Assembly (NCBI RefSeq): GCF_056712565.1
Contig: NZ_CM160072.1
Length of the DNA: 64,000 nucleotides
Strand: one strand, 5' to 3'
Shown: in pieces, positions 1-64,000 of the stretch
How the letters are laid out: the number at the start of each line of letters is the position of its first letter
How positions within the stretch are numbered: position 1 is the stretch's first letter
Notes under the pieces: generated by a model
What the model saw: only the letters and a program-made list of their open reading frames with translations
Told to the model about the DNA's origin: nothing
The model's database searches: none
Translations under genes and position numbers: made by a program

Positions 1-152
1 CAATGGACCTTTATGGTCGCCATATACAAGTAGTGCTGCGTAAAAAAATACGCAATGAGCAGCGATTTGCATCGCTGGACGAACTGAAAGCGCAGATTGC
101 GCGTGATGAATTAACCGCCCGCGAATTTTTTGGGCTAACAAAACCGGCTTAA
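1..152 (+). CDS. ribF: riboflavin kinase / FAD synthetase, 3' end only (partial at window edge)
   Basis: Frame 3 translates to ...MDLYGRHIQVVLRKKIRNEQRFASLDELKAQIARDELTAREFFGLTKPA then TAA at 150-152, matching the RibF C-terminus; lies immediately upstream of ileS as in E. coli. Confidence 0.9.
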   Translation, partial: MDLYGRHIQVVLRKKIRNEQRFASLDELKAQIARDELTAREFFGLTKPA

Positions 153-194
153 GCCTGTTATGTAATCAAACCGAAATACGGAACCGAGAATCTG

Positions 195-3011
195 ATGAGT
201 GACTATAAATCAACCCTGAATTTGCCGGAAACAGGGTTCCCGATGCGTGGCGATCTCGCCAAGCGCGAACCGGGAATGCTGGCGCGTTGGACTGATGATG
301 ATCTGTACGGCATCATTCGTGCAGCTAAAAAAGGCAAAAAAACCTTCATTCTGCATGATGGCCCTCCTTATGCGAATGGCAGTATTCATATTGGTCACTC
401 GGTTAACAAGATTCTGAAAGACATTATCATTAAGTCCAAAGGGCTTTCTGGATATGACTCGCCGTATGTGCCTGGCTGGGACTGTCATGGTCTGCCAATC
501 GAGCTGAAAGTAGAGCAAGAATACGGTAAGCCGGGGGAGAAATTCACCGCCGCTGAGTTCCGCGCCAAGTGCCGCGAATACGCTGCGACCCAGGTTGACG
601 GTCAGCGCAAAGACTTTATCCGTCTGGGCGTGCTGGGCGACTGGTCGCACCCGTACCTGACCATGGACTTCAAAACTGAAGCCAACATCATCCGCGCGCT
701 GGGCAAAATCATCGGCAACGGTCACCTGCACAAAGGCGCGAAGCCGGTGCACTGGTGCGTTGACTGCCGTTCTGCACTGGCAGAAGCGGAAGTTGAGTAT
801 TACGACAAAACTTCTCCGTCCATCGACGTCGCTTTCCTGGCGGTCGATCAGGATGCGCTTAAAACGAAATTTGGCGTAAGCAATGTTAACGGCCCAATTT
901 CGCTGGTTATATGGACCACCACGCCGTGGACGCTGCCTGCTAACCGCGCAATCTCCATTGCACCTGATTTTGATTATGCGCTGGTGCAAATCGACGGTCA
1001 GGCCGTGATCCTCGCGAAAGATCTGGTTGAAAGCGTAATGCAGCGTATCGGCGTTAGCGATTACACCATTCTTGGCACGGTGAAAGGTGCCGAGCTGGAA
1101 CTGTTGCGCTTTACCCATCCGTTTATGGACTTCGATGTTCCGGCAATTCTCGGCGACCACGTTACGCTGGATGCCGGTACCGGTGCCGTTCATACCGCGC
1201 CAGGCCACGGTCCGGACGACTATGTGATCGGTCAAAAATATGGTCTGGAAACCGCTAACCCGGTTGGCCCGGACGGCACTTATCTGCCGGGTACTTACCC
1301 GACTCTGGATGGCGTTAACGTCTTCAAAGCGAACGATATTGTCATTGCGTTGTTGCAGGAAAAAGGCGCACTGTTGCACGTTGAGAAAATGCAACACAGC
1401 TATCCGTGCTGCTGGCGTCATAAAACGCCGATCATCTTCCGCGCGACGCCGCAGTGGTTCGTCAGCATGGATCAGAAAGGTCTGCGTGCGCAGTCACTGA
1501 AAGAGATCAAAGGCGTGCAGTGGATCCCTGACTGGGGCCAGGCGCGTATCGAGTCGATGGTTGCTAACCGTCCTGACTGGTGTATCTCTCGTCAGCGTAC
1601 CTGGGGCGTGCCGATGTCACTGTTCGTGCACAAAGACACAGAAGAACTGCATCCGCGTACTCTCGAACTGATGGAAGAAGTGGCAAAACGCGTTGAAGTT
1701 GACGGCATTCAGGCGTGGTGGGATCTCGATGCGAAAGAGATCCTCGGCGACGAAGCTGACCAGTATGTGAAAGTACCGGATACGCTGGATGTATGGTTTG
1801 ACTCCGGATCTACCCACTCTTCCGTTGTTGATGTGCGTCCGGAATTTGCCGGTCACGCAGCGGACATGTATCTGGAAGGTTCTGACCAACACCGTGGCTG
1901 GTTCATGTCTTCCCTGATGATCTCTACCGCGATGAAGGGCAAAGCGCCATATCGTCAGGTACTGACTCACGGCTTTACCGTGGATGGTCAGGGTCGCAAG
2001 ATGTCTAAATCCATCGGTAACACCGTTTCGCCGCAGGATGTGATGAACAAACTGGGTGCGGATATTCTGCGTCTGTGGGTGGCATCAACCGACTACACTG
2101 GCGAAATGGCCGTTTCTGACGAGATCCTGAAACGTGCTGCCGACAGCTATCGTCGTATCCGTAACACCGCGCGCTTCCTGCTGGCAAACCTGAACGGTTT
2201 TGATCCGGCAAAAGATATGGTGAAACCGGAAGAGATGGTGGTACTGGATCGCTGGGCCGTAGGTTGTGCGAAAGCGGCACAGGAAGACATCCTCAAAGCG
2301 TACGAAGCATACGATTTCCACGAAGTGGTACAGCGTCTGATGCGCTTCTGCTCCGTTGAGATGGGGTCCTTCTACCTCGACATCATCAAAGACCGTCAGT
2401 ATACCGCCAAAGCGGACAGCGTGGCGCGTCGTAGCTGCCAGACTGCGCTGTATCACATCGCAGAAGCGCTGGTTCGCTGGATGGCACCAATCCTCTCCTT
2501 CACCGCTGATGAAGTGTGGGGTTACCTGCCGGGCGAACGTGAAAAATACGTCTTCACCGGCGAGTGGTACGAAGGCCTGTTTGGTCTGGCAGACAGTGAA
2601 GCAATGAACGATGCGTTCTGGGACGAGCTGTTGAAAGTGCGTGGCGAAGTGAACAAAGTCATTGAGCAAGCGCGTGCCGATAAGAAAGTGGGCGGCTCGC
2701 TGGAAGCGGCAGTAACCTTGTATGCAGAACCGGAACTGGCGGCGAAACTGACCGCGCTGGGCGATGAATTACGATTTGTCCTGTTGACCTCCGGCGCTAC
2801 CGTTGCAGACTATAACGACGCACCTGCTGATGCCCAGCAGAGCGAAGTCCTCAAAGGGCTGAAAGTCGCGTTGAGTAAAGCCGAAGGTGAGAAGTGCCCT
2901 CGCTGCTGGCACTACACCCAGGATGTCGGCAAGGTGGCGGAACACGCAGAAATCTGCGGCCGCTGTGTCAGCAACGTCGCCGGTGACGGTGAAAAACGTA
3001 AGTTTGCCTGA
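195..3011 (+). CDS. ileS: isoleucyl-tRNA synthetase
   Basis: 938-aa ORF with class I aaRS HIGH ([11 protein letters not shown]) and KMSKS motifs; length and synteny match IleS. Confidence 0.97.
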
Positions 3012-3505
3012 TGAGTCAATCGATCTGTTCAACAGGGCTACGCTGGCTGTGGCTGGTGGTAGTCGTGCTGATTATCGATCTGGGCAGCAAATACCTGATC
3101 CTCCAGAACTTTGCTCTGGGGGATACGGTCCCGCTGTTCCCGTCGCTTAATCTGCATTATGCGCGTAACTATGGCGCAGCGTTTAGTTTCCTTGCCGATA
3201 GCGGCGGCTGGCAGCGTTGGTTCTTTGCCGGTATTGCGATTGGTATTAGCGTGATCCTGGCAGTGATGATGTATCGCTCGAAGGCCACGCAGAAGCTAAA
3301 CAATATCGCTTACGCGCTGATTATTGGCGGCGCACTGGGCAACCTGTTCGACCGCCTGTGGCACGGCTTCGTTGTCGATATGATCGACTTCTATGTCGGC
3401 GACTGGCACTTCGCCACCTTCAACCTTGCCGATACTGCCATTTGTGTCGGTGCGGCACTGATTGTGCTGGAAGGTTTTTTACCTTCTAAAGCGAAAAAAC
3501 AATAA
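3011..3505 (+). CDS. lspA: lipoprotein signal peptidase II
   Basis: 164-aa polytopic membrane ORF whose start overlaps the ileS stop; conserved ribF-ileS-lspA order. Confidence 0.95.
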
Positions 3506-3511
3506 TAAACC

Positions 3512-3585
3512 CTGCCGGATGCGATGCTGACGCATCTTATCCGGCCTACAGATTGCTGCGAAATCGTAGGCCGCATCCGGCAAAA
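3512..3585. repeat. REP / BIME palindromic unit pair
   Basis: gccggatgcg...cgcatcttatccggcctac and the inverse copy gtaggccgcatccggc, the typical E. coli REP consensus, in the lspA-fkpB spacer. Confidence 0.8.
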
Positions 3586-3612
3586 ATCCTCAAAATATAA
3601 GAGCAAACCTGC

Positions 3613-4062
3613 ATGTCTGAATCTGTACAGAGCAATAGCGCCGTCCTGGTGCACTTCACGCTGAAACTCGATGATGGCACCACCGCTGAGTCTACCCGCA
3701 ACAACGGTAAACCGGCGCTGTTCCGCCTGGGTGATGCTTCTCTTTCTGAAGGGCTGGAGCAACACCTGCTGGGGCTGAAAGTGGGCGATAAAACCACCTT
3801 CTCGCTGGAGCCAGATGCGGCGTTTGGCGTGCCGTCACCGGACCTGATTCAGTACTTCTCCCGCCGTGAATTTATGGATGCAGGCGAGCCAGAAATTGGC
3901 GCAATCATGCTTTTTACCGCAATGGATGGCAGTGAGATGCCTGGCGTGATCCGCGAAATTAACGGCGACTCCATTACCGTTGATTTCAACCATCCGCTGG
4001 CCGGGCAGACCGTTCATTTTGATATTGAAGTGCTGGAAATCGATCCGGCACTGGAGGCGTAA
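3613..4062 (+). CDS. fkpB: FKBP-type peptidyl-prolyl cis-trans isomerase
   Basis: 149-aa ORF; length and position between lspA and ispH match FkpB (SlpA). Confidence 0.93.
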
Positions 4063-4063
4063 C

Positions 4064-5014
4064 ATGCAGATCCTGTTGGCCAACCCGCGTGGTTTTTGTG
4101 CCGGGGTAGACCGCGCTATCAGCATTGTTGAAAACGCGCTGGCCATTTACGGCGCACCGATATATGTCCGTCACGAAGTGGTGCATAACCGCTACGTGGT
4201 CGATAGCCTGCGCGAGCGTGGGGCTATCTTTATTGAGCAGATTAGCGAAGTACCGGACGGCGCGATCCTGATTTTCTCCGCACACGGTGTTTCTCAGGCA
4301 GTACGTAACGAAGCGAAAAGCCGCGATTTGACGGTGTTTGATGCCACCTGTCCGCTGGTGACCAAAGTGCATATGGAAGTCGCCCGCGCCAGCCGTCGTG
4401 GTGAAGAATCTATTCTCATCGGTCACGCCGGGCACCCGGAAGTGGAAGGGACGATGGGCCAGTACAGCAACCCGGAAGGGGGAATGTATCTGGTCGAATC
4501 GCCAGACGATGTGTGGAAACTGACGGTCAAAAACGAAGAGAAGCTCTCCTTTATGACCCAAACCACGCTGTCGGTGGATGACACGTCTGATGTGATCGAC
4601 GCGCTGCGTAAACGCTTCCCGAAAATTGTCGGTCCGCGCAAAGATGACATCTGCTACGCCACGACTAACCGTCAGGAAGCGGTACGCGCCCTGGCAGAGC
4701 AGGCGGAAGTAGTACTGGTGGTTGGTTCGAAAAACTCCTCCAACTCCAACCGTCTGGCGGAACTGGCCCAGCGTATGGGCAAGCGCGCGTTTTTGATTGA
4801 CGATGCGACAGATATCCAGGAAGAGTGGGTGAAAGAGGCGAAATGCGTCGGCGTGACTGCTGGCGCATCAGCTCCGGATATTCTGGTACAGAACGTAGTC
4901 GCACGTTTACAGCAGCTTGGCGGTGGCGAAGCCATTCCGCTGGAAGGTCGTGAAGAAAACATTGTTTTCGAAGTGCCGAAAGAGCTGCGTGTCGATATTC
5001 GTGAAGTCGATTAA
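4064..5014 (+). CDS. ispH: 4-hydroxy-3-methylbut-2-enyl diphosphate reductase
   Basis: 316 aa from the ATG at 4064 ([19 protein letters not shown]...), with the conserved Cys of the 4Fe-4S LytB fold; the longer track ORF from 3980 is an in-frame upstream extension overlapping fkpB. Confidence 0.95.
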
Positions 5015-5037
5015 GTCATTAGCAGCCTAAGTTATGC

Positions 5038-5067
5038 GAAAATGCCGGTCTTGTTACCGGCATTTTT
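5038..5067 (+). terminator. rho-independent terminator after ispH
   Basis: Hairpin aaatgccggtcttgttaccggcatttttt (GC stem followed by a T-run). Confidence 0.7.
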
Positions 5068-5079
5068 TATGGAGAAAAC

Positions 5080-5994
5080 ATGCGTTTACCTATCTTCCTC
5101 GATACAGACCCCGGCATTGACGATGCCGTTGCCATTGCCGCCGCGATTTTTGCCCCCGAACTCGATCTGCAACTGATGACCACTGTCGCGGGTAATGTTT
5201 CGGTAGAGAAAACCACCCGCAACGCCCTGCAACTGCTGCATTTCTGGAATGTGGATATTCCGCTTGCCCAGGGCGCTGCCGTACCACTGGTTCGTGCGCC
5301 GCGCGATGCGGCATCTGTACACGGTGAATCGGGAATGGCTGGCTATGACTTTGTTGAACACAACCGTCAGCCACTGGGTATACCGGCGTTTCTGGCAATT
5401 CGTGATGCCCTGATGCGTGCGCCAGAGCCCGTTACCCTGGTGGCCATCGGCCCGTTAACCAATATTGCGCTGTTACTTTCACAATGCCCGGAATGTAAGC
5501 CGTATATTCGCCGTCTGGTGATCATGGGCGGTTCTGCTGGTCGCGGCAACTGCACACCAAACGCCGAGTTTAATATCGCTGCCGATCCAGAAGCGGCAGC
5601 CTGTGTCTTCCGTAGCGGCATCGAAATCGTCATGTGCGGTCTGGATGTCACCAATCAGGCAATATTAACCCCTGACTATCTCGCTACTTTGCCGGAATTG
5701 AATCGCACCGGAAAAATGCTACACGCCCTGTTTAGCCACTACCGTAGCGGCAGTATGCAAAGTGGACTACGTATGCACGATCTTTGCGCTATCGCCTGGC
5801 TGGTGCGCCCGGAATTGTTCACTCTCAAACCGTGTTTTGTCGCGGTAGAAACTCAGGGTGAATTTACCTCAGGCACGACGGTTGTTGATATCGACGGTTG
5901 CCTGGGCAAACCAGCCAATGTACAGGTGGCGCTGGATCTGGATGTGAAAGGCTTCCAGCAATGGGTGGCTGAGGTGCTGGCCCTGGCGCTCTAA
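5080..5994 (+). CDS. rihC: non-specific ribonucleoside hydrolase
   Basis: 304-aa ORF with the N-terminal DTDPGIDD nucleoside hydrolase signature; synteny. Confidence 0.93.
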
Positions 5995-6016
5995 TAATAA
6001 AACAAGGAAGTGTTCT

Positions 6017-6382
6017 ATGACGTATGGAGAAGCGTATCTGGAAGGGTGGAAAAACATCTTTAATTATGAAGGTGTTTCCAATCGCTTCGAGTTCTGGTCG
6101 TTTATGATTGGTAGTGGCGTTATCTGTCTGCTTCCGCTTTTATGTTGGTGGTTAGCGGTAACAATTAACAATGACTATGGTGTTTTCATTTTTTTTGCGC
6201 TGCCCGCGTCATTTATTTTAACGTTGATTTTTGCCATACCGGCGATAGCGTTAGCCGTCAGAAGGATGCACGATATCGGATATTCAGGGTGGTGGGTTAC
6301 CATTGTCGTGTTGATCCCTGTTACGGGCGTAATTCTGCTTATACTGTGCTGCCTGCCGTCAAAGTCACAAGACCAGGCATAA
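6017..6382 (+). CDS. small inner-membrane protein, DUF805 (YhaH/YhaI-like) family; not present at this locus in K-12 as I recall it
   Basis: 121-aa ORF with RBS aaggaag 6 nt upstream; 3-4 predicted TM helices and the family motif RRMHDIGYSGWW; followed by hairpin atgacgca...tgcgtcat; the rihC-dapB spacer is about 380 bp longer than in K-12. Confidence 0.65.
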   Translation: MTYGEAYLEGWKNIFNYEGVSNRFEFWSFMIGSGVICLLPLLCWWLAVTINNDYGVFIFFALPASFILTLIFAIPAIALAVRRMHDIGYSGWWVTIVVLIPVTGVILLILCCLPSKSQDQA

Positions 6383-6527
6383 TGACAGAGGGTATGACGC
6401 ATCACTTTCTGCGTCATGCCTTTCACTGATATCCCTCCCTGTTTATCATTAATTTCTAATTATCAGCGTTTTTGGCTGGCGGCGTAGCGATGCGCTGGTT
6501 ACTCTGAAAACGGTCTATGCAAATTAA

Positions 6528-7364
<837 letters not shown>

Positions 7365-7769
7365 CCACAAGATATTTATGGTGATGCAAAAACAACACAT
7401 TTAATTCGTTGAATATAAAGGGCTTTAATTTTTGGCCCTTTTATTTTTAGTGTTATGCTTTTAAATCTAATGCAAATGCTGAAAATTACATGTTTTGTAT
7501 TCTGTTTTTGTTGTTTTAATGTAAATTTTGACCATTTGGTCCACTTTTTTCTGCTCATTTTGATTTCATGCAATCTTCTTGCTGCGCAAGCGTTTTCCAG
7601 AACATGTTATATGATCTTTTTGTCGCTTAATGCCTGTAAAACATGCATGAGCCACAAAATAATATAAAAAATCCCGCCATTAAGTTGACTTTTAGCTCCC
7701 ATATCTCCAGAATGCCGCCGTTTGCCAGAAATTCGTCGGTAAGCAGATTTGCATTGATTTACGTCATCA

Positions 7770-7815
7770 TTGTGAATTAATATGCAAATAAAGTGAGTGA
7801 ATATTCTCTGGAGGG
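7770..7815 (+). promoter_or_regulatory. carAB P2 promoter region with tandem ArgR (ARG) boxes
   Basis: gtgaattaatatgcaaata and agtgagtgaatattctct resemble the ARG box consensus TNTGAATWWWWATTCANW, immediately upstream of carA; established carAB arginine control. Confidence 0.6.
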
Positions 7816-7819
7816 TGTT

Positions 7820-8968
7820 TTGATTAAGTCAGCGCTATTGGTTCTGGAAGACGGAACCCAGTTTCACGGTCGGGCCATAGGGGCAACAGGTTCGGCGGTT
7901 GGGGAAGTCGTTTTCAATACTTCAATGACCGGTTATCAAGAAATCCTCACTGATCCTTCCTATTCTCGTCAAATCGTTACTCTTACTTATCCCCATATTG
8001 GCAATGTCGGCACTAATGACGCCGATGAAGAATCTTCTCAGGTTCATGCCCAAGGTCTGGTGATTCGCGACCTGCCGCTGATTGCCAGCAACTTCCGTAA
8101 TACCGAAGACCTCTCTTCTTACCTGAAGCGCCATAACATCGTGGCGATTGCCGATATCGATACCCGTAAGCTGACGCGTTTACTGCGTGAGAAAGGTGCT
8201 CAGAATGGCTGCATTATCGCAGGCGATAACCCGGATGCGGCGCTGGCATTAGAAAAAGCCCGCGCGTTCCCAGGTCTGAACGGCATGGATCTGGCAAAAG
8301 AAGTAACCACCGCAGAACCCTATAGCTGGACACAAGGGAGCTGGACACTGACCGGCGGCCTGCCAGAAGCGAAAAAAGAAGACGAGCTGCCGTACCACGT
8401 CGTGGCCTACGATTTCGGTGCCAAGCGCAACATCCTGCGTATGCTGGTGGATAGAGGCTGTCGCCTGACCATCGTTCCGGCGCAAACTTCTGCGGAAGAT
8501 GTGCTGAAAATGAATCCGGACGGCATCTTCCTCTCCAACGGTCCTGGCGACCCGGCCCCGTGCGATTACGCCATTACCGCTATCCAGAAATTCCTCGAAA
8601 CTGATATTCCGGTATTCGGCATCTGCCTCGGTCATCAGCTGCTGGCGCTGGCGAGCGGTGCGAAGACTGTCAAAATGAAATTTGGTCACCACGGCGGCAA
8701 CCATCCGGTTAAAGATGTTGAGAAAAATGTGGTGATGATCACCGCCCAGAACCACGGTTTTGCGGTGGATGAAGCAACATTACCTGCAAACCTGCGTGTC
8801 ACACATAAATCCCTGTTCGACGGTACGTTACAGGGCATTCATCGTACCGATAAACCGGCGTTCAGCTTCCAGGGACACCCGGAAGCCAGCCCTGGTCCAC
8901 ACGACGCCGCGCCGTTGTTTGACCACTTTATCGCGTTAATTGAGCAGTACCGTAAAACCGCTAAGTAA
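7820..8968 (+). CDS. carA: carbamoyl-phosphate synthase small (glutaminase) subunit
   Basis: 382 aa counted from the in-frame TTG at 7820 (carA is known to use a UUG start; protein begins [21 protein letters not shown]); the track ORF from ATG 7793 adds 9 codons. Catalytic Cys in GICLGHQ present. Confidence 0.93.
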
Positions 8969-8985
8969 TCAGGAGTAAAAGAGCC

Positions 8986-11900
8986 ATGCCAAAACGTACA
9001 GATATAAAAAGTATCCTGATTCTGGGTGCGGGCCCGATTGTTATCGGTCAGGCGTGTGAGTTTGACTACTCTGGCGCGCAAGCGTGTAAAGCCCTGCGTG
9101 AAGAGGGTTACCGCGTCATTCTCGTGAACTCCAACCCGGCGACTATCATGACCGACCCGGAAATGGCTGATGCAACCTACATCGAGCCGATTCACTGGGA
9201 AGTGGTACGCAAGATTATTGAAAAAGAGCGCCCGGACGCGGTGCTGCCAACCATGGGGGGGCAGACGGCGCTGAACTGTGCGCTGGAGCTTGAGCGTCAG
9301 GGCGTGCTGGAAGAGTTCGGCGTCACCATGATTGGTGCCACTGCCGATGCGATTGATAAAGCCGAAGACCGCCGCCGTTTCGACGTAGCGATGAAGAAAA
9401 TCGGTCTGGAAACTGCGCGTTCCGGTATCGCTCATTCAATGGAAGAAGCGCTGGCGGTTGCCGCTGAAGTTGGCTTCCCGTGCATTATTCGCCCATCCTT
9501 TACCATGGGCGGTAGCGGTGGCGGTATCGCTTATAACCGTGAAGAATTTGAAGAAATTTGCGCCCGCGGTCTGGATCTTTCTCCGACTAAAGAGCTGCTG
9601 ATTGATGAGTCGCTGATCGGCTGGAAAGAGTACGAGATGGAAGTGGTGCGTGATAAAAACGACAACTGCATCATCGTCTGCTCTATCGAAAACTTTGATG
9701 CGATGGGCATCCACACCGGTGACTCCATCACTGTCGCGCCAGCCCAAACGCTGACCGATAAAGAATATCAAATCATGCGTAACGCCTCGATGGCGGTACT
9801 GCGTGAAATCGGCGTTGAAACCGGTGGTTCCAACGTCCAGTTTGCGGTGAACCCGAAAAACGGTCGCCTGATTGTTATCGAAATGAACCCACGCGTGTCT
9901 CGCTCCTCTGCGCTGGCGTCGAAAGCCACTGGTTTCCCGATTGCCAAAGTGGCGGCGAAACTGGCGGTGGGTTACACCCTCGACGAGCTGATGAACGACA
10001 TCACCGGTGGGCGTACTCCGGCCTCCTTCGAGCCGTCCATCGACTATGTGGTTACTAAAATTCCTCGCTTCAACTTCGAGAAATTCGCCGGTGCTAACGA
10101 CCGTCTGACCACTCAGATGAAATCGGTTGGCGAAGTGATGGCGATTGGTCGCACGCAGCAGGAATCCCTACAAAAAGCGCTGCGCGGCCTGGAAGTGGGC
10201 GCAACTGGCTTCGATCCGAAAGTGAGTCTCGACGACCCGGAAGCGCTGACTAAAATCCGCCGCGAACTGAAAGATGCTGGCGCAGAGCGTATCTGGTATA
10301 TCGCTGATGCCTTCCGCGCGGGCCTGTCTGTAGACGGTGTATTTAATTTGACCAACATTGACCGCTGGTTCCTGGTACAGATTGAAGAGCTGGTGCGTCT
10401 GGAAGAGAAAGTCGCAGAAGTGGGCATCACTGGCCTGCACGCTGAATTCCTGCGCCAGCTGAAACGCAAAGGCTTTGCCGATGCGCGTCTGGCAAAACTC
10501 GCGGGCGTGCGTGAAGCAGAAATCCGCAAGCTGCGCGACCAGTATGACCTGCACCCGGTTTACAAGCGCGTGGATACTTGTGCGGCAGAGTTCGCCACCG
10601 ACACCGCTTACATGTACTCCACTTATGAAGAAGAGTGCGAAGCGAATCCGTCCACCGATCGTGAAAAAATCATGGTGCTCGGCGGCGGCCCGAACCGTAT
10701 CGGTCAGGGTATCGAATTCGACTACTGCTGTGTACACGCCTCGCTGGCGCTGCGCGAAGACGGTTATGAAACCATTATGGTTAACTGTAACCCGGAAACC
10801 GTCTCCACCGACTACGACACCTCTGACCGTCTCTACTTCGAGCCGGTAACTCTGGAAGACGTGCTGGAAATTGTGCGTATTGAGAAGCCGAAAGGCGTTA
10901 TCGTCCAGTACGGCGGTCAGACCCCGCTGAAACTGGCGCGCGCGCTGGAAGCTGCTGGCGTACCGGTTATCGGTACCAGCCCGGATGCCATCGACCGTGC
11001 GGAAGACCGTGAACGCTTCCAGCATGCGGTTGAGCGTCTGAAACTGAAACAACCGGCGAACGCCACCGTTACCACCATCGAAATGGCGGTTGAGAAAGCG
11101 AAAGAGATTGGCTACCCGCTGGTGGTGCGTCCGTCTTACGTTCTCGGCGGTCGGGCGATGGAAATCGTCTATGACGAAGCTGACCTGCGTCGCTACTTCC
11201 AGACAGCGGTCAGCGTATCTAACGATGCGCCAGTGTTGCTGGACCACTTCCTTGATGACGCAGTAGAAGTTGACGTGGATGCCATCTGCGACGGCGAAAT
11301 GGTGCTGATTGGCGGCATCATGGAGCATATTGAGCAGGCGGGTGTGCACTCCGGTGACTCCGCATGTTCACTGCCAGCTTACACCTTAAGTCAGGAAATT
11401 CAGGATGTGATGCGCCAGCAGGTGCAGAAACTGGCCTTCGAACTGCAGGTGCGCGGCCTGATGAACGTGCAGTTTGCGGTGAAAAACAACGAAGTCTACC
11501 TGATTGAAGTTAACCCGCGTGCGGCGCGTACCGTTCCGTTCGTCTCCAAAGCCACCGGCGTACCGCTGGCAAAAGTGGCGGCGCGTGTGATGGCTGGCAA
11601 ATCGCTGGCTGAGCAGGGCGTAACCAAAGAAGTTATCCCGCCGTACTACTCGGTGAAAGAAGTGGTGCTGCCGTTCAATAAATTCCCGGGCGTTGACCCG
11701 CTGTTAGGGCCAGAAATGCGCTCTACCGGGGAAGTAATGGGCGTGGGCCGCACCTTCGCTGAAGCGTTTGCCAAAGCGCAGCTGGGCAGCAACTCCACCA
11801 TGAAGAAACACGGTCGTGCGCTGCTTTCCGTGCGCGAAGGCGATAAAGAACGCGTGGTGGACCTGGCGGCAAAACTGCTGAAACAGGGCTTCGAGCTGGA

Positions 11901-12207
11901 TGCGACTCACGGCACGGCGATTGTGCTGGGCGAAGCGGGTATCAATCCGCGTCTGGTGAACAAGGTGCATGAAGGCCGTCCGCACATTCAGGACCGTATT
12001 AAGAATGGCGAATATACCTACATCATCAACACCACCTCAGGTCGTCGTGCGATTGAAGACTCCCGCGTGATCCGTCGCAGTGCGCTGCAATATAAAGTGC
12101 ATTACGACACCACCCTGAACGGCGGCTTTGCCACCGCGATGGCGCTGAATGCCGATGCGACCGAAAAAGTAATTTCGGTGCAGGAAATGCACGCGCAGAT
12201 CAAATAA
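8986..12207 (+). CDS. carB: carbamoyl-phosphate synthase large subunit
   Basis: 1073-aa ORF with duplicated ATP-grasp halves; synteny. Confidence 0.97.
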
Positions 12208-12261
12208 TAGCGTGTCATGGCGGATATTTTTCATCCGCTAATTTGATCGAATAACTAATAC

Positions 12262-12287
12262 GGTTCTCTGATGAGGACCGTTTTTTT
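12262..12287 (+). terminator. carB rho-independent terminator
   Basis: cggttctctgatgaggaccg stem followed by ttttttt; the IS200-like insertion begins immediately after the T-run. Confidence 0.6.
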
Positions 12288-12996
12288 GTGCACAGAAAAC
12301 CCCCAGCTAGGCTGGGGGTTCCGGAAAGCTTTCAGCTTTGAGCCAGTTATTAAAACCCCTTTTGATTTGTTAAAACACCTTGCGGTCTGGCAACTGCAAG
12401 TGTCAAACAAGAAATCAAAAGGGGGTCCCAATGGGGAACGAAAAGAGCTTAGCGCACACCCGATGGAACTGTAAATATCACATAGTATTTGCGCCAAAAT
12501 ACCGAAGACAGGTGTTCTACAGAGAGAAGCGTAGAGCAATAGGCTGTATTTTGAGAAAGCTGTGTGAGTGGAAAAGTGTACGGATTCTGGAAGCTGAATG
12601 CTGTGCAGATCATATCCATATGCTTGTGGAGATCCCGCCCAAAATGAGCGTATCAGGCTTTATGGGATATCTGAAAGGGAAAAGCAGTCTGATGCCTTAC
12701 GAGCAGTTTGGTGATTTGAAATTCAAATACAGGAACAGGGAGTTCTGGTGCAGAGGGTATTACGTCGATACGGTGGGTAAGAACACGGCGAAGATACAGG
12801 ATTACATAAAGCACCAGCTTGAAGAGGATAAAATGGGAGAGCAGTTATCGATTCCCTATCCGGGCAGCCCGTTTACGGGCCGTAAGTAACGAAGTTGGAT
12901 GCAAATGTCAGATCGTGTGCGCCTGTTAGGGCGCGGCTGGTAAGAGAGCCTTATAGGCGCATTTGAAAAACCTCCGGCTATGCCGGAGGATATTTA
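12288..12996 (+). mobile_element. IS200-like insertion sequence (IS200/IS605 family), about 709 bp; boundaries approximate
   Basis: Contains a Y1 transposase gene; perfect subterminal palindrome ccccagc-tag-gctgggg at 12301-12317 (the characteristic IS200 left-end hairpin) and a second palindrome cctccggc-tat-gccggagg at 12971-12989 near the right end; the carB-caiF spacer is about 710 bp longer than in K-12. Confidence 0.8.
12431..12889 (+). CDS. tnpA: IS200 transposase TnpA (HUH / Y1 single-strand transposase)
   Basis: 152 aa from ATG 12431: MGNEKSLAHTRWNCKYHIVFAPKYRRQVFYREKRRAIGCILRKLCEWKSVRILEAECCADHIHMLVEIPPKMSVSGFMGYLKGKSS..., containing the HxH (HIHML) motif and catalytic Tyr region of IS200 TnpA. 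Confidence 0.9.
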   Translation: MGNEKSLAHTRWNCKYHIVFAPKYRRQVFYREKRRAIGCILRKLCEWKSVRILEAECCADHIHMLVEIPPKMSVSGFMGYLKGKSSLMPYEQFGDLKFKYRNREFWCRGYYVDTVGKNTAKIQDYIKHQLEEDKMGEQLSIPYPGSPFTGRK

Positions 12997-13178
12997 TTTG
13001 CCCATTAAGTAAATCTTTTGGGGAATCGATATTTTTGATGACATAAGCAGGATTTAGCTCACACTTATCGACGGTGAAGTTGCATACTATCGATATATCC
13101 ACAATTTTAATATGGCCTTGTTTAATTGCTGCAAAACGAGTCATAGCCAGTCTTTTAATTTGTGAAACTGGAGTTCGT

Positions 13179-13574
13179 ATGTGTGAAGGATGTGTTGAAA
13201 AACCACTCTATTTGTTAATCGCCGAATGGATGATGGCTGAAAACCGGTGGGTGATAGCAAGAGAGATCTCTATTCATTTCGATATTGAACACAGCAAGGC
13301 GGTTAATACCCTGACTTATATTCTGTCGGAAGTCACAGAAATAAGCTGCGAAGTTAAGATGATCCCTAATAAGCTGGAAGGGCGGGGATGCCAGTGCCAG
13401 CGACTGGTAAAAGTGGTTGATATCGATGAGCAAATTTACGCGCGCCTGCGCAATAACAGCCGGGATAAATTAGTCGGCGTAAGAAAGACGCCGCGTATTC
13501 CTGCCGTTCCGCTCACGGAACTTAACCGCGAGCAGAAGTGGCAGATGATGTTGTCAAAGAGTATGCGTCGTTAA
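13179..13574 (+). CDS. caiF: transcriptional activator of the cai and fix operons
   Basis: 131 aa from ATG 13179 (MCEGCVEKPLYLLIAEWMMAENRWVIAREISIHF...); the track ORF from 13074 is an upstream extension. Confidence 0.9.
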   Translation: MCEGCVEKPLYLLIAEWMMAENRWVIAREISIHFDIEHSKAVNTLTYILSEVTEISCEVKMIPNKLEGRGCQCQRLVKVVDIDEQIYARLRNNSRDKLVGVRKTPRIPAVPLTELNREQKWQMMLSKSMRR

Positions 13575-13589
13575 TGTCATTTCGTTGAT

Positions 13590-13690
13590 ACCGTGCGACC
13601 TGGTCGCTGGATGCGATGCTGGCGCATCTTATCCGGCCTACGGTTGCTTTACAGCCAGGTCGGATAAGGCGTTTATGCCGCATCCGACGA
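13590..13690. repeat. REP / BIME elements
   Basis: gatgcgatgctggcgcatcttatccggcctac and inverse ggataaggcgtttatgccgcatccgac. Confidence 0.75.
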
Positions 13691-13692
13691 TG

Positions 13693-14283
13693 TTACCGTT
13701 TCGGCGTCACATCCGTCGTCCCCTGCAAACGGGGGCGATTTTCCTCCATTTGCCTCAGTGGCTGCGTTTCATGTAACGCTGCATGACAGCGCCCGACAAG
13801 ATCCTGATACTCTTTGGTATTCAACCGTTTCCAGTGTAACTCGTCGTCACTCACGCTGCGTACAGCGCGGGCTGGCGTACCCATCAACAACTGGCGTTTC
13901 TCGCCGCGAAAGCCCGCTTTGACAAAGCTCATAGCGGCAACAATGCTCTCTTCGCCAATGACCGCGCCATCCATAATCACGCTGTTCATCCCGACCAGTG
14001 CATCGCGACCAATCACACAACCATGCAGGATCGCTCCGTGCCCGATATGACCGTTTTCCCCAACGATGGTGTCAGTGTCGCAGTAGCCATGCATAATGCA
14101 GCCATCCTGAATATTGGCTCCCGCTTGCACGATCAACCGCCCGTAGTCACCACGCAGTGAGGCGAGTGGGCCGATGTAGACACCGGCTCCCACAATCACA
14201 TCGCCAATCAATACTGCACTGGGATGGACAAACGCCGTCGGGTGAACAACCGGAATTAACCCCTCAAAGGCGTAATAGCTCAC
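13693..14283 (-). CDS. caiE: carnitine operon protein CaiE (hexapeptide-repeat acyltransferase-like)
   Basis: 196 aa from GTG 14283 (protein [14 protein letters not shown]...), or 203 aa from GTG 14304; left-handed beta-helix hexapeptide repeats; last gene of caiTABCDE. Confidence 0.88.
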
Positions 14284-14288
14284 GGTTG

Positions 14289-15074
14289 TTAACGTCCTTT
14301 CCACACTGGATCGCGCTTCTCGGCAAACGCCAGCGGCCCTTCAATGGCATCCTCCGAATGCAGAACCGATGGATAGTGTTTCAACACGCCGCTGCGAATA
14401 TAGCGATACGCTTCTTCTACCGGCATTTCACTGGTGGTGCGGTAGATCTCTTTCAGCGCCGCAATCGCCAGCGGAGCGCTGTTAACCAGCTGCTGCGCCA
14501 GTTCGCGGGCGTTATCCATCAGTTCCGCCTGGCTAACCACGCGGTTGACTACCCCCCAACGCAGCGCCTCTTCTGCGCCCATTCGTCTGCCGGTCATCAC
14601 CATTTCATTGACGATGGCAGGCGGCAGGATCTTCGGCAGACGCAGCACGCCGCCGCTGTCAGGAACGATGCCCAGTTTGGCTTCCGGTAGGGCGAAGCTG
14701 GCGTTATCGGCACAAACAATAAAATCTGCCGCCAGCGCCAGTTCAAAGCCGCCGCCAAAGGCATAGCCGTTCACAGCGGCGATGACCGGTTTGTCGAGAT
14801 TGAAAATTTCGGTTAATCCCGCAAAACCTCCCGGGCCAAAGTCAGCATCCGGTGCTTCGCCTTCTGCTGCCGCTTTTAAATCCCAGCCCGCGGAAAAGAA
14901 TTTCTCTCCGGCACCGGTAATAATGGCGACACGTAATTGCGGATCGTCACGGAAATTTAGAAATACTTCGCCCATTTCAAAGCTGGTTTTTGCATCAATA
15001 GCATTCGCTTTTGGACGATCAAGGGTAATTTCCAGAATTGATCCATTGCGGGTCAGATGTAATGATTCACTCAT
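14289..15074 (-). CDS. caiD: crotonobetainyl-CoA hydratase (enoyl-CoA hydratase family)
   Basis: 261 aa from ATG 15074 ([27 protein letters not shown]...); the track ORF extends 36 codons further upstream. Confidence 0.92.
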
Positions 15075-15182
15075 TCCTTTTCTCCATTTTTGCTTTTTCA
15101 GGGACGACAACATCCCTGCAAAAAATGCATATTGTTTTAGAGCGTGATTATTAGCTGACAGGGTAGTTCCCTGCCGTTTCAT

Positions 15183-16736
15183 TTATTTCAGATTCTTTCT
15201 AATTATTTTCCCCGAGCAATTACGTGGCAGATCTTTTCTGATCTCCAGATAAGAGGGCACTTTAAATTTCGCCATATTCTGTTCACAGAAGCAGAAGAAT
15301 TCCTCTTCGCTCAATGTTTCACCTTCATTCAGCACCACAAATGCTTTGATGGCTTCATCGCGAATCGAATCTTTAATACCCACAACCACGATATCCTGAA
15401 TTTTTGGATGGGTGGCGATGATATTTTCGAGCTCCACGCAGGAGACATTCTCGCCACCGCGTTTGATCATATTGCAGCGGCGATCGACGAAATAAAAAAA
15501 GCCCTCTTCGTCGCGGTATCCGGTATCGCCGGTATGTAGCCAGCCATCGGCTTCCAGCACTTTCGCAGTGGCTTTCGGGTTGAGAAAATACTCTTTGAAG
15601 ATGGTTTTCCCTGGTACGCCTTTAATACAGATTTCACCGAGCTCACCAGCCGGGAGGGGACGATTGTGATCGTCGCGGATCTCCGCTTCGTAGCAAAAGC
15701 CCGCCCGACCAATCGACGGCCAGCGCCGTTTATCGCCAGGGCGATCGCCGATAATGCCCACAATGGTTTCCGTCATCCCATAAGACGTCAGCAAGCGAAC
15801 GCCGAAGCGTTCACAAAACGCGTCTTTTTCCTGTTCCGACAAGTTGAGATAAAACATCACTTCCCGCAGGCGGTGTTGCCGATCGTTCGCTGAAGGCGGC
15901 TGCACCATCAACGTACGAATCATCATCGGAATACATTCGGTAATGGTGGCGCGGTACTTCTGCACCTGTCCCCAGAAGGCGCGGGCGCTGTATTTCTCGA
16001 CCAGCACAAAGGTGGCCCCGGCAGAAAACGCCGCCATCGCCGCAGTACACTGGCAATCGATATGAAACGCAGGCATTACCGTCAGGTAGACGTCATCGTC
16101 ACGCAGTGCACACTGCCAGGCGGAGTAATATCCAGCGAAGCGCAGGTTGTAATGGGTAATCACCACCCCTTTCGGTCGGGAGGTAGTGCCGGAGGTGAAG
16201 AGAATTTCCGCCGTATCGTCAGTCGATAGCGGCGGTGCATAGCACAAGGTGGCAGGTTGTTGATTTTTCAGTTGAGTAAACGAACTCACGCCATCATCAG
16301 CGGGAAGTGCCATATCTATCAGGCAAATGTGCCGCAACTGAGAGGCATCTTCCTGCTGAATCTGTTGATACATAGGATAAAATTGCGCACTGGTCACCAG
16401 CAGGCACGCCTGGCTATTTTGCAGGATCCACGTGCTTTCTTCGCGCAACAGGCGGGCGTTAATTGGCACCATAATCGCGCCAATTTTTGCCAGCCCGAAC
16501 CAGCAAAAGATAAATTCCGGGCAGTTGTCGAGATGTAGAGCAACCTTGTCGCCTTTGCGAATCCCCAGCGTATAAAACAGGTTTGCCGTGCGGTTAATCT
16601 CCTGATTTAACTCAAGATAACTATACCGGTTAACGACTCCGCCGCTGGATTCACAAATCAGCGCCGTTTTATGACCGTAAACGTCCGCCAGATCGTCCCA
16701 CATTTGACGTAGATGTTGTCCGCCAATGATATCCAT
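15183..16736 (-). CDS. caiC: crotonobetaine/carnitine-CoA ligase
   Basis: 517 aa from ATG 16736 (MDIIGGQHL...; alternative ATG at 16751); AMP-binding motif [10 protein letters not shown]. Confidence 0.92.
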
Positions 16737-16808
16737 TGCACCTCTATCCATTTTGTTCGTTTGTTATTGGGCGGGCGCTAGTCAGGCAAGTTGACTGACG
16801 CCACGCGT

Positions 16809-18150
<1,342 letters not shown>

Positions 18151-18153
18151 GAC

Positions 18154-19296
18154 TTAACGGTATTGCTTCAGCACCGCGCGACCCAGCGTCAGGATCTGCA
18201 TTTCGTCAGATCCTCCGGAAACGCGGTCTACACGCAGGTCACGCCAGAAGCGGCTGATGCGGTGGTTGCCCGCAATCCCGACACCGCCCAGCACCTGCAT
18301 TGCGCTATCCACCACTTCAAATGCCGCATTGGCGCAGAAGTATTTGCACATCGCTGCATCGCCAGAGGTGATGGTGCCGTTGTCTGCTTTCCACGCTGCT
18401 TCATACAGCATGTTTTTCATGGAGTTTAATTTGATCGCCATGTGGGCGAATTTTTCCTGAATCAACTGGAAACGACCAATAGCCTCGCCAAACTGCACAC
18501 GCTGGTTGGCGTAGCGCGCCGCATCTTCAAAGGCGCACATCGCCGTACCGTAGTTGGTCAGGGCTACCAGGAAACGTTCATGGTCGAACTCTTCTTTGAC
18601 GCGGTTAAAGCCGTTACCTTCCCGACCGAACATGTCTTTCTCGTCCAGTTCCACGTCGTCAAAGGTGATTTCACAGCAGCTATCCATACGCAGACCGAGC
18701 TTTTCAAGTTTGGTCACTTTGATGCCCGGTTTGCTCATATCAACAAACCATTCGGTGTAGACAGGTTTGTCCGGAGAAGCCCCGTCGCGCGCCATCACCA
18801 CGATGTACGGGGTGTAGGCGCTGCTGGTAATAAAACACTTACTACCATTAAGATAAATCTTACCATTTCTACGGGTATAAGTCGTTTTCAGGCTACCCAC
18901 GTCGGAGCCTGCGCCCGGTTCGGTAATTGCTGAGTTCCACATCTGCTTACCGGTGCCGCGGAAAGCCATAATCTTGTCGATCTGCTCTTGCGTACCTTCA
19001 CGCAGGAAGGTGTTAAACCCGCCCGGTAACTGATACAGCACGTAAGTTGGCGCTCCCAGACGACCCAGTTCCATCCACACGGCGGCGAGAGTAACAAACC
19101 CCGCGTCCAGACCACCGTGCTCTTCAGGGATCAGCAGACTGTCGATACCCATATCCGCCAGGGCTTTGACAAAACGTTCCGGGTAGACGCTGTCACGGTC
19201 GCACTCGGCAAAATAGGCCTCCCAGTTTTCGCTGGCCATCAGTTCGCGGATACCGGCGACAAACAGTTCCTGCTCATCATTTAAATTAAAATCCAT
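18154..19296 (-). CDS. caiA: crotonobetainyl-CoA reductase (acyl-CoA dehydrogenase family)
   Basis: 380-aa ORF; synteny. Confidence 0.93.
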
Positions 19297-19326
19297 CTTT
19301 CAACCTCTTGATATTTTGGGGGTTAA

Positions 19327-20844
<1,518 letters not shown>

Positions 20845-21091
20845 TTAATTCCACTGTGAAAACGAACATTTATTTTGCGTTCCCGTTTGTTTTATTTTTG
20901 TTAACATTTAATATAATTATTATTAACCTCGTGGACGCGTTAATGGCTAACTCATAATGGGTATTCAATAAGCTGCATTCTGTGATTGTTATCACATTTT
21001 TGTTTCGGGTGAATAGAGGGCATTTTTTCGTTAATTTTGATTATTAATCAGTTTGTTATGTTATGTTGTGAGTAAAAAAATAGCATCTGAC

Positions 21092-21222
21092 TTTCAATAT
21101 TGGTGATCCATAAAACAATATTGAAAATTTCTTTTTGCTACGCCATGTTTTCAATATTGGTGAGGAGCTTAACAATATTGAAAGTTGGATTTATCTGCGT
21201 GTGACATTTTCAATATTGGTGA
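21092..21222. promoter_or_regulatory. cai-fix divergent control region with repeated palindromic CAATATTG motifs (CaiF / CRP / FNR target region)
   Basis: tttcaatattggtga occurs three times (21092-21106, 21149-21163, 21208-21222) interleaved with aacaatattgaaa (21115-21127, 21171-21183); the core CAATATTG is self-complementary. Confidence 0.7.
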
Positions 21223-21313
21223 TTAAAGTTTTATTTCCAAATTAAAGGGCGTGATATCTGTAATTAACACCACCGATATGAACGACGTTTCCTTCATGAT
21301 TTCTGGAGATGCA

Positions 21314-22084
21314 ATGAAGATTATTACTTGCTATAAGTGCGTGCCTGATGAACAGGATATTGCGGTCAATAATGCTGATGGTTCGTTAGACTTCAGCAAA
21401 GCCGATGCCAAAATAAGCCAATACGATCTCAACGCTATTGAAGCGGCTTGCCAGCTAAAGCAACAGGCAGCAGAGGCGCAGGTGACGGCCTTAAGTGTGG
21501 GCGGTAAAGCCCTGACCAACGCCAAAGGGCGTAAAGATGTGCTATCGCGCGGTCCGGATGAACTGATTGTGGTGATTGATGACCAGTTCGAGCAGGCACT
21601 GCCGCAACAAACGGCGAGCGTACTGGCTGCAGCCGCTCAGAAAGCAGGCTTTGATTTGATCCTCTGTGGCGATGGTTCTTCCGACCTTTATGCCCAGCAG
21701 GTTGGTTTGCTGGTAGGCGAAATCCTTAATATTCCGGCAGTTAACGGCGTCAGCAAAATTATCTCCCTGACTGCAGATACCCTCACCGTTGAGCGCGAAC
21801 TGGAAGATGAAACAGAAACCTTAAGCATTCCGCTGCCTGCGGTTGTTGCTGTTTCCACTGATATCAACTCCCCACAAATTCCTTCGATGAAAGCCATTCT
21901 CGGCGCGGCGAAAAAGCCAGTCCAGGTATGGTCGGCGGCGGATATCGGTTTTAACGCAGAGGCAGCCTGGTCAGAACAACAGGTTGCCGCGCCGAAACAG
22001 CGCGAGCGTCAGCGCATCGTGATTGAAGGCGACGGCGAAGAACAGATCGCCGCATTTGCTGAAAATCTTCGCAAAGTCATTTAA
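21314..22084 (+). CDS. fixA: electron transfer flavoprotein beta-subunit homologue
   Basis: 256 aa from ATG 21314 ([15 protein letters not shown]...); the track ORF from 21251 is an upstream extension. Confidence 0.92.
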
Positions 22085-22098
22085 TTACAGGGGATGCT

Positions 22099-23040
22099 AT
22101 GAACACGTTTTCTCAAGTCTGGGTATTCAGCGATACCCCTTCTCGTCTGCCGGAACTGATGAACGGTGCGCAGGCTTTAGCTAATCAAATCAACACGTTC
22201 GTCCTCAATGATGCCGACGGCACACAGGCAATCCAGCTCGGCGCTAATCATGTCTGGAAATTAAGCGGCAAACCGGACGAGCGGATGATCGAAGATTACG
22301 CCGGTGTCATGGCTGACACTATTCGCCAGCACGGCGCAGACGGTCTGGTGCTGTTGCCAAACACCCGTCGCGGCAAATTACTGGCGGCGAAACTGGGTTA
22401 CCGCCTTAACGCGGCGGTGTCTAACGATGCCAGCGCTGTTAGCGTGCAGGACGGTAAAGCGACAGTGAAACACATGGTTTACGGCGGTCTGGCGATTGGC
22501 GAAGAACGCATTGCCACGCCGTATGCGGTACTGACCATCAGCAGCGGCACGTTCGATGCGGCTCAGCCAGACGCGTCACGCACTGGCGAAACGCACACCG
22601 TGGAGTGGCAGGCTCCGGCTGTGGCGATTACCCGCACGGCAACCCAGGCGCGTCAGAGCAACAGCGTCGATCTCGACAAAGCCCGCTTGGTGGTCAGCGT
22701 TGGTCGCGGTATTGGCAGCAAAGAGAACATTGCGCTGGCAGAACAGCTTTGCAAGGCGATAGGTGCGGAGTTGGCCTGTTCTCGTCCGGTGGCGGAAAAC
22801 GAAAAATGGATGGAGCACGAACGCTATGTCGGTATCTCCAACCTGATGCTGAAACCTGAACTGTACCTGGCGGTGGGGATCTCCGGGCAGATCCAGCACA
22901 TGGTTGGCGCTAATGCGTCGCAAACCATTTTCGCCATCAACAAAGATAAAAATGCGCCGATCTTCCAGTACGCGGATTACGGCATTGTTGGCGACGCCGT
23001 GAAGATCCTTCCGGCACTGACCGTAGCTTTAGCGCGTTGA
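22099..23040 (+). CDS. fixB: electron transfer flavoprotein alpha-subunit homologue
   Basis: 313-aa ORF; synteny. Confidence 0.93.
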
Positions 23041-23090
23041 TCCACTCTGGCAGGGCTGCATTTTGGCCCTGCCGCTGACAGGGAGCTCTT

Positions 23091-24377
23091 ATGTCCGAAG
23101 ATATCTTTGACGCCATCATCGTCGGTGCAGGGCTTGCCGGTTCGGTTGCCGCACTGGTGCTCGCCCGCGAAGGTGCGCAAGTGTTAGTTATCGAGCGAGG
23201 CAATTCCGCAGGTGCCAAGAACGTCACCGGCGGGCGTCTCTATGCCCACAGTCTGGAACACATTATTCCTGGTTTCGCAGACTCCGCCCCCGTAGAACGC
23301 CTGATCACCCATGAAAAACTTGCGTTTATGACGGAAAAGTCAGCGATGACTATGGACTACTGCAATGGCGACGAAACCTCGCCATCCCAGCGTTCTTACT
23401 CCGTTTTACGCAGTAAATTTGATGCCTGGCTGATGGAGCAGGCCGAAGAAGCGGGCGCGCAGTTAATTACCGGGATCCGCGTCGATAACCTCGTACAGCG
23501 CGATGGCAAAGTCGTCGGTGTAGAAGCCGATGGCGATGTGATTGAAGCGAAAACGGTGATCCTTGCTGATGGGGTGAATTCCATCCTTGCCGAAAAGCTG
23601 GGGATGGCAAAACGCGTTAAACCGACGGATGTGGCGGTTGGCGTGAAGGAACTGATCGAGTTACCGAAGTCGGTTATTGAAGACCGTTTTCAGTTGCAGG
23701 GTAATCAGGGCGCGGCTTGCCTGTTTGTGGGATCACCCACCGATGGCCTGATGGGCGGTGGCTTCCTTTATACCAATGAAAATACCCTGTCGCTGGGGCT
23801 GGTTTGTGGTTTGCATCATCTGCATGACGCAAAAAAATCGGTGCCGCAAATGCTGGAAGATTTCAAACAACATCCGGCCGTTGCACCGCTGATCGCGGGC
23901 GGCAAGCTGGTGGAATATTCCGCTCACGTAGTGCCGGAAGCGGGCATCAACATGCTGCCGGAGCTGGTCGGTGACGGCGTATTGATTGCTGGTGATGCCG
24001 CCGGAATGTGTATGAACCTCGGTTTTACCATTCGCGGTATGGATCTGGCGATTGCCGCCGGGGAAGCAGCAGCAAAAACTGTGCTTTCAGCGATGAAAAG
24101 CGACGATTTCAGTAAGCAAAAACTCGCGGAATATCGTCAGCATCTTGAGAGTGGCCCGCTGCGCGATATGCGCATGTACCAGAAACTACCGGCGTTTCTT
24201 GATAACCCACGCATGTTTAGCGGCTACCCGGAACTGGCGGTGGGCGTGGCGCGTGACCTGTTCACCATTGACGGCAGTGCGCCGGAACTGATGCGCAAGA
24301 AAATCCTCCGCCACGGCAAGAAAGTGGGCTTCATCAATCTGATCAAGGATGGCATGAAAGGAGTGACCGTTTTATGA
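23091..24377 (+). CDS. fixC: FAD-dependent oxidoreductase (ETF-quinone oxidoreductase-like)
   Basis: 428-aa ORF with N-terminal FAD dinucleotide fold IIVGAGLAGS. Confidence 0.93.
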   Translation: MSEDIFDAIIVGAGLAGSVAALVLAREGAQVLVIERGNSAGAKNVTGGRLYAHSLEHIIPGFADSAPVERLITHEKLAFMTEKSAMTMDYCNGDETSPSQRSYSVLRSKFDAWLMEQAEEAGAQLITGIRVDNLVQRDGKVVGVEADGDVIEAKTVILADGVNSILAEKLGMAKRVKPTDVAVGVKELIELPKSVIEDRFQLQGNQGAACLFVGSPTDGLMGGGFLYTNENTLSLGLVCGLHHLHDAKKSVPQMLEDFKQHPAVAPLIAGGKLVEYSAHVVPEAGINMLPELVGDGVLIAGDAAGMCMNLGFTIRGMDLAIAAGEAAAKTVLSAMKSDDFSKQKLAEYRQHLESGPLRDMRMYQKLPAFLDNPRMFSGYPELAVGVARDLFTIDGSAPELMRKKILRHGKKVGFINLIKDGMKGVTVL

Positions 24378-24661
24378 CTTCTCCCGTCAATGTGGACGTC
24401 AAACTGGGCGTCAATAAATTCAATGTCGATGAAGAGCATCCGCACATTGTTGTGAAGGCCGATGCAGATAAACAGGCCCTGGAGCTGCTGGTGAAAGCGT
24501 GCCCCGCAGGTCTGTACAAGAAGCAGGATGACGGCAGTGTGCGCTTCGATTACGCCGGATGTCTGGAGTGCGGCACCTGTCGCATTCTGGGGCTGGGGTC
24601 GGCGCTGGAACAGTGGGAATACCCGCGCGGCACCTTTGGTGTGGAGTTCCGTTACGGCTGA
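24374..24661 (+). CDS. fixX: ferredoxin-like protein
   Basis: 95-aa ORF overlapping the fixC stop by 4 nt; Cys cluster CLECGTC. Confidence 0.9.
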   Translation: MTSPVNVDVKLGVNKFNVDEEHPHIVVKADADKQALELLVKACPAGLYKKQDDGSVRFDYAGCLECGTCRILGLGSALEQWEYPRGTFGVEFRYG

Positions 24662-24719
24662 TGTTGGTTTGATACGTAATGCCGTACTGACTCTCATTGC
24701 AAAAAAACAGGAATAACCC

Positions 24720-26051
24720 ATGCAACCGTCCAGAAACTTTGATGATCTTAAATTCTCCTCTATTCACCGCCGCATTTTGCTGTGGGGAAGCGGTGGTCCG
24801 TTTCTGGATGGTTATGTACTGGTAATGATTGGCGTGGCGCTGGAGCAACTGACTCCGGCGCTGAAACTGGACGCTGACTGGATTGGCTTGCTGGGCGCGG
24901 GAACGCTCGCCGGGCTGTTCGTTGGCACATCGCTGTTTGGCTATATCTCCGATAAAGTCGGACGGCGCAAAATGTTCCTCATTGATATCATCGCCATCGG
25001 CGTGATATCGGTGGCGACGATGTTTGTCTCATCCCCCGTCGAACTGTTGGTGATGCGGGTACTTATCGGCATTGTTATCGGTGCGGATTATCCCATCGCC
25101 ACCTCAATGATCACCGAGTTCTCCAGTACCCGTCAGCGGGCGTTTTCCATCAGCTTTATCGCCGCGATGTGGTATGTCGGCGCGACCTGCGCCGATTTGG
25201 TCGGCTATTGGCTTTATGATGTGGAAGGCGGCTGGCGCTGGATGCTGGGTAGCGCAGCGATTCCCTGTTTATTGATTTTGATTGGTCGATTCGAACTGCC
25301 TGAATCTCCCCGCTGGTTGTTACGCAAAGGGCGAGTAAAAGAGTGCGAAGAGATGATGATAAAACTGTTTGGCGAACCGGTGGCTTTCGAGGAAGAGCAG
25401 CCGCAGCAAACCCGTTTTCGCGATCTGTTTAATCGCCGCCATTTTCCTTTTGTTCTGTTTGTTGCCGCCATCTGGACCTGCCAGGTGATCCCAATGTTCG
25501 CCATTTACACCTTTGGCCCGCAAATCGTTGGTTTGTTAGGATTGGGGGTTGGCAAAAACGCGGCGCTGGGGAACGTGGTGATTAGTCTGTTCTTTATGCT
25601 CGGCTGTATTCCGCCGATGCTGTGGCTAAACACTGCCGGACGGCGTCCATTGTTGATTGGCAGCTTTGCCATGATGACGCTGGCGCTGGCGGTTTTGGGG
25701 CTGATCCCGGATATGGGGATCTGGCTGGTAGTGATGGCCTTTGCGGTGTATGCCTTTTTCTCTGGCGGGCCGGGTAATTTGCAGTGGCTCTATCCTAATG
25801 AACTCTTCCCGACGGATATCCGCGCCTCTGCCGTGGGCGTGATTATGTCCTTAAGCCGTATTGGCACTATTGTATCGACCTGGGCACTGCCGATCTTTAT
25901 CAATAATTACGGTATCAGTAACACGATGCTAATGGGGGCGGGTATCTCGCTATTTGGCTTGTTGATTTCCGTAGCGTTTGCCCCGGAGACTCGAGGGATG
26001 TCACTGGCGCAGACCAGCAATATGACGATCCGCGGGCAGAGAATGGGGTAA
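24720..26051 (+). CDS. yaaU: MFS family transporter
   Basis: 443-aa polytopic membrane ORF; synteny. Confidence 0.9.
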   Translation: MQPSRNFDDLKFSSIHRRILLWGSGGPFLDGYVLVMIGVALEQLTPALKLDADWIGLLGAGTLAGLFVGTSLFGYISDKVGRRKMFLIDIIAIGVISVATMFVSSPVELLVMRVLIGIVIGADYPIATSMITEFSSTRQRAFSISFIAAMWYVGATCADLVGYWLYDVEGGWRWMLGSAAIPCLLILIGRFELPESPRWLLRKGRVKECEEMMIKLFGEPVAFEEEQPQQTRFRDLFNRRHFPFVLFVAAIWTCQVIPMFAIYTFGPQIVGLLGLGVGKNAALGNVVISLFFMLGCIPPMLWLNTAGRRPLLIGSFAMMTLALAVLGLIPDMGIWLVVMAFAVYAFFSGGPGNLQWLYPNELFPTDIRASAVGVIMSLSRIGTIVSTWALPIFINNYGISNTMLMGAGISLFGLLISVAFAPETRGMSLAQTSNMTIRGQRMG

Positions 26052-26158
26052 TTTGTTCAGATTTCTCTCTTTTCTGAATCAATATTATTGACTATAAGCT
26101 GCGTGAATATATGACTACACTTTGTGGGAAAACAAAGGCGTAATCACGCGGGCTACCT

Positions 26159-26681
26159 ATGATTCTTATAATTTATGCGCATCCGTATCCGCATTATTCC
26201 CATGCGAATAAACGGATGCTTGAACAGGCAAGGACGCTGGAAGGCGTCGAAATTCGCTCTCTTTATCAACTCTATCCTGACTTCAATATCGACATTGCCG
26301 CCGAACAGGAGGCGCTGTCTCGTGCCGATCTGATCGTCTGGCAGCACCCAATGCAGTGGTACAGCATTCCACCGCTTCTTAAACTTTGGATCGATAAAGT
26401 TTTCTCGCACGGCTGGGCTTACGGTCACGGCGGCACGGCGCTGCACGGCAAACATTTGCTGTGGGCGGTGACGACCGGCGGTGGGGAAAGCCATTTTGAG
26501 ATTGGTGCGCATCCGGGCTTTGATGTGCTGTCGCAGCCGCTACAGGCGACGGCAATCTACTGCGGGCTGAACTGGCTGCCACCGTTTGCCATGCACTGCA
26601 CCTTTATTTGTGACGACGAAACCCTCGAAGGGCAGGCGCGGCACTATAAGCAACGTCTGCTGGAATGGCAGGAGGCACATC

Positions 26682-26689
<8 letters not shown>
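26159..26689 (+). CDS. kefF: KefC regulator, flavodoxin-like quinone oxidoreductase
   Basis: 176-aa ORF; the kefC start overlaps its 3' end. Confidence 0.92.
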
Positions 26690-29215
<2,526 letters not shown>

Positions 29216-29300
29216 TTTTGTATATTAGAATTCCGGCATCACTGATACGTGCAGATATCCGTGTATACCAGACGTATAAATTGTACAGGAGCACGAGATC

Positions 29301-29534
29301 ATGACTGCAAAACGTACCACACAAAGTGTGACCGTCACCGTCGACCGTGAGTTAGTCAATCGCGCTCGTGATGCAGGCTTAAATATGAGCGCCACCCTTA
29401 CGGTTGCGCTCAATGCTGAACTTAAAAAACATGCAGCAACACGTTGGCGTGAAGAGAACGCAGAAGCTATCGCTGCGTTAAATCAATTGGCTGATGAAAC
29501 CGGATGTTTCTCTGATGAGTACCGGAGCTTCTAG
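29301..29534 (+). CDS. ccdA: CcdA-family antitoxin (chromosomal ccdO157-type)
   Basis: 77-aa ORF MTAKRTTQSVTVTVDRELVNRARDAGLNMSATLTVALNAELKKHAATRWREENAEAIAALNQLADETGCFSDEYRSF; ribbon-helix-helix N-terminus and W-x-EEN...GSF-DE-R-F C-terminus align with F-plasmid CcdA; GTATAC-like palindromes upstream. Confidence 0.88.
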   Translation: MTAKRTTQSVTVTVDRELVNRARDAGLNMSATLTVALNAELKKHAATRWREENAEAIAALNQLADETGCFSDEYRSF

Positions 29535-29536
29535 CG

Positions 29537-29852
29537 ATGCAATTTACGGTATACCGCAGTCGCGGCAGGAACGCCGCGTTTCCCTTTGTTATTGATGTTA
29601 CCAGCGACATTGTTGGTGAGATTAATCGCCGTATCGTTATTCCATTAACACCTATTTGAACGATTTAGCCGTATTCGCCCACCAGAACGGCTTAACCCAA
29701 TCCTTTTACCGGTAGACGGCAAAGAATATGTGCTCATGACGCATGAGACTGCAACTGTTCCAGTTAACGCGCTGGGAACGAAATTTTGCGATGCCAGCGC
29801 GCACCGAACGTTGATTAAAGGAGCATTAGATTTTATGCTCGACGGGATTTAA
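29537..29852 (+). pseudogene. ccdB: CcdB-family gyrase toxin gene, inactivated by a +1 frameshift
   Basis: ATG 29537 encodes MQFTVYRSRGRNAAFPFVIDVTSDIVGEINRRIVIPLTPI, then TGA at 29657-29659; the +1 frame from 29658 continues [64 protein letters not shown] to TAA 29850-29852. Both parts align with CcdB; the break is in the T-run of cct att tga. Confidence 0.85.
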
Positions 29853-30697
29853 GACGCTACCGCCTCTCCCTCACTCAAATCCTTATGCCGGTTCGACGGC
29901 TGGACAAAATACTGTTTATCTTCCCAGCGCAGGCAGGTTAATGTACCACCCCAGCAGCAGCCGGTATCCAGCGCGTAAATACCTTCCGGCGTACCTTTGC
30001 CTTCCAGCGATGCCCAGTGACCAAAGGCGATGTTGTACTCTTCAGCGACGGGGCCAGGAATCGCAAACCACGGTTTCAGTGGGGCAGGGGCCTCTTCCGG
30101 CGATTCTTTGCTGTACATATCCAGTTGACCGTTCGGGAAGCAAAAACGCATACGGGTAAAGGCGTTGGTGATAAAACGCAGTCTTCCCAGCCCCCGCAAT
30201 TCCGGCGACCAGTTATTTGGCATATCGCCGTACATGGCATCAAGGAAGAAGGGATAGGAGTCACTCGACAGCACCGCTTCTACATCGCGCGCGCACTCTT
30301 TGGCTGTCTGCAGATCCCACTGCGGCGTGATCCCGGCGTGGGCCATCACTAACTTTTTCTCTTTGTCGATTTGCAGCAAAGGCTGGCGACGCAGCCAGTT
30401 AAGCAGCTCGTCGGCATCCGGCGCTTCCAGCAGCGGTGTCAGGCGATCTTTCGGTTTATTGCGGCTGATCCCGGCAAATACCGCCAGCAGATGCAGATCG
30501 TGATTACCCAGCACCAGACGTACGCTGTCGCCTAAGGATTTCACATAGCGCAGAACATCCAGCGAACCCGGGCCGCGCGCGACCAGATCGCCCGTCAGCC
30601 AGAGGGTATCTTTCCCAGGGGTAAATTCTACTTTATGCAGCAATGCGATCAGTTCATCGTAACAACCATGAACGTCGCCAATAAGGTATGTCGCCAT
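29849..30697 (-). CDS. apaH: bis(5'-nucleosyl)-tetraphosphatase, symmetrical
   Basis: 282-aa ORF with metallophosphatase motifs GDVHGC and GNHD; the C-terminus (..[11 protein letters not shown]) is 2 aa longer than the K-12 form I recall, and its stop codon overlaps the ccdB stop on the opposite strand. Confidence 0.93.
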
Positions 30698-30703
30698 ATT
30701 CTT

Positions 30704-31081
30704 TTAATGAATGAGTGTGGGAACGGCGAGTCGGAATACGGGAATGTCGATGCTGAAAGGGACGCCATTTTCATCGATCATTTCGTAGTGACCCTGCATG
30801 GTGCCCAGCGGGGTTTCAATGATTGCACCGCTGGTGTACTGGTACTCTTCGCCAGGCGCGATAAGTGGCTGGACGCCAACCACTCCTTCGCCCTGGACTT
30901 CGGTTTCACGGCCATTGCCATTGGTGATCAGCCAGTAACGCCCCAACAACTGCACTGGCGCTCGCCCCAGATTGCGTATGGTTACGGTATAAGCAAAAAC
31001 GTAACGTTCATTATCAGGTGAAGATTGGGCCTCAATGTAGACGCTTTGAACCTGAATACACACTCGGGGCGAATTGATCAT
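30704..31081 (-). CDS. apaG: ApaG (DUF525) protein
   Basis: 125 aa from ATG 31081 ([19 protein letters not shown]...); the track ORF extends 18 codons upstream. Confidence 0.92.
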
Positions 31082-31083
31082 CG

Positions 31084-34177
<3,094 letters not shown>

Positions 34178-34229
34178 ACTTTTTCCATTTCAATTAACCG
34201 CACTGCGGATTACGTGGTAAATCAACAAA

Positions 34230-36551
34230 TCACAAAGTGTTTTGATACGGCAGAATGTTCGAACGCAGCATCTCTTGCGTACCCAGACCGTAGTTGGAGC
34301 TCAGGCCGCGAAGTTCGATGTTAAAGCCGATTGCGTTGTCATATACCGCATGTTGTTTATCGTTATCCCAACCGTTCAGCTTCCGCTCGTAACCGACGCG
34401 AATCGCATAGCAGCAGGAGCTGTATTGCACACCTAACATAGAGTCGGCTTGCTTGTTCGCATTGGTGTCGTAGTAGTAGGCCCCAACAATGGACCAACGA
34501 TCGGCAATTGGCCAGCTGGCGACGGCACCTACCTGCGAAATACCATTCTTATATTGCTCAGCAGTGGAATAGTACTTAGGCAGCGTTGCCTGAATATATT
34601 CCGGGCTGGCGTAACGGTAATTCAGCTGTACCAGACGGTCTTCATCCCGACGGTATTCAATGCTGGAGTTACTGGTCGCTACGTTATCCAGACGTGTATC
34701 GTACTGAATCCCGCCACGCAATCCCCAACGATCAGAGATGCGCCAGTAAGTATCGCCTGCCCATACCAGTGAGCCCGTTTTGTCGTCATTCTCCCATGTT
34801 ATGTTGTCATCGCCAGTGCGAGACTCCGTGAAATAGTAGATTTGACCAACGGAAATATTAAAACGTTCAACGGCAGCATCATCATATATGCGAGATGTGA
34901 CACCGGTCGTCACCTGGTTAGCGGAGGCAATACGGTCAAGACCGCCGTAAGTCCGGTCCCGGAACAGGCCGGAGTAGTCAGATTGCAGCAGCGACGAGTC
35001 GTAGTTATAGATTTTGCTCTGATCGCGATATGGCACATACAGATACTGCGCGCGTGGTTCCAGTGTCTGGGTATAGCCCGGCGCCAGCATTTCCATATCA
35101 CGCTCGAAGACCATTCTACCGTCTACCTTGAACTGCGGCATTACACGGTTAGCGGACTCTGCTAGCTTGGTCGTGTTTCTGGAGTTATACCAGTCAAGAT
35201 TGGTTTGCTGATAATGGGTTGCCAGCAACTTCGCTTCAGTATTGATGCTGCCCCAGTTATTAGAGAGCGGCAGATTGATGGTCGGTTCCAGGTGAACACG
35301 AGTCGCCTCTGGCATGTCATCTCTGGTGTTAACAAAGTGCACCGCCTGGCCGTAAATTCGCGTATCGAAAGGACCGACATCGTTTTGATAGTAGTTAACG
35401 TCTAACTGCGGTTCTGCCGAGTAGCTACTGGTGTTCTGCTCGCTGAAGACCTGGAACTGCTTGGTTGAAACGGTGGCATTGAAGTTTTGCACCGCATAGC
35501 CAACGCTGAATTTTTGCGTTGCGTAGCCGTCGGTACTGGAACCGTACTTGTTATCGAAATCATTGAAGTAGCTAGGATCGCTGACCTTGGTGTAGTCGAC
35601 GTTGAAACGCCACACCTGATCCATGACCCCGGAGTGGTTCCAGTAGAATAACCAACGACGTGAACTGTCATCGTTCGGGTGTTCATCTTTATAGACTTTA
35701 TCTGAAGGCAGATAGTCCAGTTCCATCAAGCCAGCGCCCGCCTGGGAGAGGTAGCGGAATTCGTTCTCCCACATGATATTGCCACGACGATGCATATAAT
35801 GCGGCGTGATGGTGGCATCCATATTTGGCGCGATGTTCCAGTAATATGGCAGGTAGAACTCAAAGTAGTTGGTGGTGGTGTACTTGGCGTTCGGGATCAA
35901 GAAACCAGAGCGACGTTTGTCACCCACCGGCAACTGCAAATAGGGGCTATAAAAGATCGGTACCGGACCCACCTTAAAGCGGGCGTTCCAGATCTCCGCA
36001 ACTTGTTCTTCGCGGTCATGAATAATTTCGCTACCTACCACGCTCCAGGTGTCAGAACCCGGCAGACAGGAGGTAAAGCTACCGTTATCCAGAATGGTAT
36101 AGCGGTTTTCGCCACGTTGTTTCATCAGGTCCGCTTTACCGCGGCCCTGGCGACCCACCATCTGGTAATCACCCTCCCAGACGTTGGTATCTTTGGTGTT
36201 CAGATTCGCCCAGCCTTTCGGCCCTTTGAGGATCACCTGGTTATCGTCGTAATGGACATTACCGAGCGCATCAACGGTACGTACCGGCTCCGGTTGTCCT
36301 GGTGCCTCTTTTTGATGGAGCTGCACTTCGTCGGCCTGCAGACGGCTGTTACCCTGCATGATATCCACGCTGCCAGTAAACACGGCGTCATCCGGGTAGT
36401 CCCCTTTCGCGTGGTCAGCATTGATAGTCACGGGTAAGTCATTGGTATCGCCCTGTACCAGAGGACGGTCATAGCTTGGCACGCCCAACATGCACTGTGA
36501 GGCGAGGTCGGCTGCCAGTCCCTGTTGACTATAAAGGGCGGTGGCAATCAT
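34230..36551 (-). CDS. lptD: LPS-assembly outer-membrane protein LptD; the annotated-type start (ATG at 36582) is out of frame with the body, so this is an apparent signal-peptide frameshift
   Basis: 773-aa in-frame body [25 protein letters not shown]...; upstream the minus strand reads atg aaa aaa cgt atc ccc act c ctg gcc acc atg att, i.e. MKKRIPT in another frame, leaving 16 nt where 18 are required. See findings. Confidence 0.85.
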
Positions 36552-36836
36552 GGTGGCCAGGAGTGGGGATACGTTTTTTCATACGTTGATTTTATTGTTC
36601 CATCATCGGTAACGTTGCGCGTGACAAACGGTCAGAGACTAACGTACTCGTCATCTCTACGCTAGTGTTAATCCTGTCCGAATAGCGTCTGTGGTGTTAG
36701 GCACGGCATTGAATGACAGGTATGATAATGCAAATTATAGGCGATGTCTCACAATAGACCGCAGCCAGAAATGGGTAAAAGCGCCTTTATATTGTGGGAG
36801 ATAGCCCTGATATCCGTGTGTCGATTTGGGGAATAT

Positions 36837-37652
36837 ATGCAGTATTGGGGAAAAATCATTGGCGTGGCCGTGGCCTTAATAATGGGCGGCGGCTTTTGGG
36901 GCGTAGTATTGGGCCTGTTAATTGGCCATATGTTTGATAAAGCCCGTAGCCGTAAAATGGCGTGGTTCGCCAACCAGCGTGAGCGTCAGGCGCTGTTTTT
37001 TGCCACCACTTTTGAAGTGATGGGGCATTTAACCAAATCCAAAGGTCGCGTCACGGAGGCTGATATTCATATCGCCAGTCAGTTGATGGACCGAATGAAT
37101 CTGCATGGCGCTTCCCGTACTGCGGCGCAAAATGCATTCCGGGTGGGAAAATCAGACAATTACCCGCTGCGCGAAAAGATGCGCCAGTTTCGCAGTGTCT
37201 GCTTTGGTCGTTTTGACTTAATTCGTATGTTTCTGGAGATCCAGATTCAGGCGGCGTTTGCTGATGGTTCACTGCACCCGAATGAACGGGCGGTGCTGTA
37301 TGTCATTGCCGAAGAGTTAGGCATCTCCCGCGCCCAGTTTGACCAGTTTTTGCGCATGATGCAGGGCGGTGCACAGTTTGGTGGCGGTTATCAGCAGCAA
37401 TCTGGCGGTGGTAACTGGCAGCAAGCGCAGCGTGGCCCGACGCTGGAAGATGCCTGTAATGTGCTGGGCGTGAAGCCGACGGATGATGCGACCACCATCA
37501 AACGTGCCTACCGTAAGCTGATGAGTGAACACCATCCCGATAAGTTGGTGGCGAAAGGTTTGCCGCCAGAGATGATGGAGATGGCGAAGCAGAAAGCGCA
37601 GGAAATTCAGCAGGCCTATGAGCTGATAAAGCAGCAGAAAGGGTTTAAATAA
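36837..37652 (+). CDS. djlA: DnaJ-like membrane co-chaperone
   Basis: 271 aa from ATG 36837 ([14 protein letters not shown]...); N-terminal TM segment and C-terminal J-domain with HPD (SEHHPDK). Confidence 0.93.
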
Positions 37653-37654
37653 GT

Positions 37655-37795
37655 TTCAACGTGTAGGCCTGATAAGACGCGGTAGGCCGGATAAGACGCG
37701 CCAGCGTCGCATCCGGCGAGCAGCATCAGACAATCGGCGCAAAATTGCCGGATGCGGCGTGAACGCCTTCTCCGGCCTACCGAACTTCGCCAGCG
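37655..37795. repeat. REP / BIME cluster
   Basis: gtaggcctgataagacgcggtaggccggataagacgcgccagcgtcgcatccggc ... gccggatgcggcgtgaacgccttctccggcctacc. Confidence 0.75.
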
Positions 37796-37801
37796 TGACT
37801 A

Positions 37802-38461
37802 TTAAAAATCCGCTGGTGCTTTAAACGTCATACTATTGCCATACGCCGGATGGGTAATCGTCAGCATCTCTGCATGTAGCAACAAACGCGGTGCCATTGC
37901 TCTCGCTTCTGGTGATGCATAAAAACGATCGCCGAGAATCGGATGACCCAGCGCCAGCATATGCACACGCAGCTGATGCGAACGCCCGGTAATCGGTTTT
38001 AACACCACTCTTGCCGTGTTATCCGCTGCATATTCCACCACTTCATATTCCGTCTGCGCAGGTTTACCTGTTTCGTAACAGACTTTCTGTTTCGGGCGGT
38101 TTGGCCAGTCGCAAATCAGCGGCAGATCCACCAGACCTTCCGCAGGGGATGGATGCCCCCAGACGCGGGCCACATACTGCTTTTTCGGCTCGCGCTCGCG
38201 GAACTGGCGTTTTAACTCCCGCTCCGCGGCTTTGGTCAGCGCCACTACAATCACGCCGCTGGTAGCCATATCCAGACGATGCACCGATTCTGCCTGCGGA
38301 TAATCACGCTGAATGCGCGTCATCACGCTGTCTTTGTGCTCTTCCAGACGACCCGGCACAGACAACAAACCGCTCGGCTTGTTGACCACCATAATATGGT
38401 CATCCTGATACAGGACAACCAGCCAGGGGTCCTGCGGCGGATTGTAGTTTTCCATCCCCAT
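37802..38461 (-). CDS. rluA: rRNA/tRNA pseudouridine synthase A
   Basis: 219-aa ORF with catalytic motif HRLDMATSG. Confidence 0.93.
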   Translation of the reverse strand: MGMENYNPPQDPWLVVLYQDDHIMVVNKPSGLLSVPGRLEEHKDSVMTRIQRDYPQAESVHRLDMATSGVIVVALTKAAERELKRQFREREPKKQYVARVWGHPSPAEGLVDLPLICDWPNRPKQKVCYETGKPAQTEYEVVEYAADNTARVVLKPITGRSHQLRVHMLALGHPILGDRFYASPEARAMAPRLLLHAEMLTITHPAYGNSMTFKAPADF

Positions 38462-38472
38462 CTTCGGCTCCG

Positions 38473-41379
38473 TTACTGATGCGTCACAACGATCAAACGC
38501 AGGGCATCCAGACGCCAGCCTGCCTGATCCAGGCTTTCCATTACCTGCTGACGGTTGCTCTCAATGGCGGTCAGTTCGTCGTCACGAATGTTCGGGTTAA
38601 CTGCACGCAGCGCTTCCAGACGAGACAGCTCGGCAGACAGTTTTTCGTCGGCTTCGTTACGCGCTGCATCAATCAATGCACGGGCAGATTTCTCGATCTG
38701 CGCTTCCCCCAGCTGAAGGATAGCGTGAACATCCTGCTGCACGGCGTTAACCAGCTTGCTGCCGGTGTGACGGTTAACCGCGTTAAGCTGGCGGTTAAAG
38801 GTTTCAAACTCTACCTGCGCCGCCAGGTTGTTGCCGTTTTTATCCAGCAGCATACGTACCGGCGTCGGTGGCAGGAAGCGGTTGAGCTGCAACTGCTTCG
38901 GAGCCTGGGCTTCAACCACATAAATCAGTTCCACCAACAGCGTACCTACCGGCAACGCTTTGTTTTTCAACAGTGAAATCGTGCTGCTACCGGTATCGCC
39001 AGAAAGGATCAGATCCAGACCGTTGCGGATCAGCGGATGCTCCCAGGTAATAAACTGTGCATCTTCACGCGCCAGCGCCACTTCACGGTCGAAGGTGATG
39101 GTGATGCCATCTTCCGACAGGCCAGGGAAGTCCGGCACCAGCATATGATCGGACGGCGTCAGCACGATCATGTTGTCGCCGCGATCGTCCTGATTGATAC
39201 CGATAATATCGAACAGGTTCATGGCGAAGGCGATCAGGTTGGTATCGTCATCCTGCTCTTCAATGCTTTCTGCCAGTGCCTGGGCTTTTTCGCCACCGTT
39301 GGAATGGATTTCCAGCAGGCGGTCACGACCTTGTTCCAGCTGTGCTTTCAGCGCTTCATGTTGCTCGCGGCAGTTTTTGATCAGATCGTCAAAGCCTTCG
39401 GTTTGATCCGGTGAAGCCAGATAGTTAATCAGATCGTTGTATACGCTATCGTAAATAGTGCGTCCGGTCGGGCAGGTGTGCTCGAATGCATCCAGACCTT
39501 CGTGATACCAGCGCACCAGCACCGACTGAGCAGTTTTTTCCAGATAAGGCACATGGATCTGAATATCGTGCGCCTGACCGATACGATCCAGACGCCCAAT
39601 ACGCTGCTCCAGCAGATCCGGGTTGAATGGCAGGTCAAACATTACCATGTGGCTGGCGAACTGGAAGTTACGTCCTTCAGAACCGATTTCCGAGCACAGC
39701 AGTACCTGCGCGCCGGTGTCTTCTTCGGCAAACCAGGCGGCAGCGCGGTCACGTTCGATAATCGACATACCTTCGTGGAATACCGCGGCGCGAATACCTT
39801 CACGTTCGCGCAGTACCTGCTCCAGTTGCAGCGCAGTGGCAGCTTTGGCGCAGATCACCAGCACTTTCTGAGAGCGATGGCTGGTCAGGTAGCCCATCAG
39901 CCACTCAACGCGCGGATCGAAGTTCCACCAGGTGGCGTTATCACCTTCAAATTCCTGATAAATACGCTCCGGGTAGAGCATATCGCGAGCGCGATCTTCC
40001 GCACTTTTGCGTGCGCCCATAATGCCGGAGACTTTAATAGCCGTCTGATACTGCGTCGGCAGCGGCAGCTTAATGGTGTGCAGCTCGCGTTTCGGGAAGC
40101 CTTTCACACCGTTACGGGTGTTACGGAACAGCACGCGGCTGGTGCCGTGGCGATCCATCAGCATCGAAACCAGCTCCTGACGGGCGCTCTGGGCATCTTC
40201 GCTGTCGCTGTTTGCTGCTTGCAACAGCGGCTCGATATCCTGCTCGCCGATCATCTCACCGAGCATGTTCAGTTCGTCATTGCTGAGTTTGTTACCAGCC
40301 AGCAGCATGGCAACGGCGTCCGCAACCGGACGATAATTTTTCTGCTCTTCAACGAATTGCGCAAAATCGTGGAAACGGTTCGGGTCCAGCAGACGCAGAC
40401 GGGCGAAGTGGCTTTCCATCCCCAGTTGTTCCGGGGTTGCGGTCAGCAGCAGAACGCCGGGCACGTGCTCTGCCAGTTGTTCAATGGCCTGATATTCACG
40501 GCTCGGCGCATCTTCGCTCCACACCAGGTGATGCGCTTCATCGACCACCAGCAGGTCCCACTCGGCTTCACAGAGATGTTCCAGACGCTGTTTGCTACGA
40601 CGGGCAAAATCCAGCGAGCAAATCACCAGCTGTTCGGTGTCGAACGGGTTGTAAGCATCGTGCTGAGCTTCGGCATAACGCTCATCATCAAATAGCGCAA
40701 AGCGCAGGTTGAAACGGCGCAGCATTTCTACCAGCCACTGATGCTGTAAGGTTTCCGGGACGATAATCAGCACACGTTCAGCAGCGCCAGAGAGCAGTTG
40801 CTGATGCAGGATCATCCCGGCTTCAATGGTTTTCCCTAAACCCACTTCGTCAGCCAGCAGGACGCGCGGCGCGTGGCGGCGACCAACATCATGAGCGATG
40901 TTGAGCTGGTGCGGGATCAGGCTGGTACGCTGACCGCGCAGGCCGCTGTACGGCATACGGAACTGTTCGCTGGAATACTTACGCGCGCGATAACGCAGCG
41001 CAAAGCGGTCCATACGGTCAATCTGCCCGGCAAACAGACGGTCCTGCGGTTTGCTGAACACCAGTTTGCTATCAAGGAAAACTTCACGCAGGGCCACGCC
41101 GGACTCTTCAGTATCAAGGCGAGTACCGATATAGGTCAGCAAGCCATTTTCTTCTTTTACTTCTTCGACTTGCATCTGCCAGCCGTCATGGCTGGTAATG
41201 GTATCACCAGGGTTGAACATCACGCGGGTCACGGGGGAATCACTGCGTGCGTACAGACGGTTTTCACCAGTAGATGGGAAAAGTAAAGTGACAGTTCGCG
41301 CATCCACCGCGACAACGGTTCCAAGTCCCAATTCGCTTTCTGTATCGCTGATCCAGCGTTGACCAAGTGTAAAAGGCAT
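38473..41379 (-). CDS. rapA: RNA polymerase-associated Swi2/Snf2 ATPase
   Basis: 968-aa ORF with helicase motifs [10 protein letters not shown] (Walker A) and DEAH. Confidence 0.96.
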
Positions 41380-41542
41380 ATGTGTTCGGCTCTATATCTT
41401 TAATTGCAGGCAATAACCACCCGCTACCGTGCTTATGAGGTAGTGGTGTTATTCAGGTCCAGGAATGGAAAGGGCGCTATGGTACTGGATGGCAAAGCAT
41501 TCGTCACGCATCAAAATGGTATCTGGCGAACTCTTTTTTTGC

Positions 41543-43894
41543 TCAAAATAGCCCAAGTTGCCCGGTCATAAGTGTAGCAAAATTATCCTCAATAAAAGGG
41601 AGTATTCCCTCCGCCACGGGTTGTAACTGGCGGGTCAGATAGTGTTCGTAATCCAGCGGTGAACGTTGGTAGTCCAGCGGCTCCGGGCCGTTGGTGGTCC
41701 ATACGTACTTAATGGTGCCGCGGTTCTGATATTGCAAGGGGCGACCGCGCTTATGGTTTTCTTCATCGGCAAGGCGAGCGGCGCGTACATGAGGCGGAAC
41801 ATTACGCTGATATTCGCTCAGCGGACGGCGAAGGCGTTTACGGTAAACCAGCCGCGTGTCCAGTTCGCCCGCCATCAGCTTGTCGATGGTTTCGCGCACG
41901 TATTCCTGATATGGCTCGTTGCGGAAGATGCGCAGGTAAAGCTCCTGCTGAAACTGCTGGGCCAGCGGCGTCCAGTCGGTGCGCACGGTTTCCAGCCCTT
42001 TAAACACCATCCGCTGTTTGTCGCCCTCCTGAATCAGTCCGGCGTAGCGCTTTTTGCTGCCGGTATCGGCCCCGCGAATGGTTGGCATCAGAAAACGGCA
42101 GAAATGGGTTTCATACTCCAGTTCCAGTGCGCTGGTCAGCCGTTGTTTTTGCAGCGTTTCCGCCCACCAGGCGTTAACGTGCTGCACCAGTGCACGACCG
42201 ATTTTCGCTGCTTCTTCTTCCGAATGTGCACCTTTCAGCCAGACAAACGTTGAGTCGGTATCGCCGTAGATAACATCATAGCCCTGCGCTTCAATCAAGG
42301 TTTTGGTTTGCCGCATGATCTGATGACCACGCATGGTGATCGACGATGCCAGGCGTGGATCGAAGAAACGGCAGGCGGTGGTGCCGAGCACACCATAAAA
42401 GGCATTCATAATGATCTTCAGCGCCTGCGAAAGCGGCTTATTACCCTGACGTTTGGCTTCATCGCGCCCGTGCCAGATGTTAGTCACAATCTCCGGCAGG
42501 CAATGTTTCTCCCGTGAGAACCAGGCATCGAGAAAACCTTCGGTACTGTGCTCTGGATCAGGCTGCGCCATGCCTTCCACCAGCCCGACGGGATCAATCA
42601 GAAAGGTGCGGATGATCGACGGGTACAGGCTTTTGTAGTCCAGCACCAGCACCGAATCATAAAGCCCAGGTCGCGAATCCATCACGTAGCCGCCAGGGCT
42701 GGCGTGCGGCGGCACTTCGCCGAGATTAGGCGCGACATAACCAGCGCGATGCATACGGGGAAAATAGAGATGACCAAACGCTGCCACCGAACCGCCGTGT
42801 CGATCTACCGGCAGGCCGTTCACCGTCGCCCGTTCGAGCAAAAACGGCATGATTTCAGTTTTGTGGAAGATCTGCGTCACCAGCTCGCAATCTTTCAGGT
42901 TATAAGTTGCCAGCGCAGGCTTATCTTCGGCGAAACGGCGGTCAATTTCGTCCATTCGATCCCACGGGTTATCGATAGATTTTCCTTCGCCTAATAACTC
43001 CTGAGCGACGGTTTCCAGCGAGAATGAAGAGAAATTCCAGAACGCGGATTTCAGCGCCTCGATACCGTCGATAATCAGTCGCCCTTTGGCCTGAGCAAAA
43101 AAGACGTCGTTTTTAAAGCCGTGCTCGCGCCACTCCAGCTCGCTGTTATCACGCCCCAGACGCAGCGGAATACGGTAACGCTCGGCATGTTTTTGCAGCA
43201 TTCGCAGATCGAACTGCACCACGTTCCAACCGATGATCACATCAGGATCATGAGTCGCAAACCAGGCGTTAAGTTTTTCCAGTAGCAGCGGGCGGCTGGC
43301 GACGTATTCCAGTTCAAAATCGAGCGCGGAGGCGTCGCCATTCTCTGGCCCCAGCATATAAACGATACGCTGCCCGCAACCTTCCAGGCCGATGCAGTAC
43401 AGCTCACCGTGGCGGGTGGTTTCAATATCAATAGAAACCCACTTGAGCGGCGGACGATAGTCGGGATGCGGTTTCAGACGGGCATTAACGATAGCGCCGT
43501 TGCGCATATCACCCTCGACCCACACTGGCGAGGTGATAAACCGCTCCATCAGATAGCGTTCTGGCGGGCGCACATCGGCCTCGTAGACGGTAACGCCACC
43601 TTCACGCAGGCGCTTTTCGTAATTCATCAACTGGCGATGGGCGCGACAGTAAAGGCCATACACCGGCTGGCGGTGAAAATCTTTTAACGCCAGCGGCGTC
43701 AGGCGAAAGCCTTGTTCACCCTGCAAAATATGCTGAGCGCGGGGAACATGATCGGCGGGAATAAATGCCACGGACTCTTGCGGCGCAAGCGTAACCTGCA
43801 ACGGCCCGTTGTCCGTTGCCAGCCAGAAGGAAACTTCGGTCCCTTGCGGGGTGTCCCGCCAGTGTCGGGTTAAGATAAAACCTGCCTGCGCCAC
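41543..43894 (-). CDS. polB: DNA polymerase II (B-family)
   Basis: 783-aa ORF with polymerase motifs including YGDTDS. Confidence 0.96.
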
Positions 43895-43903
43895 GCTGAA
43901 AAT

Positions 43904-43940
43904 CCAATAAAAAACCAGGCTTGATTATAGCCTGGTTTCG
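43904..43940 (-). terminator. araBAD operon rho-independent terminator
   Basis: Minus strand cgaaaccaggctataatcaagcctggttttttatt: GC-rich hairpin plus U-run just downstream of araD. Confidence 0.6.
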
Positions 43941-43949
43941 TTTGATTGG

Positions 43950-43965
43950 CTGTGGTTTTATACAG
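43950..43965. promoter_or_regulatory. LexA (SOS) box upstream of polB
   Basis: ctgtggttttatacag matches the CTGT-N8-ACAG LexA consensus, about 55 bp upstream of the polB start. Confidence 0.75.
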
Positions 43966-43968
43966 TCA

Positions 43969-44664
43969 TTACTGCCCGTAATATGCCTTCGCGCCATGCT
44001 TACGCAGATAGTGTTTATCCAGTAGCGTTTGCTGCATATCCGGTAACTGCGGCGCTAACTGACGGCAGAATATACCCATATAAGCGACTTCTTCCAGCAC
44101 GATGGCGTTATGCACCGCATCTTCGGCATTTTTGCCCCATGCAAACGGGCCGTGAGAATGGACCAGCACGCCGGGCATTTGCGCTGCATCGATACCCTGT
44201 TTTTCGAAGGTTTCTACGATGACGTTACCGGTTTCCCACTCATATTCACCGTTGATTTCTGCGTCGGTCATTTTGCGGGTGCAGGGAATGGTGCCGTAGA
44301 AATAGTCGGCGTGGGTGGTACCGGTTGCTGGAATCGACTGACCCGCCTGCGCCCAGATGGTGGCGTGGCGCGAGTGTGTGTGCACAATGCCGCCAATAGA
44401 CGGGAATGCCTGATAGAGCAGCCGGTGAGTTGGCGTGTCGGAGGAGGGCTTTTTCGTACCTTCAACCACTTCACCGGTTTCGATGCTGACCACGACCATA
44501 TCGTCAGCGGTCATGGTGCTGTAGTCGACGCCGGAAGGTTTGATCACCAGGACGCCGCGCCCGCGATCAACGGCGCTGACATTGCCCCAGGTGAGCGTGA
44601 CCAGGTTGTGTTTTGGCAGCGCCAGGTTGGCTTCTAAGACCTGGCGTTTGAGATCTTCTAACAT
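43969..44664 (-). CDS. araD: L-ribulose-5-phosphate 4-epimerase
   Basis: 231-aa ORF; synteny in araBAD. Confidence 0.95.
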
Positions 44665-44667
44665 GTT

Positions 44668-44945
44668 GACTCCTTCGTGCCGGATGCGCTTTGCTTATCC
44701 GGCCTACAAAATCGCAGCGTGTAGGCCTGATAAGACGCGTCGGCGTCGCATCAGGCGGTGAATGCCGGATGCGCTTTGCTTATCCGGCCTACAAATCCGG
44801 AACGCGTAGGCCTGATAAGACGCGCCAGCGCCGCATCAGGCGGTGAATGCCGGATGCGCTTTGCTTATCCGGCCTACAAATCCGGAACGCGTAGGCCTGA
44901 TAAGACGCGTCAGCGTCGCATCAGGCGTTACATACCTGATGCGGC
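44668..44945. repeat. BIME array: three tandem copies of an approximately 96-bp REP-containing unit
   Basis: gccggatgcgctttgcttatccggcctacaaa ... gtaggcctgataagacgcg ... gcatcaggcggtgaat repeated three times between araD and araA. Confidence 0.85.
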
Positions 44946-44948
44946 TAC

Positions 44949-46451
44949 TTAGCGACGAAATCCGTAATACACTTCGTTCCAGCGCAGCGCGTCTTTAAAC
45001 GCTGGAAGGCGGGTATCGTTATCAATCACTGTGATTTCAATGTCGTGCATCTCGGCGAACTGGCGCATATCGTTGAGGTTCAGCGCATGGCTGAAGACGG
45101 TATGGTGCGCGCCACCGGCAAGGATCCACGCTTCGGAAGCGGTCGGCAGATCCGGTTGCGCTTTCCACAGCGCATTCGCCACCGGCAGTTTCGGCAGGGA
45201 GTGCGGTGTTTTCACCGTGTCGATGCAGTTAACCAGCAGACGGTAACGATCGCCGAGATCAATCAGGCTGGCGACAATGGCTGGACCGGTTTGAGTGTTG
45301 AAGATCAGGCGGGCAGGATCGTCTTTACCGCCAATACCGAGATGCTGAACGTCGAGGATCGGTTTCTCTTCCACAGCGATCGACGGACAGACTTCCAGCA
45401 TATGGGAGCCGAGTACCAGGTCATTACCTTTCTCGAAGTGATAGGTGTAGTCCTCCATAAAGGAGGTGCCGCCCTGCAGACCGGTTGACATCACCTTCAT
45501 GATGCGAAGCAGGGCGGCAGTTTTCCAGTCGCCTTCGCCCGCAAAGCCGTAGCCCTGCTGCATCAGACGCTGTACGGCCAGACCCGGAAGCTGTTTCAGG
45601 CCGTGCAAATCTTCAAAGGTAGTAGTGAAAGCGTGGAAGCCACCTTGTTCCAGGAAACGCTTCATCCCCAGCTCAATACGCGCCGCTTCCAGCACGTTCT
45701 GTCGTTTTTCGCCGTGGATTTGTGTGGCAGGTGTCATGGTGTAGCAGCTTTCGTACTCATCGACCAGCGCGTTAACATCGCCGTCGCTTATGGAGTTCAC
45801 CACCTGCACCAGATCGCCAACCGCCCAGGTATTGACGGAGAAACCAAACTTGATCTGTGCGGCAACTTTATCGCCATCGGTGACCGCTACTTCACGCATG
45901 TTATCGCCAAAACGGCAGACTTTCAGATGACGGGTATCCTGTTTAGAGACCGCCTGACGCATCCAGGAGCCAATACGCTCATGTGCTTGTTTATCCTGCC
46001 AGTGACCGGTAACAACGGCATGTTGCTGACGCATACGCGCGCCGATGAAGCCGAACTCGCGACCGCCATGCGCGGTCTGGTTCAGGTTCATAAAGTCCAT
46101 GTCGATGCTGTCCCACGGCAGCGCCGCGTTGAACTGGGTGTGGAATTGCAGCAACGGTTTGTTGAGCATGGTCAGGCCGTTGATCCACATTTTGGCCGGG
46201 GAGAAGGTGTGCAGCCACACCACCAGACCAGCGCAACGATCGTCGTAATTCGCGTCGCGGCAAATAGCGGTGATTTCATCCGGCGTGGTGCCCAGCGGTT
46301 TCAGCACCAGTTTGCAGGGCAACTTCGCTTCTGTATTCAGTGCATTAACAACGTGTTCCGCATGTTGCGTCACCTGGCGCAGAGTCTCCGGGCCGTAAAG
46401 ATGTTGGCTGCCAATTACAAACCACACTTCATAATTATCAAAAATCGTCAT
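44949..46451 (-). CDS. araA: L-arabinose isomerase
   Basis: 500-aa ORF; synteny. Confidence 0.96.
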
Positions 46452-46461
46452 TGTCGTGTCC

Positions 46462-48500
<2,039 letters not shown>

Positions 48501-49346
48501 ATGGCTGAAGCGCAAAATGCTCCCCTGCTGCCGGGATACTCGTTTAACGCCCATCTGGTGGCGGGTTTAACGCCGATTGAGGCCAACGGTTATCTCGATT
48601 TTTTTATCGACCGACCGCTGGGAATGAAAGGTTATATTCTCAATCTCACCATTCGCGGTCAGGGGGTGGTGAAAAATCAGGGACGAGAATTTGTCTGCCG
48701 ACCGGGTGATATTTTGCTGTTCCCGCCTGGAGAGATTCATCACTACGGTCGTCATCCGGAGGCTCACGAATGGTATCACCAGTGGGTTTACTTTCGTCCG
48801 CGCGCCTACTGGCATGAATGGCTTAACTGGCCGTCGATATTTGCCAATACCGGTTTCTTTCGCCCGGATGAAGCGCACCAGCCGCATTTCAGCGACCTGT
48901 TTGGGCAAATCATTAATGCCGGACAAGGGGAAGGGCGCTATTCGGAATTGCTGGCGATAAATCTGCTTGAGCAATTGTTACTGCGGCGCATGGAAGCGAT
49001 TAACGAGTCGCTCCATCCACCGATGGATAATCGGGTACGCGAGGCTTGTCAGTACATCAGCGATCACCTGGCAGACAGTAATTTTGATATCGCCAGCGTC
49101 GCACAGCATGTCTGCCTGTCGCCGTCGCGTCTGTCGCATTTGTTCCGCCAGCAGTTAGGGATTAGCGTATTAAGCTGGCGCGAGGACCAGCGCATCAGTC
49201 AGGCGAAGCTGCTTTTGAGCACCACCCGGATGCCTATCGCCACCGTCGGTCGCAATGTCGGTTTTGATGATCAACTCTATTTCTCGCGAGTATTTAAAAA
49301 ATGCACCGGGGCGAGTCCGAGCGAGTTTAGGGCAGGTTGTGAATAA
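48501..49346 (+). CDS. araC: arabinose operon regulator AraC; C-terminus shortened and recoded by the adjacent islet
   Basis: 281 aa from ATG 48501 ([19 protein letters not shown]...), ending ...[11 protein letters not shown]; the K-12 form I recall is 292 aa, ending ...[19 protein letters not shown]. Confidence 0.93.
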
Positions 49347-49392
49347 TAAGAAAGAAGGGGGGGAACCCCCTTGCTTTCTTCATCTGACGTTA
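49347..49392 (+). terminator. putative rho-independent terminator immediately after the araC stop
   Basis: aagaaagaaggggggg-aa-cccccttgctttctt hairpin followed by a T-rich tract. Confidence 0.55.
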
Positions 49393-49860
49393 TTTATATA
49401 TTTCACGGGGGATTAATTTTAGTTATTTTTAGTTGAATCGTTTTACCTGAATTATTTTTTTTCTTGATAAAATATCGACAACGATTTCTTTTTGTAAAAA
49501 TAAAACGAAGGCTTATGTATCGGGATACCCATCATGAACATATTGTCCGGTTGCATCAGGAGAATATATCAAGCGGTTTGTTCATCGTAGGAACACCACA
49601 TTGAGCGGTTATGGCAGGCACTTCACGCCACCATAAATGCCGTTCGATGTGGCAGTTGTTGAAAAAAGTACGGCATTCTATGAAAAACGCCAGTTACTCC
49701 CTCAGAGGAGAACATGGTCTGGCAAAAGTGTAGCGGCATCAGGCGCAGCTATCTTTGTAAATTCATTCATAAAATGAATTGTATACAAAAAAATATTGAA
49801 AAATAATATTTTTCCTTATTGATATTATTTGCTATACGTTTTTTTTGAGGGGAGATTGTG

Positions 49861-50709
49861 ATGAGCAAACGTAACGATATTACTGATGGAATATTTGCAA
49901 CAACGAAAAAGTATGGATTAGTTTATACCGAAGAGTTAGGTTGGATCGATTTGGGGCATGCTCAGGGACAAGATGCCAGAATATTAAAAAGAAAATTGGA
50001 GCAAGAACATTTTTCAACATATTACGATGAATTTCATGATTGGTATTTTCCTGTTGATTATCATCAGGAAATGGGAATTCGGAAAAAAATATTAGGAGTA
50101 GATCTTACATTTCATACCGGTGTTTATACGAAGGTTATGGTTCGTTCATGTCTTTCACCCACTCTTAAAGCAAGAGTTGCCTTAACGTTAATGTATGGAA
50201 CTGCGAAGAGGTTTGAAGCATGGCAAAACTCATTTATTTTTAACTGGTATACTGATAGCGGATTTAGTGCAGAAGATTTAGTCTCAGACTTGATTGGTTT
50301 TTATCGTGTATTTGGAACAGGCCCCGATCCACTTTTATTGGCAAAACCTTTATCTTACACAAAAGCCTTACAAATATGGGATACATATGGAGCGCCAGGG
50401 AATTTTAAAAATACTGAGTTTACGCCATTCTTATTTACAACCCATCCTCCTTTTAAAAAAAATCAACTAATAAAAAAGAAGCTTCCAGAATGGTTAAATT
50501 ATATAAAGCCATTAGATGAGTCTTTTTCAATATTGTTATATAATCAATATAATAATAGACCTGTTACTAATTATTATAAAGATAAAAACAGAATAAATCA
50601 TGAGTTGTATAGTTCATTATCAAGTTCGGGAGCTATAAAGTTTTCAGAATCTCCCTTTGAAAGACCGCTTTTTCTTTTCTTAAACCCTCATTATCCGCAC
50701 AGGTCGTGA
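49861..50709 (+). CDS. hypothetical protein, 282 aa, no signal peptide, family unassigned
   Basis: Uninterrupted 283-codon ORF in roughly 30% GC DNA (unlikely by chance); RBS gaggggag 6 nt upstream of ATG 49861 (GTG at 49858 also in frame); product rich in K/N/Y/F: MSKRNDITDGIFATTKKYGLVYTEELGWIDLGHAQGQDARILKRKLEQEHF... Confidence 0.7.
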   Translation: MSKRNDITDGIFATTKKYGLVYTEELGWIDLGHAQGQDARILKRKLEQEHFSTYYDEFHDWYFPVDYHQEMGIRKKILGVDLTFHTGVYTKVMVRSCLSPTLKARVALTLMYGTAKRFEAWQNSFIFNWYTDSGFSAEDLVSDLIGFYRVFGTGPDPLLLAKPLSYTKALQIWDTYGAPGNFKNTEFTPFLFTTHPPFKKNQLIKKKLPEWLNYIKPLDESFSILLYNQYNNRPVTNYYKDKNRINHELYSSLSSSGAIKFSESPFERPLFLFLNPHYPHRS

Positions 50710-50715
50710 GTAGAG

Positions 50716-51138
50716 ATGTCAAAATATATTTATATTTTATTATCATTTTTAGTTTTATTCTTTATATTTTTCTATGCTTATATCTCATTGATGTCAAAGG
50801 AACATCACTATACACAGCATGAACTTTCCCCATTTTTCCTTTATACGCCAGAGAGTTTGCGAAATTTGCCAAACATATCAAACGTAGCCGAGTATAGCTA
50901 TTACTATAATGTTGATGATATGCAAACAAGAGTGATTGTTACATGGCGAAATATAGATAACATTTTTCTTCAGAAAGCAAAGCTAATAGATTTTTTGAAA
51001 AGAATGGGACCGAGTCTACAAAACGATTGTATATGGTTTTTTCATGATAAAAGTGATTATGCAAATAATTTCCAGCGTTATTGCATCATTGAGCACCGTG
51101 ATTCTCTGCAGGTGGAATATTTTGAGACTATCGAATGA
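50716..51138 (+). CDS. hypothetical membrane-anchored protein, 140 aa, family unassigned
   Basis: Starts 6 nt after the upstream ORF stop (operon / translational coupling); N-terminal hydrophobic segment YIYILLSFLVLFFIFFYAYISL followed by an approximately 110-aa soluble domain. Confidence 0.65.
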   Translation: MSKYIYILLSFLVLFFIFFYAYISLMSKEHHYTQHELSPFFLYTPESLRNLPNISNVAEYSYYYNVDDMQTRVIVTWRNIDNIFLQKAKLIDFLKRMGPSLQNDCIWFFHDKSDYANNFQRYCIIEHRDSLQVEYFETIE

Positions 51139-51159
51139 TAGGCAGAGGGTGTCTTTTGT

Positions 51160-51207
51160 GCCGGTTGTGAAGAAAAAGTGAATGATGTAGCCGTCAAGTT
51201 GTCATAA
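51160..51207 (+). other. displaced native 3' end of araC (non-translated remnant)
   Basis: gccggttgtgaagaaaaagtgaatgatgtagccgtcaagttgtcataa encodes ...AGCEEKVNDVAVKLS*, the K-12 AraC C-terminus, now separated from araC by the islet; yabI starts 85 bp after it as in K-12. Confidence 0.8.
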
Positions 51208-51292
51208 TTGGTAACGAATCAGATAATTGACGGCTTGACGGAGTAGCATAGGGTTTGCAGAATCCCTGCTTCGTCCATTTGATAGGCACATT

Positions 51293-52057
51293 ATGCAAGC
51301 ATTGCTGGAACACTTTATTACCCAATCCACCGTGTATTCATTGATGGCGGTGGTGTTGGTGGCCTTTCTGGAGTCGCTGGCGCTGGTCGGTTTGATTCTA
51401 CCCGGTACGGTGCTGATGGCGGGGCTGGGAGCGCTGATTGGTAGCGGTGAGTTAAGTTTCTGGTACGCCTGGCTGGCGGGGATTATTGGCTGCCTGATGG
51501 GCGACTGGATCTCCTTCTGGCTGGGCTGGCGTTTTAAAAAGCCGTTGCATCGCTGGTCATTTCTGAAGAAGAACAAAGCATTACTCGATAAAACCGAACA
51601 TGCGCTGCATCAGCACAGCATGTTCACCATTCTGGTCGGTCGTTTTGTCGGTCCGACGCGTCCGCTGGTGCCAATGGTGGCGGGAATGCTGGATCTCCCG
51701 GTGGCAAAATTTATTACGCCGAATATTATCGGCTGCTTGCTGTGGCCACAGTTTTACTTCCTGCCGGGGATTCTGGCGGGTGCGGCGATCGATATTCCTG
51801 CCGGGATGCAGAGCGGTGAGTTTAAATGGTTGCTGCTGGCAACAGCGGTGTTTTTGTGGGTTGGAGGCTGGCTGTGCTGGCGGTTATGGCGCAGCGGTAA
51901 AGCGACTGACCGTTTGAGTCATTATTTGTCCCGCGGTCGTTTGTTGTGGCTGACGCCGTTGATTTCTGCCATCGGCGTGGTGGCGCTGGTGGTGTTAATT
52001 CGCCACCCGTTGATGCCGGTGTATATCGATATTTTGCGTAAAGTGGTTGGGGTTTAG
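51293..52057 (+). CDS. yabI: DedA-family inner membrane protein
   Basis: 254-aa polytopic membrane ORF; synteny. Confidence 0.92.
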   Translation: MQALLEHFITQSTVYSLMAVVLVAFLESLALVGLILPGTVLMAGLGALIGSGELSFWYAWLAGIIGCLMGDWISFWLGWRFKKPLHRWSFLKKNKALLDKTEHALHQHSMFTILVGRFVGPTRPLVPMVAGMLDLPVAKFITPNIIGCLLWPQFYFLPGILAGAAIDIPAGMQSGEFKWLLLATAVFLWVGGWLCWRLWRSGKATDRLSHYLSRGRLLWLTPLISAIGVVALVVLIRHPLMPVYIDILRKVVGV

Positions 52058-52064
52058 GGGATAG

Positions 52065-52165
<101 letters not shown>

Positions 52166-52170
52166 GCATA

Positions 52171-52869
52171 TTAACCTTTAATTCCCAACAGCGCCGAAGC
52201 ACTCGCCTTACCGCTCAACAACTCATCGGTCTTACCCTGCCAGGCGATACGCCCGTCGGCGACCACCACCGAGCGCGTGGCGATCCGCGCCGCATCTTCC
52301 ACACTGTGCGACACCATCAAGAGCGTCATTTTTTGCTGTTGGCAGCTCGAACTCACCAGCGTCAGCATCTCCTGACGTAGCGCCGGATCGAGTGCGGAAA
52401 ACGGTTCATCGAGCAATAAAATGGGCTGTTCGCGTACCAGACAACGCGCTAACGCCACGCGCTGTCGCTGACCGCCGGAAAGCTCGCCAGGTAACCGCGC
52501 CATTAAATTATCAATCCCCATCTGGTGGGCAATCGCGTGCATTTTCTTCTGCTGCGCCGCATTTAGTTTCAACCCCGGATTTAGCCCCAGCCCGATGTTT
52601 TGCGCGACCGTCAGATGGCTGAACAGGTTGTTCTCCTGAAACAGCATCGACACCGGACGGCGTGACGGCGGCGTCGTGGTGTGATCTACGTCGTCGATAG
52701 TCAGCAAACCGCTGGCTGGCGTCAGAAAACCGGCGATCAAATTAAGCAGGGTACTTTTACCTGCGCCGCTTGGCCCGAGGATCGCCACCTGCTCGCCGCG
52801 TTCCACCGTTAAGCTAAAACGCATCGGCAAATGGTGGTAAAGCCAGGTGATATCAGTCAGTTTTAACAT
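52171..52869 (-). CDS. thiQ: thiamine ABC transporter ATP-binding protein
   Basis: 232 aa from ATG 52869 ([14 protein letters not shown]...); Walker [10 protein letters not shown] and ABC signature LSGGQRQR. Confidence 0.93.
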
Positions 52870-54463
52870 TTCGCCCCGGTATTTTTTCAATCACGGTAAA
52901 CAGCAGAAAACAGAGCAGCAGCAGAATTAACGCGGTGACCGCGCCGTCCTGGCTGCGATAGGAGCCAATTTGCTGGTAGAGATAAAACGGCAGGGTACGG
53001 AAATCATCGTTACCGAACAATGCCACCACGCCAAAATCACCAATCGACAGCACACAAGCAAAGGCCAGCGCCTGCGCCAGTGGACGTTTTAGGGCGCGCA
53101 GCTCCACCACTTTTAAGCGTGACCAGCCTTCAATGCCCAGCGACTGACACAACATGCTGTAGCGGGCGGTGATATCGCGCATCGGGTTTTCCAGCACTTT
53201 CAGCGCATAAGGGATTGCCATTAACGCATTGGTGAAAATCACAATGCCGTCAGCAGATTGTGGCAGGCCGATAGTGTTGTTGAGCAGTAAAAAGAAGCCC
53301 GTAGCCAGCACAATCCCCGGCATGGCGAGGATCAACATGCCGCTCATCTCCAGCGCCTGACCCGCCAGCATTTTCTGCCGCGCCCGAAGTTCGCGACTGC
53401 TCCATAGCAGCATCATGGTCAGCACTACGCACAATACGCCTGCCGCCAGCGCAATACGCAACGAGGTCCACAGCGCCTGCCACAGCACCGGTTGTGCCAG
53501 CACTTCCGGCAACTGGCGATTTACCCCATCGACGATCACCGCCAGTAACGGTGGCAGCAACAGCAGCAGCGCCAGCACAATTAACGCCGTGTCGCAAATG
53601 CGACTATGCAGACGATCGTCCGGGTCGCGCCAGCCTTGCAGCAGTGTGGTACCAGGCGCAATGGCCTTACTCAATCGCTGACTCAACAGCACCAGCCCGA
53701 GGCAGCACACCATCTGGATCAGCGCCAGCATTGCCGCGCGGGCAGGATCGTAGTCGTAACTCAGCGCCTGATAGATTGCCAGCTCGATAGTGGTCGCCTG
53801 CGGACCGCCGCCCAGCGATAGCACGGTGGCGAAGCTGGCGAAACAGAGCATAAAGATTAGTGCGGCAACCGGCGGGATTTGTCGCCGTAACCACGGCCAT
53901 TCGACGAAACGGAAAAAATGCCAGCCGTGCATCCCAAGTTGGGCGGCAAGCTGACGTTGTTCGCCGGGAATGTTTTCCAGTGCCTGGAGTAATAAACGGC
54001 TAGCCATCGGCAGATTAAAAAACACATGGGCCAGCAAAATGCCTTGCAGGCCGTAGGGCGAAAAGGTCCACTCCAGACCAAGTGATTGCCAGAGCGAGGC
54101 CAGCCAGCCCTGGCGACCATAGACGCTAAGAATGCCGAAAACAGCAACCAGCACCGGGAGGATCAAGGTCATTGCGCACAGACGCAACAGCATCTGTCGC
54201 CCAGGAAAGCGCCTGCGATAGAGGGCGCGGGCGAGGAATATTGCGGGTACGACAGAGAGCAGCGCCGAGAGAAACGCCTGCCAGAAGGAGAAGCGCACCA
54301 CATGCCACAGGTAGCTGTCCTGCCAGACTGCCACCCAGTCACCCTGCGGCGCGTTCCACCACAGGGCGAGAAACGCCGCCAGTGCAACCGCCACCACCAG
54401 CGTGGCGGCGCTTACGCCTGGAATTAACCAGCCGGGAATTAACGGCTGACGGCGCGTTGCCAT
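52853..54463 (-). CDS. thiP: thiamine ABC transporter permease
   Basis: 536-aa polytopic membrane ORF; overlaps the thiQ start. Confidence 0.93.
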
Positions 54464-55422
54464 TCGCTAATCCATGCCTGACGTTGTGCCGCCACTTCGG
54501 CGGGTGTGAACTCTAGCGTGGTGGCTGGTTTGGTCAATTGTTCAAATCCTGCAGGCAGAGTGACGTTTGCTACCGGATACATCCAGTTGCCGGTTGGGAT
54601 CGCATTCTGAAAAGCCGGAGAAACCATAAACTGGAGGAATTTTTGCGCCAGCTCTGGCTGCTTGCTGGCAGCGGTGCGGGCGGCAACTTCCACCTGCAGA
54701 TAGTGACCTTCGATAAAGTTTGTGGCGGCGTAGTTATCTTTCTTCTCTTCGAGAATGTGATAAGCCGGAGAGGTGGTGTAACTCAGTACCAGATCGCTTT
54801 CGCCTTTTAAAAACAGGCCGTAGGCTTCGCTCCAGCCTTTGGTGACCGTGACAGTTTTCTTCGCCAGTTTCTGCCAGGCTTGCGGGGCGTTATCGCCATA
54901 GACTTTTTGCATCCATAGCAACAGACCCAGCCCCGGTGTACTGGTACGTGGATCTTCATAAATCACCCGCCAGTTTTGATCGCTCTCAACCAGTTCTTTC
55001 AGGCTTTGCGGCGGATTTTTCAGTTTGTTCTTGTCATAGACGAAGGCGAAATAGCCGTAATCATACGGTACGAAAGTGTCATTATTCCAGCCGCCAGGAA
55101 CGTTAACGGCTTCCGCTGCCACACCGCTTTTAGCAAACAGCTCTGTTTTGCTGGCGGCGTCTAACAGATTGTTATCCAGCCCCAGCACCACATCGGCTTT
55201 ACTGTTTTTGCCTTCCATCCGCAGACGGTTGAGAAGCGAAACGCCATCTTCCAGCGCCACCAGTTTCAGTTCGCAATTACAGTCTGCTTCAAAGGCTTTT
55301 TTGACTACCGGACCAGGTCCCCAGTCAGCGGCAAAGGAATCGTAGGTATAAACAGTCAGAACAGGTTTAGCGAAAACAGGCGCTGTGCACAGCAACAGCA
55401 GGGGAAGACATTTTTTTAACAC
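54439..55422 (-). CDS. thiB: thiamine-binding periplasmic protein
   Basis: 327 aa from GTG 55422 (protein LKKCLPLLLLCTAPVFA..., signal peptide); an alternative GTG lies at 55434. Confidence 0.92.
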   Translation of the reverse strand: MLKKCLPLLLLCTAPVFAKPVLTVYTYDSFAADWGPGPVVKKAFEADCNCELKLVALEDGVSLLNRLRMEGKNSKADVVLGLDNNLLDAASKTELFAKSGVAAEAVNVPGGWNNDTFVPYDYGYFAFVYDKNKLKNPPQSLKELVESDQNWRVIYEDPRTSTPGLGLLLWMQKVYGDNAPQAWQKLAKKTVTVTKGWSEAYGLFLKGESDLVLSYTTSPAYHILEEKKDNYAATNFIEGHYLQVEVAARTAASKQPELAQKFLQFMVSPAFQNAIPTGNWMYPVANVTLPAGFEQLTKPATTLEFTPAEVAAQRQAWISEWQRAVSR

Positions 55423-55459
55423 TTTGCACCTCACAAAAGAGTGGCAAAGGACTTGAGAA

Positions 55460-55560
55460 GGAGCCTCAAATCCCTTCGCCGGCGTTATCCGGATCAGGTT
55501 CGACGGGTATTTTCTCAGCGCACGCGGCTGCGTGGCACCCCGTTGAGAACGGCGTTAGTG
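55460..55560 (-). ncRNA. TPP riboswitch (thi box) in the thiBPQ leader
   Basis: Minus strand carries the conserved aptamer elements GGGGUGCC, CUGAGA and ACCUGAUCCGGAUAACGCCGGCGAAGGGA directly upstream of thiB. Confidence 0.8.
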
Positions 55561-55585
55561 TAGTGATTTTGTTATCAACCAGCAA

Positions 55586-57241
55586 TCATGGATCCGGTGG
55601 TGCAAACCACGCTGATTTAAAATCGAACCAGCCGAGGGTGTTCATGCGCAGGCCGCGCATACTACGTTGCCCCTGAATGATCAGCCAGTGGTGGATAAGT
55701 GGCACCATTGCTTTGCTGGCGACCAGTTGTTGGCACCAGTTCGCCAGATTCATTTCGCCATTGCGCCAGCGGGCGGCGTCGGCTTGCCAGTCGATCGGAA
55801 TACAGTGTTGGAGCAGCGGCACCTCGCACAAGTGCGCGAACAGCGAAAAATCCAGCGGCAGCGTAAAGTTGGCGCTGTTAAGCCAGATATCGCTCTCGAT
55901 CTCTCCTTCATGCCACTGATCGTAGCTGATCTCTTTGATTTCCAGCGTGACCTGGTGACTTGCCAGAATCTGCTGCATGATCCCGGCAATCACCCGATGC
56001 TCGCTGTGATCCTGATAAAAGGTCAGGGTGAGGCTTTCCAGACCAGCCGGTTTTTCGCTCTTTATGGTGCGGGCATGGTGCCAACGGGGGAGCAGTCCAT
56101 AAGCCGGGAACCACAGTTGCTGGTACTGTTCCTCAGCGAAATAGACCAGATTCGTCGGAGAAAGCACATAGCTTACCCAGTCTCTGACTTGCTGATTCGC
56201 CCCTCGATGGGTGCGGCTGTCGAACAGTAAATAGTAGCAACCTTCCTCCAGGCGGCTTTCAATCTCTTTTTCCTCGCCCTGTGGACCTTTTAGCATCAGC
56301 CCTCCGGCTGGCTCGTCGGCAATTTCCGGCAGAACCCAGACGTTAACTTCGTCGATTAATGCCCGGTAACCGAAGAAGTCATCGAATGCCTGAATTTTCA
56401 GTTGATTGGTGCTGTTGCGGATCACCGCATACGGACCGGTGCCGATGGGATGGCTGGCAAAGTTACTGAGGGTTTCCCATTCGCGCGGCAGGATCATTGC
56501 CGGAACTTGCCCCAGCAGTAACGGCAACCAGCGGTCCGGTTGCGTGAGATGGATATCCAGCGTCCAGGGCGTCGGCGACACAATGTTAGCAATATGCGAA
56601 TAGAGCGGAAGCGTATTGATTCGTTTTAAAGAGGCGATCACATCGTCCATTTCCAGTTCACGACCATGGTGAAAATGGACTCCTGGACGCAAAAAGAAAC
56701 GCCAGTGAAGCGGTGATATTTGCTGCCAGTGGTGTGCGATGTCTGCTTCCAGTTCCCCATTTTCCTCATTTATGCGCGTTAGCGAACTGAAGATTTGCCG
56801 GGCGATATGGGTTTCAGAACGGCGCAATGCGCTGCCAGGTAGCAGATTACGCAACGGACGATAGTAGAGCACGCGCAGGATGTGCCGCCCCTGGCGGAAG
56901 CTGCGGCCCAGATGAGAAACCAGCATTTGCCGCACAGTCGCTTTGTCGCCAACCAACTGCACTAGTTGGTCGATACGATCCTGCTCCAGCAGGTCTTCCG
57001 CCCGCTGTTGCTGAAGCGCCAGCCCGGTATAGAGGAATGTCAGGCGTGAACGTTTACCGCGCCCGACTTCCGCTTCCCACGTCAGCCAGCCGCGATCCTG
57101 CATGGTGTTGAGCAGGGTGCGCATATGACGACGCGAGCAACTCAGTAACGCTGCCAGTTCGTTGAGCGTGGTCTCCTGAGATTTACCCTCGCAGCATTGC
57201 CACAGGCGGATGAACTGTTGTTGCAGACGAGCAGATGGCAT
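55586..57241 (-). CDS. sgrR: sugar-phosphate stress transcriptional regulator
   Basis: 551 aa from ATG 57241 ([15 protein letters not shown]...); N-terminal HTH domain plus solute-binding-protein-like domain; divergent from sgrS. Confidence 0.93.
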
Positions 57242-57308
57242 AAAAGGGGAACTCCTGCGCAAAAGACAGCAATTTTATTTTCCCTATATTAAGTCAATAA
57301 TTCCTAAC

Positions 57309-57536
57309 GATGAAGCAAGGAGGTGCCCCATGCGTCAGTTTTATCAGCACTATTTTACCGCGACAGCGAAGTTGTGCTGGTTGCGTTGGTTAAGCGTCCC
57401 ACAACGATTAACCATGCTTGAAGAGCTGATGCAGTGGGAGGGGAGTCATTCTGACTACTGATTTGCGGACATCATGTGTGACTGAGTATTGGTGTTAATC
57501 GCCACGCCAGCAGTGATTATCTGCTGGCTTTTTTCT
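57309..57536 (+). ncRNA. sgrS: small RNA SgrS (glucose-phosphate stress sRNA)
   Basis: 5' end gatgaagcaagg(a)ggtgcccc; embeds the sgrT ORF; conserved 3' base-pairing region agtattggtgt; terminator ccagcagtgattatctgctgg plus U-run. Confidence 0.85.
57330..57461 (+). CDS. sgrT: small protein SgrT (PTS glucose transporter inhibitor), divergent allele
   Basis: 43-aa ORF MRQFYQHYFTATAKLCWLRWLSVPQRLTMLEELMQWEGSHSDY within sgrS; roughly 60% identical to the K-12 SgrT I recall. Confidence 0.75.
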   Translation: MRQFYQHYFTATAKLCWLRWLSVPQRLTMLEELMQWEGSHSDY

Positions 57537-57568
57537 TTTTGGCGATTGAGTGCCGGACGGTGTACAAA

Positions 57569-59585
<2,017 letters not shown>

Positions 59586-59587
59586 GA

Positions 59588-62250
<2,663 letters not shown>

Positions 62251-62289
62251 GGTTTGGGTCCTTGTCTCTTTTTGAGCGCCTCGCTTCGG

Positions 62290-62325
62290 GCATAAAAAAA
62301 CCCGCGCAATGGCGCGGGTTTTTGT
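62290..62325 (-). terminator. leu operon attenuator terminator
   Basis: Minus strand aaacccgcgccattgcgcgggttttttatg: GC hairpin plus U-run between leuL and leuA. Confidence 0.8.
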
Positions 62326-62341
62326 TTGACTGCGTGCTGGC

Positions 62342-62428
62342 TTAATGCTGGATGCCGCTCACTCGTCTACCGCGCAAAAAAGATGCGTTTAGTAGTAGTA
62401 GACCGATAAAGCGAACGATGTGAGTCAT
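62342..62428 (-). CDS. leuL: leu operon leader peptide
   Basis: 28-aa [31 protein letters not shown] with four consecutive Leu codons, the classical attenuation control. Confidence 0.9.
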
Positions 62429-63085
62429 TAAATCAGCTCCAGATGAATGCGATATGCTTTTAGAGTTACTGGATACAAAAACGGATGTCAACCCTGAAGC
62501 AATAAAAACGTCACGCCATTGTGAGTTCGGCATCCGTAAAATTAGCTAATTGTGCTGCGGTGGTTAAAACAAGCGATATTAATTTCTGCTTAACCGCCGA
62601 TGCTTTTCATCGGTTGACATATTTCAGAATAATTTTTTGCATCTAATCAACGAGGGAAAGGGGGATAAAATGCACGCGTTACAAAACCTATCCTGATGAT
62701 TTGTATTGAATTATATGTTTTGCGAATTTTTTGATATTCATTTGCTGAATATTATTGATCAATTAATGTTAAGAATTAATGCATTAAACATATAAATTAA
62801 TTATTAAAAAACACATTTAATCCATTTTGTGGATGATTGAGTATTCGTGGTAGTTATGATTAGATTGTTTTCGCAACAAAAACATTATGGATTATTATGC
62901 TGTAGTAAATGACTCTTTGCTCGGCAGTGGATTCTGTTTTTATCAGAACCTGTATCTTTATGTTTTCCTAATTTTACTCATTTTGCTTTTTCTTATTTTA
63001 TATGCATGATAAATCATATTCTCGAGGATTATTTCTCTGCATTCCAATAAGGGAAAGGGAGTTAAGTGTGACAGTGGAGTTAAGT

Positions 63086-64000
63086 ATGCCAGAGGTACAA
63101 ACAGATCATCCAGAGACGGCGGAGTTAAGCAAGCCACAGCTACGCATGGTCGATCTCAACTTATTAACCGTTTTCGATGCCGTGATGCAGGAGCAAAACA
63201 TCACCCGTGCCGCTCATGCTCTGGGAATGTCGCAACCTGCGGTCAGTAACGCTGTTGCACGCCTGAAGGTGATGTTTAATGACGAGCTTTTTGTTCGTTA
63301 TGGCCGTGGTATTCAACCGACTGCTCGCGCATTTCAACTTTTTGGCTCAGTTCGTCAGGCATTGCAACTAGTACAAAATGAATTGCCTGGTTCAGGTTTT
63401 GAACCCGCGAGCAGTGAACGTGTATTTCATCTTTGTGTTTGCAGCCCGTTAGACAGCATTCTGACCTCGCAGATTTATAATCACATTGAGCAGATTGCGC
63501 CAAATATACATGTTATGTTCAAGTCTTCATTAAATCAGAACACTGAACATCAGCTGCGTTATCAGGAAACGGAGTTTGTGATTAGTTATGAAGACTTCCA
63601 TCGCCCTGAATTTACCAGTGTGCCATTATTTAAAGATGAAATGGTGTTGGTAGCCAGCAAAAATCATCCAACAATTAAAGGCCCGTTACTGAAGCATGAT
63701 GTTTATAACGAACAACACGCTGCGGTTTCGCTCGATCGTTTCGCATCATTTAGTCAAACCTGGTATGACACGGTAGATAAGCAAGCCAGTATCGCGTATC
63801 AGGGCATGGCAATGATGAGCGTACTTAGCGTGGTGTCGCAAACGCATCTGGTCGCTATTGCGCCGCGTTGGTTGGCTGAAGAGTTCGCTGAATCCTTAGA
63901 GTTACAGGTATTACCGCTGCCGTTAAAACAAAACAGCAGAACCTGTTATCTCTCCTGGCATGAAGCTGCCGGGCGCGATAAAGGCCATCAGTGGATGGAA
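63086..64000 (+). CDS. leuO: LysR-family transcriptional regulator LeuO (partial; runs off the window end)
   Basis: ATG 63086 begins [61 protein letters not shown]... (LysR HTH); preceded by a very AT-rich H-NS-type upstream region 62540-63060. Confidence 0.93.

Follow-up and report, generated by a model that had tools for sequence, protein, structure and literature searches.

The stretch of DNA analysed here (64,000 nucleotides of contig NZ_CM160072.1 from assembly GCF_056712565.1, referred to below as the window) carries a gene between rihC and dapB that E. coli K-12 does not have at this locus. This raises the question of what the gene encodes, whether it was gained here or lost from K-12, and what its product might do. 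Our account, which we consider likely as a whole, is that the product is a small DUF805 protein of the inner membrane, functional yet dispensable, with a putative role as a scaffold, and that the gene is ancestral in its position after rihC and was removed by one deletion.

The gene and the protein it encodes

The gene is an intact open reading frame of 121 amino acids with an ATG start, at positions 6017..6382 (+) of the window. Upstream of it lies rihC (ribonucleoside hydrolase; 5080..5994, +, from its open reading frame and RefSeq annotation), and downstream lies dapB (6543..7364, +, from its open reading frame and alignment). The ATG is 22 nt past the rihC stop codon (5994) and is preceded, at a distance of about 8 nt, by the Shine-Dalgarno-like sequence AAGGAAG (6004..6010, +; read from the sequence). 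This element is kept as AAGGA(A/G)G in the E. coli alleles, in E. albertii and in Escherichia sp. MOD1-EC7003. An earlier sequence-only reading had described a 121-residue frame with a good ribosome binding site, filling a spacer about 380 bp longer than in K-12. Both observations hold: the spacer (5995-6542) has 548 bp here, 382 bp more than the 166 bp of K-12, and alignment confirmed that K-12 has no such frame between rihC and dapB.

Positions 5900-6600 of the window (701 bp) match E. coli ATCC 11775 (phylogroup B2) with 100% identity, and there RefSeq annotates the open reading frame as “DUF805 domain-containing protein”, WP_000220879.1. The window gene is the same gene, with no difference. 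It is therefore an already annotated member of a known family, and there is nothing out of the ordinary in its presence after rihC. The assignment of 6017..6382 as a DUF805 family coding sequence rests on the open reading frame, Pfam, RefSeq, dN/dS and AlphaFold2.

The gene is probably co-transcribed with rihC, because the gap between them is only 22 nt and our scan placed no promoter-like site in it. Its stop codon is followed by an inverted repeat that would form a hairpin with 11-nt arms (6391..6420, +; dG -23.4 kcal/mol, z = -3.9), and then by UUUCACUG. The 3′ arm, CATGCC, is common to the K-12 form, while the 5′ arm varies between alleles with compensating changes. This hairpin is probably the terminator of rihC and the DUF805 gene, and a shared transcript would end there. 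It has no good U tract, and a consensus terminator scan placed no site; an Rfam scan of positions 5500-7000 gave no match.

We note that the coding sequence contains a T8 homopolymer (6189..6196, +) within the codons F-I-F-F, which is kept in both E. coli alleles and in MOD1-EC7003. Frameshifted variants of 137 amino acids are present in public data for both E. coli and E. albertii, and those from E. coli (P0009 and P0017) start at the T8 tract. The variants at this tract may represent real inactivation or gene decay, on/off slippage, or homopolymer sequencing errors.

Membership of DUF805, proposed from the sequence alone, was borne out by a Pfam profile search: PF05656 matches with E=1.3e-19 and 71.1 bits versus a cut-off of 25.7, covering residues 15-119 of the protein and positions 2-106 of 111 in the profile. 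The family is large, with 8989 cluster representatives (50% identity) at E<=0.001. An alignment of 65 family members shows no variation at R82 and R83; G19, R23, W27, P75, H85, D86, S90, G91 and P101 are at least 90% conserved. The protein has both signature motifs of the family. The first, G-R-x-x-R-x-E-[FY]-W, precedes TM1 and is represented here by G19, R23, E25, F26 and W27. The second, R-R-[LM]-H-D-x-G-x-S-G-W-W, follows TM2 and is represented by residues R82-W93, RRMHDIGYSGWW, which is the signature that had been recognised previously.

E. coli K-12 has two proteins of the same Pfam family and of similar size, YhaH (b3103, 121 aa) and YhaI (b3104, 118 aa). They share the layout of the rihC-adjacent protein: an N-terminal basic motif, two transmembrane helices, RR[LM]HD...S.(W)W, and an ‘IP’-kinked hydrophobic segment. 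However, they are encoded at a different locus (3.25 Mb) and are only 27-28% identical to it, and its gene lies outside the yqjG-yhaH-yhaI-yhaJ context. The rihC-adjacent protein also has a longer connection between TM1 and TM2, and a short SKSQDQA tail in place of ENRFGPDPK. With this level of identity, it is by sequence a third E. coli paralog beside YhaH and YhaI, and an ortholog of neither. As a side observation, the DUF805 gene of Klebsiella has a convergent gene for a LysR-family regulator after it (L013 3501-4830, and K. pneumoniae records), and in K-12 the convergent LysR-family gene yhaJ likewise comes after yhaI (L089 3912-5215). A DUF805 gene with a convergent LysR-family gene may be a recurring pairing.

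Unlike the rihC-adjacent gene, YhaH has some data attached to it. It is repressed by the sRNA SdsR in Salmonella (PMC5137417), and yhaHI are among the genes listed as CpxR-modulated (PMC2731931). The protein is mislocalised upon YidC depletion, and YhaH-GFP is fluorescent at the membrane, in a screen limited to proteins with cytoplasmic C-termini (PMC3225971). Mutants in yhaH resist the phages PhiWec188 and PhiWec190, and sensitivity returns on complementation (bioRxiv 10.1101/2024.11.29.626071; PMC12695924). This requirement is the only functional lead that we found within the family.

DUF805 proteins are also encoded by phages (PHROG 12855; roseophage DSS3_VP1; the Stx phages 75/02 and POCJ13). 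These have the same domain and are distant relatives, with a PHROG match at E=1.9e-16, a BFVD fold match at probability 1.0 and a tblastn identity of 35.5%. The last figure is for an open reading frame, unannotated in the Stx-converting Shigella phages 75/02 and POCJ13, which aligns over 91% of the length of the DUF805 protein (KF766125.2 / NC_029120.1, 16355-16666; KJ603229.1 / NC_025434.1, 16343-16654). Unlike the phage genes, the window gene is chromosomal, syntenic across genera, and outside any prophage.

The sequence-only reading had suggested three or four transmembrane helices. Kyte-Doolittle analysis gives three hydrophobic segments (residues 24-52, 53-85 and 89-117) and no fourth, and the third is probably a re-entrant hairpin and not a full span. 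AlphaFold2, run with the 65-sequence alignment, gave a model with a mean pLDDT of 92.8. In the model, a short N-terminal helix (residues 3-12) precedes two long ones (23-50 and 52-86), and the third segment is in two parts (92-99 and 101-111) with a break at residue 100. Both sequence and predicted model thus describe a small polytopic membrane protein with three hydrophobic segments.

In many relatives, two or three DUF805 units stand in tandem in a single chain. The linkers between units consist of approximately 25 hydrophilic residues without a transmembrane segment, after which the next unit opens with GRxxRxE[FY]W. Other relatives have a cytoplasmic Ser/Thr kinase or a zinc ribbon at the N-terminus, separated from the DUF805 unit by a hydrophilic linker. 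Together with the break in the AlphaFold2 model and the behaviour of YhaH-GFP, these arrangements suggest a topology in which the N- and the C-terminus both face the cytoplasm and only the loop around residues 49-55 is periplasmic. Because each unit would start and end in the cytoplasm, the third segment, with its kink at the conserved Pro101, would probably form a re-entrant hairpin. The protein would consist of two transmembrane helices (about 23-50 and 52-86) plus this hairpin (92-111), and the two conserved motifs, G19-x3-R23-x-E25-F-W27 and R82-R83-M-H85-D86-x3-S90-G91-W92-W93, would meet at the cytoplasmic face of the membrane. On the same evidence, the DUF805 unit is proposed to self-associate. 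Tandem copies and fusions (with a Ser/Thr protein kinase, zinc ribbons or DUF2510 in front) were seen in P0088, P0166, P0075, P0029 and P0026, and the fusion partners may aid functional assignment of the family.

Distribution, alleles and selection

The gene is carried by 1047 of 5426 complete E. coli genomes (19%), counting as carriage at least 80% of the gene length, and every copy is chromosomal. By present frequency it is thus accessory, which was one of the two options offered by the sequence-only reading. All of the E. coli copies whose locus we examined lie between rihC and dapB. In 933 of the 1047 carriers the gene has at least 99% identity with the allele of the window; the phylogroup B2 strains S88, Nissle 1917 and LF82 and ST131 strains, also B2, are among them. 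A further 107 carriers, strain E597 and 106 other genomes, have a second allele between rihC and dapB (WP_021522992.1), with 83.6% nucleotide and 75% amino-acid identity to the first (30 of 121 residues differ). The remaining 7 are intermediate between the alleles. BR1220, the sole intermediate examined, is a clean intragenic recombinant, with codons 1-60 from allele 1 and codons 61-121 from allele 2. In E597 the sequence on either side of the gene shares 96.2% identity with B2 and about 98% with the references for phylogroups A, D and F; the flanks of allele 2 match none of the phylogroup references compared and are clearly not B2. These genome comparisons show that the gene has persisted in phylogroup B2 and also, as a very divergent allele, in one minority lineage outside B2.

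Between distinct lineages, pairwise Nei-Gojobori dN/dS of the DUF805 gene is 0.06-0.35 and below 1 throughout, the values being noisy for a gene of 366 bp. In the same strain pairs, dN/dS of rihC and dapB is 0.01-0.10. From these ratios the DUF805 gene is under purifying selection, with a constraint 3-10 times weaker than that on rihC and dapB. The frame is intact in all nine of the locus sequences that were translated, including five lineages other than E. coli. Because of this, and because dN/dS is below 1 between distinct lineages, the comparisons identify the open reading frame as more than a chance one. Constraint is uneven along the gene: pN/pS is 0.22-0.34 in the N-terminal half but mostly 0.3-0.65 in the C-terminal half, reaching 0.78-0.95 when B2 is compared with the allele-2-type half. 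The high values imply that constraint is weak in the C-terminal half, although no window of the gene exceeds 1.

The divergence extends into rihC. Between the window (B2) and K-12, rihC has a dS of 0.42, against 0.01-0.20 for 34 other genes over about 46 kb. Among E. coli strains rihC is a mosaic, in which patches of 1-3% divergence alternate with patches of 11-16%. Compared in steps of 100 bp, B2 and E597 diverge by 14-21% within the DUF805 gene and by 0-2% just downstream of position 6431. The peak of divergence, at a between-species level, coincides with the indel, and could represent introgression from other Escherichia lineages or an old polymorphism. The roughly fourfold synonymous excess at rihC is a small population-genetic curiosity. 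A patch of approximately 12% divergence was also seen at the 3′ end of ispH (4832-4931).

One explanation of this pattern is selection by phages. The protein would be an inner-membrane factor needed by some phages, as YhaH is, and loss of the gene, divergence of its alleles and recombination at the locus would all reflect selection for escape. Several features are in keeping with this idea: the phage resistance of yhaH mutants, the difference of 16% in nucleotides and 25% in amino acids between alleles that are followed by almost identical DNA, the intragenic recombinant in BR1220, the polymorphism for presence and absence, and the outlying dS of rihC. In its fullest form, argued by analogy with YhaH, rihC and the DUF805 gene would be a ‘bastion of polymorphism’, where presence or absence of the gene, and two recombining alleles with between-species divergence, are kept by frequency-dependent phage selection on a putative entry factor. 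We consider both the general explanation and this fuller form to be unlikely. The substitutions are diffuse, are mostly conservative hydrophobic swaps, and are not centred on the one predicted periplasmic loop, and since dN/dS also stays below 1 in every window we assign phage-driven diversifying selection a low probability. Furthermore, identity to YhaH is only 27-28%, we know of no phage that uses the rihC-adjacent protein, and relaxed constraint plus recombination fit the same data.

It is very unlikely that the gene is a decaying relic without current function. Most E. coli have lost it, the databases contain the frameshifted variants described above, and dN/dS is 3-10 times above that of the neighbouring genes, all of which would be expected of a relic. 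However, the dN/dS values still lie between 0.06 and 0.35, the family motifs are fully kept in both alleles and in the outgroups, and both alleles, the recombinant in BR1220 and the outgroup copies all translate intact. The frameshifts begin at the T8 tract and may be sequencing errors. The favoured reading is that the gene is functional, under purifying selection of reduced strength.

Gain or loss of the gene

The second option offered by the sequence-only reading was that the gene is core but has been lost in K-12, and loss is favoured by what is found in other lineages and at the junction. An ortholog is present directly after rihC, and in the same orientation, in Escherichia sp. MOD1-EC7003 (82% amino-acid identity), E. 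albertii (78-79%), E. whittamii (67%), “E. coli” SCPM-O-B-8794 (66%), Klebsiella spallanzanii (51%) and Phytobacter massiliensis (about 46%, as two alignment segments). The downstream side varies: E. coli and E. albertii have dapB there, E. whittamii (judged by comparison with locus L008) has cupin-like (Pfam GPI family) genes and a mannose-type PTS, and Klebsiella has other genes.

Alignments place the segment subject to presence and absence at 5995..6413 (419 bp), where K-12-type genomes have 37 bp instead. From position 6414 onward, the region upstream of dapB is near-identical in gene-bearing and gene-lacking strains. The five gene-lacking strains examined, namely K-12 (A), 163, SMS-3-5 and IAI39 (F), and 042 (D), have the same 44-nt junction, with a single SNP, running from the rihC stop codon to the shared CATGCC...TTTCACTGA. 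Because orthologs follow rihC in other lineages, and because the gene-lacking strains have one junction, the parsimonious reading is that the gene is ancestral after rihC and was removed by one ancient deletion of 382 bp (net), a deletion that about 81% of complete E. coli genomes now carry. Loss by a single deletion would mean that the K-12 lineage lost the gene, and not that B2 gained it. As a possible cause of the deletion we considered the microhomology TATGACG(T/C)AT at positions 6016 and 6393, and rejected it because recombination there would not yield the K-12 junction. The boundary of the deletion at 6414 would lie close to the ArgP site of dapB, which is located near -100.

The converse explanation is that B2 gained the gene by horizontal transfer, as an insertion found in that phylogroup only. 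In favour of this, the gene has a GC content of 44.3% versus 52.5% in the window, occurs in only 19% of genomes, and has a tree that is mosaic with respect to its flanking genes. However, the abundance of Phe, Ile and Leu in the protein would itself give the gene a low GC content, and the gene-lacking strains have a single junction in common. A search of phages and plasmids found no close copy: the best phage match is 35% identical, and the single 99% match to a ‘plasmid’ is to a record of 834 kb, which we do not count as a true plasmid. There is no integrase, insertion sequence or mobile-element repeat flanking the gene, where only short repeats at chance level were seen; the locus thus has none of the features of a prophage moron, IS cargo or a plasmid gene. 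Synteny in the outgroups already largely refutes this explanation, since the gene follows rihC in at least five lineages besides E. coli, as distant as Klebsiella and Phytobacter, and we regard horizontal acquisition as extremely unlikely. The reading that we retain is ancestral presence followed by a single loss.

Putative function and other differences from K-12

The earlier remark that DUF805 proteins are functionally uncharacterised still applies. The protein matches no NCBIfam model and no defence system in PADLOC, and mentions of DUF805 in the literature are incidental; nothing was found under the CFT073 locus tag c0037. A Foldseek search of the model against the PDB gave nothing below E=4, a sequence-profile search of the PDB gave only a chance match (E=0.68), and the BFVD fold search gave only another DUF805 protein.

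We propose, with low confidence, that the DUF805 unit is a membrane-embedded module for scaffolding or anchoring, and is not an enzyme or a transporter. Our preference for this role over catalysis or transport is a weak one, and the conserved cluster of His, Asp, Arg and Ser residues could equally be an active site or a ligand site. The cellular role would be non-essential and related to the envelope. The gene would be dispensable, since about 81% of E. coli genomes are without it.

A role as a partner of RihC, for example as a membrane subunit for the handling of nucleosides or ribose, is highly improbable: the two genes are adjacent and point the same way in all lineages from Klebsiella to Escherichia, only about 20-40 nt apart and with varying genes downstream, yet rihC stays intact wherever the DUF805 gene is deleted, no RihC homolog was found near DUF805 genes outside the Enterobacteriaceae, and across 80 DUF805 loci from many phyla no neighbour family is shared between genera, each being confined to one genus or family-level group.

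The B2 strains (Nissle 1917, ST131, S88 and LF82), which carry this DUF805 paralog, and K-12, which is without it, provide a natural series of knockouts and alleles in which a DUF805 paralog could be studied on isogenic backgrounds. The predicted unit, with both termini inside, probably oligomeric and with an Arg/His/Asp cluster at the cytoplasmic face, may also help work on YhaH as a phage factor.

The window differs from K-12 at several other places. The djlA-rluA spacer (37651-37801) is about 150 bp long here; its K-12 counterpart, of about 1.5 kb, contains yabP and yabQ, both of which are absent from the genome of the window. The interval between folA and apaH (29301-29852), only 77 bp in K-12, contains here an intact gene for a CcdA antitoxin of 77 amino acids (Pfam CcdA, E=1.3e-26). 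No long open reading frame follows ccdA; two fragments of 40 amino acids (29537-29659 and 29730-29852) resemble a disrupted ccdB, and are candidates for its remains. Finally, the carB-caiF spacer (12208-13178) is about 970 bp long versus 262 bp in K-12, and contains an open reading frame of 169 amino acids (12380-12889, +) that matches Pfam Y1_Tnp, the IS200-like transposase family, with E=2.7e-36.

Follow-up and report, generated by a model that had tools for sequence, protein, structure and literature searches.

The current model of transposition in the IS200/IS605 family comes from IS608 of Helicobacter pylori and ISDra2 of Deinococcus, in which TnpA acts on single-stranded DNA, recognises subterminal hairpins and excises the element as a single-strand circle that is pasted 3' of its target on the lagging-strand template (PMC2806898, PMC5027513). 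The regulation of the IS200 group is best described for the prototype, Salmonella IS200. There, the left hairpin is a bidirectional Rho-independent terminator that blocks impinging transcription and stops ~85% of incoming transcripts, a stem-loop in the leader cuts tnpA translation ~20-fold, the antisense art200 RNA and Hfq give further repression, and the processed leader acts in trans as a small RNA (PMC4513863, PMC5435999).

Here we describe an element of this group that lies between carB and caiF in a window of 64,000 nucleotides (the whole stretch of DNA analysed, from contig NZ_CM160072.1). We consider it likely that this is a complete and apparently functional IS200C which was inserted once, after the T-tract of a terminator, in an ancestor of the ST95-complex lineage, that the control of caiF is essentially as in IS-free relatives, and that the element serves mainly as a lineage marker.

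Identity, ends and parts of the element

The extent of the insertion was determined by excising it in silico, joining the flanks (400 bp) and using them as a query against 5,426 complete E. coli genomes, which placed it at window positions 12288-12998 (711 bp, + strand). The joined flanks are 100% identical, without a gap, to the empty carB-caiF sites of CFT073, 536, Nissle 1917, LF82, E2348/69, ATCC 25922 and many others. Since the sequence left after excision equals the empty spacer of B2 strains in this way, the length of 711 bp is exact and a target duplication is absent. The T residues at the junctions make 12286-12996 and 12287-12997 arithmetically equivalent to 12288-12998, and the choice among these ends was settled by comparing ~60 independent copies (Y. 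pestis IS1541, elements of Vibrio, Edwardsiella, Pluralibacter and Brenneria, and six E. coli IS200C copies), in which the constant part starts GTGC(A/C)CAG and finishes ...GGATATTTATT (ATTTATT). A previous sequence-only reading had proposed a 709-bp element at 12288-12996. Its start is retained after alignment to reference copies, while its end falls 2 nt short and is moved to 12998, on the evidence of the empty sites and the ~60 copies. The 709-bp ends were also rejected on the length of the T-tract, as they would leave a run of T10, while T8 (B2 strains) or T9 (K-12) is found at the empty sites compared. The T-tract of the carB terminator (12281-12287 and 12999 in the window, 34112-34120 in K-12) is thus itself polymorphic in E. 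coli.

Compared with K-12, the sequence diverges from the spacer at 12288, and agreement resumes just before GCCCATTAAG. Pairwise alignment to K-12 with MAFFT put the left junction of the occupied site in the wrong place, and excision in silico followed by BLAST was used instead. The carB-caiF spacer of K-12 measures 261 bp (34039-34299), and the caiF start codon at 13179 lies 180 bp past the right end of the element, in line with the approximate distances of 260 bp and 180 bp given earlier.

The element is a complete IS200C, of the IS200 group within the IS200/IS605 family, and this identity is already public: RefSeq calls the gene at this site 'IS200/IS605-like element IS200C family transposase' in UTI89, S88 and APEC O1, in an annotation that covers the transposase gene without the element ends. 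Over its 711 bp the element is 100% identical to the CFT073 copy named IS200C; identity is 98-99% with three further E. coli copies that were compared, and 87% with IS1541. The same element, with the same TnpA (WP_000526115.1), is found in CFT073 (C_RS02590) and in UTI89 (UTI89_RS00190), and only the genomic site distinguishes it from the CFT073 copy. The assignment to IS200 made in the sequence-only reading, which would have fallen with a lack of nucleotide homology to IS200, is therefore borne out both by this homology and by the RefSeq name at the site.

The transposase gene, tnpA, occupies 12431-12889 (+) and encodes a 152-aa Y1 (HUH) protein. It is the sole annotated gene in the 711 bp; the other ORFs of at least 40 aa overlap tnpA or its leader, and the element is without tnpB. 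The protein matches Pfam Y1_Tnp (PF01797, E=2.2e-36) and the NCBIfam equivalog for IS200/IS605 transposases (NF033573, 142.4 bits against a cutoff of 55), and it can be aligned from end to end with TnpA proteins of known structure from Sulfolobus elements, IS608 and ISDra2 (PDB 2ec2, 2f4f, 2a6m for IS608 and 2xm3 for ISDra2). Its catalytic residues are present, with the HUH motif as H61-I-H63 and the tyrosine as Tyr125, the residue altered in Y125F, a catalytically dead mutant of the IS200 TnpA (PMC4513863).

Both ends of the element carry hairpins. On the left, AACCCCCAGC-TAG-GCTGGGGGTT (12298-12320, +) has 10-nt arms that are complementary at 10/10 positions. On the right, a subterminal hairpin, CCTCCGGC-TAT-GCCGGAGG (12971-12989), is followed by a ATATTTATT tail, and the whole segment (12971-12998, +) is terminator-like on both strands; the right terminus of the element reads ...TTATT. 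The two hairpin regions, each preceded by AAAA, repeat one another in direct orientation (78% alike), and a repeat analysis of the element found no terminal inverted repeats joining the two ends. The hallmarks on which the first identification had relied (a 152-aa Y1 transposase, a perfect left-end palindrome and no terminal inverted repeats) are thus all present by Pfam, NCBIfam and repeat analysis, as is every feature of the IS200 group that can be checked in silico: Y1 HUH, Tyr125, subterminal hairpins, no duplication, a T-rich target, tnpA only, a length of ~0.7 kb and a structured leader.

In this leader, an imperfect stem (12356-12424, +), formed by pairing of 12356-12371 with 12409-12424 (16-nt arms, 94% complementary; Rfam), holds the AAGGGGGU ribosome-binding site. 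Homology to Salmonella IS200 predicts an art200 (STnc490) antisense small RNA of ~90 nt on the minus strand, at approximate coordinates 12350-12440, which would be complementary to the tnpA leader as well as to the first three tnpA codons; Rfam shows the leader to be conserved. The Rfam model RF01405 (STnc490) matches the left 124 nt of the element at full length, left-end hairpin included (12298-12421, +; 146.4 bits against a gathering score of 56). It should be noted that this model matches the tnpA-sense strand, including the left-end terminator hairpin, whereas the small RNA that it names, art200, is described as antisense; the model seems to represent the sense leader. Two sub-threshold Rfam matches were set aside: that to Ysr202 (32 bits against 315) is not meaningful, and a second one to STnc490 (12969-13104, 20 bits) reflects the right-end hairpin only.

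The likeness to Salmonella IS200 therefore extends to a single tnpA, a left-end terminator hairpin at ~nt 11-33, a leader stem-loop that sequesters the ribosome-binding site, an art200/STnc490 region and Tyr125. The two differ in length, with 707 bp quoted for Salmonella IS200 against 711 bp here, a difference that is partly a matter of how the flanking T's are counted. Regulation and the effects of the small RNA (e.g., on invF) were demonstrated in Salmonella, while for the present copy regulation is predicted by homology. By analogy, IS200C would be transcriptionally self-contained, with a left terminator hairpin, an occluded ribosome-binding site, an antisense small RNA and a terminator-like right end. 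IS1541 of Y. pestis shares the 24-nt left-end hairpin and the ends (GTGC.CAG... and ...GGATATTTATT), and it too sits after a hairpin and a T-run; it differs, besides its 87% identity, in its length of 710 bp and in its many copies, including tandem pairs, against one copy in the UTI89 chromosome. Among the E. coli copies of IS200C, one (NZ_CP040269.1) starts ATACTAAGAA instead of GTGCACAGAA in its first 10 nt and is without a terminator-like left flank; its left end is possibly damaged or recombined.

The copy between carB and caiF is, in contrast to what a relic would look like, apparently functional. An inactive IS200 that marks an old event, and that now makes no functional transposase or small RNAs, would accord with the very low frequency at which IS200 transposes and its mostly dormant state (PMC4513863). 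It would also accord with the UTI89 chromosome, where a single matching place was found, which is therefore its only IS200 copy and indicates no expansion in the lineage. However, the ORF is full length and retains HUH and Tyr125, both ends and the leader structure are complete, and CFT073, with 21 matching places in its chromosome, holds a copy of 100% identity, all of which makes a dead element very unlikely.

Insertion beside intrinsic terminators

The carB gene ends with a stop codon at 12207 and is followed by an intrinsic terminator at 12260-12287 (+), identified by a terminator scan and consisting of a hairpin, ACGGTTCTC-TGAT-GAGGACCGT (12260-12281), and a run of T7 (12281-12287). The element adjoins this T-run, in agreement with its earlier placement directly after the carB terminator. 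We asked how common such a position is using loci with the exact 24-nt left-end hairpin in species-representative genomes. The 45 nt to the left of each of the matches listed gave 118 distinct flanks, 108 of which contain a hairpin and a T-run (five or more T among the final 8 nt, and an upstream fold of -8 kcal/mol or lower). The same criterion selects 1.2% of 45-mers drawn at random from these loci, or 6.6% if random 45-mers that end in TT are taken. When only T-rich flanks are compared, 93% of the IS left flanks reach a fold of -12 kcal/mol or lower against 10% of other T-rich TTNTT sites, and 75% against 3.8% reach -15 kcal/mol or lower.

The consensus of the 118 listed flanks is TTNTT, with T at -1 in 105 of them and at -2 in 116, and with mostly T at -4 and -5; the left flank in the window is T7. 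In these flanks, insertion has mostly occurred 6-9 nt (median 7) past the last G/C pair of the hairpin; this spacing is 7 nt at the carB terminator and 9 nt at the right end of the element itself. Each of the six E. coli copies that were fetched closely follows the end of a gene in the same orientation (cof, luxS, a hypothetical gene, gndA, ugd and rnb), and five of the six flanks have a hairpin and a T-run. Judging from these flanks, the position of the element after the carB terminator is not due to chance and is explained by a general site preference of the element, a strong one for a hairpin with TTNTT behind it. The pattern of hairpin and T-run is not new, since a recent preprint reported the association with terminators in aggregate for the family, and read it as limiting transposase expression (10.1101/2025.07.22.666184).

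On the family model, IS200C would enter by single-strand 'peel and paste', in which the Y1 HUH transposase cuts and rejoins one strand, guided by hairpins and with no target duplication. The target at this locus was the T-tract of the carB intrinsic terminator, with insertion 3' of it. The left-end hairpin at 12298-12320 would be the subterminal hairpin that TnpA recognises, and, in the manner of the IS608 guide sequences, the A-rich stretch immediately 5' of each hairpin could base-pair with the T-rich sites of cleavage. IS200C shares with IS608 and ISDra2 the Y1 HUH transposase, the subterminal hairpins, the lack of terminal inverted repeats and of target duplication, and a short target on whose 3' side the element is inserted. 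It differs from them in that both carry tnpB and have defined targets, TTAC and TTGAT, while IS200C here is without tnpB and has a T-rich TTNTT target beside a hairpin. The cumulative GC skew rises (is positive) across the window, and the locus lies at 36 kb in UTI89, which is numbered like K-12; on these two grounds, the top (+) strand of the element is on the presumed lagging-strand template.

The association with terminators could partly be a product of the survival of harmless insertions instead of targeting, and genome data alone do not separate the two. We tentatively raise a further idea, which we regard as doubtful: that IS200-group transposases target terminators as such, because a GC hairpin followed 6-9 nt on by TTNTT in single-stranded DNA would mimic the right end of the element itself (hairpin and ATATTTATT), with no need for selection for harmless sites.

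Two observations on related copies were made in the course of this comparison. In Y. pestis, IS1541 occurs in tandem (L068 2660-3393, L070 12604-13337, L067 and L114), with ...ATTTATT of one copy abutting GTGCCCAG (GTGCCC...) of the next at a 710-bp spacing, so that the second copy lies inserted right after the right-end hairpin of another. The exact 24-nt left-end hairpin also appears in distant groups among the matches listed (L003-L122), namely Oxalobacter, Peptococcaceae, a Bacillota MAG, Mailhella/Desulfovibrio, Saccharibacteria, Elusimicrobiaceae, Vibrio, Brenneria and Yersinia. Many of the listed matches are at the ends of MAG contigs, which is expected because repeats break assemblies.

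The caiF promoter and the effect of the insertion

Downstream of the element, caiF (13179-13574, +; 131 aa, WP_000333104.1) is intact, and the ORFs of caiTABCDE and fixABC are full length. From the right end of the element to the caiF ATG, the 180 bp match IS-free B2 strains without a difference. The interval between caiF and caiE holds, directly after caiF, two sub-threshold matches to naRNA4 (REP/BIME-type repeats; window 13549-13719, +).

The best CRP/FNR-type candidate site found by a motif scan, CAGGATTTAGCTCACA (13048-13063, +, centre 13055.5), is ~46 bp downstream of the element, although counting matches to the FNR/CRP consensus yields many with 6-7 of 10 positions and is insufficient alone to fix the caiF operator. 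Literature searches on the caiF promoter, primer extension and FNR/CRP found no mapped caiF start site. Eichler and colleagues reportedly placed the start 82 nt upstream of the ATG in 1996, with a CRP motif at -41.5. We take this start to be window position 13097, which puts a motif at -41.5 exactly at 13055.5 and the end of the element at ~-99, so that all the elements required by a class II promoter would lie downstream of it. In the study of Myers et al. 2013, the top FNR site for caiF is likewise at -41.5, and a sigma70 ChIP peak at K-12 34,197 (window 13076) has a signal of 21 under aerobic and 364 under anaerobic conditions. Thus, the candidate CRP/FNR-type site, a -10-like hexamer and the position of the K-12 sigma70 peak are all downstream of the element, which ends ~46 bp and ~99 bp before the class II CRP/FNR-type site and the presumed start, respectively.

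A simple scan of 12150-13250 found no sigma70-like promoter, including any directed outward from the element. This null result offers no support for an outward IS promoter, and the scan also misses the activator-dependent promoter of caiF. Searches of the literature pairing IS200 with caiF returned nothing relevant, and none was found that pairs caiF with UTI89, ST95, S88, APEC O1 or IHE3034. Since the promoter candidates and the sigma70 peak are downstream, the right flank is unchanged, both ends bear terminator-like hairpins and no outward promoter was found, a large effect of the element on caiF is unlikely. The predicted core promoter of caiF is untouched, and the element is therefore mainly a lineage marker.

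One result points the other way. The centre of the FNR ChIP-seq peak that Myers et al. 2013 assign to caiF is given as 34,059 in the main table and as 34,065 in the supplement. In the window this corresponds to ~12228-12234, just past the carB stop. In K-12 coordinates, the insertion point follows the peak centre by ~55-60 bp, the -41.5 site by ~115 bp and the sigma70 peak by ~135 bp. For three other peaks of the same study, taken as calibrators from a part of the genome with unchanged coordinates, the published centre and the best FNR motif are 2.5 bp (pdhR), 23.5 bp (carA) and 42.5 bp (can/yadG) apart. A weak FNR-like candidate, CAGATATTTTTCAT, which matches 6/10 positions, is centred at K-12 34,058.5.

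The element could accordingly have moved DNA that matters for caiF, i.e., the DNA under the FNR peak centre and possibly H-NS or NarL sites, 711 bp away from the promoter, and so have changed how the carnitine pathway is repressed, or induced under anaerobic conditions, in ST95. The peak centre to the left of the element and the weak site beneath it would fit this, given that the calibrator peaks fall within 2.5-43 bp of their best motifs, as would the repression of caiF by H-NS and NarL at unmapped sites. However, two features from the same study, its top FNR site (-41.5) and the sigma70 peak under anaerobic conditions (34,197), are downstream of the element, and the upstream motif matches only 6/10 positions. 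At ~160 bp from the start, such a site is also too distant for classical class I or class II activation. With the 180-bp promoter region unchanged and the cai and fix genes intact as well, we think altered regulation improbable. The sequence-only reading had suggested that the element may disturb FNR/CRP-dependent induction unless the caiF promoter elements all lie downstream of 12996. The candidate site, the -10 and the sigma70 peak do lie there, whereas the K-12 FNR peak centre is upstream, and on the promoter features an effect on FNR/CRP control of caiF is not favoured.

Distribution and origin of the occupied site

The site is occupied in 128 of the 5,426 complete E. coli genomes, where occupied means that a 1,201-bp query made up of the element and both flanks was covered to 80% or more at a single place. 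The best 30 of the 128 are all 100% identical to the query over 1,201 bp. Among the occupied genomes listed are those of UTI89, S88, APEC O1, IHE3034, NU14, IMT5155, UM146 and the type strain ATCC 11775. Of these strains, S88, NU14, UM146 and ATCC 11775 presumably belong to the ST95 complex. UTI89, IHE3034, APEC O1 and IMT5155 are members of that complex (PMC4232414). The simplest reading of this distribution and of the sequence identity is one insertion in the ancestor of the ST95-complex lineage followed by vertical inheritance, and the occupancy supports the proposal, made when the element was first noticed, that it can serve as a strain or lineage marker.

IS200/IS605 elements excise precisely, and a loss would therefore be scarless, so the 711 bp could in principle be ancestral and deleted from most E. 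coli. However, the spacer is matched in 5,425 of the 5,426 genomes and only 128 are occupied, B2 strains such as CFT073, 536, Nissle 1917 and others have an empty site with identical flanks, and copies elsewhere in E. coli have unrelated flanks. We consider ancestral presence with loss elsewhere hardly credible and rejected it on this distribution. At the carB-caiF site of strain FY26 (NZ_CP101741.1, 632-1471), a truncated tnpA pseudogene precedes a complete tnpA, with ~381 extra bp, an arrangement due either to partial duplication of the element's left portion or to an assembly artefact.

By itself, the finding matters little, as the element is a known IS, and commonly used genomes already carry its annotation at this position. 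In practical terms, its presence or absence provides a simple PCR marker for the ST95-complex lineage. It should also be kept in mind that when K-12 regulatory maps are moved to these pathogens, the carB-caiF spacer differs by 711 bp; if FNR occupies the upstream DNA and this matters for caiF, the element would change the control of the carnitine pathway in ST95. For the IS200 group, if the mimicry of the right end were true, any co-oriented terminator on the lagging-strand template would be a potential landing pad, and the insertion between carB and caiF and the tandem IS1541 pairs would follow from one rule.

Follow-up and report, generated by a model that had tools for sequence, protein, structure and literature searches.

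The divergent cai-fix promoter region, which CRP activates jointly with a pathway-specific regulator, is an example of textbook scale and now serves as a biosensor for L-carnitine. To our knowledge, there is no explanation yet of how CaiF, when bound at -70 and -127, contacts RNA polymerase. The two transcription starts reportedly lie 289 bp apart, with a perfect CRP motif at -41.5 of cai and CRP sites 2 and 3 at -69.5 and -126.5 of fix. A 50-bp region overlapping the fix start is reported to be needed for cai transcription and was proposed to transmit the CaiF signal.

PMC12083890 (citing Buchet et al., 1999) and PMC3680233 give the CaiF recognition sequence as 5'-TTTCAATATTG-N13-CAATATTGAAA-3', and the former describes two sites, F1 and F2. 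Either site has a pair of 11-bp half-sites with 13 bp between them, which gives four half-sites in all. The CRP site at -41.5 of the cai promoter is listed in PMC3680233, and the RegulonDB v8 paper places the CRP pair of fixAp in the manner of acsP2 and names the proximal position of -69.5. GrlA, which belongs to the same family as CaiF (PF07180) and provides its closest solved fold (4KT5), is described as an activator of LEE1 P1 that binds in the -35/-10 spacer (Islam et al., 2011, as cited in PMC10877973 and PMC4856446).

The locus studied here resembles these systems in part. Four of its five motif copies have the sequence and the geometry of F1 and F2 and lie in the same intergenic region, whereas the fifth is a left arm alone, inside the putative fix core promoter. 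F1 and F2 are described as perfect 11-bp inverted repeats; here, however, a conserved GTGA extension on the left arms makes left and right arms unequal. Moreover, F1 and F2 make two pairs, whereas the number of pairs in other genera ranges from 0 to 3. The fifth copy, like the described GrlA target at LEE1 P1, lies between the -35 and -10 hexamers, but the LEE1 spacer has a suboptimal 18 bp and the fix spacer 17 bp, and GrlA is not known to have upstream paired operators or a CRP partnership. MerR-type activators also have their site between -35 and -10; however, their spacers are over-long (19-20 bp) and the fix spacer is not, their site is a dyad whereas the fifth copy is a single asymmetric element, and their fold differs from the winged helix of CaiF. 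Finally, the acsP2-type tandem CRP arrangement (-69.5 and about -122.5, a 'regulatory phrase' of RegulonDB) has its counterpart in two CRP-like boxes 57 bp apart (-69.5 and -126.5), but each of the cai-fix boxes, unlike those of the acsP2 type, is nested at the dyad of a CaiF inverted repeat.

Results

Five motif copies between caiT and fixA

In the window (the whole 64-kb stretch of E. coli DNA analysed here), the palindromic core CAATATTG has eight matches against 1.11 +/- 1.05 expected, and none of the shuffles reached eight. An earlier note on this DNA had described five such cores within about 130 bp, in two alternating contexts of three and two copies, had placed them in the cai-fix divergent control region and had named CaiF as the protein concerned. 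All of this is borne out: the five cores match exactly at 21095-21218, between the caiT start and the fixA ATG (Table 1), and four of them match the published CaiF consensus. The context TTTCAATATTGGTGA(T/G) occurs in three copies on the plus strand, 57 and 59 bp apart, which run on into GGTGA(T/G), and the context AACAATATTGAAA in two copies on the minus strand, 57 bp apart. The caiT-fixA region is 100% identical to that of E. coli HS13-1 and 97.5% identical to that of K-12.

Table 1. Features of the cai-fix control region and its genes, in window positions; cells are empty where nothing applies.
Feature	Position	Strand	Description
caiF	13179..13574	+	131 aa; from its ORF and Pfam PF07180 CaiF_GrlA
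caiT	19327..20841	-	heads the cai operon; start codon on the complement at 20839-20841
CRP box, cai promoter	20982..20997	.	TGTGATTGTTATCACA, perfect; conserved in E. coli
Exact CAATATTG cores	21095, 21116, 21152, 21173, 21211		caiT-fixA intergenic region
Exact 11-mers TTTCAATATTG	21092(+), 21116(-), 21149(+), 21173(-), 21208(+)
CaiF operator pair, distal to fix	21092..21126	.	TTTCAATATTG-N13-CAATATTGAAA; F1 or F2
CRP-like box	21102..21117	.	GGTGA-TCCATA-AAACA (GGTGATCCATAAAACA); centre 21109.5, 0.5 bp off the distal pair's dyad
CaiF operator pair, proximal to fix	21149..21183	.	TTTCAATATTG-N13-CAATATTGAAA; perfect inverted repeat
CRP-like box	21159..21174	.	GGTGA-GGAGCT-TAACA (GGTGAGGAGCTTAACA); centre 21166.5, on the dyad of the proximal pair
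CRP-like box	21200-21215	.	TGTGAcattttCAATA, 7/10
Sigma-70-like fix promoter	21201..21229	+	GTGACA 21201-21206; 17-bp spacer 21207-21223; TAAAGT 21224-21229
Unpaired fifth copy	21208..21223	+	TTTCAATATTGGTGAT; conserved core 14-mer TTCAATATTGGTGA at 21209-21222
GTTTTATTT block	21228..21236	+	fixed distance after the fifth copy in all genera; 0.96
TGnTAnnT block and AT-rich block	21252..21266	+	TGATATCTGTAATTA; in register with the fifth copy
fixA	21314..22084	+	first gene of the fix operon; ATG at 21314

The array is real and strongly non-random, but the CaiF operator already in the literature accounts for four fifths of it. Both pairs are perfect 11-bp inverted repeats with a 13-bp separation, as in a CaiF operator; in the distal pair the 11-nt arms are 100% complementary, with 13 nt between them. 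The four paired copies are the published operator pair F1/F2 and as such already known. In the earlier note the number of copies exceeded what is usually described, which was taken to be two half-sites; given that the published baseline is four, only one copy is surplus. As an outcome that would refute its reading, the note had named protection of a single pair by CaiF; the protection of both F1 and F2 in the literature already answers this.

What is repeated is the motifs and their spacing only, not the sequence of the linkers. An origin as a tandem repeat was considered and rejected: TRF finds no array, and the linkers are no more alike than shuffles (p = 0.36 in E. coli, p = 0.10-0.43 in Proteus). 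An Rfam search returned a single match, sub-threshold and meaningless (15.7 bits versus a gathering score of 75). Far from the array, an isolated exact TTTCAATATTGTTA, the right-type consensus, lies at 50525-50538 within a 283-aa ORF in very AT-rich DNA and is probably a chance occurrence.

Layout across enterobacterial loci

A FixA search with one genome per species gave 63 loci, 45 of which are enterobacterial cai-fix loci with a divergent caiT. They belong to Escherichia, Citrobacter, Salmonella, Pseudocitrobacter, Phytobacter, Intestinirhabdus, Pluralibacter, Atlantibacter, Trabulsiella, Cedecea, Entomohabitans, Providencia, Proteus and Serratia, plus two further Enterobacteriaceae. The layout is (+ -)n + with n = 0-3 in 44 of the 45. 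Two pairs are found in 34 loci and one pair in seven (Atlantibacter, Trabulsiella, Pluralibacter, Cedecea and the two further Enterobacteriaceae), while Proteus mirabilis and P. hauseri (L040, L041) have three pairs plus the unpaired copy, i.e. seven cores, all with a 59-bp period. Carnitine regulation is said to differ in Proteus (PMC2131755). Serratia sp. H1w (L042) has no pair at all and carries the unpaired element and its downstream block alone, at about 8768-8840; there, the module lies 270 bp ahead of the fixA match, compared with the usual 103 bp or so. The sole exception among the 45 is Entomohabitans teleogrylli (L031), in which the unpaired copy is absent and the proximal region is different; one CaiF pair is seen there at 223 and 202 bp before fixA. 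The proximal pair is kept in 43 of the 45 loci, the distal pair, as second or third pair, in 36 of 43, and the unpaired copy in 44 of 45. The number of upstream pairs is evolutionarily adjustable (0 to 3), and the unpaired promoter copy is the constant part.

Spacing is conserved as well. The two cores of a pair lie 21 bp apart in all 81 pairs, which is two helical turns and should put them on the same face; neighbouring pairs are 55-59 bp apart, and the last pair is followed by the unpaired copy after 59 bp in 38 of 43 loci (88%; range 58-61). No similarity was detected among the linkers between the modules, whether compared within one species or across species. Averaged over columns, the majority fraction in the Escherichia/Citrobacter/Salmonella clade is 0.95-0.99 in the five elements and 0.63-0.80 in spacers and linkers; the unpaired copy reaches 0.99 and is as conserved as the best paired half-sites. 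Left and right half-sites differ: the 8-bp core is exact in 72 of 81 left (89%), 59 of 81 right (73%) and 39 of 44 unpaired copies (89%), and GTGA follows the core in 65/81, 0/81 and 43/44, respectively.

These regularities bear on a model that takes up the suggestion of the earlier note (cooperative multi-site binding or DNA wrapping), in which CaiF would polymerise on, or wrap, a periodic array of five equivalent palindromic CAATATTG sites. Five exact cores at conserved spacing agree with it, as does a module period of 55-61 bp that is conserved though the linker sequences are not, and the reported long-range need for the fix-start region in cai transcription would suit a higher-order complex. 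The copies are, however, not five equal units. Four are fixed in pairs of strict geometry and the fifth is a lone left-type element; two classes of site are distinguished by the GTGA that never follows the right-type copies; and the number of cores differs between genera (3, 5, 7 or 1). Additionally, CaiF is predicted to have a single winged-helix head. The module period in the window, 57-59 bp, is about 5.4-5.6 turns; successive modules would thus face roughly opposite sides of the helix, a geometry that does not favour smooth wrapping. Several sites at conserved spacing fit cooperative binding, the data give no sign of wrapping, and we regard the model as a whole as unlikely.

The earlier note had proposed comparing the number of repeats across strains. 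Among 5,390 E. coli genomes there is no sign of a deletion or duplication of one module: synthetic queries carrying such changes match only as two pieces, in the normal 261-bp arrangement. Of 5,390 genomes, 5,387 have an identity of 95% or more over the 175-bp block that bears the array; for the adjoining 175 bp this holds in 4,152 of 5,391, with 1,239 below 95%. This adjoining stretch (20913-21087, mainly 20970-21070), which covers the half of the intergenic region lying between the CRP box and the first pair, is hypervariable within E. coli between near-identical flanks; it is 80-90% identical in 653 genomes and 90-95% identical in 586, and the variation looks like two deeply diverged haplotypes. 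In E. coli SFE8 (L006, NZ_CP051219; 1749-2509) an IS26 sits at the upstream edge of the array, where the match ends at about window position 21089, and unrelated genes take the place of the fix operon.

CRP-like boxes and an inferred map of the two promoters

Compared with TGTGA-N6-TCACA, the box at 20982-20997 matches at 10/10 positions, that at 21159-21174 at 8/10, and those at 21102-21117 and 21200-21215 at 7/10, part of each right half (CA) being dictated by the CaiF core. In the boxes nested in the pairs, the first two bases of the CaiF core double as the outer CA of the right CRP half, and for this reason the CRP and CaiF motifs share bases. The CaiF cores lie 10.5 bp to either side of the nested CRP dyad, a geometry that would allow CaiF and CRP to occupy opposite faces of one segment.

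A promoter scan of the intergenic region gave GTGACA-17-TAAAGT as its sole plus-strand match (9/12), although the number of matches, 2 against 2.7 expected, is no more than chance would give. These hexamers imply a fix start at about 21236; the positions of the CRP boxes and the conservation of the hexamers in the E. coli clade support it, and it agrees with the start reported for E. coli. Counted from there, the CRP-like boxes are centred at -69.5 (21166.5) and -126.5 (21109.5), and the latter is presumably the published third CRP site. With the CRP box at 20982-20997 placed at -41.5, the cai start comes to lie near 20948, 288 bp from 21236. On this map the centre of the proximal pair falls at -70 of fix and -218 of cai, and that of the distal pair at -127 and -161, respectively. 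The fifth copy spans -28 to -18 and its 14-mer -27 to -14, and it fills the -35/-10 spacer of the inferred E. coli fix promoter. Conservation of the hexamers is limited to the Escherichia/Citrobacter/Salmonella clade (GTGACA 0.99, TAnnGT 0.88), and consequently a reading in which the fifth copy acts as a spacer element cannot hold as such in Proteus, Providencia and other distant genera. Promoter scans in Proteus, Providencia, Trabulsiella and Pluralibacter gave no consistent promoter.

The unpaired copy

The fifth copy (TTTCAATATTGGTGAT) is identical to the left arm of the distal pair at 16 of 16 positions and is without a partner half-site: the position 13 bp downstream reads TATTTCCAAAT. 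A right-half PWM, built from 33 distinct right half-sites, gives -24.5 there, which ranks at the 44th percentile of window positions, compared with 5.7 to 23.4 for true right half-sites. Between offsets of 10 and 39 bp, in 16 species, the PWM yielded background scores only. A degenerate sixth half-site, completing either a full site or a class II dyad, was accordingly rejected, and there is no promoter-proximal half-site for a class II dyad near -41.5 overlapping the -35. The fifth copy is asymmetric, deeply conserved and placed at a definite position relative to promoter-like hexamers.

In effect, the left element is a 14-mer, TTCAATATTG(G/T)TGA. With up to one mismatch allowed, 124 occurrences fall within 450 bp upstream of fixA and a single one in the other 1.2 Mb or so of the fetched loci. 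Other CaiF targets were considered and rejected, since in the window, as in these 1.2 Mb, the 14-mer is essentially restricted to the cai-fix region.

Further conserved sequence lies downstream of the unpaired copy. G(G)TTTTATTT follows it in fixed register in 44 of 44 loci, and TGnTA lies 41 or 42 bp past the first base of the unpaired core, again in all 44, including genera that are devoid of GTGACA/TAAAGT. An AT-rich block comes next, at core+50 to +55; its sequence is TAATTA in E. coli, whereas Proteus, Providencia, Pluralibacter and Trabulsiella have TATATT, TATAAT or TATTTT. If the promoter is mapped as above, the TGnTAnnT and AT-rich blocks correspond to +16 to +31 of the E. coli fix leader.

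These blocks raise the possibility of a different, ancestral fix promoter starting near 21266-21273, of which the fifth copy would be the upstream activator site. Its -10 region would be formed by TGnTAnnT and TAtwTt (21252-21266), 41-55 bp downstream of the fifth copy, and CaiF, at about -54 to -60, would contact the polymerase in a class I or OmpR-type fashion and not from a spacer. The fixed register and the -10-like hexamers of the distant genera speak for it, as do a scan hit at the block in Pluralibacter (TTGGCC-18-TATATT) and Serratia sp. H1w, which retains exactly the unpaired element and the downstream block. However, TGnTAnnTn was rejected as a firm extended -10, given that position 6 of the hexamer is never T in any genus; the second block of E. 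coli is TAATTA; the scans gave no consistent promoter in Proteus, Providencia or Trabulsiella; and a start at this place conflicts with CRP boxes at -69.5/-126.5 and with the start reported for E. coli. We consider an ancestral promoter possible but doubtful, and the chief rival of our preferred reading.

CaiF and the motif

caiF is present in every motif-bearing locus with sufficient flank, except in two of Salmonella enterica subsp. diarizonae and arizonae (L029, L030), which keep five perfect cores. In both, neither caiF nor caiE was detected beside caiD within 10 kb upstream, and caiF may lie elsewhere in the genome. A 629-aa ORF with a TAT-signal-like N-terminus is found there instead. 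In 14 Shewanella caiT-fixA loci with enough upstream sequence, neither caiF (in the fetched flank) nor the array was found.

Across 19 CaiF orthologues, only 52-98% identical, Y11, N43, Y47 and R75 are invariant; these residues are reported to contact DNA, and their substitution by alanine impaired a CaiF-based sensor (PMC12083890). Their invariance matches that of the DNA word. The AlphaFold model of CaiF (pLDDT 76.5) has a single winged helix-turn-helix, with the recognition helix at 38-51 and the wing at 55-82, and among solved structures GrlA (4KT5) is the best structural and the sole sequence match. Given that one reading head is predicted per CaiF protomer, a protomer could plausibly be served by a single element of 11-14 bp.

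A further alternative is that something other than CaiF binding has preserved the fifth copy, which would be core-promoter sequence, a CRP site (TGTGAcattttCAATA), spacer or UP-like DNA, or the vestige of an old module duplication. In E. coli it overlaps both the 7/10 CRP-like box and the -35/-10 spacer, and its conservation is not specific, because close relatives show high conservation all the way from 21200 to the fixA ATG. In addition, no CaiF site at the fifth copy is reported in the accessible literature. Against this, the 14-mer is intact without the upstream TGTGA in Pluralibacter, Atlantibacter, Providencia, Proteus, Cedecea and Trabulsiella, none of the 14 conserved positions of the left-type CaiF half-site is altered in the fifth copy, decay like that of the linkers would be expected of a vestige, and the motif is missing where caiF was not found, the two Salmonella loci apart. 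A role independent of CaiF is in our view very unlikely.

Discussion

We read the fifth copy, whose placing resembles that of the GrlA site at LEE1, as a promoter-embedded candidate contact site for CaiF. Our preferred explanation, to which we give slightly better than even odds (roughly 55%), is that the array serves both divergent promoters, cai and fix, as their CaiF operator and that its lone fifth element is bound by a CaiF protomer in the fix promoter. In such a scheme, CaiF dimers and CRP would occupy the upstream pairs, while one winged-helix protomer, or one head of a dimer, would sit on the unpaired element. Placed there beside RNA polymerase at fix, CaiF may help the polymerase and may link the promoter with the CaiF/CRP complexes bound further upstream. 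In E. coli and its close relatives, CaiF would act from the -35/-10 spacer, in the fashion of GrlA at LEE1 P1. Both the binding of CaiF to the fifth copy and activation from it are inferred.

The analogy has its limits. The site lies between -35 and -10 as for other spacer-binding activators, though in Escherichia, Citrobacter and Salmonella only, and the fix spacer is not of the suboptimal length of 18-20 bp on which such activators act. That it is already optimal, at 17 bp, is a point against our preferred explanation. A protein bound in an optimal 17-bp spacer more usually represses. Another is that the accessible literature names F1 and F2 alone as CaiF sites, so that published CaiF footprints may not have shown protection of the fifth copy; a literature search found no genome-wide CaiF binding data. 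Similarity between the fix and LEE1 spacers (the latter from the promoter sequence in PMC3130263) was considered and rejected, none being detected (p = 0.65).

Is this a new kind of system? In our view, it is a modest and testable refinement of a known one. The new part comprises an unpaired, promoter-embedded element, its conservation in at least 14 genera and a variable number of pairs. If the fifth element does not bind CaiF, the finding reduces to published biology.

A bolder extension, which we put forward tentatively and consider rather improbable, is that the unpaired promoter element is the essential target of CaiF and that fix is activated from within the -35/-10 spacer, the upstream pairs being accessory enhancers of variable copy number that work with CRP. 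The same element would then be the fix-start region that is reportedly needed for cai, about 265 bp away. If the 50-bp region required for cai is as reported, the fifth copy, which lies within it, is the obvious candidate element.

For the engineering of sensors, the minimal module would be the 14-mer and its downstream block. A conserved CaiF-type element in the fix core promoter would offer a direct and testable answer to the question of how CaiF contacts the polymerase, and it would tie CaiF mechanistically to the virulence regulator GrlA. Should activation from the spacer prove true, the mechanism would be common to the CaiF/GrlA winged-helix family.

Follow-up and report, generated by a model that had tools for sequence, protein, structure and literature searches.

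Between folA and apaH, in the 64-kb window that makes up the whole stretch of DNA analysed here, resides a chromosomal ccdAB cassette of the ccdO157 type, in which the antitoxin gene is complete and the toxin gene is divided between two reading frames (Table 1). The two genes display the antitoxin-then-toxin order of a bicistronic unit, with just 2 bases between the ccdA stop codon and the ccdB start codon, and the folA-ccdA spacer measures 85 bp in the sequence. At the opposite end of the cassette, a single TTAA (29849-29852) provides the stop of both ccdB and the convergent apaH. An earlier note on this DNA had assigned the locus to chromosomal ccdO157-type ccdAB between folA and apaH, and this assignment agrees with the identity of the flanking genes, with comparison to the empty site and with near-identity to the cassette of Escherichia coli O157:H7. 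The intact ccdA of 77 residues described in the same note is likewise present as 77 codons plus TAG, and its product matches Pfam family PF07362 (model positions 2-71 of 71, E = 1.5e-26) as well as the structure of F-plasmid CcdA (PDB 2adl, E = 9e-6). This CcdA protein, WP_000125566.1, is identical in O157:H7 and ATCC 25922.

Table 1. Features of the folA-apaH region, in coordinates of the 64-kb window
Feature	Position	Strand	Basis or remark
folA (dihydrofolate reductase)	28736-29215	+	left core-genome flank; ORF list, RefSeq annotation of identical locus NZ_CP033092.2
folA stop TAA	29213-29215	+	sequence
Putative promoter/operator region with GTATAC-like hexamers	29220-29286	+	motif count; putative function
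GTATAT	29220-29225	+	GTATAC-like hexamer
ccd islet, ~616 bp	29232-29847	+	pairwise alignment with ccd-less K-12-type site
GTATAC	29263-29268	+	perfect copy
GTATAA	29274-29279	+	GTATAC-like hexamer
TATAAA, candidate -10	29275-29280	+	sequence
TGTACA palindrome	29281-29286	+	follows GTATAA
Shine-Dalgarno AGGAG of ccdA	29287-29291	+	9 nt 5′ of ATG; read from sequence
ccdA, intact	29301-29534	+	77 codons + TAG (29532-29534); CcdA-family antitoxin
GGAG ribosome-binding site of ccdB	29524-29527	+	sequence
ccdB, whole gene (frameshifted)	29537-29852	+	two frames, translations
ccdB pseudogene, 5′ part	29537-29659	+	40 codons, then premature TGA (29657-29659)
ccdB substitution A>G, I26V	29612	+	separates this ccdB haplotype from common B2 allele
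TTT run with one-base insertion	29655-29657	+	TT in intact alleles; alignments
ccdB pseudogene, 3′ part	29658-29852	+	+1 frame, 64 codons (29658-29849), TAA (29850-29852)
ccdB substitution T>C, L58P (repaired numbering)	29710	+	second missense change of haplotype
apaH	29849-30697	-	convergent right flank; ORF list, annotation, sequence

The limits of the islet emerge from alignment with the empty site, where homology stops after TAGAAT (29231) and restarts at TTTAAGACGC (29848), the islet standing in place of the 77-bp K-12-type REP spacer between folA and apaH. A cassette occupies this site in approximately 2021 of 5426 complete genomes; the genomes without one carry a short REP-containing spacer instead. 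The folA/apaH site of ccdO157, its nature as a genomic islet and its degeneration within the species have been described previously (PMC2654758; PMC3184786; PMC7167474; PMC7232551), as has its location there relative to a REP spacer (PMC3184786; PMC7232551). The apaH product is 282 amino acids long here versus 280 at the ccd-less K-12-type site, owing to a 6-bp indel at 29870-29875. A scan of the locus found no terminator-like site between ccdB and apaH, and transcription of ccd would therefore read antisense into apaH. Three terminator-like matches fall inside ccdB and have the appearance of chance matches, and an Rfam scan of the cassette and its neighbourhood returned no RNA family.

Upstream of ccdA is a short region bearing several hexamers that resemble GTATAC. 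Three such hexamers (at most one mismatch) occur in the 83 bp 5′ of ccdA, a modest enrichment over the mean of 0.22 for stretches of that size, and stretches that reach three make up 0.08% of all and 0.8% of those of similar GC content. The region also contains the direct repeat TGTATATTAGA / TGTATACCAGA, and a fourth copy, a perfect GTATAC, lies within ccdB as part of a 10-bp palindrome, CGGTATACCG (29547-29556). Over the window as a whole, exact GTATAC shows no enrichment (8 occurrences versus 6.7 expected). Of the GTATAC palindromes at the centre of the F-plasmid operator, one is perfect and two are imperfect (PMC5389731). The earlier note had likened the upstream palindromes to CcdA operator repeats, and the motif count agrees with that comparison; it is reasonable to treat these hexamers as candidate operator sites. 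A sigma-70 consensus scan 5′ of ccdA called no promoter.

Several other elements can be recognized elsewhere in the window. An IS200C transposase gene (12431-12889, + strand) is inserted between caiF and carB, with an Rfam STnc490 match (12298-12421) ahead of it. In the araA-araD spacer (44678-44927), an 85-bp unit made up of REP-like palindromes forms a tandem repeat (2.9 copies, 93% matches). Between araC and yabI, the segment 49594-51138 looks like a small accessory insertion, in which two ORFs labelled hypothetical protein (49858-50709 and 50716-51138, both +) adjoin an IS630 transposase remnant. Further Rfam matches are found at their expected places, namely the ES003 sRNA (7720-7772), the REP-derived naRNA4 (37685-37777), a TPP riboswitch 5′ of thiB (55453-55552), SgrS (57309-57535) and the leu leader (62294-62442).

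A split ccdB reading frame

The zero frame of ccdB, read from its ATG, gives the 40-codon product MQFTVYRSRGRNAAFPFVIDVTSDIVGEINRRIVIPLTPI, and the continuation in the +1 frame, ERFSRIRPPERL...DFMLDGI, extends for 64 codons. This is the arrangement that the earlier note had reported (40 codons, TGA at 29657 and 64 further codons in the +1 frame), and it is found in both the sequence and the translations. Against the NCBIfam CcdB model the 5′ part aligns with positions 1-37, and the 3′ part corresponds to the C-terminal two thirds of the protein, including the terminal helix. When joined, the two frames encode 104 amino acids that span the entire Pfam CcdB model (PF01845, positions 1-101 of 101, E = 1.4e-31) and find among PDB entries the CcdB proteins of Vibrio fischeri (E = 1e-16) and the F plasmid (E = 3.5e-10). 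The note had left to be checked whether the split frames belong to a single CcdB; given this full-length match, they represent one divided gene rather than a chance pair of ORFs.

The complete domain appears only once a single T is removed; as written, the ORF ends after 40 codons. Alignment with intact alleles shows the lesion to be one added T, such that CCTATTGAA has become CCTATTTGAA in the T-run at 29655-29657. The note's proposal of an extra T as the simplest cause is thereby upheld, with TT in the intact alleles versus TTT here. In the alignment, which included five other alleles, this T is the sole length difference from intact alleles. The closest intact allele found, that of isolate CFE299, has 3 differences over 721 bp, all of them in ccdB: A>G at 29612, the added T, and T>C at 29710. 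Once repaired, the CcdB of the window is identical to the intact CcdB-family protein WP_001160969.1 of strain 1105. The ccdB gene here is a CcdB-family pseudogene, and RefSeq/PGAP labels it "CcdB family protein, frameshifted".

The 3′ frame stays open for 64 codons, and C-terminal peptides derived from CcdB can inhibit gyrase (PMC10886550). Conceivably, then, both pieces could be made and reassemble, or the C-terminal piece alone could act on gyrase. The first possible start codon in the +1 frame, though, is a GTG at 29730 that has no Shine-Dalgarno-like sequence 5′ to it, and the absence of a ribosome-binding site makes a separate C-terminal piece unlikely. Moreover, translation from this GTG would lack coupling to upstream translation and would yield just 40 residues. 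A toxin working from two pieces, or from the C-terminal one alone, therefore deserves almost no credence, and loss of the toxin through the inserted T is the reading retained below.

Inheritance of the inserted T

The T insertion is real and marks a lineage that has inherited it. Among 5426 complete E. coli genomes, 133 contain an exact match to the 61-mer that has the frameshift at its centre, including UTI89, S88, APEC O1, IHE3034 and ATCC 11775, and the T is absent in 1491 others. Over the longer segment 29180-29900, at least 60 complete genomes show 100% identity, including UTI89, S88, APEC O1, IHE3034, NU14, IMT5155 and the type strain, ATCC 11775. Similarity to the type strain extends across the whole 64-kb window, which runs from ribF to leuO and differs from the reverse complement of NZ_CP033092.2, positions 3922982-3986981, by 11 mismatches and a single 2-base gap (99.98% identity). 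IMT5155 belongs to ST complex 95 and APEC O1:K1 is an ST95 strain, as given in the title of PMC4232414. The window is that of an ST95-type phylogroup B2 E. coli. UTI89, S88, IHE3034 and the other named carriers belong to ST complex 95 as well. UTI89 was scored as having no chromosomal CcdB homologue in a 2009 review (PMC2654758, Table 2), which is the outcome that a broken ORF would give in a protein-level search.

Single-base indels are a frequent artefact of assembly, and ccdB could in principle be intact in the organism, the additional T being an error of sequencing, a possibility that the earlier note had raised. The run is just three bases long, however, and the allele follows one background, being found with V26 and in 0 genomes with I26. 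The exact 61-mer is common to 133 independent complete assemblies produced over about 20 years with various technologies; sequencing error is rejected on this ground, its chance of being correct being negligible, and the read-level check that the note had proposed becomes superfluous.

The history of the inherited insertion relative to the two missense changes was approached through allele-specific sequence queries of complete E. coli genomes. V26 without the frameshift was found in 11 genomes, and the frameshift was never found on I26; I26V is therefore older than the frameshift. P58 without the frameshift was found in 6 genomes, the frameshift with L58 in 3 (A3, A26 and H22) and the frameshift with P58 in approximately 130. 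All four combinations of T insertion or no insertion with L58 or P58 thus exist, so that the four-gamete test fails and the haplotypes do not order the insertion relative to L58P. Their coexistence requires a recurrent T insertion, a recurrent T>C change, a reversion or a recombination breakpoint within 55 bp, and a simple history with one origin accounts for them only if recurrent mutation or recombination is admitted. The 12-kb flanks on each side reveal no sister lineage, the pattern being star-like: each of the genomes compared lies at a distance of 151-195 SNPs per 23.8 kb from the window.

The four combinations would follow if the T were gained or lost repeatedly, which is one reason to consider that the site might serve as a leaky or reversible switch, or alternatively as a recoding site at which ribosomes shift to +1 on AUU-UGA-A, so that a minority of cells would produce full-length CcdB(V26,P58). 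In addition, the start codon of ccdB and the GGAG that serves as its ribosome-binding site are still in place, and the frameshift site bears a superficial likeness to the programmed +1 site of prfB, which encodes RF2 and has the sequence CUU-UGA-C: in both, a codon ending in U is followed directly by a zero-frame UGA, with continuation in the +1 frame. The likeness goes little further. An upstream Shine-Dalgarno stimulator is present in prfB, whereas the 20 nt upstream of the ccdB site (CGTATCGTTATTCCATTAACACCT) contain no Shine-Dalgarno-like element, and tRNA-Ile slipping by +1 would re-pair poorly, meeting UUU with a first-position mismatch. Nor is the ccdB site conserved: AUU-UGA is missing from the 1491 other alleles and represents a derived insertion in one clone. 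Programmed frameshifting of the prfB type is accordingly judged unlikely. As for a mutational switch, phase variation by ordinary slippage would need a run far longer than three T residues, the ccdB lesions of other lineages lie at unrelated sites, and the haplotypes are accounted for just as well by recombination or by a repeated T>C change at 29710. If such a mechanism did operate, rare cells of the lineage would make full-length CcdB(V26,P58) and the gene would not be fully dead. We consider either version very improbable and favour a simple inherited loss of ccdB function.

Decay of the toxin and persistence of the antitoxin

The preferred reading, to which we assign a probability of roughly 0.93, is that the cassette is a ccdO157-type toxin-antitoxin islet in which ccdB has been killed by an inherited single-T insertion, one of several independent decay lesions. 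The islet would have entered the folA-apaH interval at the expense of the REP spacer. For the O157 allele, the literature describes a toxin that poisons gyrase and a Lon-labile antitoxin that neutralizes it (PMC10886550; PMC7354431). When the system is intact, the ribbon-helix-helix antitoxin CcdA, a substrate of Lon, would bind and neutralize CcdB, which poisons gyrase at its GyrA subunit, and the CcdA-CcdB complex would repress the operon at GTATAC-like operator sites. After insertion of the T behind codon 40 of ccdB, translation would stop at the TGA at 29657.

As it stands, the sequence allows ccdB a single product, a fragment made of the N-terminal 40 residues. Some 60% of the fold would be missing from this fragment, the C-terminal helix required for gyrase poisoning among it, and for that reason the toxin is expected to be dead, and the cassette no longer addictive; in F CcdB, the C-terminal helix has the residues for gyrase poisoning, W99 being the one cited (PMC7232551). 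Judged by the parts that it lacks, the fragment is probably inactive. On the F plasmid, CcdA alone binds the operator weakly, and CcdB is required to link its dimers into the chain that represses (PMC5389731). Extrapolating from this arrangement, the ccd promoter here would be poorly repressed once the CcdB co-repressor is lost.

Comparable lesions exist in other lineages. A 13-bp deletion in ccdB, equivalent to 29719-29731 of the window, is present in HCM-28C-2 and 200164, and GF130 has a 7-bp duplication, TTATTCC, after the equivalent of 29636. Both alleles are annotated as frameshifted pseudogenes and both have an intact ccdA. Across 9 sampled alleles, ccdB shows 12 substituted sites and 3 indels, and ccdA shows 2 substituted sites. 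The unrelated positions of the ccdB breaks favour plain decay. These independent lesions bear out the earlier note's view that the locus fits ccdO157 decay, as do the accounts of Mine et al. (2009) given in PMC2654758, PMC3184786, PMC3879964 and PMC7280312. As summarized in PMC3879964, both components are active in 61% of systems, the toxin is inactive in 21% and both are inactive in 2%; PMC7280312 gives about 30% defective toxins. The allele is already annotated in RefSeq and belongs to the published decay of ccdO157, and is in that sense already known.

The lineage with the 13-bp deletion differs upstream as well, the perfect GTATAC having changed to GTTTAC (window position 29265), and its CcdA carries T47I. 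These changes hint that drift of operator and antitoxin is beginning there too.

The antitoxin gene of the window has retained its ribosome-binding site, start codon and protein sequence, and is on that account probably still expressed. Whether such an orphan CcdA is kept by selection, for anti-addiction against incoming ccd toxins or for regulation of other genes, can be weighed from several sides. The CcdA protein is the same in all but one sampled haplotype while ccdB varies, and the chromosomal ccd of Erwinia chrysanthemi has a documented anti-addiction role (PMC7167474; PMC10305079). The reviews are in conflict regarding CcdA-O157 and the F toxin. According to one, O157 CcdA gives protection from F CcdB (PMC10886550). 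Two others, PMC3920263 and PMC7354431 (see also PMC10305079), cite Wilbaux (2007) for the opposite, namely that the chromosomal antitoxin fails to neutralize F CcdB, whereas CcdA-F neutralizes CcdB-O157.

The earlier note had proposed that the retained CcdA might protect the cell from addiction to plasmid ccd. It is, however, the very protein of O157:H7 that, according to PMC3920263 and PMC7354431, is unable to neutralize F CcdB, and the proposal is not supported, on balance, for the F plasmid; other ccd variants could conceivably still be targets. A regulatory role is countered by the weak, non-specific DNA binding of F-type CcdA alone (PMC5389731). Furthermore, alleles with both components inactive are among those of Mine et al. 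(2009) as PMC3879964 summarizes them, and the frameshift carriers, which share an identical cassette, may on our assumption be too closely related for conservation of ccdA to signify selection. Maintenance of the orphan CcdA by selection is improbable, and its persistence most likely reflects too little time for decay rather than function.

Under the decay reading, ST95-type extraintestinal pathogenic E. coli such as UTI89, S88, APEC O1 and the type strain have an orphan CcdA and a dead CcdB, and scores of "ccdAB present" obtained by PCR or ccdA homology in urinary and avian isolates need this caveat. Decay of a toxin-antitoxin system begins here with loss of the toxin, and the allele is a clean natural case of that initial step. 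A natural control for testing orphan antitoxins comes with it, as the same antitoxin can be compared with and without the toxin, for instance in strain 1105 versus ST95. Its significance beyond such bookkeeping is small.

Comparison with known toxin-antitoxin systems

The ccdAB operon of the F plasmid provides the more distant comparison. The two systems share the same two Pfam families, an antitoxin-then-toxin operon and upstream hexamers of the GTATAC type (PMC5389731). F-plasmid CcdB, in contrast, has only about 35% identity with chromosomal CcdB (PMC7232551), and the residue equivalent to its Trp99 is Asp here. The system here is chromosomal, and its toxin is broken. Against the NCBIfam equivalogs for F-type CcdA and CcdB (NF010264 and NF010262), the proteins of the window score 38.6 bits versus a cut-off of 100 and 60.3 bits versus 147, respectively; by these scores they are members of the families but not F-type equivalogs. 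As the scores fall below the equivalog cut-offs, regulatory details of the F plasmid may not transfer to this locus.

The closer relative is ccdO157 of E. coli O157:H7, which shares with the cassette of the window the folA/apaH site, the gene order and the CcdA protein (WP_000125566.1). Compared with O157:H7, whose ccdB the earlier note had proposed to align as a check, the cassette shows 98.2% DNA identity over 718 bp (strain M1300706002). The O157:H7 CcdB and the repaired CcdB differ at 4 residues (G10S, I26V, E28V and L58P), and the O157:H7 ccdB allele is intact, whereas the allele here has the +1 frameshift after codon 40 together with I26V and L58P. It is with the decayed alleles of ccdO157 that the present cassette is most directly comparable: in those of Mine et al. 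(2009), as related in PMC3879964 and PMC7280312, an inactive toxin accompanies an intact antitoxin, which is the same combination as here and, in these same sources, the most common decay state reported, accounting for 21-30% of systems.

Follow-up and report, generated by a model that had tools for sequence, protein, structure and literature searches.

LptD is essential, and its N-terminal Sec signal peptide is in frame with the mature protein in 5,425 of 5,425 other genomes. In the window, by which we mean the whole 64,000-nt stretch of DNA analysed here (a B2/ST95-like Escherichia coli chromosome segment extending from ileS to leuO), the lptD gene as written has no such in-frame signal peptide, its leader being split over two reading frames. 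Does this locus record a real lesion in an indispensable gene, an unusual way of starting its translation, or a fault in the sequence itself?

Reading frames at the 5' end of lptD

The gene is ordinary lptD. Its DNA is that of the PGAP-annotated lptD (WP_000746170.1, 784 aa) of strain Z0117EC0054 (NZ_CP098206.1), the 2-nt gap excepted, and Pfam PF03968 (LptD_N, beta-taco) and PF04453 (LptD beta-barrel) are recorded for the exact 773-aa product. The neighbourhood (djlA / lptD-surA-pdxA-rsmA-apaG-apaH) is the usual one, and the upstream context of lptD is the same as in relatives. The features of the locus are as follows.

34230-36551, minus strand: lptD body open reading frame, 773 aa plus stop, from the ORF list; equal to residues 12-784 of normal LptD
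36529-36582, minus strand: native lptD start codon (ATG 36582-36580) and 17-codon remnant, with stop TAG at 36531-36529
36560-36564, minus strand: site of the missing CT/TC dinucleotide, ACTCTCCTGG becoming ACTCCTGG, with four equivalent placements
36557-36561, no strand assigned: Dcm methylation motif CCAGG/CCTGG, which abuts or overlaps the deletion
36549-36551, minus strand: internal AUG, equal to Met12 of normal LptD and the sole possible start of the body frame
36564-36567, minus strand: CCC_A, candidate +1 slip site proposed from the sequence, whose product would be the normal leader minus Thr7
36573-36579, minus strand: A6 followed by C (AAA_AAA_C), second possible +1 slip site, where an A is lost in seven noisy public contigs

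On the minus strand, the start of lptD reads ...AATAAAATCAACGT ATG AAA AAA CGT ATC CCC ACT CCT GGC CAC C ATG, and from the internal ATG at 36551 the sequence is ATG ATT GCC ACC GCC CTT TAT AGT CAA CAG... Both frames were read directly on this strand, which bears out the split N-terminus described in the initial annotation. The ATG at 36582 indeed opens MKKRIPT... and is followed by a stop after 17 codons, and the 773-aa body is found as an open reading frame of its own, beginning at ATG 36551. The frameshift lies at codon 8 and cuts everything past MKKRIPT loose from the lptD start. A TGA overlapping the native ATG closes the body frame immediately upstream, which rules out a longer N-terminus in that frame. 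CUG, the only other in-frame start candidate, was rejected, the resulting leader having no charge.

The spacing from CCC to ATT is 16 nt in the window and 18 nt in relatives, as the initial annotation had counted. At the 5' end of the gene the window has ATGAAAAAACGTATCCCCACTCCTGGCC and all relatives have ...ACTCTCCTGGCC (minus strand); in the comparison with lptD of close relatives, the intact ACTCTCCTGGCC of the latter corresponds to ACTCCTGGCC in the window. The alignment with Z0117EC0054 contains a single 2-nt gap, in line with the loss of one unit from the CTCTCC tract that had been proposed. This gap has four equivalent placements, GA or AG on the plus strand, covering positions 36561-36565 of the ancestral state, that is 36560-36564 of the window. 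Judged from this alignment, the lesion is the loss of one CT/TC repeat unit.

Uniqueness of the gap and lineage of the window

A 100-nt query over the site has matches in 5,425 of 5,426 complete E. coli genomes, and none of these 5,425 matches is perfect. The best identity is 98.0% (100 matches over 102 columns), the shortfall consisting of the 2 gap columns. With so specific a difference from 5,425 gap-free genomes, chance is not at issue. The exact 39-nt junction occurs neither in genome_contigs (100,044 species-representative genomes) nor in metagenome_contigs (241 million metagenome records). These counts exclude a programmed +1 frameshift of the prfB type, the frame being broken in 0 of 5,425 other genomes. 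More generally, one may ask whether lptD is normally expressed through an obligatory frameshift or an internal start. The slippery-looking A6 and CCCC near the start would suit such programmed recoding, and nothing else does; conservation would be expected of it, but the frame is plainly open in 5,425 of 5,425 other genomes, stimulators are absent and the leader made from the internal start looks non-functional. We give this possibility practically no weight. A genuine pseudogene was also considered and rejected: the other 2,322 nt of lptD do not differ from functional alleles, none of the 5,425 other genomes shares the lesion, and the gene is established as essential.

In a gene-position index of public assemblies, only nine contigs have exactly the same 773-aa product, and the 2-nt deletion of the window is present in none of the nine. 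Seven of them (the public Logan contigs L002, L004, L005 and L007-L010) have A5 instead of A6 right after the lptD ATG, one (L003, AEYT01000002.1) is an intact draft genome in which lptD was called from the internal ATG, and in one the contig end cuts the gene. Further homopolymer indels (T6 to T5, G6 to G5, A5 to A4) mark the A5 contigs as ordinary noisy assemblies. The truncated LptD entries of protein databases are thus mostly artefacts.

Compared with Z0117EC0054 over the full 64 kb, the window has three substitutions, and the lptD gap is the sole indel. With three substitutions and one indel over 64,000 nt, the view that lptD is the only core gene disrupted in the window is upheld. Only three pseudogenes are annotated in this part of Z0117EC0054, namely a ccdB-family toxin (an accessory gene), a fragment of an IS630 element and an ORF that is too short, and all three are also in the window. 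The substitutions are fixB L197L, araC D7A and leuC T238S, and none of them is found in any complete RefSeq E. coli genome. The first (window 22687, codon 197 CTG to TTG) is synonymous, is seen in 0 of 5,363 complete genomes and, being a C-to-T change at the Dcm-methylated inner C, has the classic signature of 5-methylcytosine deamination. The second (window 48520, codon 7 GAT to GCT) lies in the N-terminal arm of AraC, destroys a GATC Dam site and is seen in 0 of the 5,388 complete RefSeq E. coli genomes matching the segment. The third (window 58873, codon 238 ACC to AGC) is carried by public assemblies, GCA_027274065.1 among them, on at least 24 contigs in all.

The exact AraC-D7A and LeuC-T238S proteins are each encoded on 24 or more contigs, drawn from many independent assemblies, some of them Illumina-only. 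On this distribution of sequences, the araC and leuC substitutions can be taken as confirmed, genuine lineage markers. AraC D7A is present in a poultry-associated B2 lineage and also in L038 and L040, two divergent backgrounds with about 98.8-99.0% identity; the allele therefore recurs or recombines. Within the window, this marker is 11.9 kb away from the start of lptD. The exact DjlA and PolB alleles are widespread (9,015 and 7,621 blocks, respectively), with no lineage member among the blocks returned.

The window belongs to this poultry-associated B2/ST95-like lineage, which includes 4957_2L3 (GCA_027274065.1) and 0038_1S2 (Illumina run SRR22784558), both described as Saskatchewan broiler isolates (PMC10190287). 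From 38501 to 61585 it matches GCA_027274065.1 with 100% identity, and several short-read contigs of the lineage are likewise 100% identical to it. The terminal branch leading to the window carries 0 private substitutions over the 23 kb compared with sister genomes. None of the lineage's short-read assemblies, including SRR22784558, is among the contigs that yield the truncated LptD product. These assemblies stop near window position 50,560, and the window continues through this point, which suggests that its source is a long-read or hybrid assembly. In the published study, isolates of the lineage were recovered on MacConkey agar, and lineage members are represented by Unicycler/Pilon hybrid assemblies with several-hundred-fold Illumina coverage (PMC10190287).

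Several other features were recorded along the window. Between carB and caiF, an IS200C tnpA is inserted at 12431-12889 and is annotated in the identical DNA of Z0117EC0054. Between folA and apaH (29301-29852), the chromosome carries a ccdA-family antitoxin gene and, after it, a ccdB-family toxin pseudogene with a frameshift; Z0117EC0054 and S88 have the pair annotated in this way, and the window has the identical DNA. The araD-araA intergenic region (44678-44943) contains an imperfect direct repeat of 181 nt in two copies, which overlap with an offset of 85 nt, have 91.7% identity and are probably REP/BIME-type elements. At 49594-50709, between araC and yabI, an IS630-family transposase fragment is accompanied by two hypothetical genes. 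The short-read contigs of the lineage end inside the first of these hypothetical genes, near 50,560, which suggests a repeated element there. Finally, an apparent 7.9-kb insertion in S88-type relatives, seen as two-piece matches, turned out to be an artefact of joining the pieces; S88 is colinear with the window.

Consequences for LptD if the gap is real

If real, the lesion removes Lys-Lys-Arg and half of the hydrophobic core of the signal peptide. Translation from the internal AUG at 36551 would have to proceed with an anti-Shine-Dalgarno pairing of -1.5 kcal/mol, which amounts to no Shine-Dalgarno sequence at all; the native AUG is also weak in this respect (-3.3 kcal/mol) and has an A/U-rich leader. 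The peptide preceding the SQQGLA cleavage region would be a leader of 13 residues with no positive charge and about 7 uncharged residues, compared with 3 charges and 14 uncharged residues in the normal LptD leader. By the rules that govern Sec signal peptides, a short and uncharged leader is expected to export very poorly, and the leader predicted from the internal start should behave in this way. As to the phenotype, reduced Lpt function leads to sensitivity to bile salts or MacConkey medium and to vancomycin (10.1101/2025.04.10.648201).

Two routes could supply some LptD in spite of the gap. First, the stop codon of the remnant ORF is 20 nt downstream of AUG 36551, and some reinitiation at this AUG by ribosomes that end the remnant is conceivable. 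Second, a +1 slip at CCC_A would give MKKRIPLLATM..., and a slip either there or at AAA_AAC would restore a near-normal leader. Of the elements that stimulate slippage (a Shine-Dalgarno-like element upstream, a stop or rare codon in the A site), none is present around the slip sites, CCC being followed by ACU and AAA by CGU. A +1 yield of roughly 1% or less may be expected, as we infer from this context. A search of the literature for viable frameshifts in the lptD start region returned nothing relevant.

The gap could accordingly be a real and very recent mutation, in a cell that lives on a trickle of exportable LptD made by +1 slippage or by reinitiation at AUG 36551. The loss of a CT/TC unit is also a classic product of replication slippage, the window is otherwise clean, so that a random assembly error is not obviously expected in it, and both +1 products would have a near-normal signal peptide, with 2-3 positive charges and 13-14 uncharged residues. 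Moreover, compensatory low-level frameshifting that rescues indels in needed genes has been documented (PMC5009743). However, slippage without a stimulatory element would stay at its background level, presumably of the order of 1% or less, and the internal start would combine the lack of a Shine-Dalgarno sequence with a leader that is uncharged and whose hydrophobic core is too short. At about 1% of the normal amount of LptD, a strain should be sensitive to bile and detergents and is unlikely to have been isolated on MacConkey agar. In addition, the lesion has been inherited by no other sequenced genome searched. Taken as a whole, a recent mutation of this kind is unlikely.

Alternatively, the deletion might be real in a copy of lptD that is not the functional one. 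A second, intact lptD could come from a duplication collapsed in assembly or from a copy on another replicon; in a mixed culture, the mutant allele could have won the consensus. Among 5,425 lptD matches, 3 are on records labelled plasmid, so that extra or misplaced copies have some precedent; the window itself offers no direct argument for one. Nevertheless, the matching genomes carry exactly one copy of the segment (lowest 1, median 1, highest 1), and the window, colinear end to end with its relatives, contains no duplication junction. A second copy or a mixed culture is thus very improbable.

Origin of the gap and known systems

The 2-nt gap is probably a consensus error of a single assembly, and the lptD of the organism intact and ordinary. 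The short repeat CTCTCC, next to the Dcm-methylated CCTGG, would have lost one unit in basecalling, assembly or polishing, and this loss would split the normal lptD leader over two frames. The gap would then have originated in silico, not in the cell. Several lines of evidence favour such an error. The gap is a singleton, absent from every other public sequence searched; it would cripple an essential gene; and it stands on a terminal branch without substitutions over the 23 kb compared. A priori, a residual assembly indel is far more common than a genuine private frameshift in an essential gene that comes without private SNPs over the stretch compared. The gap also sits in a dinucleotide repeat that touches a Dcm motif, and long reads were probably involved in the source. 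Finally, a real null or near-null lptD allele should not survive isolation, and the sister short-read assemblies do not give a truncated product. As regards error-prone contexts, which comprise short repeats, homopolymers and methylation motifs, the site offers a CT/TC repeat overlapping CCWGG. Artefactual frameshifts in the start region of lptD do occur in public data, as the seven A6 to A5 contigs illustrate. The initial annotation had left the choice between a sequence error and an unusual start. Its first term is retained, the gap being a singleton that would cripple an essential gene; its second is disfavoured by the missing Shine-Dalgarno pairing at AUG 36551 and by the 13-residue uncharged leader.

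Some observations nevertheless speak against an error. The window is otherwise clean, with no homopolymer indels and no private substitutions where it was compared. If the source is a heavily Illumina-polished hybrid, one would not normally expect a consensus error of 2 nt in unique sequence. Furthermore, of the link to methylation only the weak Dcm adjacency of the deletion (P ~0.04) was left once the araC and leuC SNPs had proved to be real polymorphisms.

Methylation-linked nanopore errors had come under suspicion because two of the SNPs are on Dam- or Dcm-methylated bases and a Dcm site adjoins the deletion. In fixB, T stands in place of the inner C of CCTGG, and in araC, C stands in place of the A of GATC; with three SNPs, two or more would hit methylated bases by chance with a probability of 6e-4. 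The range of the deletion shares positions with the Dcm motif and is 1 nt away from the methylated cytosine, a situation that a random 2-nt deletion would produce with a probability of about 0.04. Errors of this type are well described (PMC6591954; PMC11610603): Dcm motifs accounted for about 70% of the consensus errors of older ONT basecallers, and no more than 70-80% of these were corrected by polishing (PMC6591954). The hypothesis that methylation-linked basecalling errors lie behind all four changes is refuted for the araC and leuC SNPs, which are found in independent assemblies, and the motif match at P ~6e-4 was a post-hoc coincidence. For the C-to-T change in fixB, genuine deamination of 5-methylcytosine is possible. 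A note of caution follows: a post-hoc coincidence of motifs can appear highly significant even when, as with the araC Dam-site SNP, the change is a real inherited polymorphism.

The anomaly is thus most probably not a real biological feature, and it matters chiefly for quality control. A frameshifted essential gene may be annotated as a pseudogene or as a product without signal peptide, and truncated LptD calls could mislead pan-genome and essentiality studies as well as surveys of vaccine or drug targets. Public data already contain truncated LptD calls, seven due to homopolymer errors and one due to a wrongly chosen start codon. The opposite case, in which the deletion is real and the sole lptD of a surviving natural avian-pathogenic E. 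coli clone is cut off from its start codon, we hold to be quite unlikely. Such a clone would depend on unprogrammed +1 slippage at CCC_A (MKKRIP-LLATM...) or AAA_AAC, or on backward reinitiation at AUG 36551. If this were true, a wild E. coli would live on trace LptD made by translational error, the floor for LptD would be unexpectedly low, and the finding would be of interest for LptD-targeting antibiotics; the evidence points the opposite way.

Three known systems can be compared with the window gap. The first is lptD4213 (imp4213), a viable E. coli lesion that likewise hits the essential lptD gene; if real, the window lesion is also expected to compromise the outer-membrane barrier. lptD4213 is reportedly a deletion of 23 codons, in frame and within the mature protein, so that neither the signal peptide nor the reading frame is affected. 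In contrast, the window lesion shifts the frame at codon 8 and thereby separates the entire protein from its start codon and signal peptide; the two lesions are not comparable. The second system is compensatory ribosomal frameshifting (PMC5009743), in which an indel likewise affects a needed gene; in the window, CCC_A and AAA_AAC are placed for +1 restoration of the frame. Most known cases come from mitochondria or viruses and have been passed on across lineages, whereas the window gap is not conserved, has no stimulator, and any product of it is a prediction from the sequence.

The third system consists of the residual small-indel errors of long-read and hybrid bacterial assemblies. Like them, the window gap is a single small indel that produces an apparent frameshift in an otherwise perfect gene, and it shares with them the short-repeat/CCTGG setting and, among the public sequences searched, the restriction to one assembly. 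Such errors are typically of 1 nt in homopolymers, whereas the gap is of 2 nt, lies outside a homopolymer and stands in a window that is otherwise free of errors. The gap is therefore an atypical member of this class, and it is nonetheless among these residual consensus errors that it is best filed.

Follow-up and report, generated by a model that had tools for sequence, protein, structure and literature searches.

We identify the tandem repeat between araA and araD as the araA–araD BIME-2, composed of three 85-bp units and the remnant of a fourth, and we put the probability of this reading, which together with its functional part explains the observations best as a whole, at about 0.9. The array was analysed in a 64,000-nt stretch of DNA (contig NZ_CM160072.1 of assembly GCF_056712565.1; hereafter the window), in which the spacer between the araA and araD gene bounds measures 284 bp (44665–44948). 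The spacer lies within the araBAD operon, and since the flanking ara genes are encoded on the minus strand, this strand is the mRNA sense. The original prediction of a three-unit tandem BIME array between araD and araA was borne out by Tandem Repeats Finder, by REP scans and by the published listing of BIME-2 elements in K-12; the extent it had given, 44668–44945, falls inside the spacer and is off by no more than about 10 nt on the araD side. As a discovery the locus matters little: this mobile-element-derived DNA is an ordinary, textbook BIME-2 that has already been catalogued and used experimentally, as a substrate in work on both gyrase and TnpA_REP.

Table 1 Features of the araA–araD spacer and of the neighbouring genes, with positions in the window.
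Feature	Position	Strand	Remarks
polB	41543–43894		Downstream of araD; NCBIfam score far above cut-off
araD	43969–44664	minus	TIGR00760, 446 bits; downstream of the array in the operon
araD ribosome-binding region	44665–44677	-	CGAAGGAGTCAAC before ATG; read from the sequence; kept in all Escherichia alleles
Tandem BIME-2 array	44678–44927	minus-strand transcript	Part of the araBAD mRNA; 2.9 copies, 85-bp unit
Short Z2-like REP, araD-proximal unit	44679–44707	+	Exact match; plus strand GCCGGATG...GGCCTAC, minus strand GTAG first
Tail-to-tail linker (S type), 13 nt, araD-proximal unit	44708–44720	.	Variant AAAATCGCAGCGT; unit dissection
Y-type REP, araD-proximal unit	44721–44756	-	Minus strand GCCTGATGCGACGCCGACGCGTCTTATCAGGCCTAC; pattern scan
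Head-to-head linker (s type), 7 nt	44757–44763	.	GGTGAAT; unit dissection
Short Z2-like REP, middle unit	44764–44792	+	Exact match
S linker, 13 nt, middle unit	44793–44805	.	Variant AAATCCGGAACGC; unit dissection
Y-type REP, middle unit	44806–44841	-	Pattern scan
s linker, 7 nt	44842–44848	.	GGTGAAT; unit dissection
Short Z2-like REP, araA-proximal unit	44849–44877	+	Exact match
S linker, 13 nt, araA-proximal unit	44878–44890	.	Variant AAATCCGGAACGC; unit dissection
Y-type REP, araA-proximal unit	44891–44926	-	Pattern scan
Alternative hairpin (remnant and head of first Y REP)	44917–44943	-	Inverted repeat; in MFE fold
Remnant of a further unit (half Z2 REP and s linker)	44927–44948	-	Directly after the araA stop codon
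araA	44949–46451	minus	NF002795, 898 bits; upstream of the array in the operon
araB	46462–48162		Upstream of araA in the operon; NCBIfam score far above cut-off

Tandem Repeats Finder reported a single array with a period of 85, 2.9 copies, 93% matches, 0% indels and a score of 444, the whole of it extragenic, within the spacer. A repeat search likewise recovered three copies, spaced 85 and 85 bp from start to start and 89–92% identical to a 96-nt reference. Each such 96-nt ‘copy’ comprises the 85 bp of the unit plus an 11-bp overlap into the next, which may be the source of the unit length of ~96 bp initially given and here corrected to 85 bp. The units had also been described as almost perfect repeats. 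This is fair for the pair of units nearer araA (2 differences over the 78 nt compared) and less so for the more divergent araD-proximal one, and the three units differ pairwise at 5.3 positions on average. Short open reading frames that span the array (for example 44691–44846 and 44758–44952) were set aside, being taken for by-products of the GC-rich repeats on the strand that is not transcribed.

Read in the direction of the mRNA, each unit consists of a 36-nt Y REP (GCCTGATGCGACGCTGACGCGTCTTATCAGGCCTAC), a 13-nt tail-to-tail linker, an inverted 29-nt short REP of Z2-like type (GTAGGCCGGATAAGCAAAGCGCATCCGGC) and a 7-nt head-to-head linker, in agreement with the REP pair originally proposed for every unit. 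The short REP GCCGGATGCGCTTTGCTTATCCGGCCTAC matched exactly at three places, with starts at 44679, 44764 and 44849, against a chance expectation of 0.00. The Y REPs were found with a variable-gap regular expression and together read GCCTGATGCG[A/G]CGC[T/C]G[A/G]CGCGTCTTATCAGGCCTAC (n = 3); in a pattern scan of the array, the six REPs alternated in strand. GTAGGCC is present in all six, and the cleavage motif GGCC↓TACA (arrow, cut; GGCCTACA) in the tails of all three short Z2-like REPs. At the downstream end, 5 nt separate the araD-proximal short REP from the araD Shine-Dalgarno sequence. At the upstream end, the 22-nt remnant is best seen in E. albertii and the cryptic clades, where the leader ..GCATCCGGCATTCAGCG corresponds to a unit junction.

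We assigned the array to a class by the Gilson/Bachellier scheme as summarised by Ton-Hoang 2012, according to which BIME-2 elements combine z2 and y REPs in multiple tandem copies with a short S linker, s/l/r flanks and a strain-variable copy number, whereas a BIME-1 is a single y and z1 pair with a long L linker. The array REPs of Y type depart from the published Y REP GCCTGATGCGACGCTGGCGCGTCTTATCAGGCCTACG in loop bases only. Their orientation alternates with that of their partners, and the pairs recur in tandem with the period and copy number given above. The linkers, 13 nt tail-to-tail and 7 nt head-to-head, are short as expected, a match of length and position only, and the number of units is polymorphic (1, 2 or 3 in E. 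coli and 4 in a cryptic clade). As for the 29-nt partner, identity with Z1 was ruled out, the REP being clearly unlike the Z1 sequence TGCCGGATGCGGCGTAAACGCCTTATCCGGCCTAC; it aligns instead to the Z2 hairpin of naRNA4, with identical stem bases and an apex of 3 nt as opposed to 8 in the model. With an apex 5 nt shorter than that of the naRNA4 model, the partner is, to judge from this alignment, Z2-like rather than a textbook Z2. The array shares with BIME-1 (RIB/RIP) the inverted REP pair and the extragenic location, but BIME-1 is a single-copy Y and Z1 pair with a long conserved L linker that includes an IHF site, whereas the ara units are tandem, with a 13-nt linker and a partner other than Z1.

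Window units align end to end with the Rfam model RF02564 (naRNA4), which represents the Z2–linker–Y unit of REP325, at 58.9 and 57.4 bits (E about 1e-9). Since the gathering threshold of this family is 59.5 bits, membership was rejected; on these scores the ara units are best described as paralogous BIME-2 units, not as naRNA4. In Rfam, naRNA4 was the only model matched, below threshold, and no riboswitch, sRNA or terminator family was hit.

The orthologous array of K-12 MG1655 is well documented. Table DS3 of Sutormin 2019 lists it as ‘BIMEs2 66566-66813 <araD-<araA’ with a length of 247 bp, an interval that corresponds to window positions 44680–44927; identity checks showed the Y REPs to agree with the published Y. 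The same study reports three gyrase cleavage sites in this element with ciprofloxacin and three with rifampicin plus ciprofloxacin; a note in its table adds ‘Espeli, Boccard 1997: 2 cuts’. BIME-2 elements as a class are enriched in gyrase cleavage sites, most of which fall in y REPs, and the signal is independent of transcription (Sutormin 2019). In addition, oligonucleotides derived from the MG1655 araD–A BIME (B315 and B316) serve as TnpA_REP substrates in vitro, where they are cut at the iREP site (GGCC↓TACA) and at a linker site and are recombined, with multiple REPs assembled (Ton-Hoang 2012). The features recognised by TnpA_REP, a 5′ GTAG and a mismatch in the stem, are present in the REPs of the window array. 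The RefSeq annotation of MG1655 has no repeat feature at the array position.

Like the window, K-12 has a 284-bp spacer that contains three 85-bp units and, past the araA stop codon, the remnant. The two alleles differ in their linkers: all three S linkers of K-12 are of the CGCTGCGATTTTG type and its s linker reads TTCAACG, whereas the window has two CGTTCCGGATTTG linkers and TTCACCG. One K-12 Y REP bears the tail variant TCTGGCC and thus does not contain an exact IS621 target. The stop-proximal hairpin, perfect in the window, is mismatched in K-12.

That the number of units varies between strains, as originally proposed, was confirmed in two evenly spaced samples (~118 complete genomes) of 5,440 matching E. 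coli records, in which we read the spans as alleles, the length classes of 684, 599 and 514 bp and of 1084, 999 and 914 bp corresponding to 3, 2 and 1 units. Three units, the allele of the window and of K-12, were found in 22 genomes of each sample (combined ~37%), two units in 12 and 14 (~22%), and one unit in 8 and 6 (~12%). A single unit with a 54-bp insert accounted for 16 genomes in either sample (~27%), and one genome in each had an array interrupted by IS621 (~2%). No four-unit allele occurred in either sample. The same copy number in all strains, which together with no effect on expression had been named beforehand as the mark of a routine feature, is therefore not what the sampled E. 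coli genomes have. Representative alleles read directly showed the length steps to be whole 85-bp units. Of 5,425 matching genomes, 117–174, the two with IS621 among them, had no place where 80% or more of the query was covered, and one genome gave no match at all; laboratory deletions of ara are one likely cause.

Alleles followed lineages: the sampled O157:H7 genomes have two units and K-12-like genomes three, and the insert allele occurs in E. coli W, O111:H8 and O39. The locus thus shows the behaviour of a stable marker, not of a hypermutable site. Beyond E. coli, two cryptic Escherichia lineages (araD DNA ~93% identical to the window) have four and three units, and E. albertii has one. 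Several private variants are common to more than one unit of the same array, namely a loop variant in both units of O157:H7 and two variants in SCPM-O-B-8794, each in 3–4 of its 4 units. These patterns point to duplication or conversion, specific to the lineage, after the lineages split. Comparing unit distances within arrays to those between strains suggested such lineage-specific duplication only in some cases (O157:H7, SCPM-O-B-8794 and K-12-like genomes); the window strain gave no such signal, its own units differing from one another as much as from those of other strains. The unit number changes by duplication or loss of whole 85-bp units, presumably through TnpA_REP-mediated strand exchange, replication slippage or unequal recombination.

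The 54-bp insert is a GC-rich palindrome (…CCCTCACCCCGGCCCTCTCCCCAAAGGGGCGAGGGGG…) that adjoins the araD Shine-Dalgarno sequence; in NZ_CP050998.1 it occupies positions 311–364 of the retrieved locus L004, at the equivalent of window position ~44675. It belongs to a dispersed family found at a median of 12 and up to 26 places per genome, and it may resemble boxC elements.

IS621 is an IS110-family element with a bridge-RNA recombinase. Its natural target is the 11-mer ATCAGGCCTAC, of which the window contains five exact copies, three of them within the array (44721–44731, 44806–44816 and 44891–44901). In two clinical genomes (NZ_CM132959.1, locus L006, 3201–4763; NZ_CP195385.1, locus L007), both with K-12-like three-unit arrays, a 1279-bp IS621 copy resides inside the BIME, at GTAG↓GCCTGAT (arrow, junction) of the middle-unit Y REP. 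Such an insertion splits araA from araD and may exert polarity on araD.

As RNA, the spacer is predicted to be highly structured. Its transcript folds at -142.2 kcal/mol, as compared to -109.4 ± 5.4 for shuffled sequences (z = -6.1), and none of 100 shuffles folded as well. Individual hairpins reach -21.4 kcal/mol for the Y REP and -14.3 kcal/mol for the short REP; in the predicted folds, the former contains a 1x1 internal mismatch and the Z2-like hairpin an internal loop. Next to the araA stop codon, base-pairing between the remnant and the head of the first Y REP can yield an alternative hairpin, whose 9–10-bp stem begins 5 nt past the stop. Folded locally, the first 46 nt of the spacer adopt this hairpin plus the Y apical stem, at -22.4 kcal/mol; the K-12 variant, with its stem mismatch, reaches -17.7. 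Within 44300–45300, a search for promoters and terminators detected nothing resembling a sigma-70 promoter and, on either strand, no terminator-like site (a GC-rich hairpin followed by a T-run), and both an internal promoter for araD and an intrinsic terminator were rejected as candidates on this basis.

With respect to function, the array would act at two levels. On DNA, it would be a transcription-independent gyrase cleavage site, as the K-12 orthologue is. In the araBAD mRNA, its six or seven GC-rich hairpins would block 3′-to-5′ exonucleases and so stabilise the araB–araA segment, and they would partly attenuate transcription into araD. By analogy with REP325, we infer that a barrier to exonucleases together with a partial attenuator before araD would be the most likely role of the array in mRNA. 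An influence on mRNA stability and operon polarity, as first suggested, would be reasonable in view of other BIMEs. AraD loss is known to make arabinose toxic via L-ribulose-5-phosphate; any attenuation of araD must therefore be mild. Toxicity of L-ribulose-5-phosphate on arabinose has been assayed in the literature, where we found no expression, RNA 3′-end or half-life data for the araBAD REPs.

The closest precedent is REP325 (yjdM–yjdN; naRNA1–6, Rfam RF02564 naRNA4), a BIME-2-type array inside the yjdMN operon that stabilises the upstream mRNA and attenuates the downstream gene. Its deletion lowers the upstream yjdM mRNA and raises the downstream yjdN mRNA about 8–10 fold, partly in a Rho-dependent manner. 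More generally, tandem gene pairs with intervening REPs show upstream-biased expression genome-wide, and REP effects are reported to depend on context and to vary across loci. Both REP325 and the ara array are made of tandem Y and Z2 pairs between co-oriented operon genes. REP325, however, has six 77-bp units and extra U motifs, a 13-nt head-to-head linker and a longer Z2 apex, whereas the ara array has three units, a head-to-head linker of 7 nt (6 nt shorter) and a setting in an inducible catabolic operon.

Outside Escherichia, the position is occupied by other elements. None of 76 further Enterobacteriaceae loci has a tandem array; their spacers span 11–184 bp (the 11-bp spacer belonging to one Citrobacter locus). 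Some of these spacers hold one REP or two paired REPs, others two palindromes of the CCCTCTCC/GGAGAGGG type, and in Leclercia and relatives a hairpin precedes a T-run. Spacers nevertheless fold at -15 kcal/mol or below in 77 of 79 Enterobacteriaceae species loci, with z ≤ -2 in 74 (mononucleotide shuffles). A short REP abutting the araD ribosome-binding site (GTAGGCCGGAT[A/G]AGC[A/G]AAGCGC(C)ATCCGG) keeps its position in Escherichia, Salmonella and Citrobacter. A structured element is thus kept while its identity turns over, an indirect sign that structure at the araA–araD position matters.

Several of these loci merit a separate remark. Pairs of CCCTCTCC/GGAGAGGG palindromes occupy the spacer in Klebsiella, Kluyvera and some Enterobacter. 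The 51-bp spacer of Leclercia, Silvania and relatives (L017, L030 and L053, among others) includes GGCCTGCCGCAGGGCGGGCC followed by TTTTTT, which by its sequence looks like an intrinsic terminator inside the operon. Upstream of the conserved short REP, the partner REP differs by genus, as seen in Salmonella enterica subsp. arizonae (L020) and in Citrobacter (L010 and L014). One contig titled ‘Chryseobacterium sp. 18061’ (CACSKA010000010.1, L048) encodes araA and an AraD of Enterobacteriaceae type (94% identity) and also has a REP pair of enterobacterial kind; contamination or a wrong label is the probable explanation.

The main rival to the functional part of our reading holds the array to be purely selfish or neutral repeat DNA with no measurable effect on ara expression or on the chromosome. 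This is possible, though we consider it the less probable account. Alleles with one, two or three units and with the insert each make up 12–37% of sampled E. coli; that one, two and three units are all common is compatible with a nearly neutral copy number, and neutrality also fits a Citrobacter locus that manages with an 11-bp spacer and the variability of REP effects across loci. Against it stand the gyrase cleavage measured in vivo at the K-12 orthologue, the stable hairpin that nearly all Enterobacteriaceae loci have here although the type of element turns over, and the Z2-like REP retained beside the araD Shine-Dalgarno sequence in three genera. A different proposal concerns translation: the stop-proximal hairpin might stall ribosomes terminating on araA and thereby trigger mRNA cleavage and tmRNA tagging, so that the array would down-regulate araA. 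By the mechanism of Liang, Rudd and Deutscher 2015, hairpins less than 16 nt from a stop codon reportedly cause such stalling; the alternative hairpin, beginning 5 nt past the stop and present in the MFE fold, would comply. The canonical Y REP, however, begins 22 nt past the stop and so falls outside the rule, its stem (-21.4 kcal/mol alone) competes with the alternative hairpin at similar stability, and the latter carries a mismatch in K-12, so we judge this effect on araA unlikely.

Processing of the units into small RNAs of the naRNA4 kind, which would bind HU and condense the nucleoid, along the lines of the REP325 model of Qian 2015, appears highly improbable. The RF02564 matches do lie on the transcribed strand and near the threshold, but they stay below it, transcription of the array requires induction of the operon by arabinose, and neither deletion nor overexpression of REP325 changed nucleoid volume, nor were REP–REP contacts seen (Harris et al. 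2026). As to the array itself, the original prediction had warned that the assembly might be locally compressed or expanded. A 255-bp tandem array does exceed a short read, but a three-copy state produced by repeat collapse or expansion can practically be discounted: independent complete genomes, among them E. coli ATCC 11775 (NZ_CP033092.2), are 100% identical to the window over stretches of 684 and 1084 bp, ~37% of the sampled genomes share its span, the MG1655 spacer is likewise 284 bp long, and the length classes, which follow lineages, are set apart by whole multiples of 85 bp.

A more speculative extension of the attenuator role is that the unit number, or the 54-bp insert, might serve as a lineage-specific dial on the ratio of AraD to AraA and AraB, with more units bringing about more attenuation of araD and more stabilisation of araBA. 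We regard this as doubtful. Were it true, alleles with one to four units would differ in L-ribulose-5-phosphate accumulation and in fitness on arabinose, and the near-universal, non-homologous hairpins of Enterobacteriaceae would reflect selection for a set-point. The locus could in any event serve as a natural allelic series (0 to 4 units) for the question of whether REP arrays tune the ratios of genes in an operon. In practice, the locus is of modest use, as a stable length polymorphism in 85-bp steps for lineage tracking and as something to bear in mind when the ara locus is engineered or typed by PCR.

The window contains eight further REPs, located at 3514–3549, 13606–13641, 18062–18142, 37682–37780 and 52078–52162. 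Two of these are singles, and the other six form three inverted pairs that may represent single-copy BIMEs.

Follow-up and report, generated by a model that had tools for sequence, protein, structure and literature searches.

A low-GC islet of about 1.8 kb separates araC from yabI in the 64,000-nucleotide stretch of Escherichia coli DNA analysed here (hereafter, the window), where a K-12-type genome has only 85 bp, as a preliminary description of the sequence had indicated. The locus raises two questions: how did the islet come to lie there, and what do its two genes do?

Insertion of the islet at the araC stop codon

The islet lies between the stop of araC, at position 49346 of the window, and the start of yabI, at position 51293. 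The GC content of segment 49347-51159 is 33.9%, whereas the window as a whole has 52.5%, araC 53.0%, and yabI 54.4%. The low-GC character initially described is thus real, although the value is near but above the "roughly 30%" then given. According to the ORF list and the sequence, ORF1 and ORF2 are the sole genes of the islet, and the ORF list returns for them the positions already reported (49861-50709 and 50716-51138, with a 6-nt gap). The features of the locus are the following:

48501..49346, + strand: araC, 281-aa form whose last residues, RAGCE, precede a TAA stop (ORF list; RefSeq annotation of ATCC 11775, identical at this locus)
49326..49346, + strand: left copy of an imperfect direct repeat of 21 bp, TTTAGGGCAGGTTGTGAATAA, which contains the stop codon that araC uses here (sequence)
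49355..49372, no strand assigned: G/C-rich palindrome directly past the araC stop, resembling a terminator hairpin in either orientation (terminator scan)
49594..49733, + strand: IS630-family transposase pseudogene fragment (RefSeq: frameshifted, incomplete, missing N-terminus)
49830..49837, + strand: possible promoter of the two-gene operon, a candidate extended -10 element, TGCTATAC (conserved motif)
49861..50709, + strand: ORF1, 282 aa, ATG start, CapCone-1 Lipocone protein by sequence and predicted T6SS cargo toxin (WP_000044501.1)
50084..50090, + strand: A7 homopolymer inside ORF1, site of a 1-nt deletion in Nissle 1917 (window-versus-Nissle alignment)
50716..51138, + strand: ORF2, 140 aa, predicted cognate immunity protein, with a transmembrane anchor and a PsbP/Mog1-like domain containing Cys105 and Cys123
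51154..51174, + strand: right-hand repeat copy, TTTTGTGCCGGTTGTGAAGAA, in which GAA takes the place of the TAA stop of the left copy (sequence)
about 51158..51207, + strand: displaced non-coding relic of a K-12-type araC 3' end, terminating in GCEEKVNDVAVKLS and a stop (base-by-base K-12 comparison)
51293..52057, + strand: yabI (DedA family), the right-hand core flank (ORF list, RefSeq annotation)

The islet was first thought to have replaced the 3' end of araC. It is instead an insertion, with a duplication, at the araC stop codon: a direct repeat is present at both sides and a K-12-type araC tail persists downstream. The two repeat copies (49326-49346 and 51154-51174) are identical at 17 of 21 bases, and an equivalent repeat, GCTGGATGTGAATAA, is found in Citrobacter and Salmonella. 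The relic at 51158-51207 shows 98-100% identity to the araC 3' end of islet-free E. coli among the matches listed (approximately 4,300 matching genomes). Within araC itself, comparison with K-12 reveals five differences in the last ~31 nt and four in the preceding 119 nt. The islet accounts for a difference in length of the textbook regulator AraC, which has 281 aa here, as in Salmonella and Citrobacter, versus 292 aa in K-12: the tail of the 292-aa form may have arisen from an islet-free araC reading through the GAA-bearing right copy of the repeat. As to the origin of the islet, it may be ancestral and have since been lost from most E. coli, or it may have been gained by some B2-type lineages.

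The preliminary description also considered the islet to be devoid of any recombinase. It does contain the trace of a mobile element, namely the IS630-family transposase pseudogene fragment annotated by RefSeq. As this fragment is missing from the islet versions of Citrobacter, Salmonella, Leclercia, and Trabulsiella (in Citrobacter and Salmonella, the spacer between araC and ORF1 is 167 bp long and lacks it), it represents a secondary insertion specific to E. coli. Its absence from the versions found in other genera also led us to reject IS630 as the vehicle of the islet.

The palindrome located past the araC stop likewise lies in a segment peculiar to the E. coli version of the islet; the terminator scan that identified it returned five sites, versus 1.1 expected. 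A Rfam scan of the islet yielded no RNA family (the sole match was manA-II, with an E value of 0.59), and a promoter scan of the islet performed no better than on shuffled sequence (11 sites versus 9.4 expected). A TGnTATA(A/C) element, located ~25 nt 5' of the ORF1 start, is kept in E. coli, Citrobacter, Salmonella, Leclercia, and Trabulsiella, and may be the promoter of the operon. Both this promoter-like motif and the ribosome-binding site are kept across genera.

ORF1 and the CapCone-1 family

Neither protein could initially be placed in a family, and no catalytic signature had been recognized in them. Judging from its sequence, ORF1 belongs to the CapCone-1 family of the Lipocone superfamily: its residues 3-152 correspond, with one mismatch, to CAR16209.1 of the published CapCone-1 dataset, and its motif GWIDLGHA occurs 48 times in the published CapCone-1 sequence file. 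It carries a Lipocone His/Glu/Asp site, together with the G-x5-H and SxxSxxD motifs of CapCone proteins. In H2, the active-site His33 is preceded by a Gly at a distance of six residues and by the xD motif that the family definition sets four residues ahead of this His (G27-W-I-D30-L-G-H33). H3 contains E119 and, near its end, the polar Q122. In H4, the active-site Asp139 follows the family's S/GxxSxx motif, with an aromatic-Ser pair three residues ahead of the Asp (S133-G-F135-S136-A-E-D139); S142-D143 corresponds to the small residue plus Asn expected four residues past this Asp, and G146 lies near the H4 end. In an alignment of 38 sequences, G27, D30, H33, E119, Q122, S133, S136, D139, and G146 are invariant, and F135 and D143 are nearly so (at least 90%). 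Position 143 is an Asp in the enterobacterial clade instead of an Asn, the consensus of the wider family being S-N. From these sequence features, ORF1 is predicted to be an enzyme cleaving or exchanging phosphate-linked lipid head groups. No experimentally tested CapCone protein was found in our literature search.

The AF2 model of ORF1 is confident (pLDDT 85.8). Strands 20-23 and 27-30 form a hairpin just before H33, and a long hairpin spans residues 60-95; these modelled hairpins are consistent with the published CapCone "clasp" and "cap". No fold similarity was found between ORF1 and the solved Lipocone toxin TelC. Searches of Pfam, NCBIfam, PADLOC, and PHROGs with ORF1 and ORF2 returned nothing usable, the best Pfam result for ORF1 being DUF4056 (PF13265) at a non-significant E value of 0.4 (10.4 bits). 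Seven of 52 diverse ORF1 relatives match DUF4056 at E <= 0.001 and, at the same threshold, LysM is detected in four of these 52 relatives and an eCIS_core/DUF4157 cargo domain in one. PDB sequence-profile searches using three alignments recovered only LysM, in C-terminal extensions of some relatives, and chance matches. ORF1 has no signal peptide, no transmembrane segment, and no known T6SS trafficking domain. With 282 aa, it is longer than is usual in the family (~230 aa), which may matter for carriage inside Hcp.

ORF2, a fast-evolving partner

ORF2 displays a PsbP/Mog1-like fold, preceded by a strongly hydrophobic N-terminal anchor at about residues 5-23, the predicted transmembrane helix spanning residues 3-26; both transmembrane prediction and hydropathy support the single N-terminal anchor noted from the outset. 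As a word-indexed homolog search for ORF2 recovered E. coli sequences only, its partner family was gathered from the loci of ORF1 homologs. Across these partners, the mean net charge is +2.2 before the transmembrane helix and -0.6 after it, and the exported domain contains exactly two cysteines in 43 of 63 cases. Because of the hydrophobic anchor, the positive-inside bias, and the conserved Cys pair, we predict that the C-terminal domain of ORF2 is periplasmic.

Eag/DUF1795 chaperones (SciW, EagT6/PA0094) are cytoplasmic and bind the N-terminal transmembrane helices of prePAAR effectors. ORF2 differs from them in being membrane-anchored and, according to our prediction, periplasm-facing, which brings it nearer in location to DcrB, a periplasmic protein of PsbP/Mog1 fold; no sequence similarity of ORF2 to either Eag/DUF1795 chaperones or DcrB was detectable. 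The combination of a soluble cytoplasmic protein with an effector carrying transmembrane helices is not found here, as ORF2 is anchored and the ORF1 model contains no transmembrane segment.

Immunity proteins typically evolve faster than their cognate toxins. Divergence is higher for the partner than for ORF1 in 700 of 700 pairs (mean identity of 34.7% among partners versus 54.9% among ORF1 homologs), and the two divergences are correlated (Spearman rho 0.69). As the islet holds no further gene, ORF2 is its only candidate immunity gene. Unexpectedly for an essential immunity protein, a frameshift in an A-run disrupts ORF2 but leaves ORF1 intact in the loci of C. freundii.

Genomic contexts of ORF1 homologs

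Our census contains 86 loci of ORF1 homologs, 80 of which also carry a member of the partner family. While ORF1 and ORF2 are 6 nt apart in the window, the two genes overlap by 4 nt (ATGA) in most homolog loci. The only recurrent accessory neighbour is an orphan hcp gene, which is present within ~3.5 kb in 15 of the 86 loci (directly upstream and on the same strand in five); most loci have no T6SS gene nearby. No other conserved gene fit for an immunity role was found in the islet or in the 86 loci. The gene order is araD / hcp-ORF1-ORF2 / polB in Buttiauxella, the pair is located among core genes (ndh to mfd) in Yersinia, and several genomes carry three to four paralogous ORF1-ORF2 pairs. The recurrent partner and the hcp linkage, together with the CapCone-1 membership of ORF1 and the faster but in-step divergence of the partner, back the toxin-immunity idea put forward in the preliminary description.

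No hcp was found in the 64-kb window, and the E. coli islet contains no hcp, vgrG, or PAAR gene. E. coli ATCC 11775, whose islet matches that of the window with 100% identity, possesses a complete T6SS at aspV, ~170 kb from the islet, comprising tssA-M, two hcp genes, vgrG, and a PAAR gene. The 159-aa Hcp of this strain, WP_000013181.1, aligns without gaps, at 45% identity, with the product of the hcp gene located upstream of a Pectobacterium ORF1 homolog.

Comparison with described systems

[quoted passage not shown] The likeness to our pair is close: the core of ORF1 is part of the dataset, the motifs are shared, a PsbP/Mog1-like gene lies downstream, hcp occurs on either side, and DUF4157/eCIS fusions exist in relatives. 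The toxin family was already described computationally in 2025, and our finding is no new kind of system. That paper is purely computational, without discussion of the E. coli islet (PMC12419801). ORF1 is standalone, unlike the many CapCone-1 members that form the toxin tips of Rhs proteins and are paired with BamE-like immunity. In addition, the PsbP/Mog1-like partner is regarded there as a T6SS marker (PMC12419801), whereas the topology, cysteines, and divergence described above speak rather for an immunity protein in the periplasm. The sister family of ORF1, CapCone-DUF4056, exhibits similar YT..G.ID..H and S.FS.ED..SN motifs, but DUF4056 genes typically follow an outer-membrane beta-barrel gene and such a neighbour is absent from the 86 ORF1 loci.

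Two characterized toxins are informative for comparison. TelC, from the TelC-TipC pair of Streptococcus intermedius (Whitney et al. 2017), belongs to the same Lipocone clade as CapCone-1 and ORF1 (ClaspCone-CapCone-TelC). This toxin acts against bacteria in a contact-dependent manner and only outside the cytoplasm, cleaving lipid II between undecaprenol and diphosphate, and its immunity protein likewise acts outside the cytoplasm (summarized in PMC12419801). Orphan Hcp-linked T6SS pairs of the Ssp6-Sip6 type, found in Enterobacteriaceae (Mariano et al. 2019, PMC6889166), resemble ORF1-ORF2 in their organization: a small standalone effector gene is followed by a closely spaced or 4-nt-overlapping immunity gene, at variable chromosomal sites, sometimes by an orphan hcp and in up to several copies per genome. 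However, Ssp6 is an ion-selective pore former of an unrelated family, whereas ORF1 is a predicted enzyme, and Sip6 has 67 aa and two transmembrane helices, versus 140 aa and a single anchor for ORF2 (PMC6889166). From this description of Sip6, we rejected the possibility that the two pairs form a single family.

Distribution in E. coli and alternative explanations

The distribution of the islet in E. coli, which the preliminary description proposed to check, is patchy: the pair is present in 486 of 5426 complete genomes. ORF1 is full-length, at >=99.5% identity, in ~80% of sampled carriers, and frame-breaking length changes affect it in 12 of 60 sampled carrier genomes (~20%). A 1-nt deletion in the A7 run frameshifts ORF1 of Nissle 1917. 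In the RefSeq annotation of Nissle, ATCC 25922, and clone D i14, ORF1 is represented by two separate genes, and truncated E. coli proteins of 177-202 aa are common in the protein database. ORF2 is intact where ORF1 is broken.

Such changes might indicate that the cassette, regardless of what it did ancestrally, is now a functionless, decaying relic in E. coli, and the presence of the IS630 fragment upstream of the operon would fit this scenario, as would the length changes, the Nissle 1917 deletion, and the frequent truncated forms. We nonetheless consider it quite unlikely, as full-length, nearly identical ORF1 copies persist in most sampled carriers, ORF2 is unbroken even beside a broken ORF1, every predicted catalytic residue is intact in the window, and the promoter-like motif and ribosome-binding site are conserved across genera; moreover, toxin loss with immunity kept is typical of active effector-immunity dynamics. 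[quoted passage not shown] Most Lipocone families are indeed housekeeping lipid, peptidoglycan, or exopolysaccharide enzymes, the Yersinia pair lies among core genes, and T6SS genes are not near most of the 86 loci. This seems quite improbable to us given the patchiness of the pair in E. coli, the low GC content of the islet, the three to four paralogous pairs of some genomes, the recurrent hcp neighbour, the fusion of one relative to an eCIS_core cargo domain, the very rapid divergence of the partner, and the ORF1 frameshift of Nissle 1917, along with length-changing indels in several other carrier lineages. CapCone-1 is also assigned to "biological conflict" in the published family analysis (PMC12419801).

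Two further explanations concern the kind of conflict and the role of ORF2. ORF1 could be a T6SS toxin and ORF2 an Eag/DUF1795-like adaptor or chaperone involved in its loading, immunity being located elsewhere or unneeded. The hydrophobic anchor, positive-inside bias, and usual two cysteines of ORF2 rather indicate a periplasmic domain, Eag partners are prePAAR effectors with N-terminal transmembrane helices while ORF1 has none, no alternative conserved immunity gene is found in the islet or the 86 loci, and the partner evolves faster than the toxin, as is typical of immunity proteins. An adaptor role is thus unlikely, even though Burroughs et al. take the PsbP/Mog1-like partner as a T6SS marker akin to Eag/DUF1795 chaperones, and not as immunity (PMC12419801). 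An anti-phage defence module, acting for instance by abortive infection via damage to the cell's own membrane lipids, had also been envisaged in the preliminary description. Some small defence systems have a comparable layout, in which a soluble enzyme is paired with a small membrane protein, and the Lipocone family Min-Wnt has been linked to antiviral immunity, but CapCone-1 is missing from the antiviral Lipocone contexts listed in the same analysis (PMC12419801). As neither protein matched PADLOC even at E <= 1, PHROGs gave a single match at an E value of 0.15, and the 86 loci are located outside defence islands, with hcp and no defence gene as recurrent neighbour, the defence idea is unsupported and appears very improbable.

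A probable effector-immunity cassette

We consider that the islet is probably an orphan T6SS effector-immunity cassette with a predicted lipid-carrier target, its toxin most likely attacking the head groups of membrane lipids or of cell-wall precursors. ORF1 would be synthesized in the cytoplasm as a soluble CapCone-1 Lipocone enzyme without export signal, would join the T6SS as cargo, most likely via an Hcp, and would thereby be delivered to adjacent Gram-negative cells. Once in the periplasm of the attacked cell, ORF1 is predicted to use its His33/Glu119/Asp139 site to cleave or exchange the phosphate-linked head group of a lipid. The analogy with TelC makes an undecaprenyl-pyrophosphate-linked envelope precursor, such as lipid II, the likeliest substrate, and depletion of this precursor would block cell-wall or envelope synthesis. 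ORF2, presumably translationally coupled to ORF1, would have its anchor in the inner membrane and its PsbP/Mog1-like domain on the periplasmic side, where it would bind and neutralise ORF1 arriving from sister cells. The analysis shows that ORF1 belongs to the family and has its catalytic motifs intact, that the gene pair is conserved, that hcp recurs beside it, that the matching genome has a T6SS, and that the partner has the predicted topology of an exported protein and diverges fast and in step with ORF1; the secretion, toxicity, and substrate of ORF1, as well as its neutralisation by ORF2, we infer.

We put forward only tentatively, as a possible but rather doubtful reading, that in ORF1 a Gram-negative Lipocone enzyme delivered by a T6SS would be demonstrated for the first time and, jointly, that ORF2 would represent a novel type of immunity protein against such toxins. 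If true, ORF1 would hydrolyse undecaprenyl-pyrophosphate-linked envelope precursors in a TelC-like manner within the periplasm of the target cell, and immunity through a membrane-anchored PsbP/Mog1 fold would reassign a gene now taken in the literature as a T6SS adaptor. The islet is hosted by easily manipulated, much-studied E. coli strains (ATCC 11775, IHE3034, and UTI89), with Nissle 1917 as a natural frameshift variant. Owing to these tractable hosts, it offers a convenient entry point to the questions of whether these Wnt-related domains attack lipid-carrier head groups, whether they are T6SS cargo, and which role the PsbP/Mog1-like partner plays. For E. coli itself, the cassette adds a candidate factor in competition, one particular to some of the extraintestinal pathogenic strains.

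Insertion of a two-gene islet at the araC stop codon

The araC and yabI genes are 85 bp apart in a K-12-type genome, as the preliminary description had stated. In the window, the islet found between them carries ORF1 and ORF2 and no other gene, at exactly the coordinates proposed there for a two-gene operon and with a gap of 6 bases between the two. GC content from the araC stop (49346) to the right junction is 33.9%, versus 52.5% for the window, 53.0% for araC and 54.4% for yabI, so that the islet is indeed GC-poor, but less so than the "roughly 30%" initially put forward. Nor does it replace the 3' end of araC, as had been claimed: it is inserted at the stop codon of araC and flanked by imperfect direct repeats, identical at 17 of 21 positions.

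Features of the islet (window coordinates)
49326-49346: left direct repeat TTTAGGGCAGGTTGTGAATAA, at the araC stop
49355-49372: perfect, G/C-rich palindrome AAGGGGGGGAACCCCCTT, just 3' of the araC stop, with a terminator score on both strands
49594-49733: IS630-family transposase pseudogene fragment, upstream of ORF1
49861-50709, + strand: ORF1, 282 aa from ATG
~50520-50706: C-terminal extension of ORF1 (residues ~220-282), lower model confidence (pLDDT 53-88)
50716-51138, + strand: ORF2, 140 aa
51154-51174: right direct repeat TTTTGTGCCGGTTGTGAAGAA

The right repeat runs on into an intact, non-coding K-12-type araC tail (..EEKVNDVAVKLS*), which ends at 51207. AraC is 281 aa long in the window, with a TAA stop; K-12 has GAA at the same codon and reads onward to 292 aa. 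This length polymorphism (window 49341-49346 and 51169-51207) distinguishes carriers (TAA, 281 aa) from islet-free strains (GAA, 292 aa). As the right repeat of islet strains already contains GAA and leads into the K-12 tail, loss of the islet by deletion from one repeat to the other would directly give the K-12 form of araC. The final ~31 nt of araC beside the islet show 5 differences from K-12, versus 4 in the preceding 119 nt, so that the history of the islet edge differs from that of the remainder of the gene. The islet may be either ancestral, with loss from most E. coli, or a later gain.

The E. coli islet has ~350 bp of extra upstream sequence, absent from the versions found in other genera, and the G/C palindrome falls within it. 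The IS630 fragment is likewise confined to this E. coli-only sequence; it is thus a later addition, and IS630 is ruled out as the vehicle of the islet. About 25 nt 5' of ORF1, an extended -10-like motif, TGnTATA(A/C), is conserved in five genera.

Strain ATCC 11775 is 100% identical to the window over the entire 1879-bp interval, and 486 (at ≥80% coverage) of the 5426 complete E. coli genomes carry it, with one chromosomal copy per carrier according to the ORF1 search. Carriers include the phylogroup B2 strains IHE3034, UTI89, APEC O2:K1, Nissle 1917, ATCC 25922 and clone D i14.

ORF1 and the CapCone-1 family

Searches with ORF1 yielded only DUF4056 in Pfam (E 0.4), no match in NCBIfam or PADLOC, and a single PHROGs match (E 0.15). 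Its homologs form 307 clusters at 90% identity, mainly from Enterobacterales, and 679 clusters at 50% identity (E ≤ 0.001). Among 52 diverse relatives, DUF4056 was matched by 7 at E ≤ 0.001 and by 23 at E ≤ 0.1; LysM (four relatives) and the eCIS_core (DUF4157) cargo domain (one) were also detected at E ≤ 0.001, and a few relatives gave weak VanZ or DUF2279 matches. DUF4056 provided the link to the literature: Burroughs, Nicastro & Aravind (eLife 2025, PMC12419801) defined the Lipocone superfamily and, inside it, a ClaspCone-CapCone-TelC clade. Their source data include the E. coli protein as a CapCone-1 entry, CAR16209.1, which corresponds to ORF1 residues 3-152 with one mismatch. Neither islet protein had initially seemed placeable in a known family; judged by its sequence, ORF1 is a member of this published, computationally defined toxin family.

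All the residues that define the CapCone-1 family are present in ORF1; across a 38-sequence alignment, nine are invariant, and F135 and D143 are conserved in at least 90% of the sequences. They comprise the H2 histidine H33, with G27 six residues before it and D30; the H3 glutamate E119, with Q122; S133xxS136xxD139, with F135-S136 ahead of the H4 aspartate; S142-D143; and G146. The outcome of modelling and fold search was mixed. Confidence is high for the AlphaFold2 model (pLDDT 85.8, pTM 0.85); it places a beta-hairpin right before H33 and a long hairpin at residues 60-95, which in the model are consistent with the described clasp and cap. The relationship to TelC rests on the published profile analysis and on the motifs, not on the fold search done here. 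Members of the ara-linked clade carry a C-terminal extension of ~50-60 residues, absent from the common ~230-aa members.

The pair in other genera and its link to type VI secretion

The pair also lies between araC and yabI, next to a 281-aa AraC as in the E. coli carriers, in Citrobacter freundii, C. portucalensis, C. farmeri and a rare Salmonella enterica lineage. Junctions were read in C. freundii and Salmonella, where a repeat of the same kind (GCTGGATGTGAATAA) flanks the islet. In Leclercia and Trabulsiella, the pair is located between araD and polB, and Buttiauxella gaviniae has hcp-ORF1-ORF2 at that site (locus L022, 7506-9219); this hcp appears frameshifted. The long-form clade of the pair (loci L018, L019 and L022 among others) shows linkage to the ara region across six genera, at two different junctions, araC/yabI and araD/polB. 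Several genomes contain three or four paralogous pairs. Elsewhere, in Yersinia pseudotuberculosis (L007-L010), the pair sits between ndh and a glycine-zipper lipoprotein gene adjoining mfd; all four of these contexts and Y. similis share one arrangement, so that the pair looks fixed rather than variable.

In our census of 86 loci, hcp is the only recurrent accessory neighbour (15 loci). Five of these have it immediately upstream and in the same orientation (Brenneria, two Pectobacterium, Buttiauxella and Vibrio ruber). In eight loci of Xenorhabdus and Photorhabdus, it is just downstream and convergent; these eight probably represent one orthologous context, leaving about six independent ones. 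The published CapCone-1 network independently contains HCP upstream (8) and downstream (8), as well as RHS fusions at the N-terminus (94) and DUF4157 fusions (21) (PMC12419801). The majority of the 86 loci are without T6SS genes nearby, the 64-kb window contains no hcp, and no recognised T6SS trafficking domain is present in ORF1. At the aspV tRNA, ~170 kb from the islet (L098, record 3739000-3768800), ATCC 11775 carries a complete T6SS, comprising tssA-M, two hcp, vgrG, a DUF2169 gene and a PAAR gene. In a gap-free alignment, its 159-aa Hcp is 45% identical to the product of the hcp that immediately precedes an ORF1 homolog in Pectobacterium; the figure for its 171-aa Hcp is 33%, with gaps. 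ISAs1 remnants and two hypothetical genes adjoin the PAAR gene, and the latter could be further effector-immunity candidates.

ORF2: immunity protein or adaptor

Direct searches with ORF2 retrieved E. coli sequences only, and the partner family was assembled from the genes that follow the ORF1 homologs. It is found in 80 of the 86 loci as proteins of 127-158 aa with the motif Y..(Y/L)TP(D/E)..K..P.IS..Y, commonly encoded with a 4-nt overlap with the ORF1 homolog. The very confident ORF2 model (pLDDT 94.7) shows a TM helix (residues 3-26) followed by an alpha/beta domain. Foldseek returned no significant match. Model and fold search assign ORF2 to a known fold, PsbP/Mog1-like, in agreement with the published network file, where 'PsbP/Mog1' is the most frequent downstream neighbour of CapCone-1 (89 loci; PMC12419801).

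The same authors read this partner as a marker of T6SS secretion, or adaptor. Our data point instead to an immunity protein in the periplasm. Partners begin with a strongly hydrophobic helix, with a net charge of +2.2 before it and -0.6 after it, and the exported domain contains exactly two cysteines in 43 of 63 non-redundant partners (C105 and C123 in ORF2). Partners diverge faster than ORF1 in all 700 sampled pairs (mean identity 34.7% vs 54.9%), and divergence in the one correlates with that in the other (Spearman 0.69). Finally, as the islet has no other gene and no second conserved neighbour was seen across the 86 loci, ORF2 is the sole immunity candidate if ORF1 is a toxin.

Citrobacter freundii provides a counter-example: in all four loci (L003-L006), ORF2 is frameshifted in an A-run (about 9095-9160 in L003), in two different variants, next to an intact ORF1, an unexpected state for an immunity gene. 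Slippage during transcription of the A-run may account for it. In C. portucalensis and C. farmeri, the 140-aa partner is intact. In E. coli Nissle 1917, a 1-nt deletion turns the A7 run at 50084-50090 into A6 and frameshifts ORF1, leaving ORF2 intact. ORF1 is likewise annotated as split by RefSeq in ATCC 25922 and clone D i14, the UTI89 match spans 848 bp versus 849 bp, frame-breaking length changes affect ORF1 in 12 of 60 sampled carrier genomes, and truncated versions from E. coli are frequent in the protein database. Toxin loss with immunity kept is in keeping with effector-immunity dynamics, and shows that the toxin is dispensable.

Proposed mechanism and significance

Family membership, intact motifs, the conserved pair, hcp linkage, a genomic T6SS, and the predicted topology of the partner and its evolutionary rate are established here; secretion, toxicity, substrate and neutralisation we infer. 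The authors of the Lipocone study deduce one chemistry for all active members, in which phosphate-linked lipid head groups are removed or exchanged, and TelC cuts lipid II between undecaprenol and diphosphate, being active only outside the cytoplasm (PMC12419801). ORF1 would be synthesised in the cytoplasm, a compartment in which a Lipocone toxin that acts in the periplasm should do no harm, then loaded as T6SS cargo, probably via Hcp, and delivered into the periplasm of a neighbour. There, its H33/E119/D139 site would attack a phosphate-linked lipid head group, most plausibly, by analogy with TelC, an undecaprenyl-pyrophosphate-linked precursor. In kin cells, ORF2 would be anchored to the inner membrane with its domain on the periplasmic side, and would there neutralise the incoming toxin.

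The islet is probably an orphan T6SS effector-immunity cassette, a familiar format shared with Ssp6-Sip6, although the latter is unrelated in sequence to ORF1-ORF2; an anti-phage defence module, also suggested initially, was unsupported by every test run. New here are an account of the E. coli islet with its junctions, of how it is distributed and decays across E. coli genomes, the recurrent ara-region linkage of the pair in six genera, and the argument for the PsbP/Mog1-like partner as an immunity protein rather than an adaptor. Our literature search found no experimental study of any CapCone protein, and the cassette, while no surprise in kind, offers good experimental access to this enzyme family.

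Follow-up and report, generated by a model that had tools for sequence, protein, structure and literature searches.

The 64,000-nt stretch of Escherichia coli DNA analyzed here (the window) matches E. coli ATCC 11775 at 100% identity. In it, a strain-variable composite islet of 1.8 kb lies directly after codon 281 of araC, between this gene and yabI. The locus contains the following features.

48501–49346, + strand: araC, a 281-aa allele ending RAGCE-TAA (ORF list and translation; PGAP annotation of the identical ATCC 11775 record)
49313–49346, + strand: apparently foreign patch at the araC 3′ end (five synonymous differences plus the stop; contiguous with the left end of the islet)
49326–49350, + strand: left repeat copy, comprising the functional araC end and a double stop (repeat family D1, 25 nt at 80%)
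49347–49552, + strand: remnant of the left end of a PfkB/DHDPS/TctCBA islet (blastn to strain THO-003, locus L002, and to Klebsiella spallanzanii, L080; annotation of L002)
49355–49382, + strand: intrinsic-terminator-like site, a G+C-rich hairpin with a T-rich tail (terminator scan)
49555–49752, + strand: degraded 3′ fragment of an IS630-family (ISEc33-like) element, between the two parts of the islet (PGAP pseudogene; blastn; alignment with a full copy)
49861–50709, + strand: ORF282, a putative toxin related to DUF4056 (“CapCone-DUF4056”, Lipocone type; homologues, Pfam, motifs)
50716–51138, + strand: ORF140, a membrane-anchored partner and putative immunity protein (always after an ORF282 homologue; AF2 model)
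51154–51178, + strand: right repeat copy, a probable relic duplicate of the araC end (repeat family D1)
51160–51207, + strand: displaced K-12-type araC 3′ end, non-coding here (sequence; alignment with islet-free Escherichia, Citrobacter and Salmonella)
51199–52057, + strand: yabI promoter-like sites and yabI (DedA family), undisturbed (promoter scan; ORF and annotation)

The reading frame of araC closes with F-R-A-G-C-E-TAA(TAA), giving a protein of 281 aa in which Arg277 is encoded by AGG. Compared to K-12-type E. coli araC, the last 36 coding nucleotides show five differences, all synonymous (window positions 49313, 49316, 49329, 49331 and 49334; gene positions 813, 816, 829, 831 and 834), and the stop is made by a G→T change at 49344 (gene position 844). 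Since the first 807 nt of the gene hold only 22 differences, the 3′ cluster is real (binomial P = 0.003), and it is superimposed on the ordinary B2-versus-K-12 divergence that runs along the whole gene. The K-12-type 3′ end, gccggttgtgaagaaaaagtgaatgatgtagccgtcaagttgtcataa, is intact at 51160–51207, 1.8 kb downstream of araC, and corresponds to codons 278–292 plus the stop of islet-free E. coli. The sequence, the ORF translation and the comparison with K-12-type araC thus agree with the first-pass annotation as to a 281-aa AraC with a synonymous cluster that includes AGG; the displaced native end was found both in the sequence and by alignment, and the proposed araC–yabI alignment confirmed that the araC 3′ end does differ from that of islet-free K-12-type strains. 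In the GTDB “E. coli” representative L005, what looked like a third case of a recoded end proved to be whole-gene divergence instead (araC about 88% identical to E. coli at the nucleotide level). In the L005 lineage, a fimbrial operon is found downstream of araC.

The same protein had been described as shortened, with a changed C-terminal tail in a major regulator. It does have 11 residues fewer than the K-12 protein, but 281 aa is the usual length, found in 50 of the 62 Enterobacteriaceae species sampled. A 292-aa AraC, with GAA at codon 282, occurred in seven of the 62 (Escherichia and the C. amalonaticus/sedlakii group), and its 11-aa tail aligns with non-coding DNA past the stop in genomes of Salmonella and the C. 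freundii group. From these alignments, 281 aa is the ancestral length, and the K-12 tail stems from a TAA→GAA stop loss at codon 282, so that the 292-aa protein reads through formerly non-coding DNA. The AraC encoded in the window is 98–99% identical to E. coli AraC over residues 1–281 and retains both complete domains (N-terminal arabinose-binding/dimerization and C-terminal dual-HTH DNA-binding); the solved structure of the DNA-binding domain, 2K9S, spans residues 175–281. The idea of an altered regulator therefore does not hold up well against the prevalence of the 281-aa form and the extent of 2K9S. Because AraC is back to its ancestral and prevalent length, no functional change would be expected, and arabinose regulation should be unaffected.

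The first-pass annotation took the recoded araC end to be brought in by the inserted element. An element did insert at the araC 3′ end, supplying the stop in use and displacing the original end to the far border. However, the substitute end is not that of the two-gene element: by blastn, it belongs to the PfkB/DHDPS/TctCBA islet allele of strain THO-003. The ttt-agg and taataagaaagaagggg features of the patch are common to that TctABC-islet allele, in which a diverged homologue of the hairpin at 49355–49382 is found at the same place, directly after araC. The remnant at 49347–49552 (~206 nt) comprises the upstream region and the first 38 nt of a pfkB-family kinase gene (ATG at 49515). By homology, then, the recoded end of araC and the ~206 nt that open the islet are the left end of the PfkB/DHDPS/TctCBA islet, and the patch at 49313–49346 marks a homologous-recombination crossover. 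Such a rebuilding of the left end explains both the synonymous cluster and the imperfection of the E. coli repeat. It also means that the left repeat copy in E. coli, coming from the allele of another islet, is not the partner created by the insertion. The adjoining IS630 fragment, which gave blastn matches to IS630 transposase genes on plasmids, is internal and truncated, and it is absent from the Citrobacter and Salmonella versions of the islet.

On the right side, yabI (coding region 51293–52057) is preceded by its normal upstream region. Removing the islet in silico leaves 122 nt between araC codon 281 and the start of yabI, as in islet-free genomes, and araC and yabI are adjacent, with a spacer of 122–132 nt, across about 60 species. 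This distribution points to the islet-free arrangement as the ancestral one for the family.

ORF282 and ORF140 appear to form a toxin/immunity pair. We found 307 ORF282 homologues across Enterobacterales, some of them named DUF4056 in their source records. ORF282 itself matched Pfam DUF4056 weakly (E = 0.4), and among its aligned homologues 22 of 33 matched at E ≤ 0.1, the best at 1.8e-6. Invariant in 33 sequences of the family are G27-x5-H33, D30 and S133-x2-S136-x2-D139. The motifs described for the Lipocone CapCone-DUF4056 family place a Gly six positions and an xD four positions ahead of the active-site His, and S/GxxSxx ahead of a conserved Asp (10.1101/2025.01.14.632903); the invariant residues match them, so that ORF282 would qualify as a Lipocone member by its motifs. 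ORF140 is modeled by AF2 with a pLDDT of 90.7 as an N-terminal helix (residues 2–26) and an alpha/beta domain, and it diverges fast (44% identity, versus 69% for ORF282). The two genes were adjacent and co-oriented in all 13 contexts examined, with gaps of −8 to +29 nt (an overlap in some). In one of these contexts, that of Buttiauxella (L094), the homologue is preceded by an hcp gene (PF05638) at a distance of 10 nt; the other 12 are orphan, and no hcp, vgrG or PAAR gene adjoins the E. coli copy. No significant PDB neighbor emerged for the predicted structure of either protein (BamE-like and TelC-like folds were considered), searches of NCBIfam, PADLOC and PHROGs with both ORFs gave nothing usable, and we found nothing relevant in the literature on the araC–yabI islet or on the CFT073 locus tags c0076/c0077. 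The motifs, the weak Pfam relationship and the one hcp linkage are what the effector assignment is built on: they suggest that ORF282 is a putative T6SS-delivered effector, probably acting in the periplasm, and ORF140 its putative immunity protein.

The two borders of the islet share a direct repeat. The copies at 49326–49350 (TTTAGGGCAGGTTGTGAATAATAAG) and 51154–51178 (TTTTGTGCCGGTTGTGAAGAAAAAG) are identical at 20 of 25 positions; between the right copy and the K-12-type araC end, tttcgtgccggttgtgaa, 17 of 18 agree. The repeat had been reported as 19 bp long with a 9-bp core; it is real and so is the perfect 9-nt core, although the repeat is somewhat longer (25 nt at 80%). As for the suggested search for the core, GGTTGTGAA was present nowhere in the 64 kb except at the two borders. 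Taken alone, these two occurrences are weak evidence, as 0.45 are expected by chance and at least two were seen in 8 of 100 shuffles. The repeat is nonetheless more than a coincidental match, because in three other lineages, too, this gene pair is bordered by a duplicated araC end of the same kind. In none of the four lineages does the duplication extend further upstream, as the 24 nt preceding the copies align no better than shuffled sequences.

In these other lineages, each represented by one or a few islet-bearing genomes, the same module is inserted at the same nucleotide: C. freundii (L085–87), Salmonella enterica (L088) and C. farmeri (L090). The flanking repeat is perfect over 17 bp in C. 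freundii and over 15 bp in C. farmeri, and imperfect in Salmonella. In each case it is the host’s own araC end and follows the host’s synonymous codons (gct gga in C. freundii, gcc ggt in C. farmeri), and the right copy has whichever codon, GAA or TAA, is typical of the host. The islet ends are homologous between genera, and the flanks are host-typical up to the repeat. Between lineages, the effector is 69–79% and the immunity protein 44–63% identical; this divergence parallels that of the hosts, and the identity matrices of AraC, YabI, effector and immunity protein yield the same grouping. The gene pair lies beside ara genes, downstream of araC or araD, in eight lineages. No repeats surround the module at seven other loci (araD–polB in four lineages; Rahnella, Yersinia and Enterobacter ludwigii), and other islets at the araC site, namely the TctABC islet in E. 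coli and K. spallanzanii and the Yokenella retron, have no araC-end duplication.

Among 5,426 complete E. coli genomes, the islet occurs in 486, always at this locus and with at least 98.3% identity, the TctABC islet in 582, including ST131, and the contiguous K-12-type junction in 4,333. Two Escherichia variants of seemingly intermediate identity (75–81%; P0033 and P0039) turned out to be the same islet with assembly errors (98–99% nucleotide identity, with indels). The only ORFs within the islet are ORF282, ORF140 and the IS630 fragment. None is a recombinase or matched a mobility gene in NCBIfam, PADLOC or PHROG; the islets of Citrobacter and Salmonella have the same gene content, and neither a recombinase in or beside the islet nor terminal inverted repeats at its ends were found in any of the four lineages. 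The product expected of a repeat-to-repeat deletion (an islet-type araC end fused to the tail) was absent from the 5,426 genomes, where the best full-length matches, with five mismatches, were ordinary K-12-type alleles. The description of the borders as att-like is therefore apt insofar as the araC-end duplication is genuine, but the missing recombinase, the host-codon repeats and the lack of an excision product speak against functional att sites. Nothing in these sequences suggests that the islet is currently mobile, and nothing specifically supports an integrase-mediated origin.

We consider it probable that the repeats are the relic of a target duplication caused by one old insertion, carried since by vertical descent and homologous recombination. 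One insertion would have put the two-gene module directly after the araC coding end, duplicating approximately 15–18 nt from the end of araC and, in TAA-type hosts, the stop as well; the right repeat of the window would be the relic duplicate, followed by the original downstream DNA with an intact yabI promoter. In Escherichia, the left part was later rebuilt, with the araC 3′ end, the terminator hairpin and the 206 nt after the stop coming from the PfkB kinase/DHDPS/TctCBA islet and joined to the toxin module through the decayed IS630 fragment. The insertion presumably is old and happened once or very few times, and the allele may since have passed on by vertical descent and by ordinary homologous recombination, with conserved araC and yabI sequence on either side to recombine through. 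Exchange with islet-free alleles, which are in the majority, would keep the right copy similar to the araC end of each species, and the repeats would now be passive scars rather than working att sites. The original insertion may have proceeded by illegitimate or duplicative joining or through a long-lost integrase.

This reading has its difficulties. A single ancient duplication evolving neutrally would not be expected to give perfect, host-codon repeats and GAA right copies, so that recombination with islet-free alleles would have to have homogenized the right copy repeatedly, which is plausible; it is also demanding to suppose that a presence/absence polymorphism persisted in four lineages from the time the genera separated. 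The host-matched repeats would follow directly from separate insertions in each host. The cassette would then be a target-specific, non-autonomous mobile unit that entered Escherichia, two Citrobacter clades and Salmonella separately, each time exactly at the araC stop codon, duplicating ~15–18 bp of host sequence by means of a recombinase or transposase encoded elsewhere; we regard this as unlikely. If it were true, the 11-residue tail of K-12 AraC could be the scar of a cassette loss that followed silent decay of the right-copy stop. A related proposal, also unlikely in our estimate, is that the repeats are indeed att sites of a cassette that is, or recently was, non-autonomous and integrative, inserted independently in each lineage by a recombinase that is encoded elsewhere or was deleted (a CIME-like remnant). 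Direct repeats of 15–17 bp do lie at both borders, at the extreme 3′ end of a gene and with an element-supplied stop, in four lineages and at the same nucleotide; they are perfect and host-specific in two Citrobacter lineages, and recent lineage-specific insertion would account for the GAA/TAA match of the right copy with no extra assumptions. However, no element-borne core is identical across hosts, no recombinase gene lies in or adjoins the islet in the four lineages, the module resides at araD–polB and three other loci without flanking repeats, the excision product appears in 0 of 5,426 E. coli genomes, the cargo divergence mirrors that of the hosts and not a recent spread, and the E. coli left copy demonstrably derives from another islet’s allele.

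The polarity might also be the reverse, with the islet present first in Escherichia, a silent right-copy stop mutating to GAA, and a deletion between the repeats producing the 292-aa AraC. Stop loss in a non-coding copy would be selectively free, and both 292-aa clades (Escherichia and C. amalonaticus/farmeri/sedlakii) include islet bearers with a GAA right copy. Nevertheless, one TAA→GAA change in an allele lacking the islet would be a simpler route, absence of the islet is the ancestral state for the family, and the repeat-mediated deletion product is not seen today in the E. coli genomes; we find such a history decidedly improbable. Two further views are that the border repeat is a short match due to chance, or that a conventional DDE transposon left it as a target-site duplication; the weakness of the 9-nt core taken alone and the IS630 fragment inside the islet might be adduced in their favor. 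Chance is refuted by the recurrence across genera, at this very site, of a duplication perfect over 15–17 bp. A transposon would be expected to leave inverted repeats and a fixed short duplication, but the islet ends have no such repeats, the duplication is variable (15–18 bp) and longer than usual for transposons, and the IS630 fragment, as noted, is internal, truncated and confined to the Escherichia version. We hold both possibilities to be highly improbable.

Irrespective of the mode of insertion, the read-through tail on the AraC in general laboratory use (K-12/B, 292 aa) is specific to its lineage, and roughly a fifth of the complete E. coli genomes (486 + 582 of 5,426) encode a 281-aa AraC, by means of two islets at the same site. 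Through the islet, araC gains its own terminator, and the strain would acquire an effector of the Lipocone/DUF4056 type, probably acting in the periplasm, along with the immunity protein. In ExPEC, e.g., ST73-type strains (CFT073-like, ATCC 25922), and in the E. coli type strain, the pair is a candidate for a toxin system directed at the cell envelope, and its linkage to ara genes could bear on arabinose-linked expression. More generally, the araC–yabI junction is a hotspot for accessory DNA across lineages, harboring, depending on the lineage, the toxin/immunity pair, a sugar-acid utilization islet, a retron-type reverse transcriptase, a fimbrial operon or ERIC repeats. None of these findings overturns current understanding.

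The closest precedents for the architecture are e14 and phage 21, which integrate into icd of E. coli and bring a substitute 3′ end for the gene. As with the islet, a housekeeping gene is entered within its last codons, its reading frame is completed by the incoming DNA, synonymous changes cluster at the junction, and the native end is displaced as a direct repeat at the far border. In contrast to e14 and phage 21, the islet has no integrase, phage or island genes, the duplicated segment is only ~15–18 nt, no excision products were found, and it was homologous recombination with a different islet's allele, not an attP-borne gene end, that brought the synonymous cluster into E. coli. CIME-type remnants, known from the ICESt1/ICESt3 literature, are att-flanked islets that have lost their recombination module; they resemble the islet in being small cargo-only segments with direct repeats at the 3′ end of a conserved gene. 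The islet differs from them because its repeats follow host codon usage, and to our knowledge no related autonomous element uses the araC-end site (our comparisons found none).

As regards the cargo, ORF282–ORF140 resembles orphan T6SS effector–immunity pairs in its bicistronic order (effector, then a small membrane-anchored partner), low G+C content, patchy strain distribution and fast-evolving second gene. The hcp gene directly upstream of the Buttiauxella homologue recalls hcp-linked cargo effectors, but the E. coli pair has no adjoining hcp, vgrG or PAAR, and its secretion and toxicity are predictions. A DUF4056 gene in a bicistron of Salmonella SPI-6 has been proposed as a candidate effector (PMC11669294). 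With the TelC/TipC lipid II phosphatase toxin system and the “Lipocone” superfamily, the pair shares the CapCone-DUF4056 signature, invariant in ORF282 homologues, and a membrane-anchored ORF140 as predicted for Lipocone immunity proteins (10.1101/2025.01.14.632903). It departs from CapCone-DUF4056 in the weak Pfam match of ORF282, and this family is not listed among polymorphic toxins (10.1101/2025.01.14.632903). Finally, the AraC of the window has the same length and the identical C-terminus as the 281-residue AraC of the Salmonella/Klebsiella type, except that its stop is supplied by inserted DNA instead of the ancestral TAA, the codon being GAA in islet-free E. coli.

The chromosome of the E. 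coli type strain, ATCC 11775, is 100% identical to the window, where araC is followed by an A+T-rich stretch of 1.8 kb. The features at the locus are as follows.

48501-49346: araC, 281 residues ending in RAGCE, then TAA TAA (ORF list, translation)
49326-49350: left repeat copy, TTTAGGGCAGGTTGTGAATAATAAG (repeat search)
49347-49552: remnant of the left end of the TctABC islet
49555-49752: degraded IS630-family fragment, about 200 bp
49861-50709: ORF282
50716-51138: ORF140
51154-51178: right repeat copy, TTTTGTGCCGGTTGTGAAGAAAAAG (repeat search)
51160-51207: K-12-type araC codons 278-292 plus stop (sequence)
51293-52057: yabI, preceded, after the 51160-51207 tail, by its usual upstream region

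The first-pass annotation had described a border repeat, a recoded araC end, a displaced native tail and a 281-residue AraC, and all these observations are correct in the window. The direct repeat spans 25 nt with 80% identity between copies, and the right copy agrees with a K-12-type araC end (tttcgtgccggttgtgaa) in all but one of 18 positions. Its 9-mer core occurs in the window at the two borders only, which by itself is not significant.

In about 60 Enterobacteriaceae species, araC adjoins yabI with a 122-132-nt spacer. The full-length genes of 62 species encode 281 aa in 50 (TAA or TAG after GCE), 283 aa in five and 292 aa in seven. These seven are members of Escherichia or of the Citrobacter amalonaticus/sedlakii group, and every one carries GAA as codon 282. 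Aligned with post-stop non-coding DNA of Salmonella and the C. freundii group (taaaaagtgaatgatg...tgtcataa), the DNA of the 11-residue tail corresponds to it base for base; the K-12 tail is therefore a read-through extension due to a TAA-to-GAA change, and 281 aa is the ancestral form. The solved structure of the AraC DNA-binding domain (2K9S) covers residues 175-281. Of 5,426 complete E. coli genomes, 486 + 582 (~20%) carry the 281-aa allele. Given the ancestral length and the end of the 2K9S domain at residue 281, the earlier proposal of a changed regulator is not supported, and we would expect no regulatory consequence. Two short contigs with a K-12-identical araC and tail, assigned to Photorhabdus namnaonensis (L006) and Xenorhabdus szentirmaii (L007), end just past the yabI start codon region (…cacattatgca/tcga) and resemble contamination of these two assemblies by a pBAD-type vector.

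The window araC differs from the K-12 type at 28 positions. The 22 differences in the first 807 nt, mostly common to other B2-type alleles, are ordinary phylogroup divergence. Five more, plus the stop, fall in the last 36 nt (enrichment P=0.003), and this patch runs on without a break into the sequence 3' of the stop, where 49347-49552 is homologous to the left end of another islet (PfkB/DHDPS/TctCBA). The shared features are the ttt-agg Arg codon, the double stop, a hairpin, the kinase upstream region and the first 38 nt of the kinase gene; the homology breaks off at 49552. This contiguity indicates that the synonymous cluster is the trace of a homologous-recombination crossover with an allele of the TctABC type, and not, as had been suggested, a gene end borne by the two-gene element. 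The non-coding part is only ~71% identical, with indels, to that of E. coli THO-003, far beyond usual E. coli allele divergence, so the two left ends are related, neither being recently derived from the other.

The TctABC islet carries genes for a PfkB-family kinase, a DHDPS-family protein and a TctCBA transporter. It separates araC from yabI in 582 of 5,426 complete E. coli genomes, among them THO-003 (L002:8198-13776) and ST131. Its 5.5 kb exactly fill the araC-stop-to-yabI interval, replacing the native tail and the yabI promoter region; AraC is likewise 281 aa. In Klebsiella spallanzanii the same interval is held by this islet at ~80% protein identity (L080:8847-14424). In E. coli 21221 (L003:7352-9309), the TctABC allele is interrupted at the araC end/pfkB region by ISKpn26 (IS5-like), which yields a 312-aa AraC with a foreign C-terminus.

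In three further lineages the araC-yabI interval contains an ORF282 homologue (69-70% identical) together with the partner gene. The borders are:

C. freundii (L085-87): left ...cgcgctggatgtgaataaa; right, islet...attacgctggatgtgaataaaaagtg; repeat perfect, 17 bp
C. farmeri (L090): left ...cgcgccggttgtgaa, then tga; right ...cgcgccggttgtgaa, then gaaaaagtg; repeat perfect, 15 bp
Salmonella enterica (L088): left gctggatgtgaataa; right gctattgtgaataa; repeat imperfect

In all three the insert starts directly after codon 281 and both repeat copies follow host synonymous codons. The right copy also agrees with its host at the stop position, reading TAA where the host is of the TAA type and GAA where it is of the GAA type, and the flanks are typical of each host right up to the islet. 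The non-coding islet ends are homologous across genera; comparison of the flanks beyond the repeat copies revealed no further homology, and these module-bearing islets contain neither terminal inverted repeats nor a recombinase.

Elsewhere, the module sits in the araD-polB interval of Trabulsiella, two Enterobacter-like lineages and Buttiauxella (L089, L091, L102, L094), and it has other, unrelated locations in Rahnella, Yersinia and E. ludwigii; no flanking repeats are present at any of these sites. Nor is the araC end duplicated around other islets using the araC-yabI site. The repeat is a real target duplication, tied specifically to the module's arrival at the araC stop. The pair's closest relatives are always found by ara genes: four lineages have them downstream of araC, and another four downstream of araD.

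Other cargo was seen as well. The Yokenella regensburgei araC-yabI gap (L057:8827-9861, minus strand) holds a 344-aa retron-type reverse transcriptase (YGDD motif) and ~260 nt of non-coding DNA, another cargo type at this hotspot. ERIC-like repeats of ~125 nt occupy the spacer in Raoultella ornithinolytica, Enterobacter sp. JUb54, a soil MAG and Kosakonia oryziphila (L045, L048, L051, L055, about 8900-9030). In a GTDB species representative labelled E. coli SCPM-O-B-8794 (L005:9303-12874; araC 99% protein and ~88% DNA identity to E. coli), a Stf-like chaperone-usher fimbrial operon immediately follows araC, with no yabI within 8 kb.

The 486 copies in E. coli all represent a single allele at a single locus, and cargo identities separate E. 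coli from Citrobacter plus Salmonella, in parallel with AraC and YabI. Both facts favour an old insertion at the araC stop that left the target duplication, after which the allele would have passed vertically and been exchanged by homologous recombination through the conserved araC/yabI flanks; in Escherichia the left part would later have been rebuilt with the TctABC allele and IS630. This reading is weakest on the repeats of Citrobacter, which are perfect and host-specific; here the right copy would have to have been homogenised, we infer, by recombination with islet-free alleles. The main rival, independent, site-specific insertions lineage by lineage, would also account for those repeats, but we consider it unlikely. 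The founding event of the favoured old insertion may have involved either a long-lost integrase or illegitimate joining. The earlier picture, in which an element integrates into the end of a gene and supplies a substitute end, is structurally apt. An 'att-like' function is not supported, as there is no recombinase and none of 5,426 genomes contains the product that recombination between the two present-day copies would give.

As for the cargo, neither ORF282 nor ORF140 matched NCBIfam or PADLOC, or convincingly PHROG or Pfam, and a structure search with either model returned no significant PDB neighbour. Of the ORF282 family, 22 of 33 aligned members (307 homologues across Enterobacterales) matched Pfam DUF4056 at E<=0.1 (best 1.8e-6). 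The partner gene invariably comes next and diverges much faster than the effector; ORF140 has an N-terminal transmembrane helix (AF2 model, pLDDT 90.7). In Buttiauxella, hcp lies 10 nt upstream of the pair. In C. freundii (L085:5855-6300, L086) a poly-A run is the site of a frameshift in the immunity gene, and the effector gene remains intact, which suggests that the pair is decaying in that lineage.

The residues invariant in the aligned family (G27, D30, H33, S133, S136, D139) reproduce the signature given in a 2025 preprint (10.1101/2025.01.14.632903) for the 'CapCone-DUF4056' family of the Lipocone superfamily, in a clade that includes the lipid II phosphatase toxin TelC. A DUF4056 bicistron of Salmonella SPI-6 has been put forward as a candidate T6SS effector (PMC11669294). 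Together with the membrane-anchored, fast-evolving partner and the Buttiauxella hcp, these observations point to a putative orphan T6SS-type, periplasm-acting effector and its immunity protein. The islet would then be a new, uncharacterised case of known kinds: an orphan effector-immunity islet, located at a recombination hotspot and with a relic duplication at its borders.
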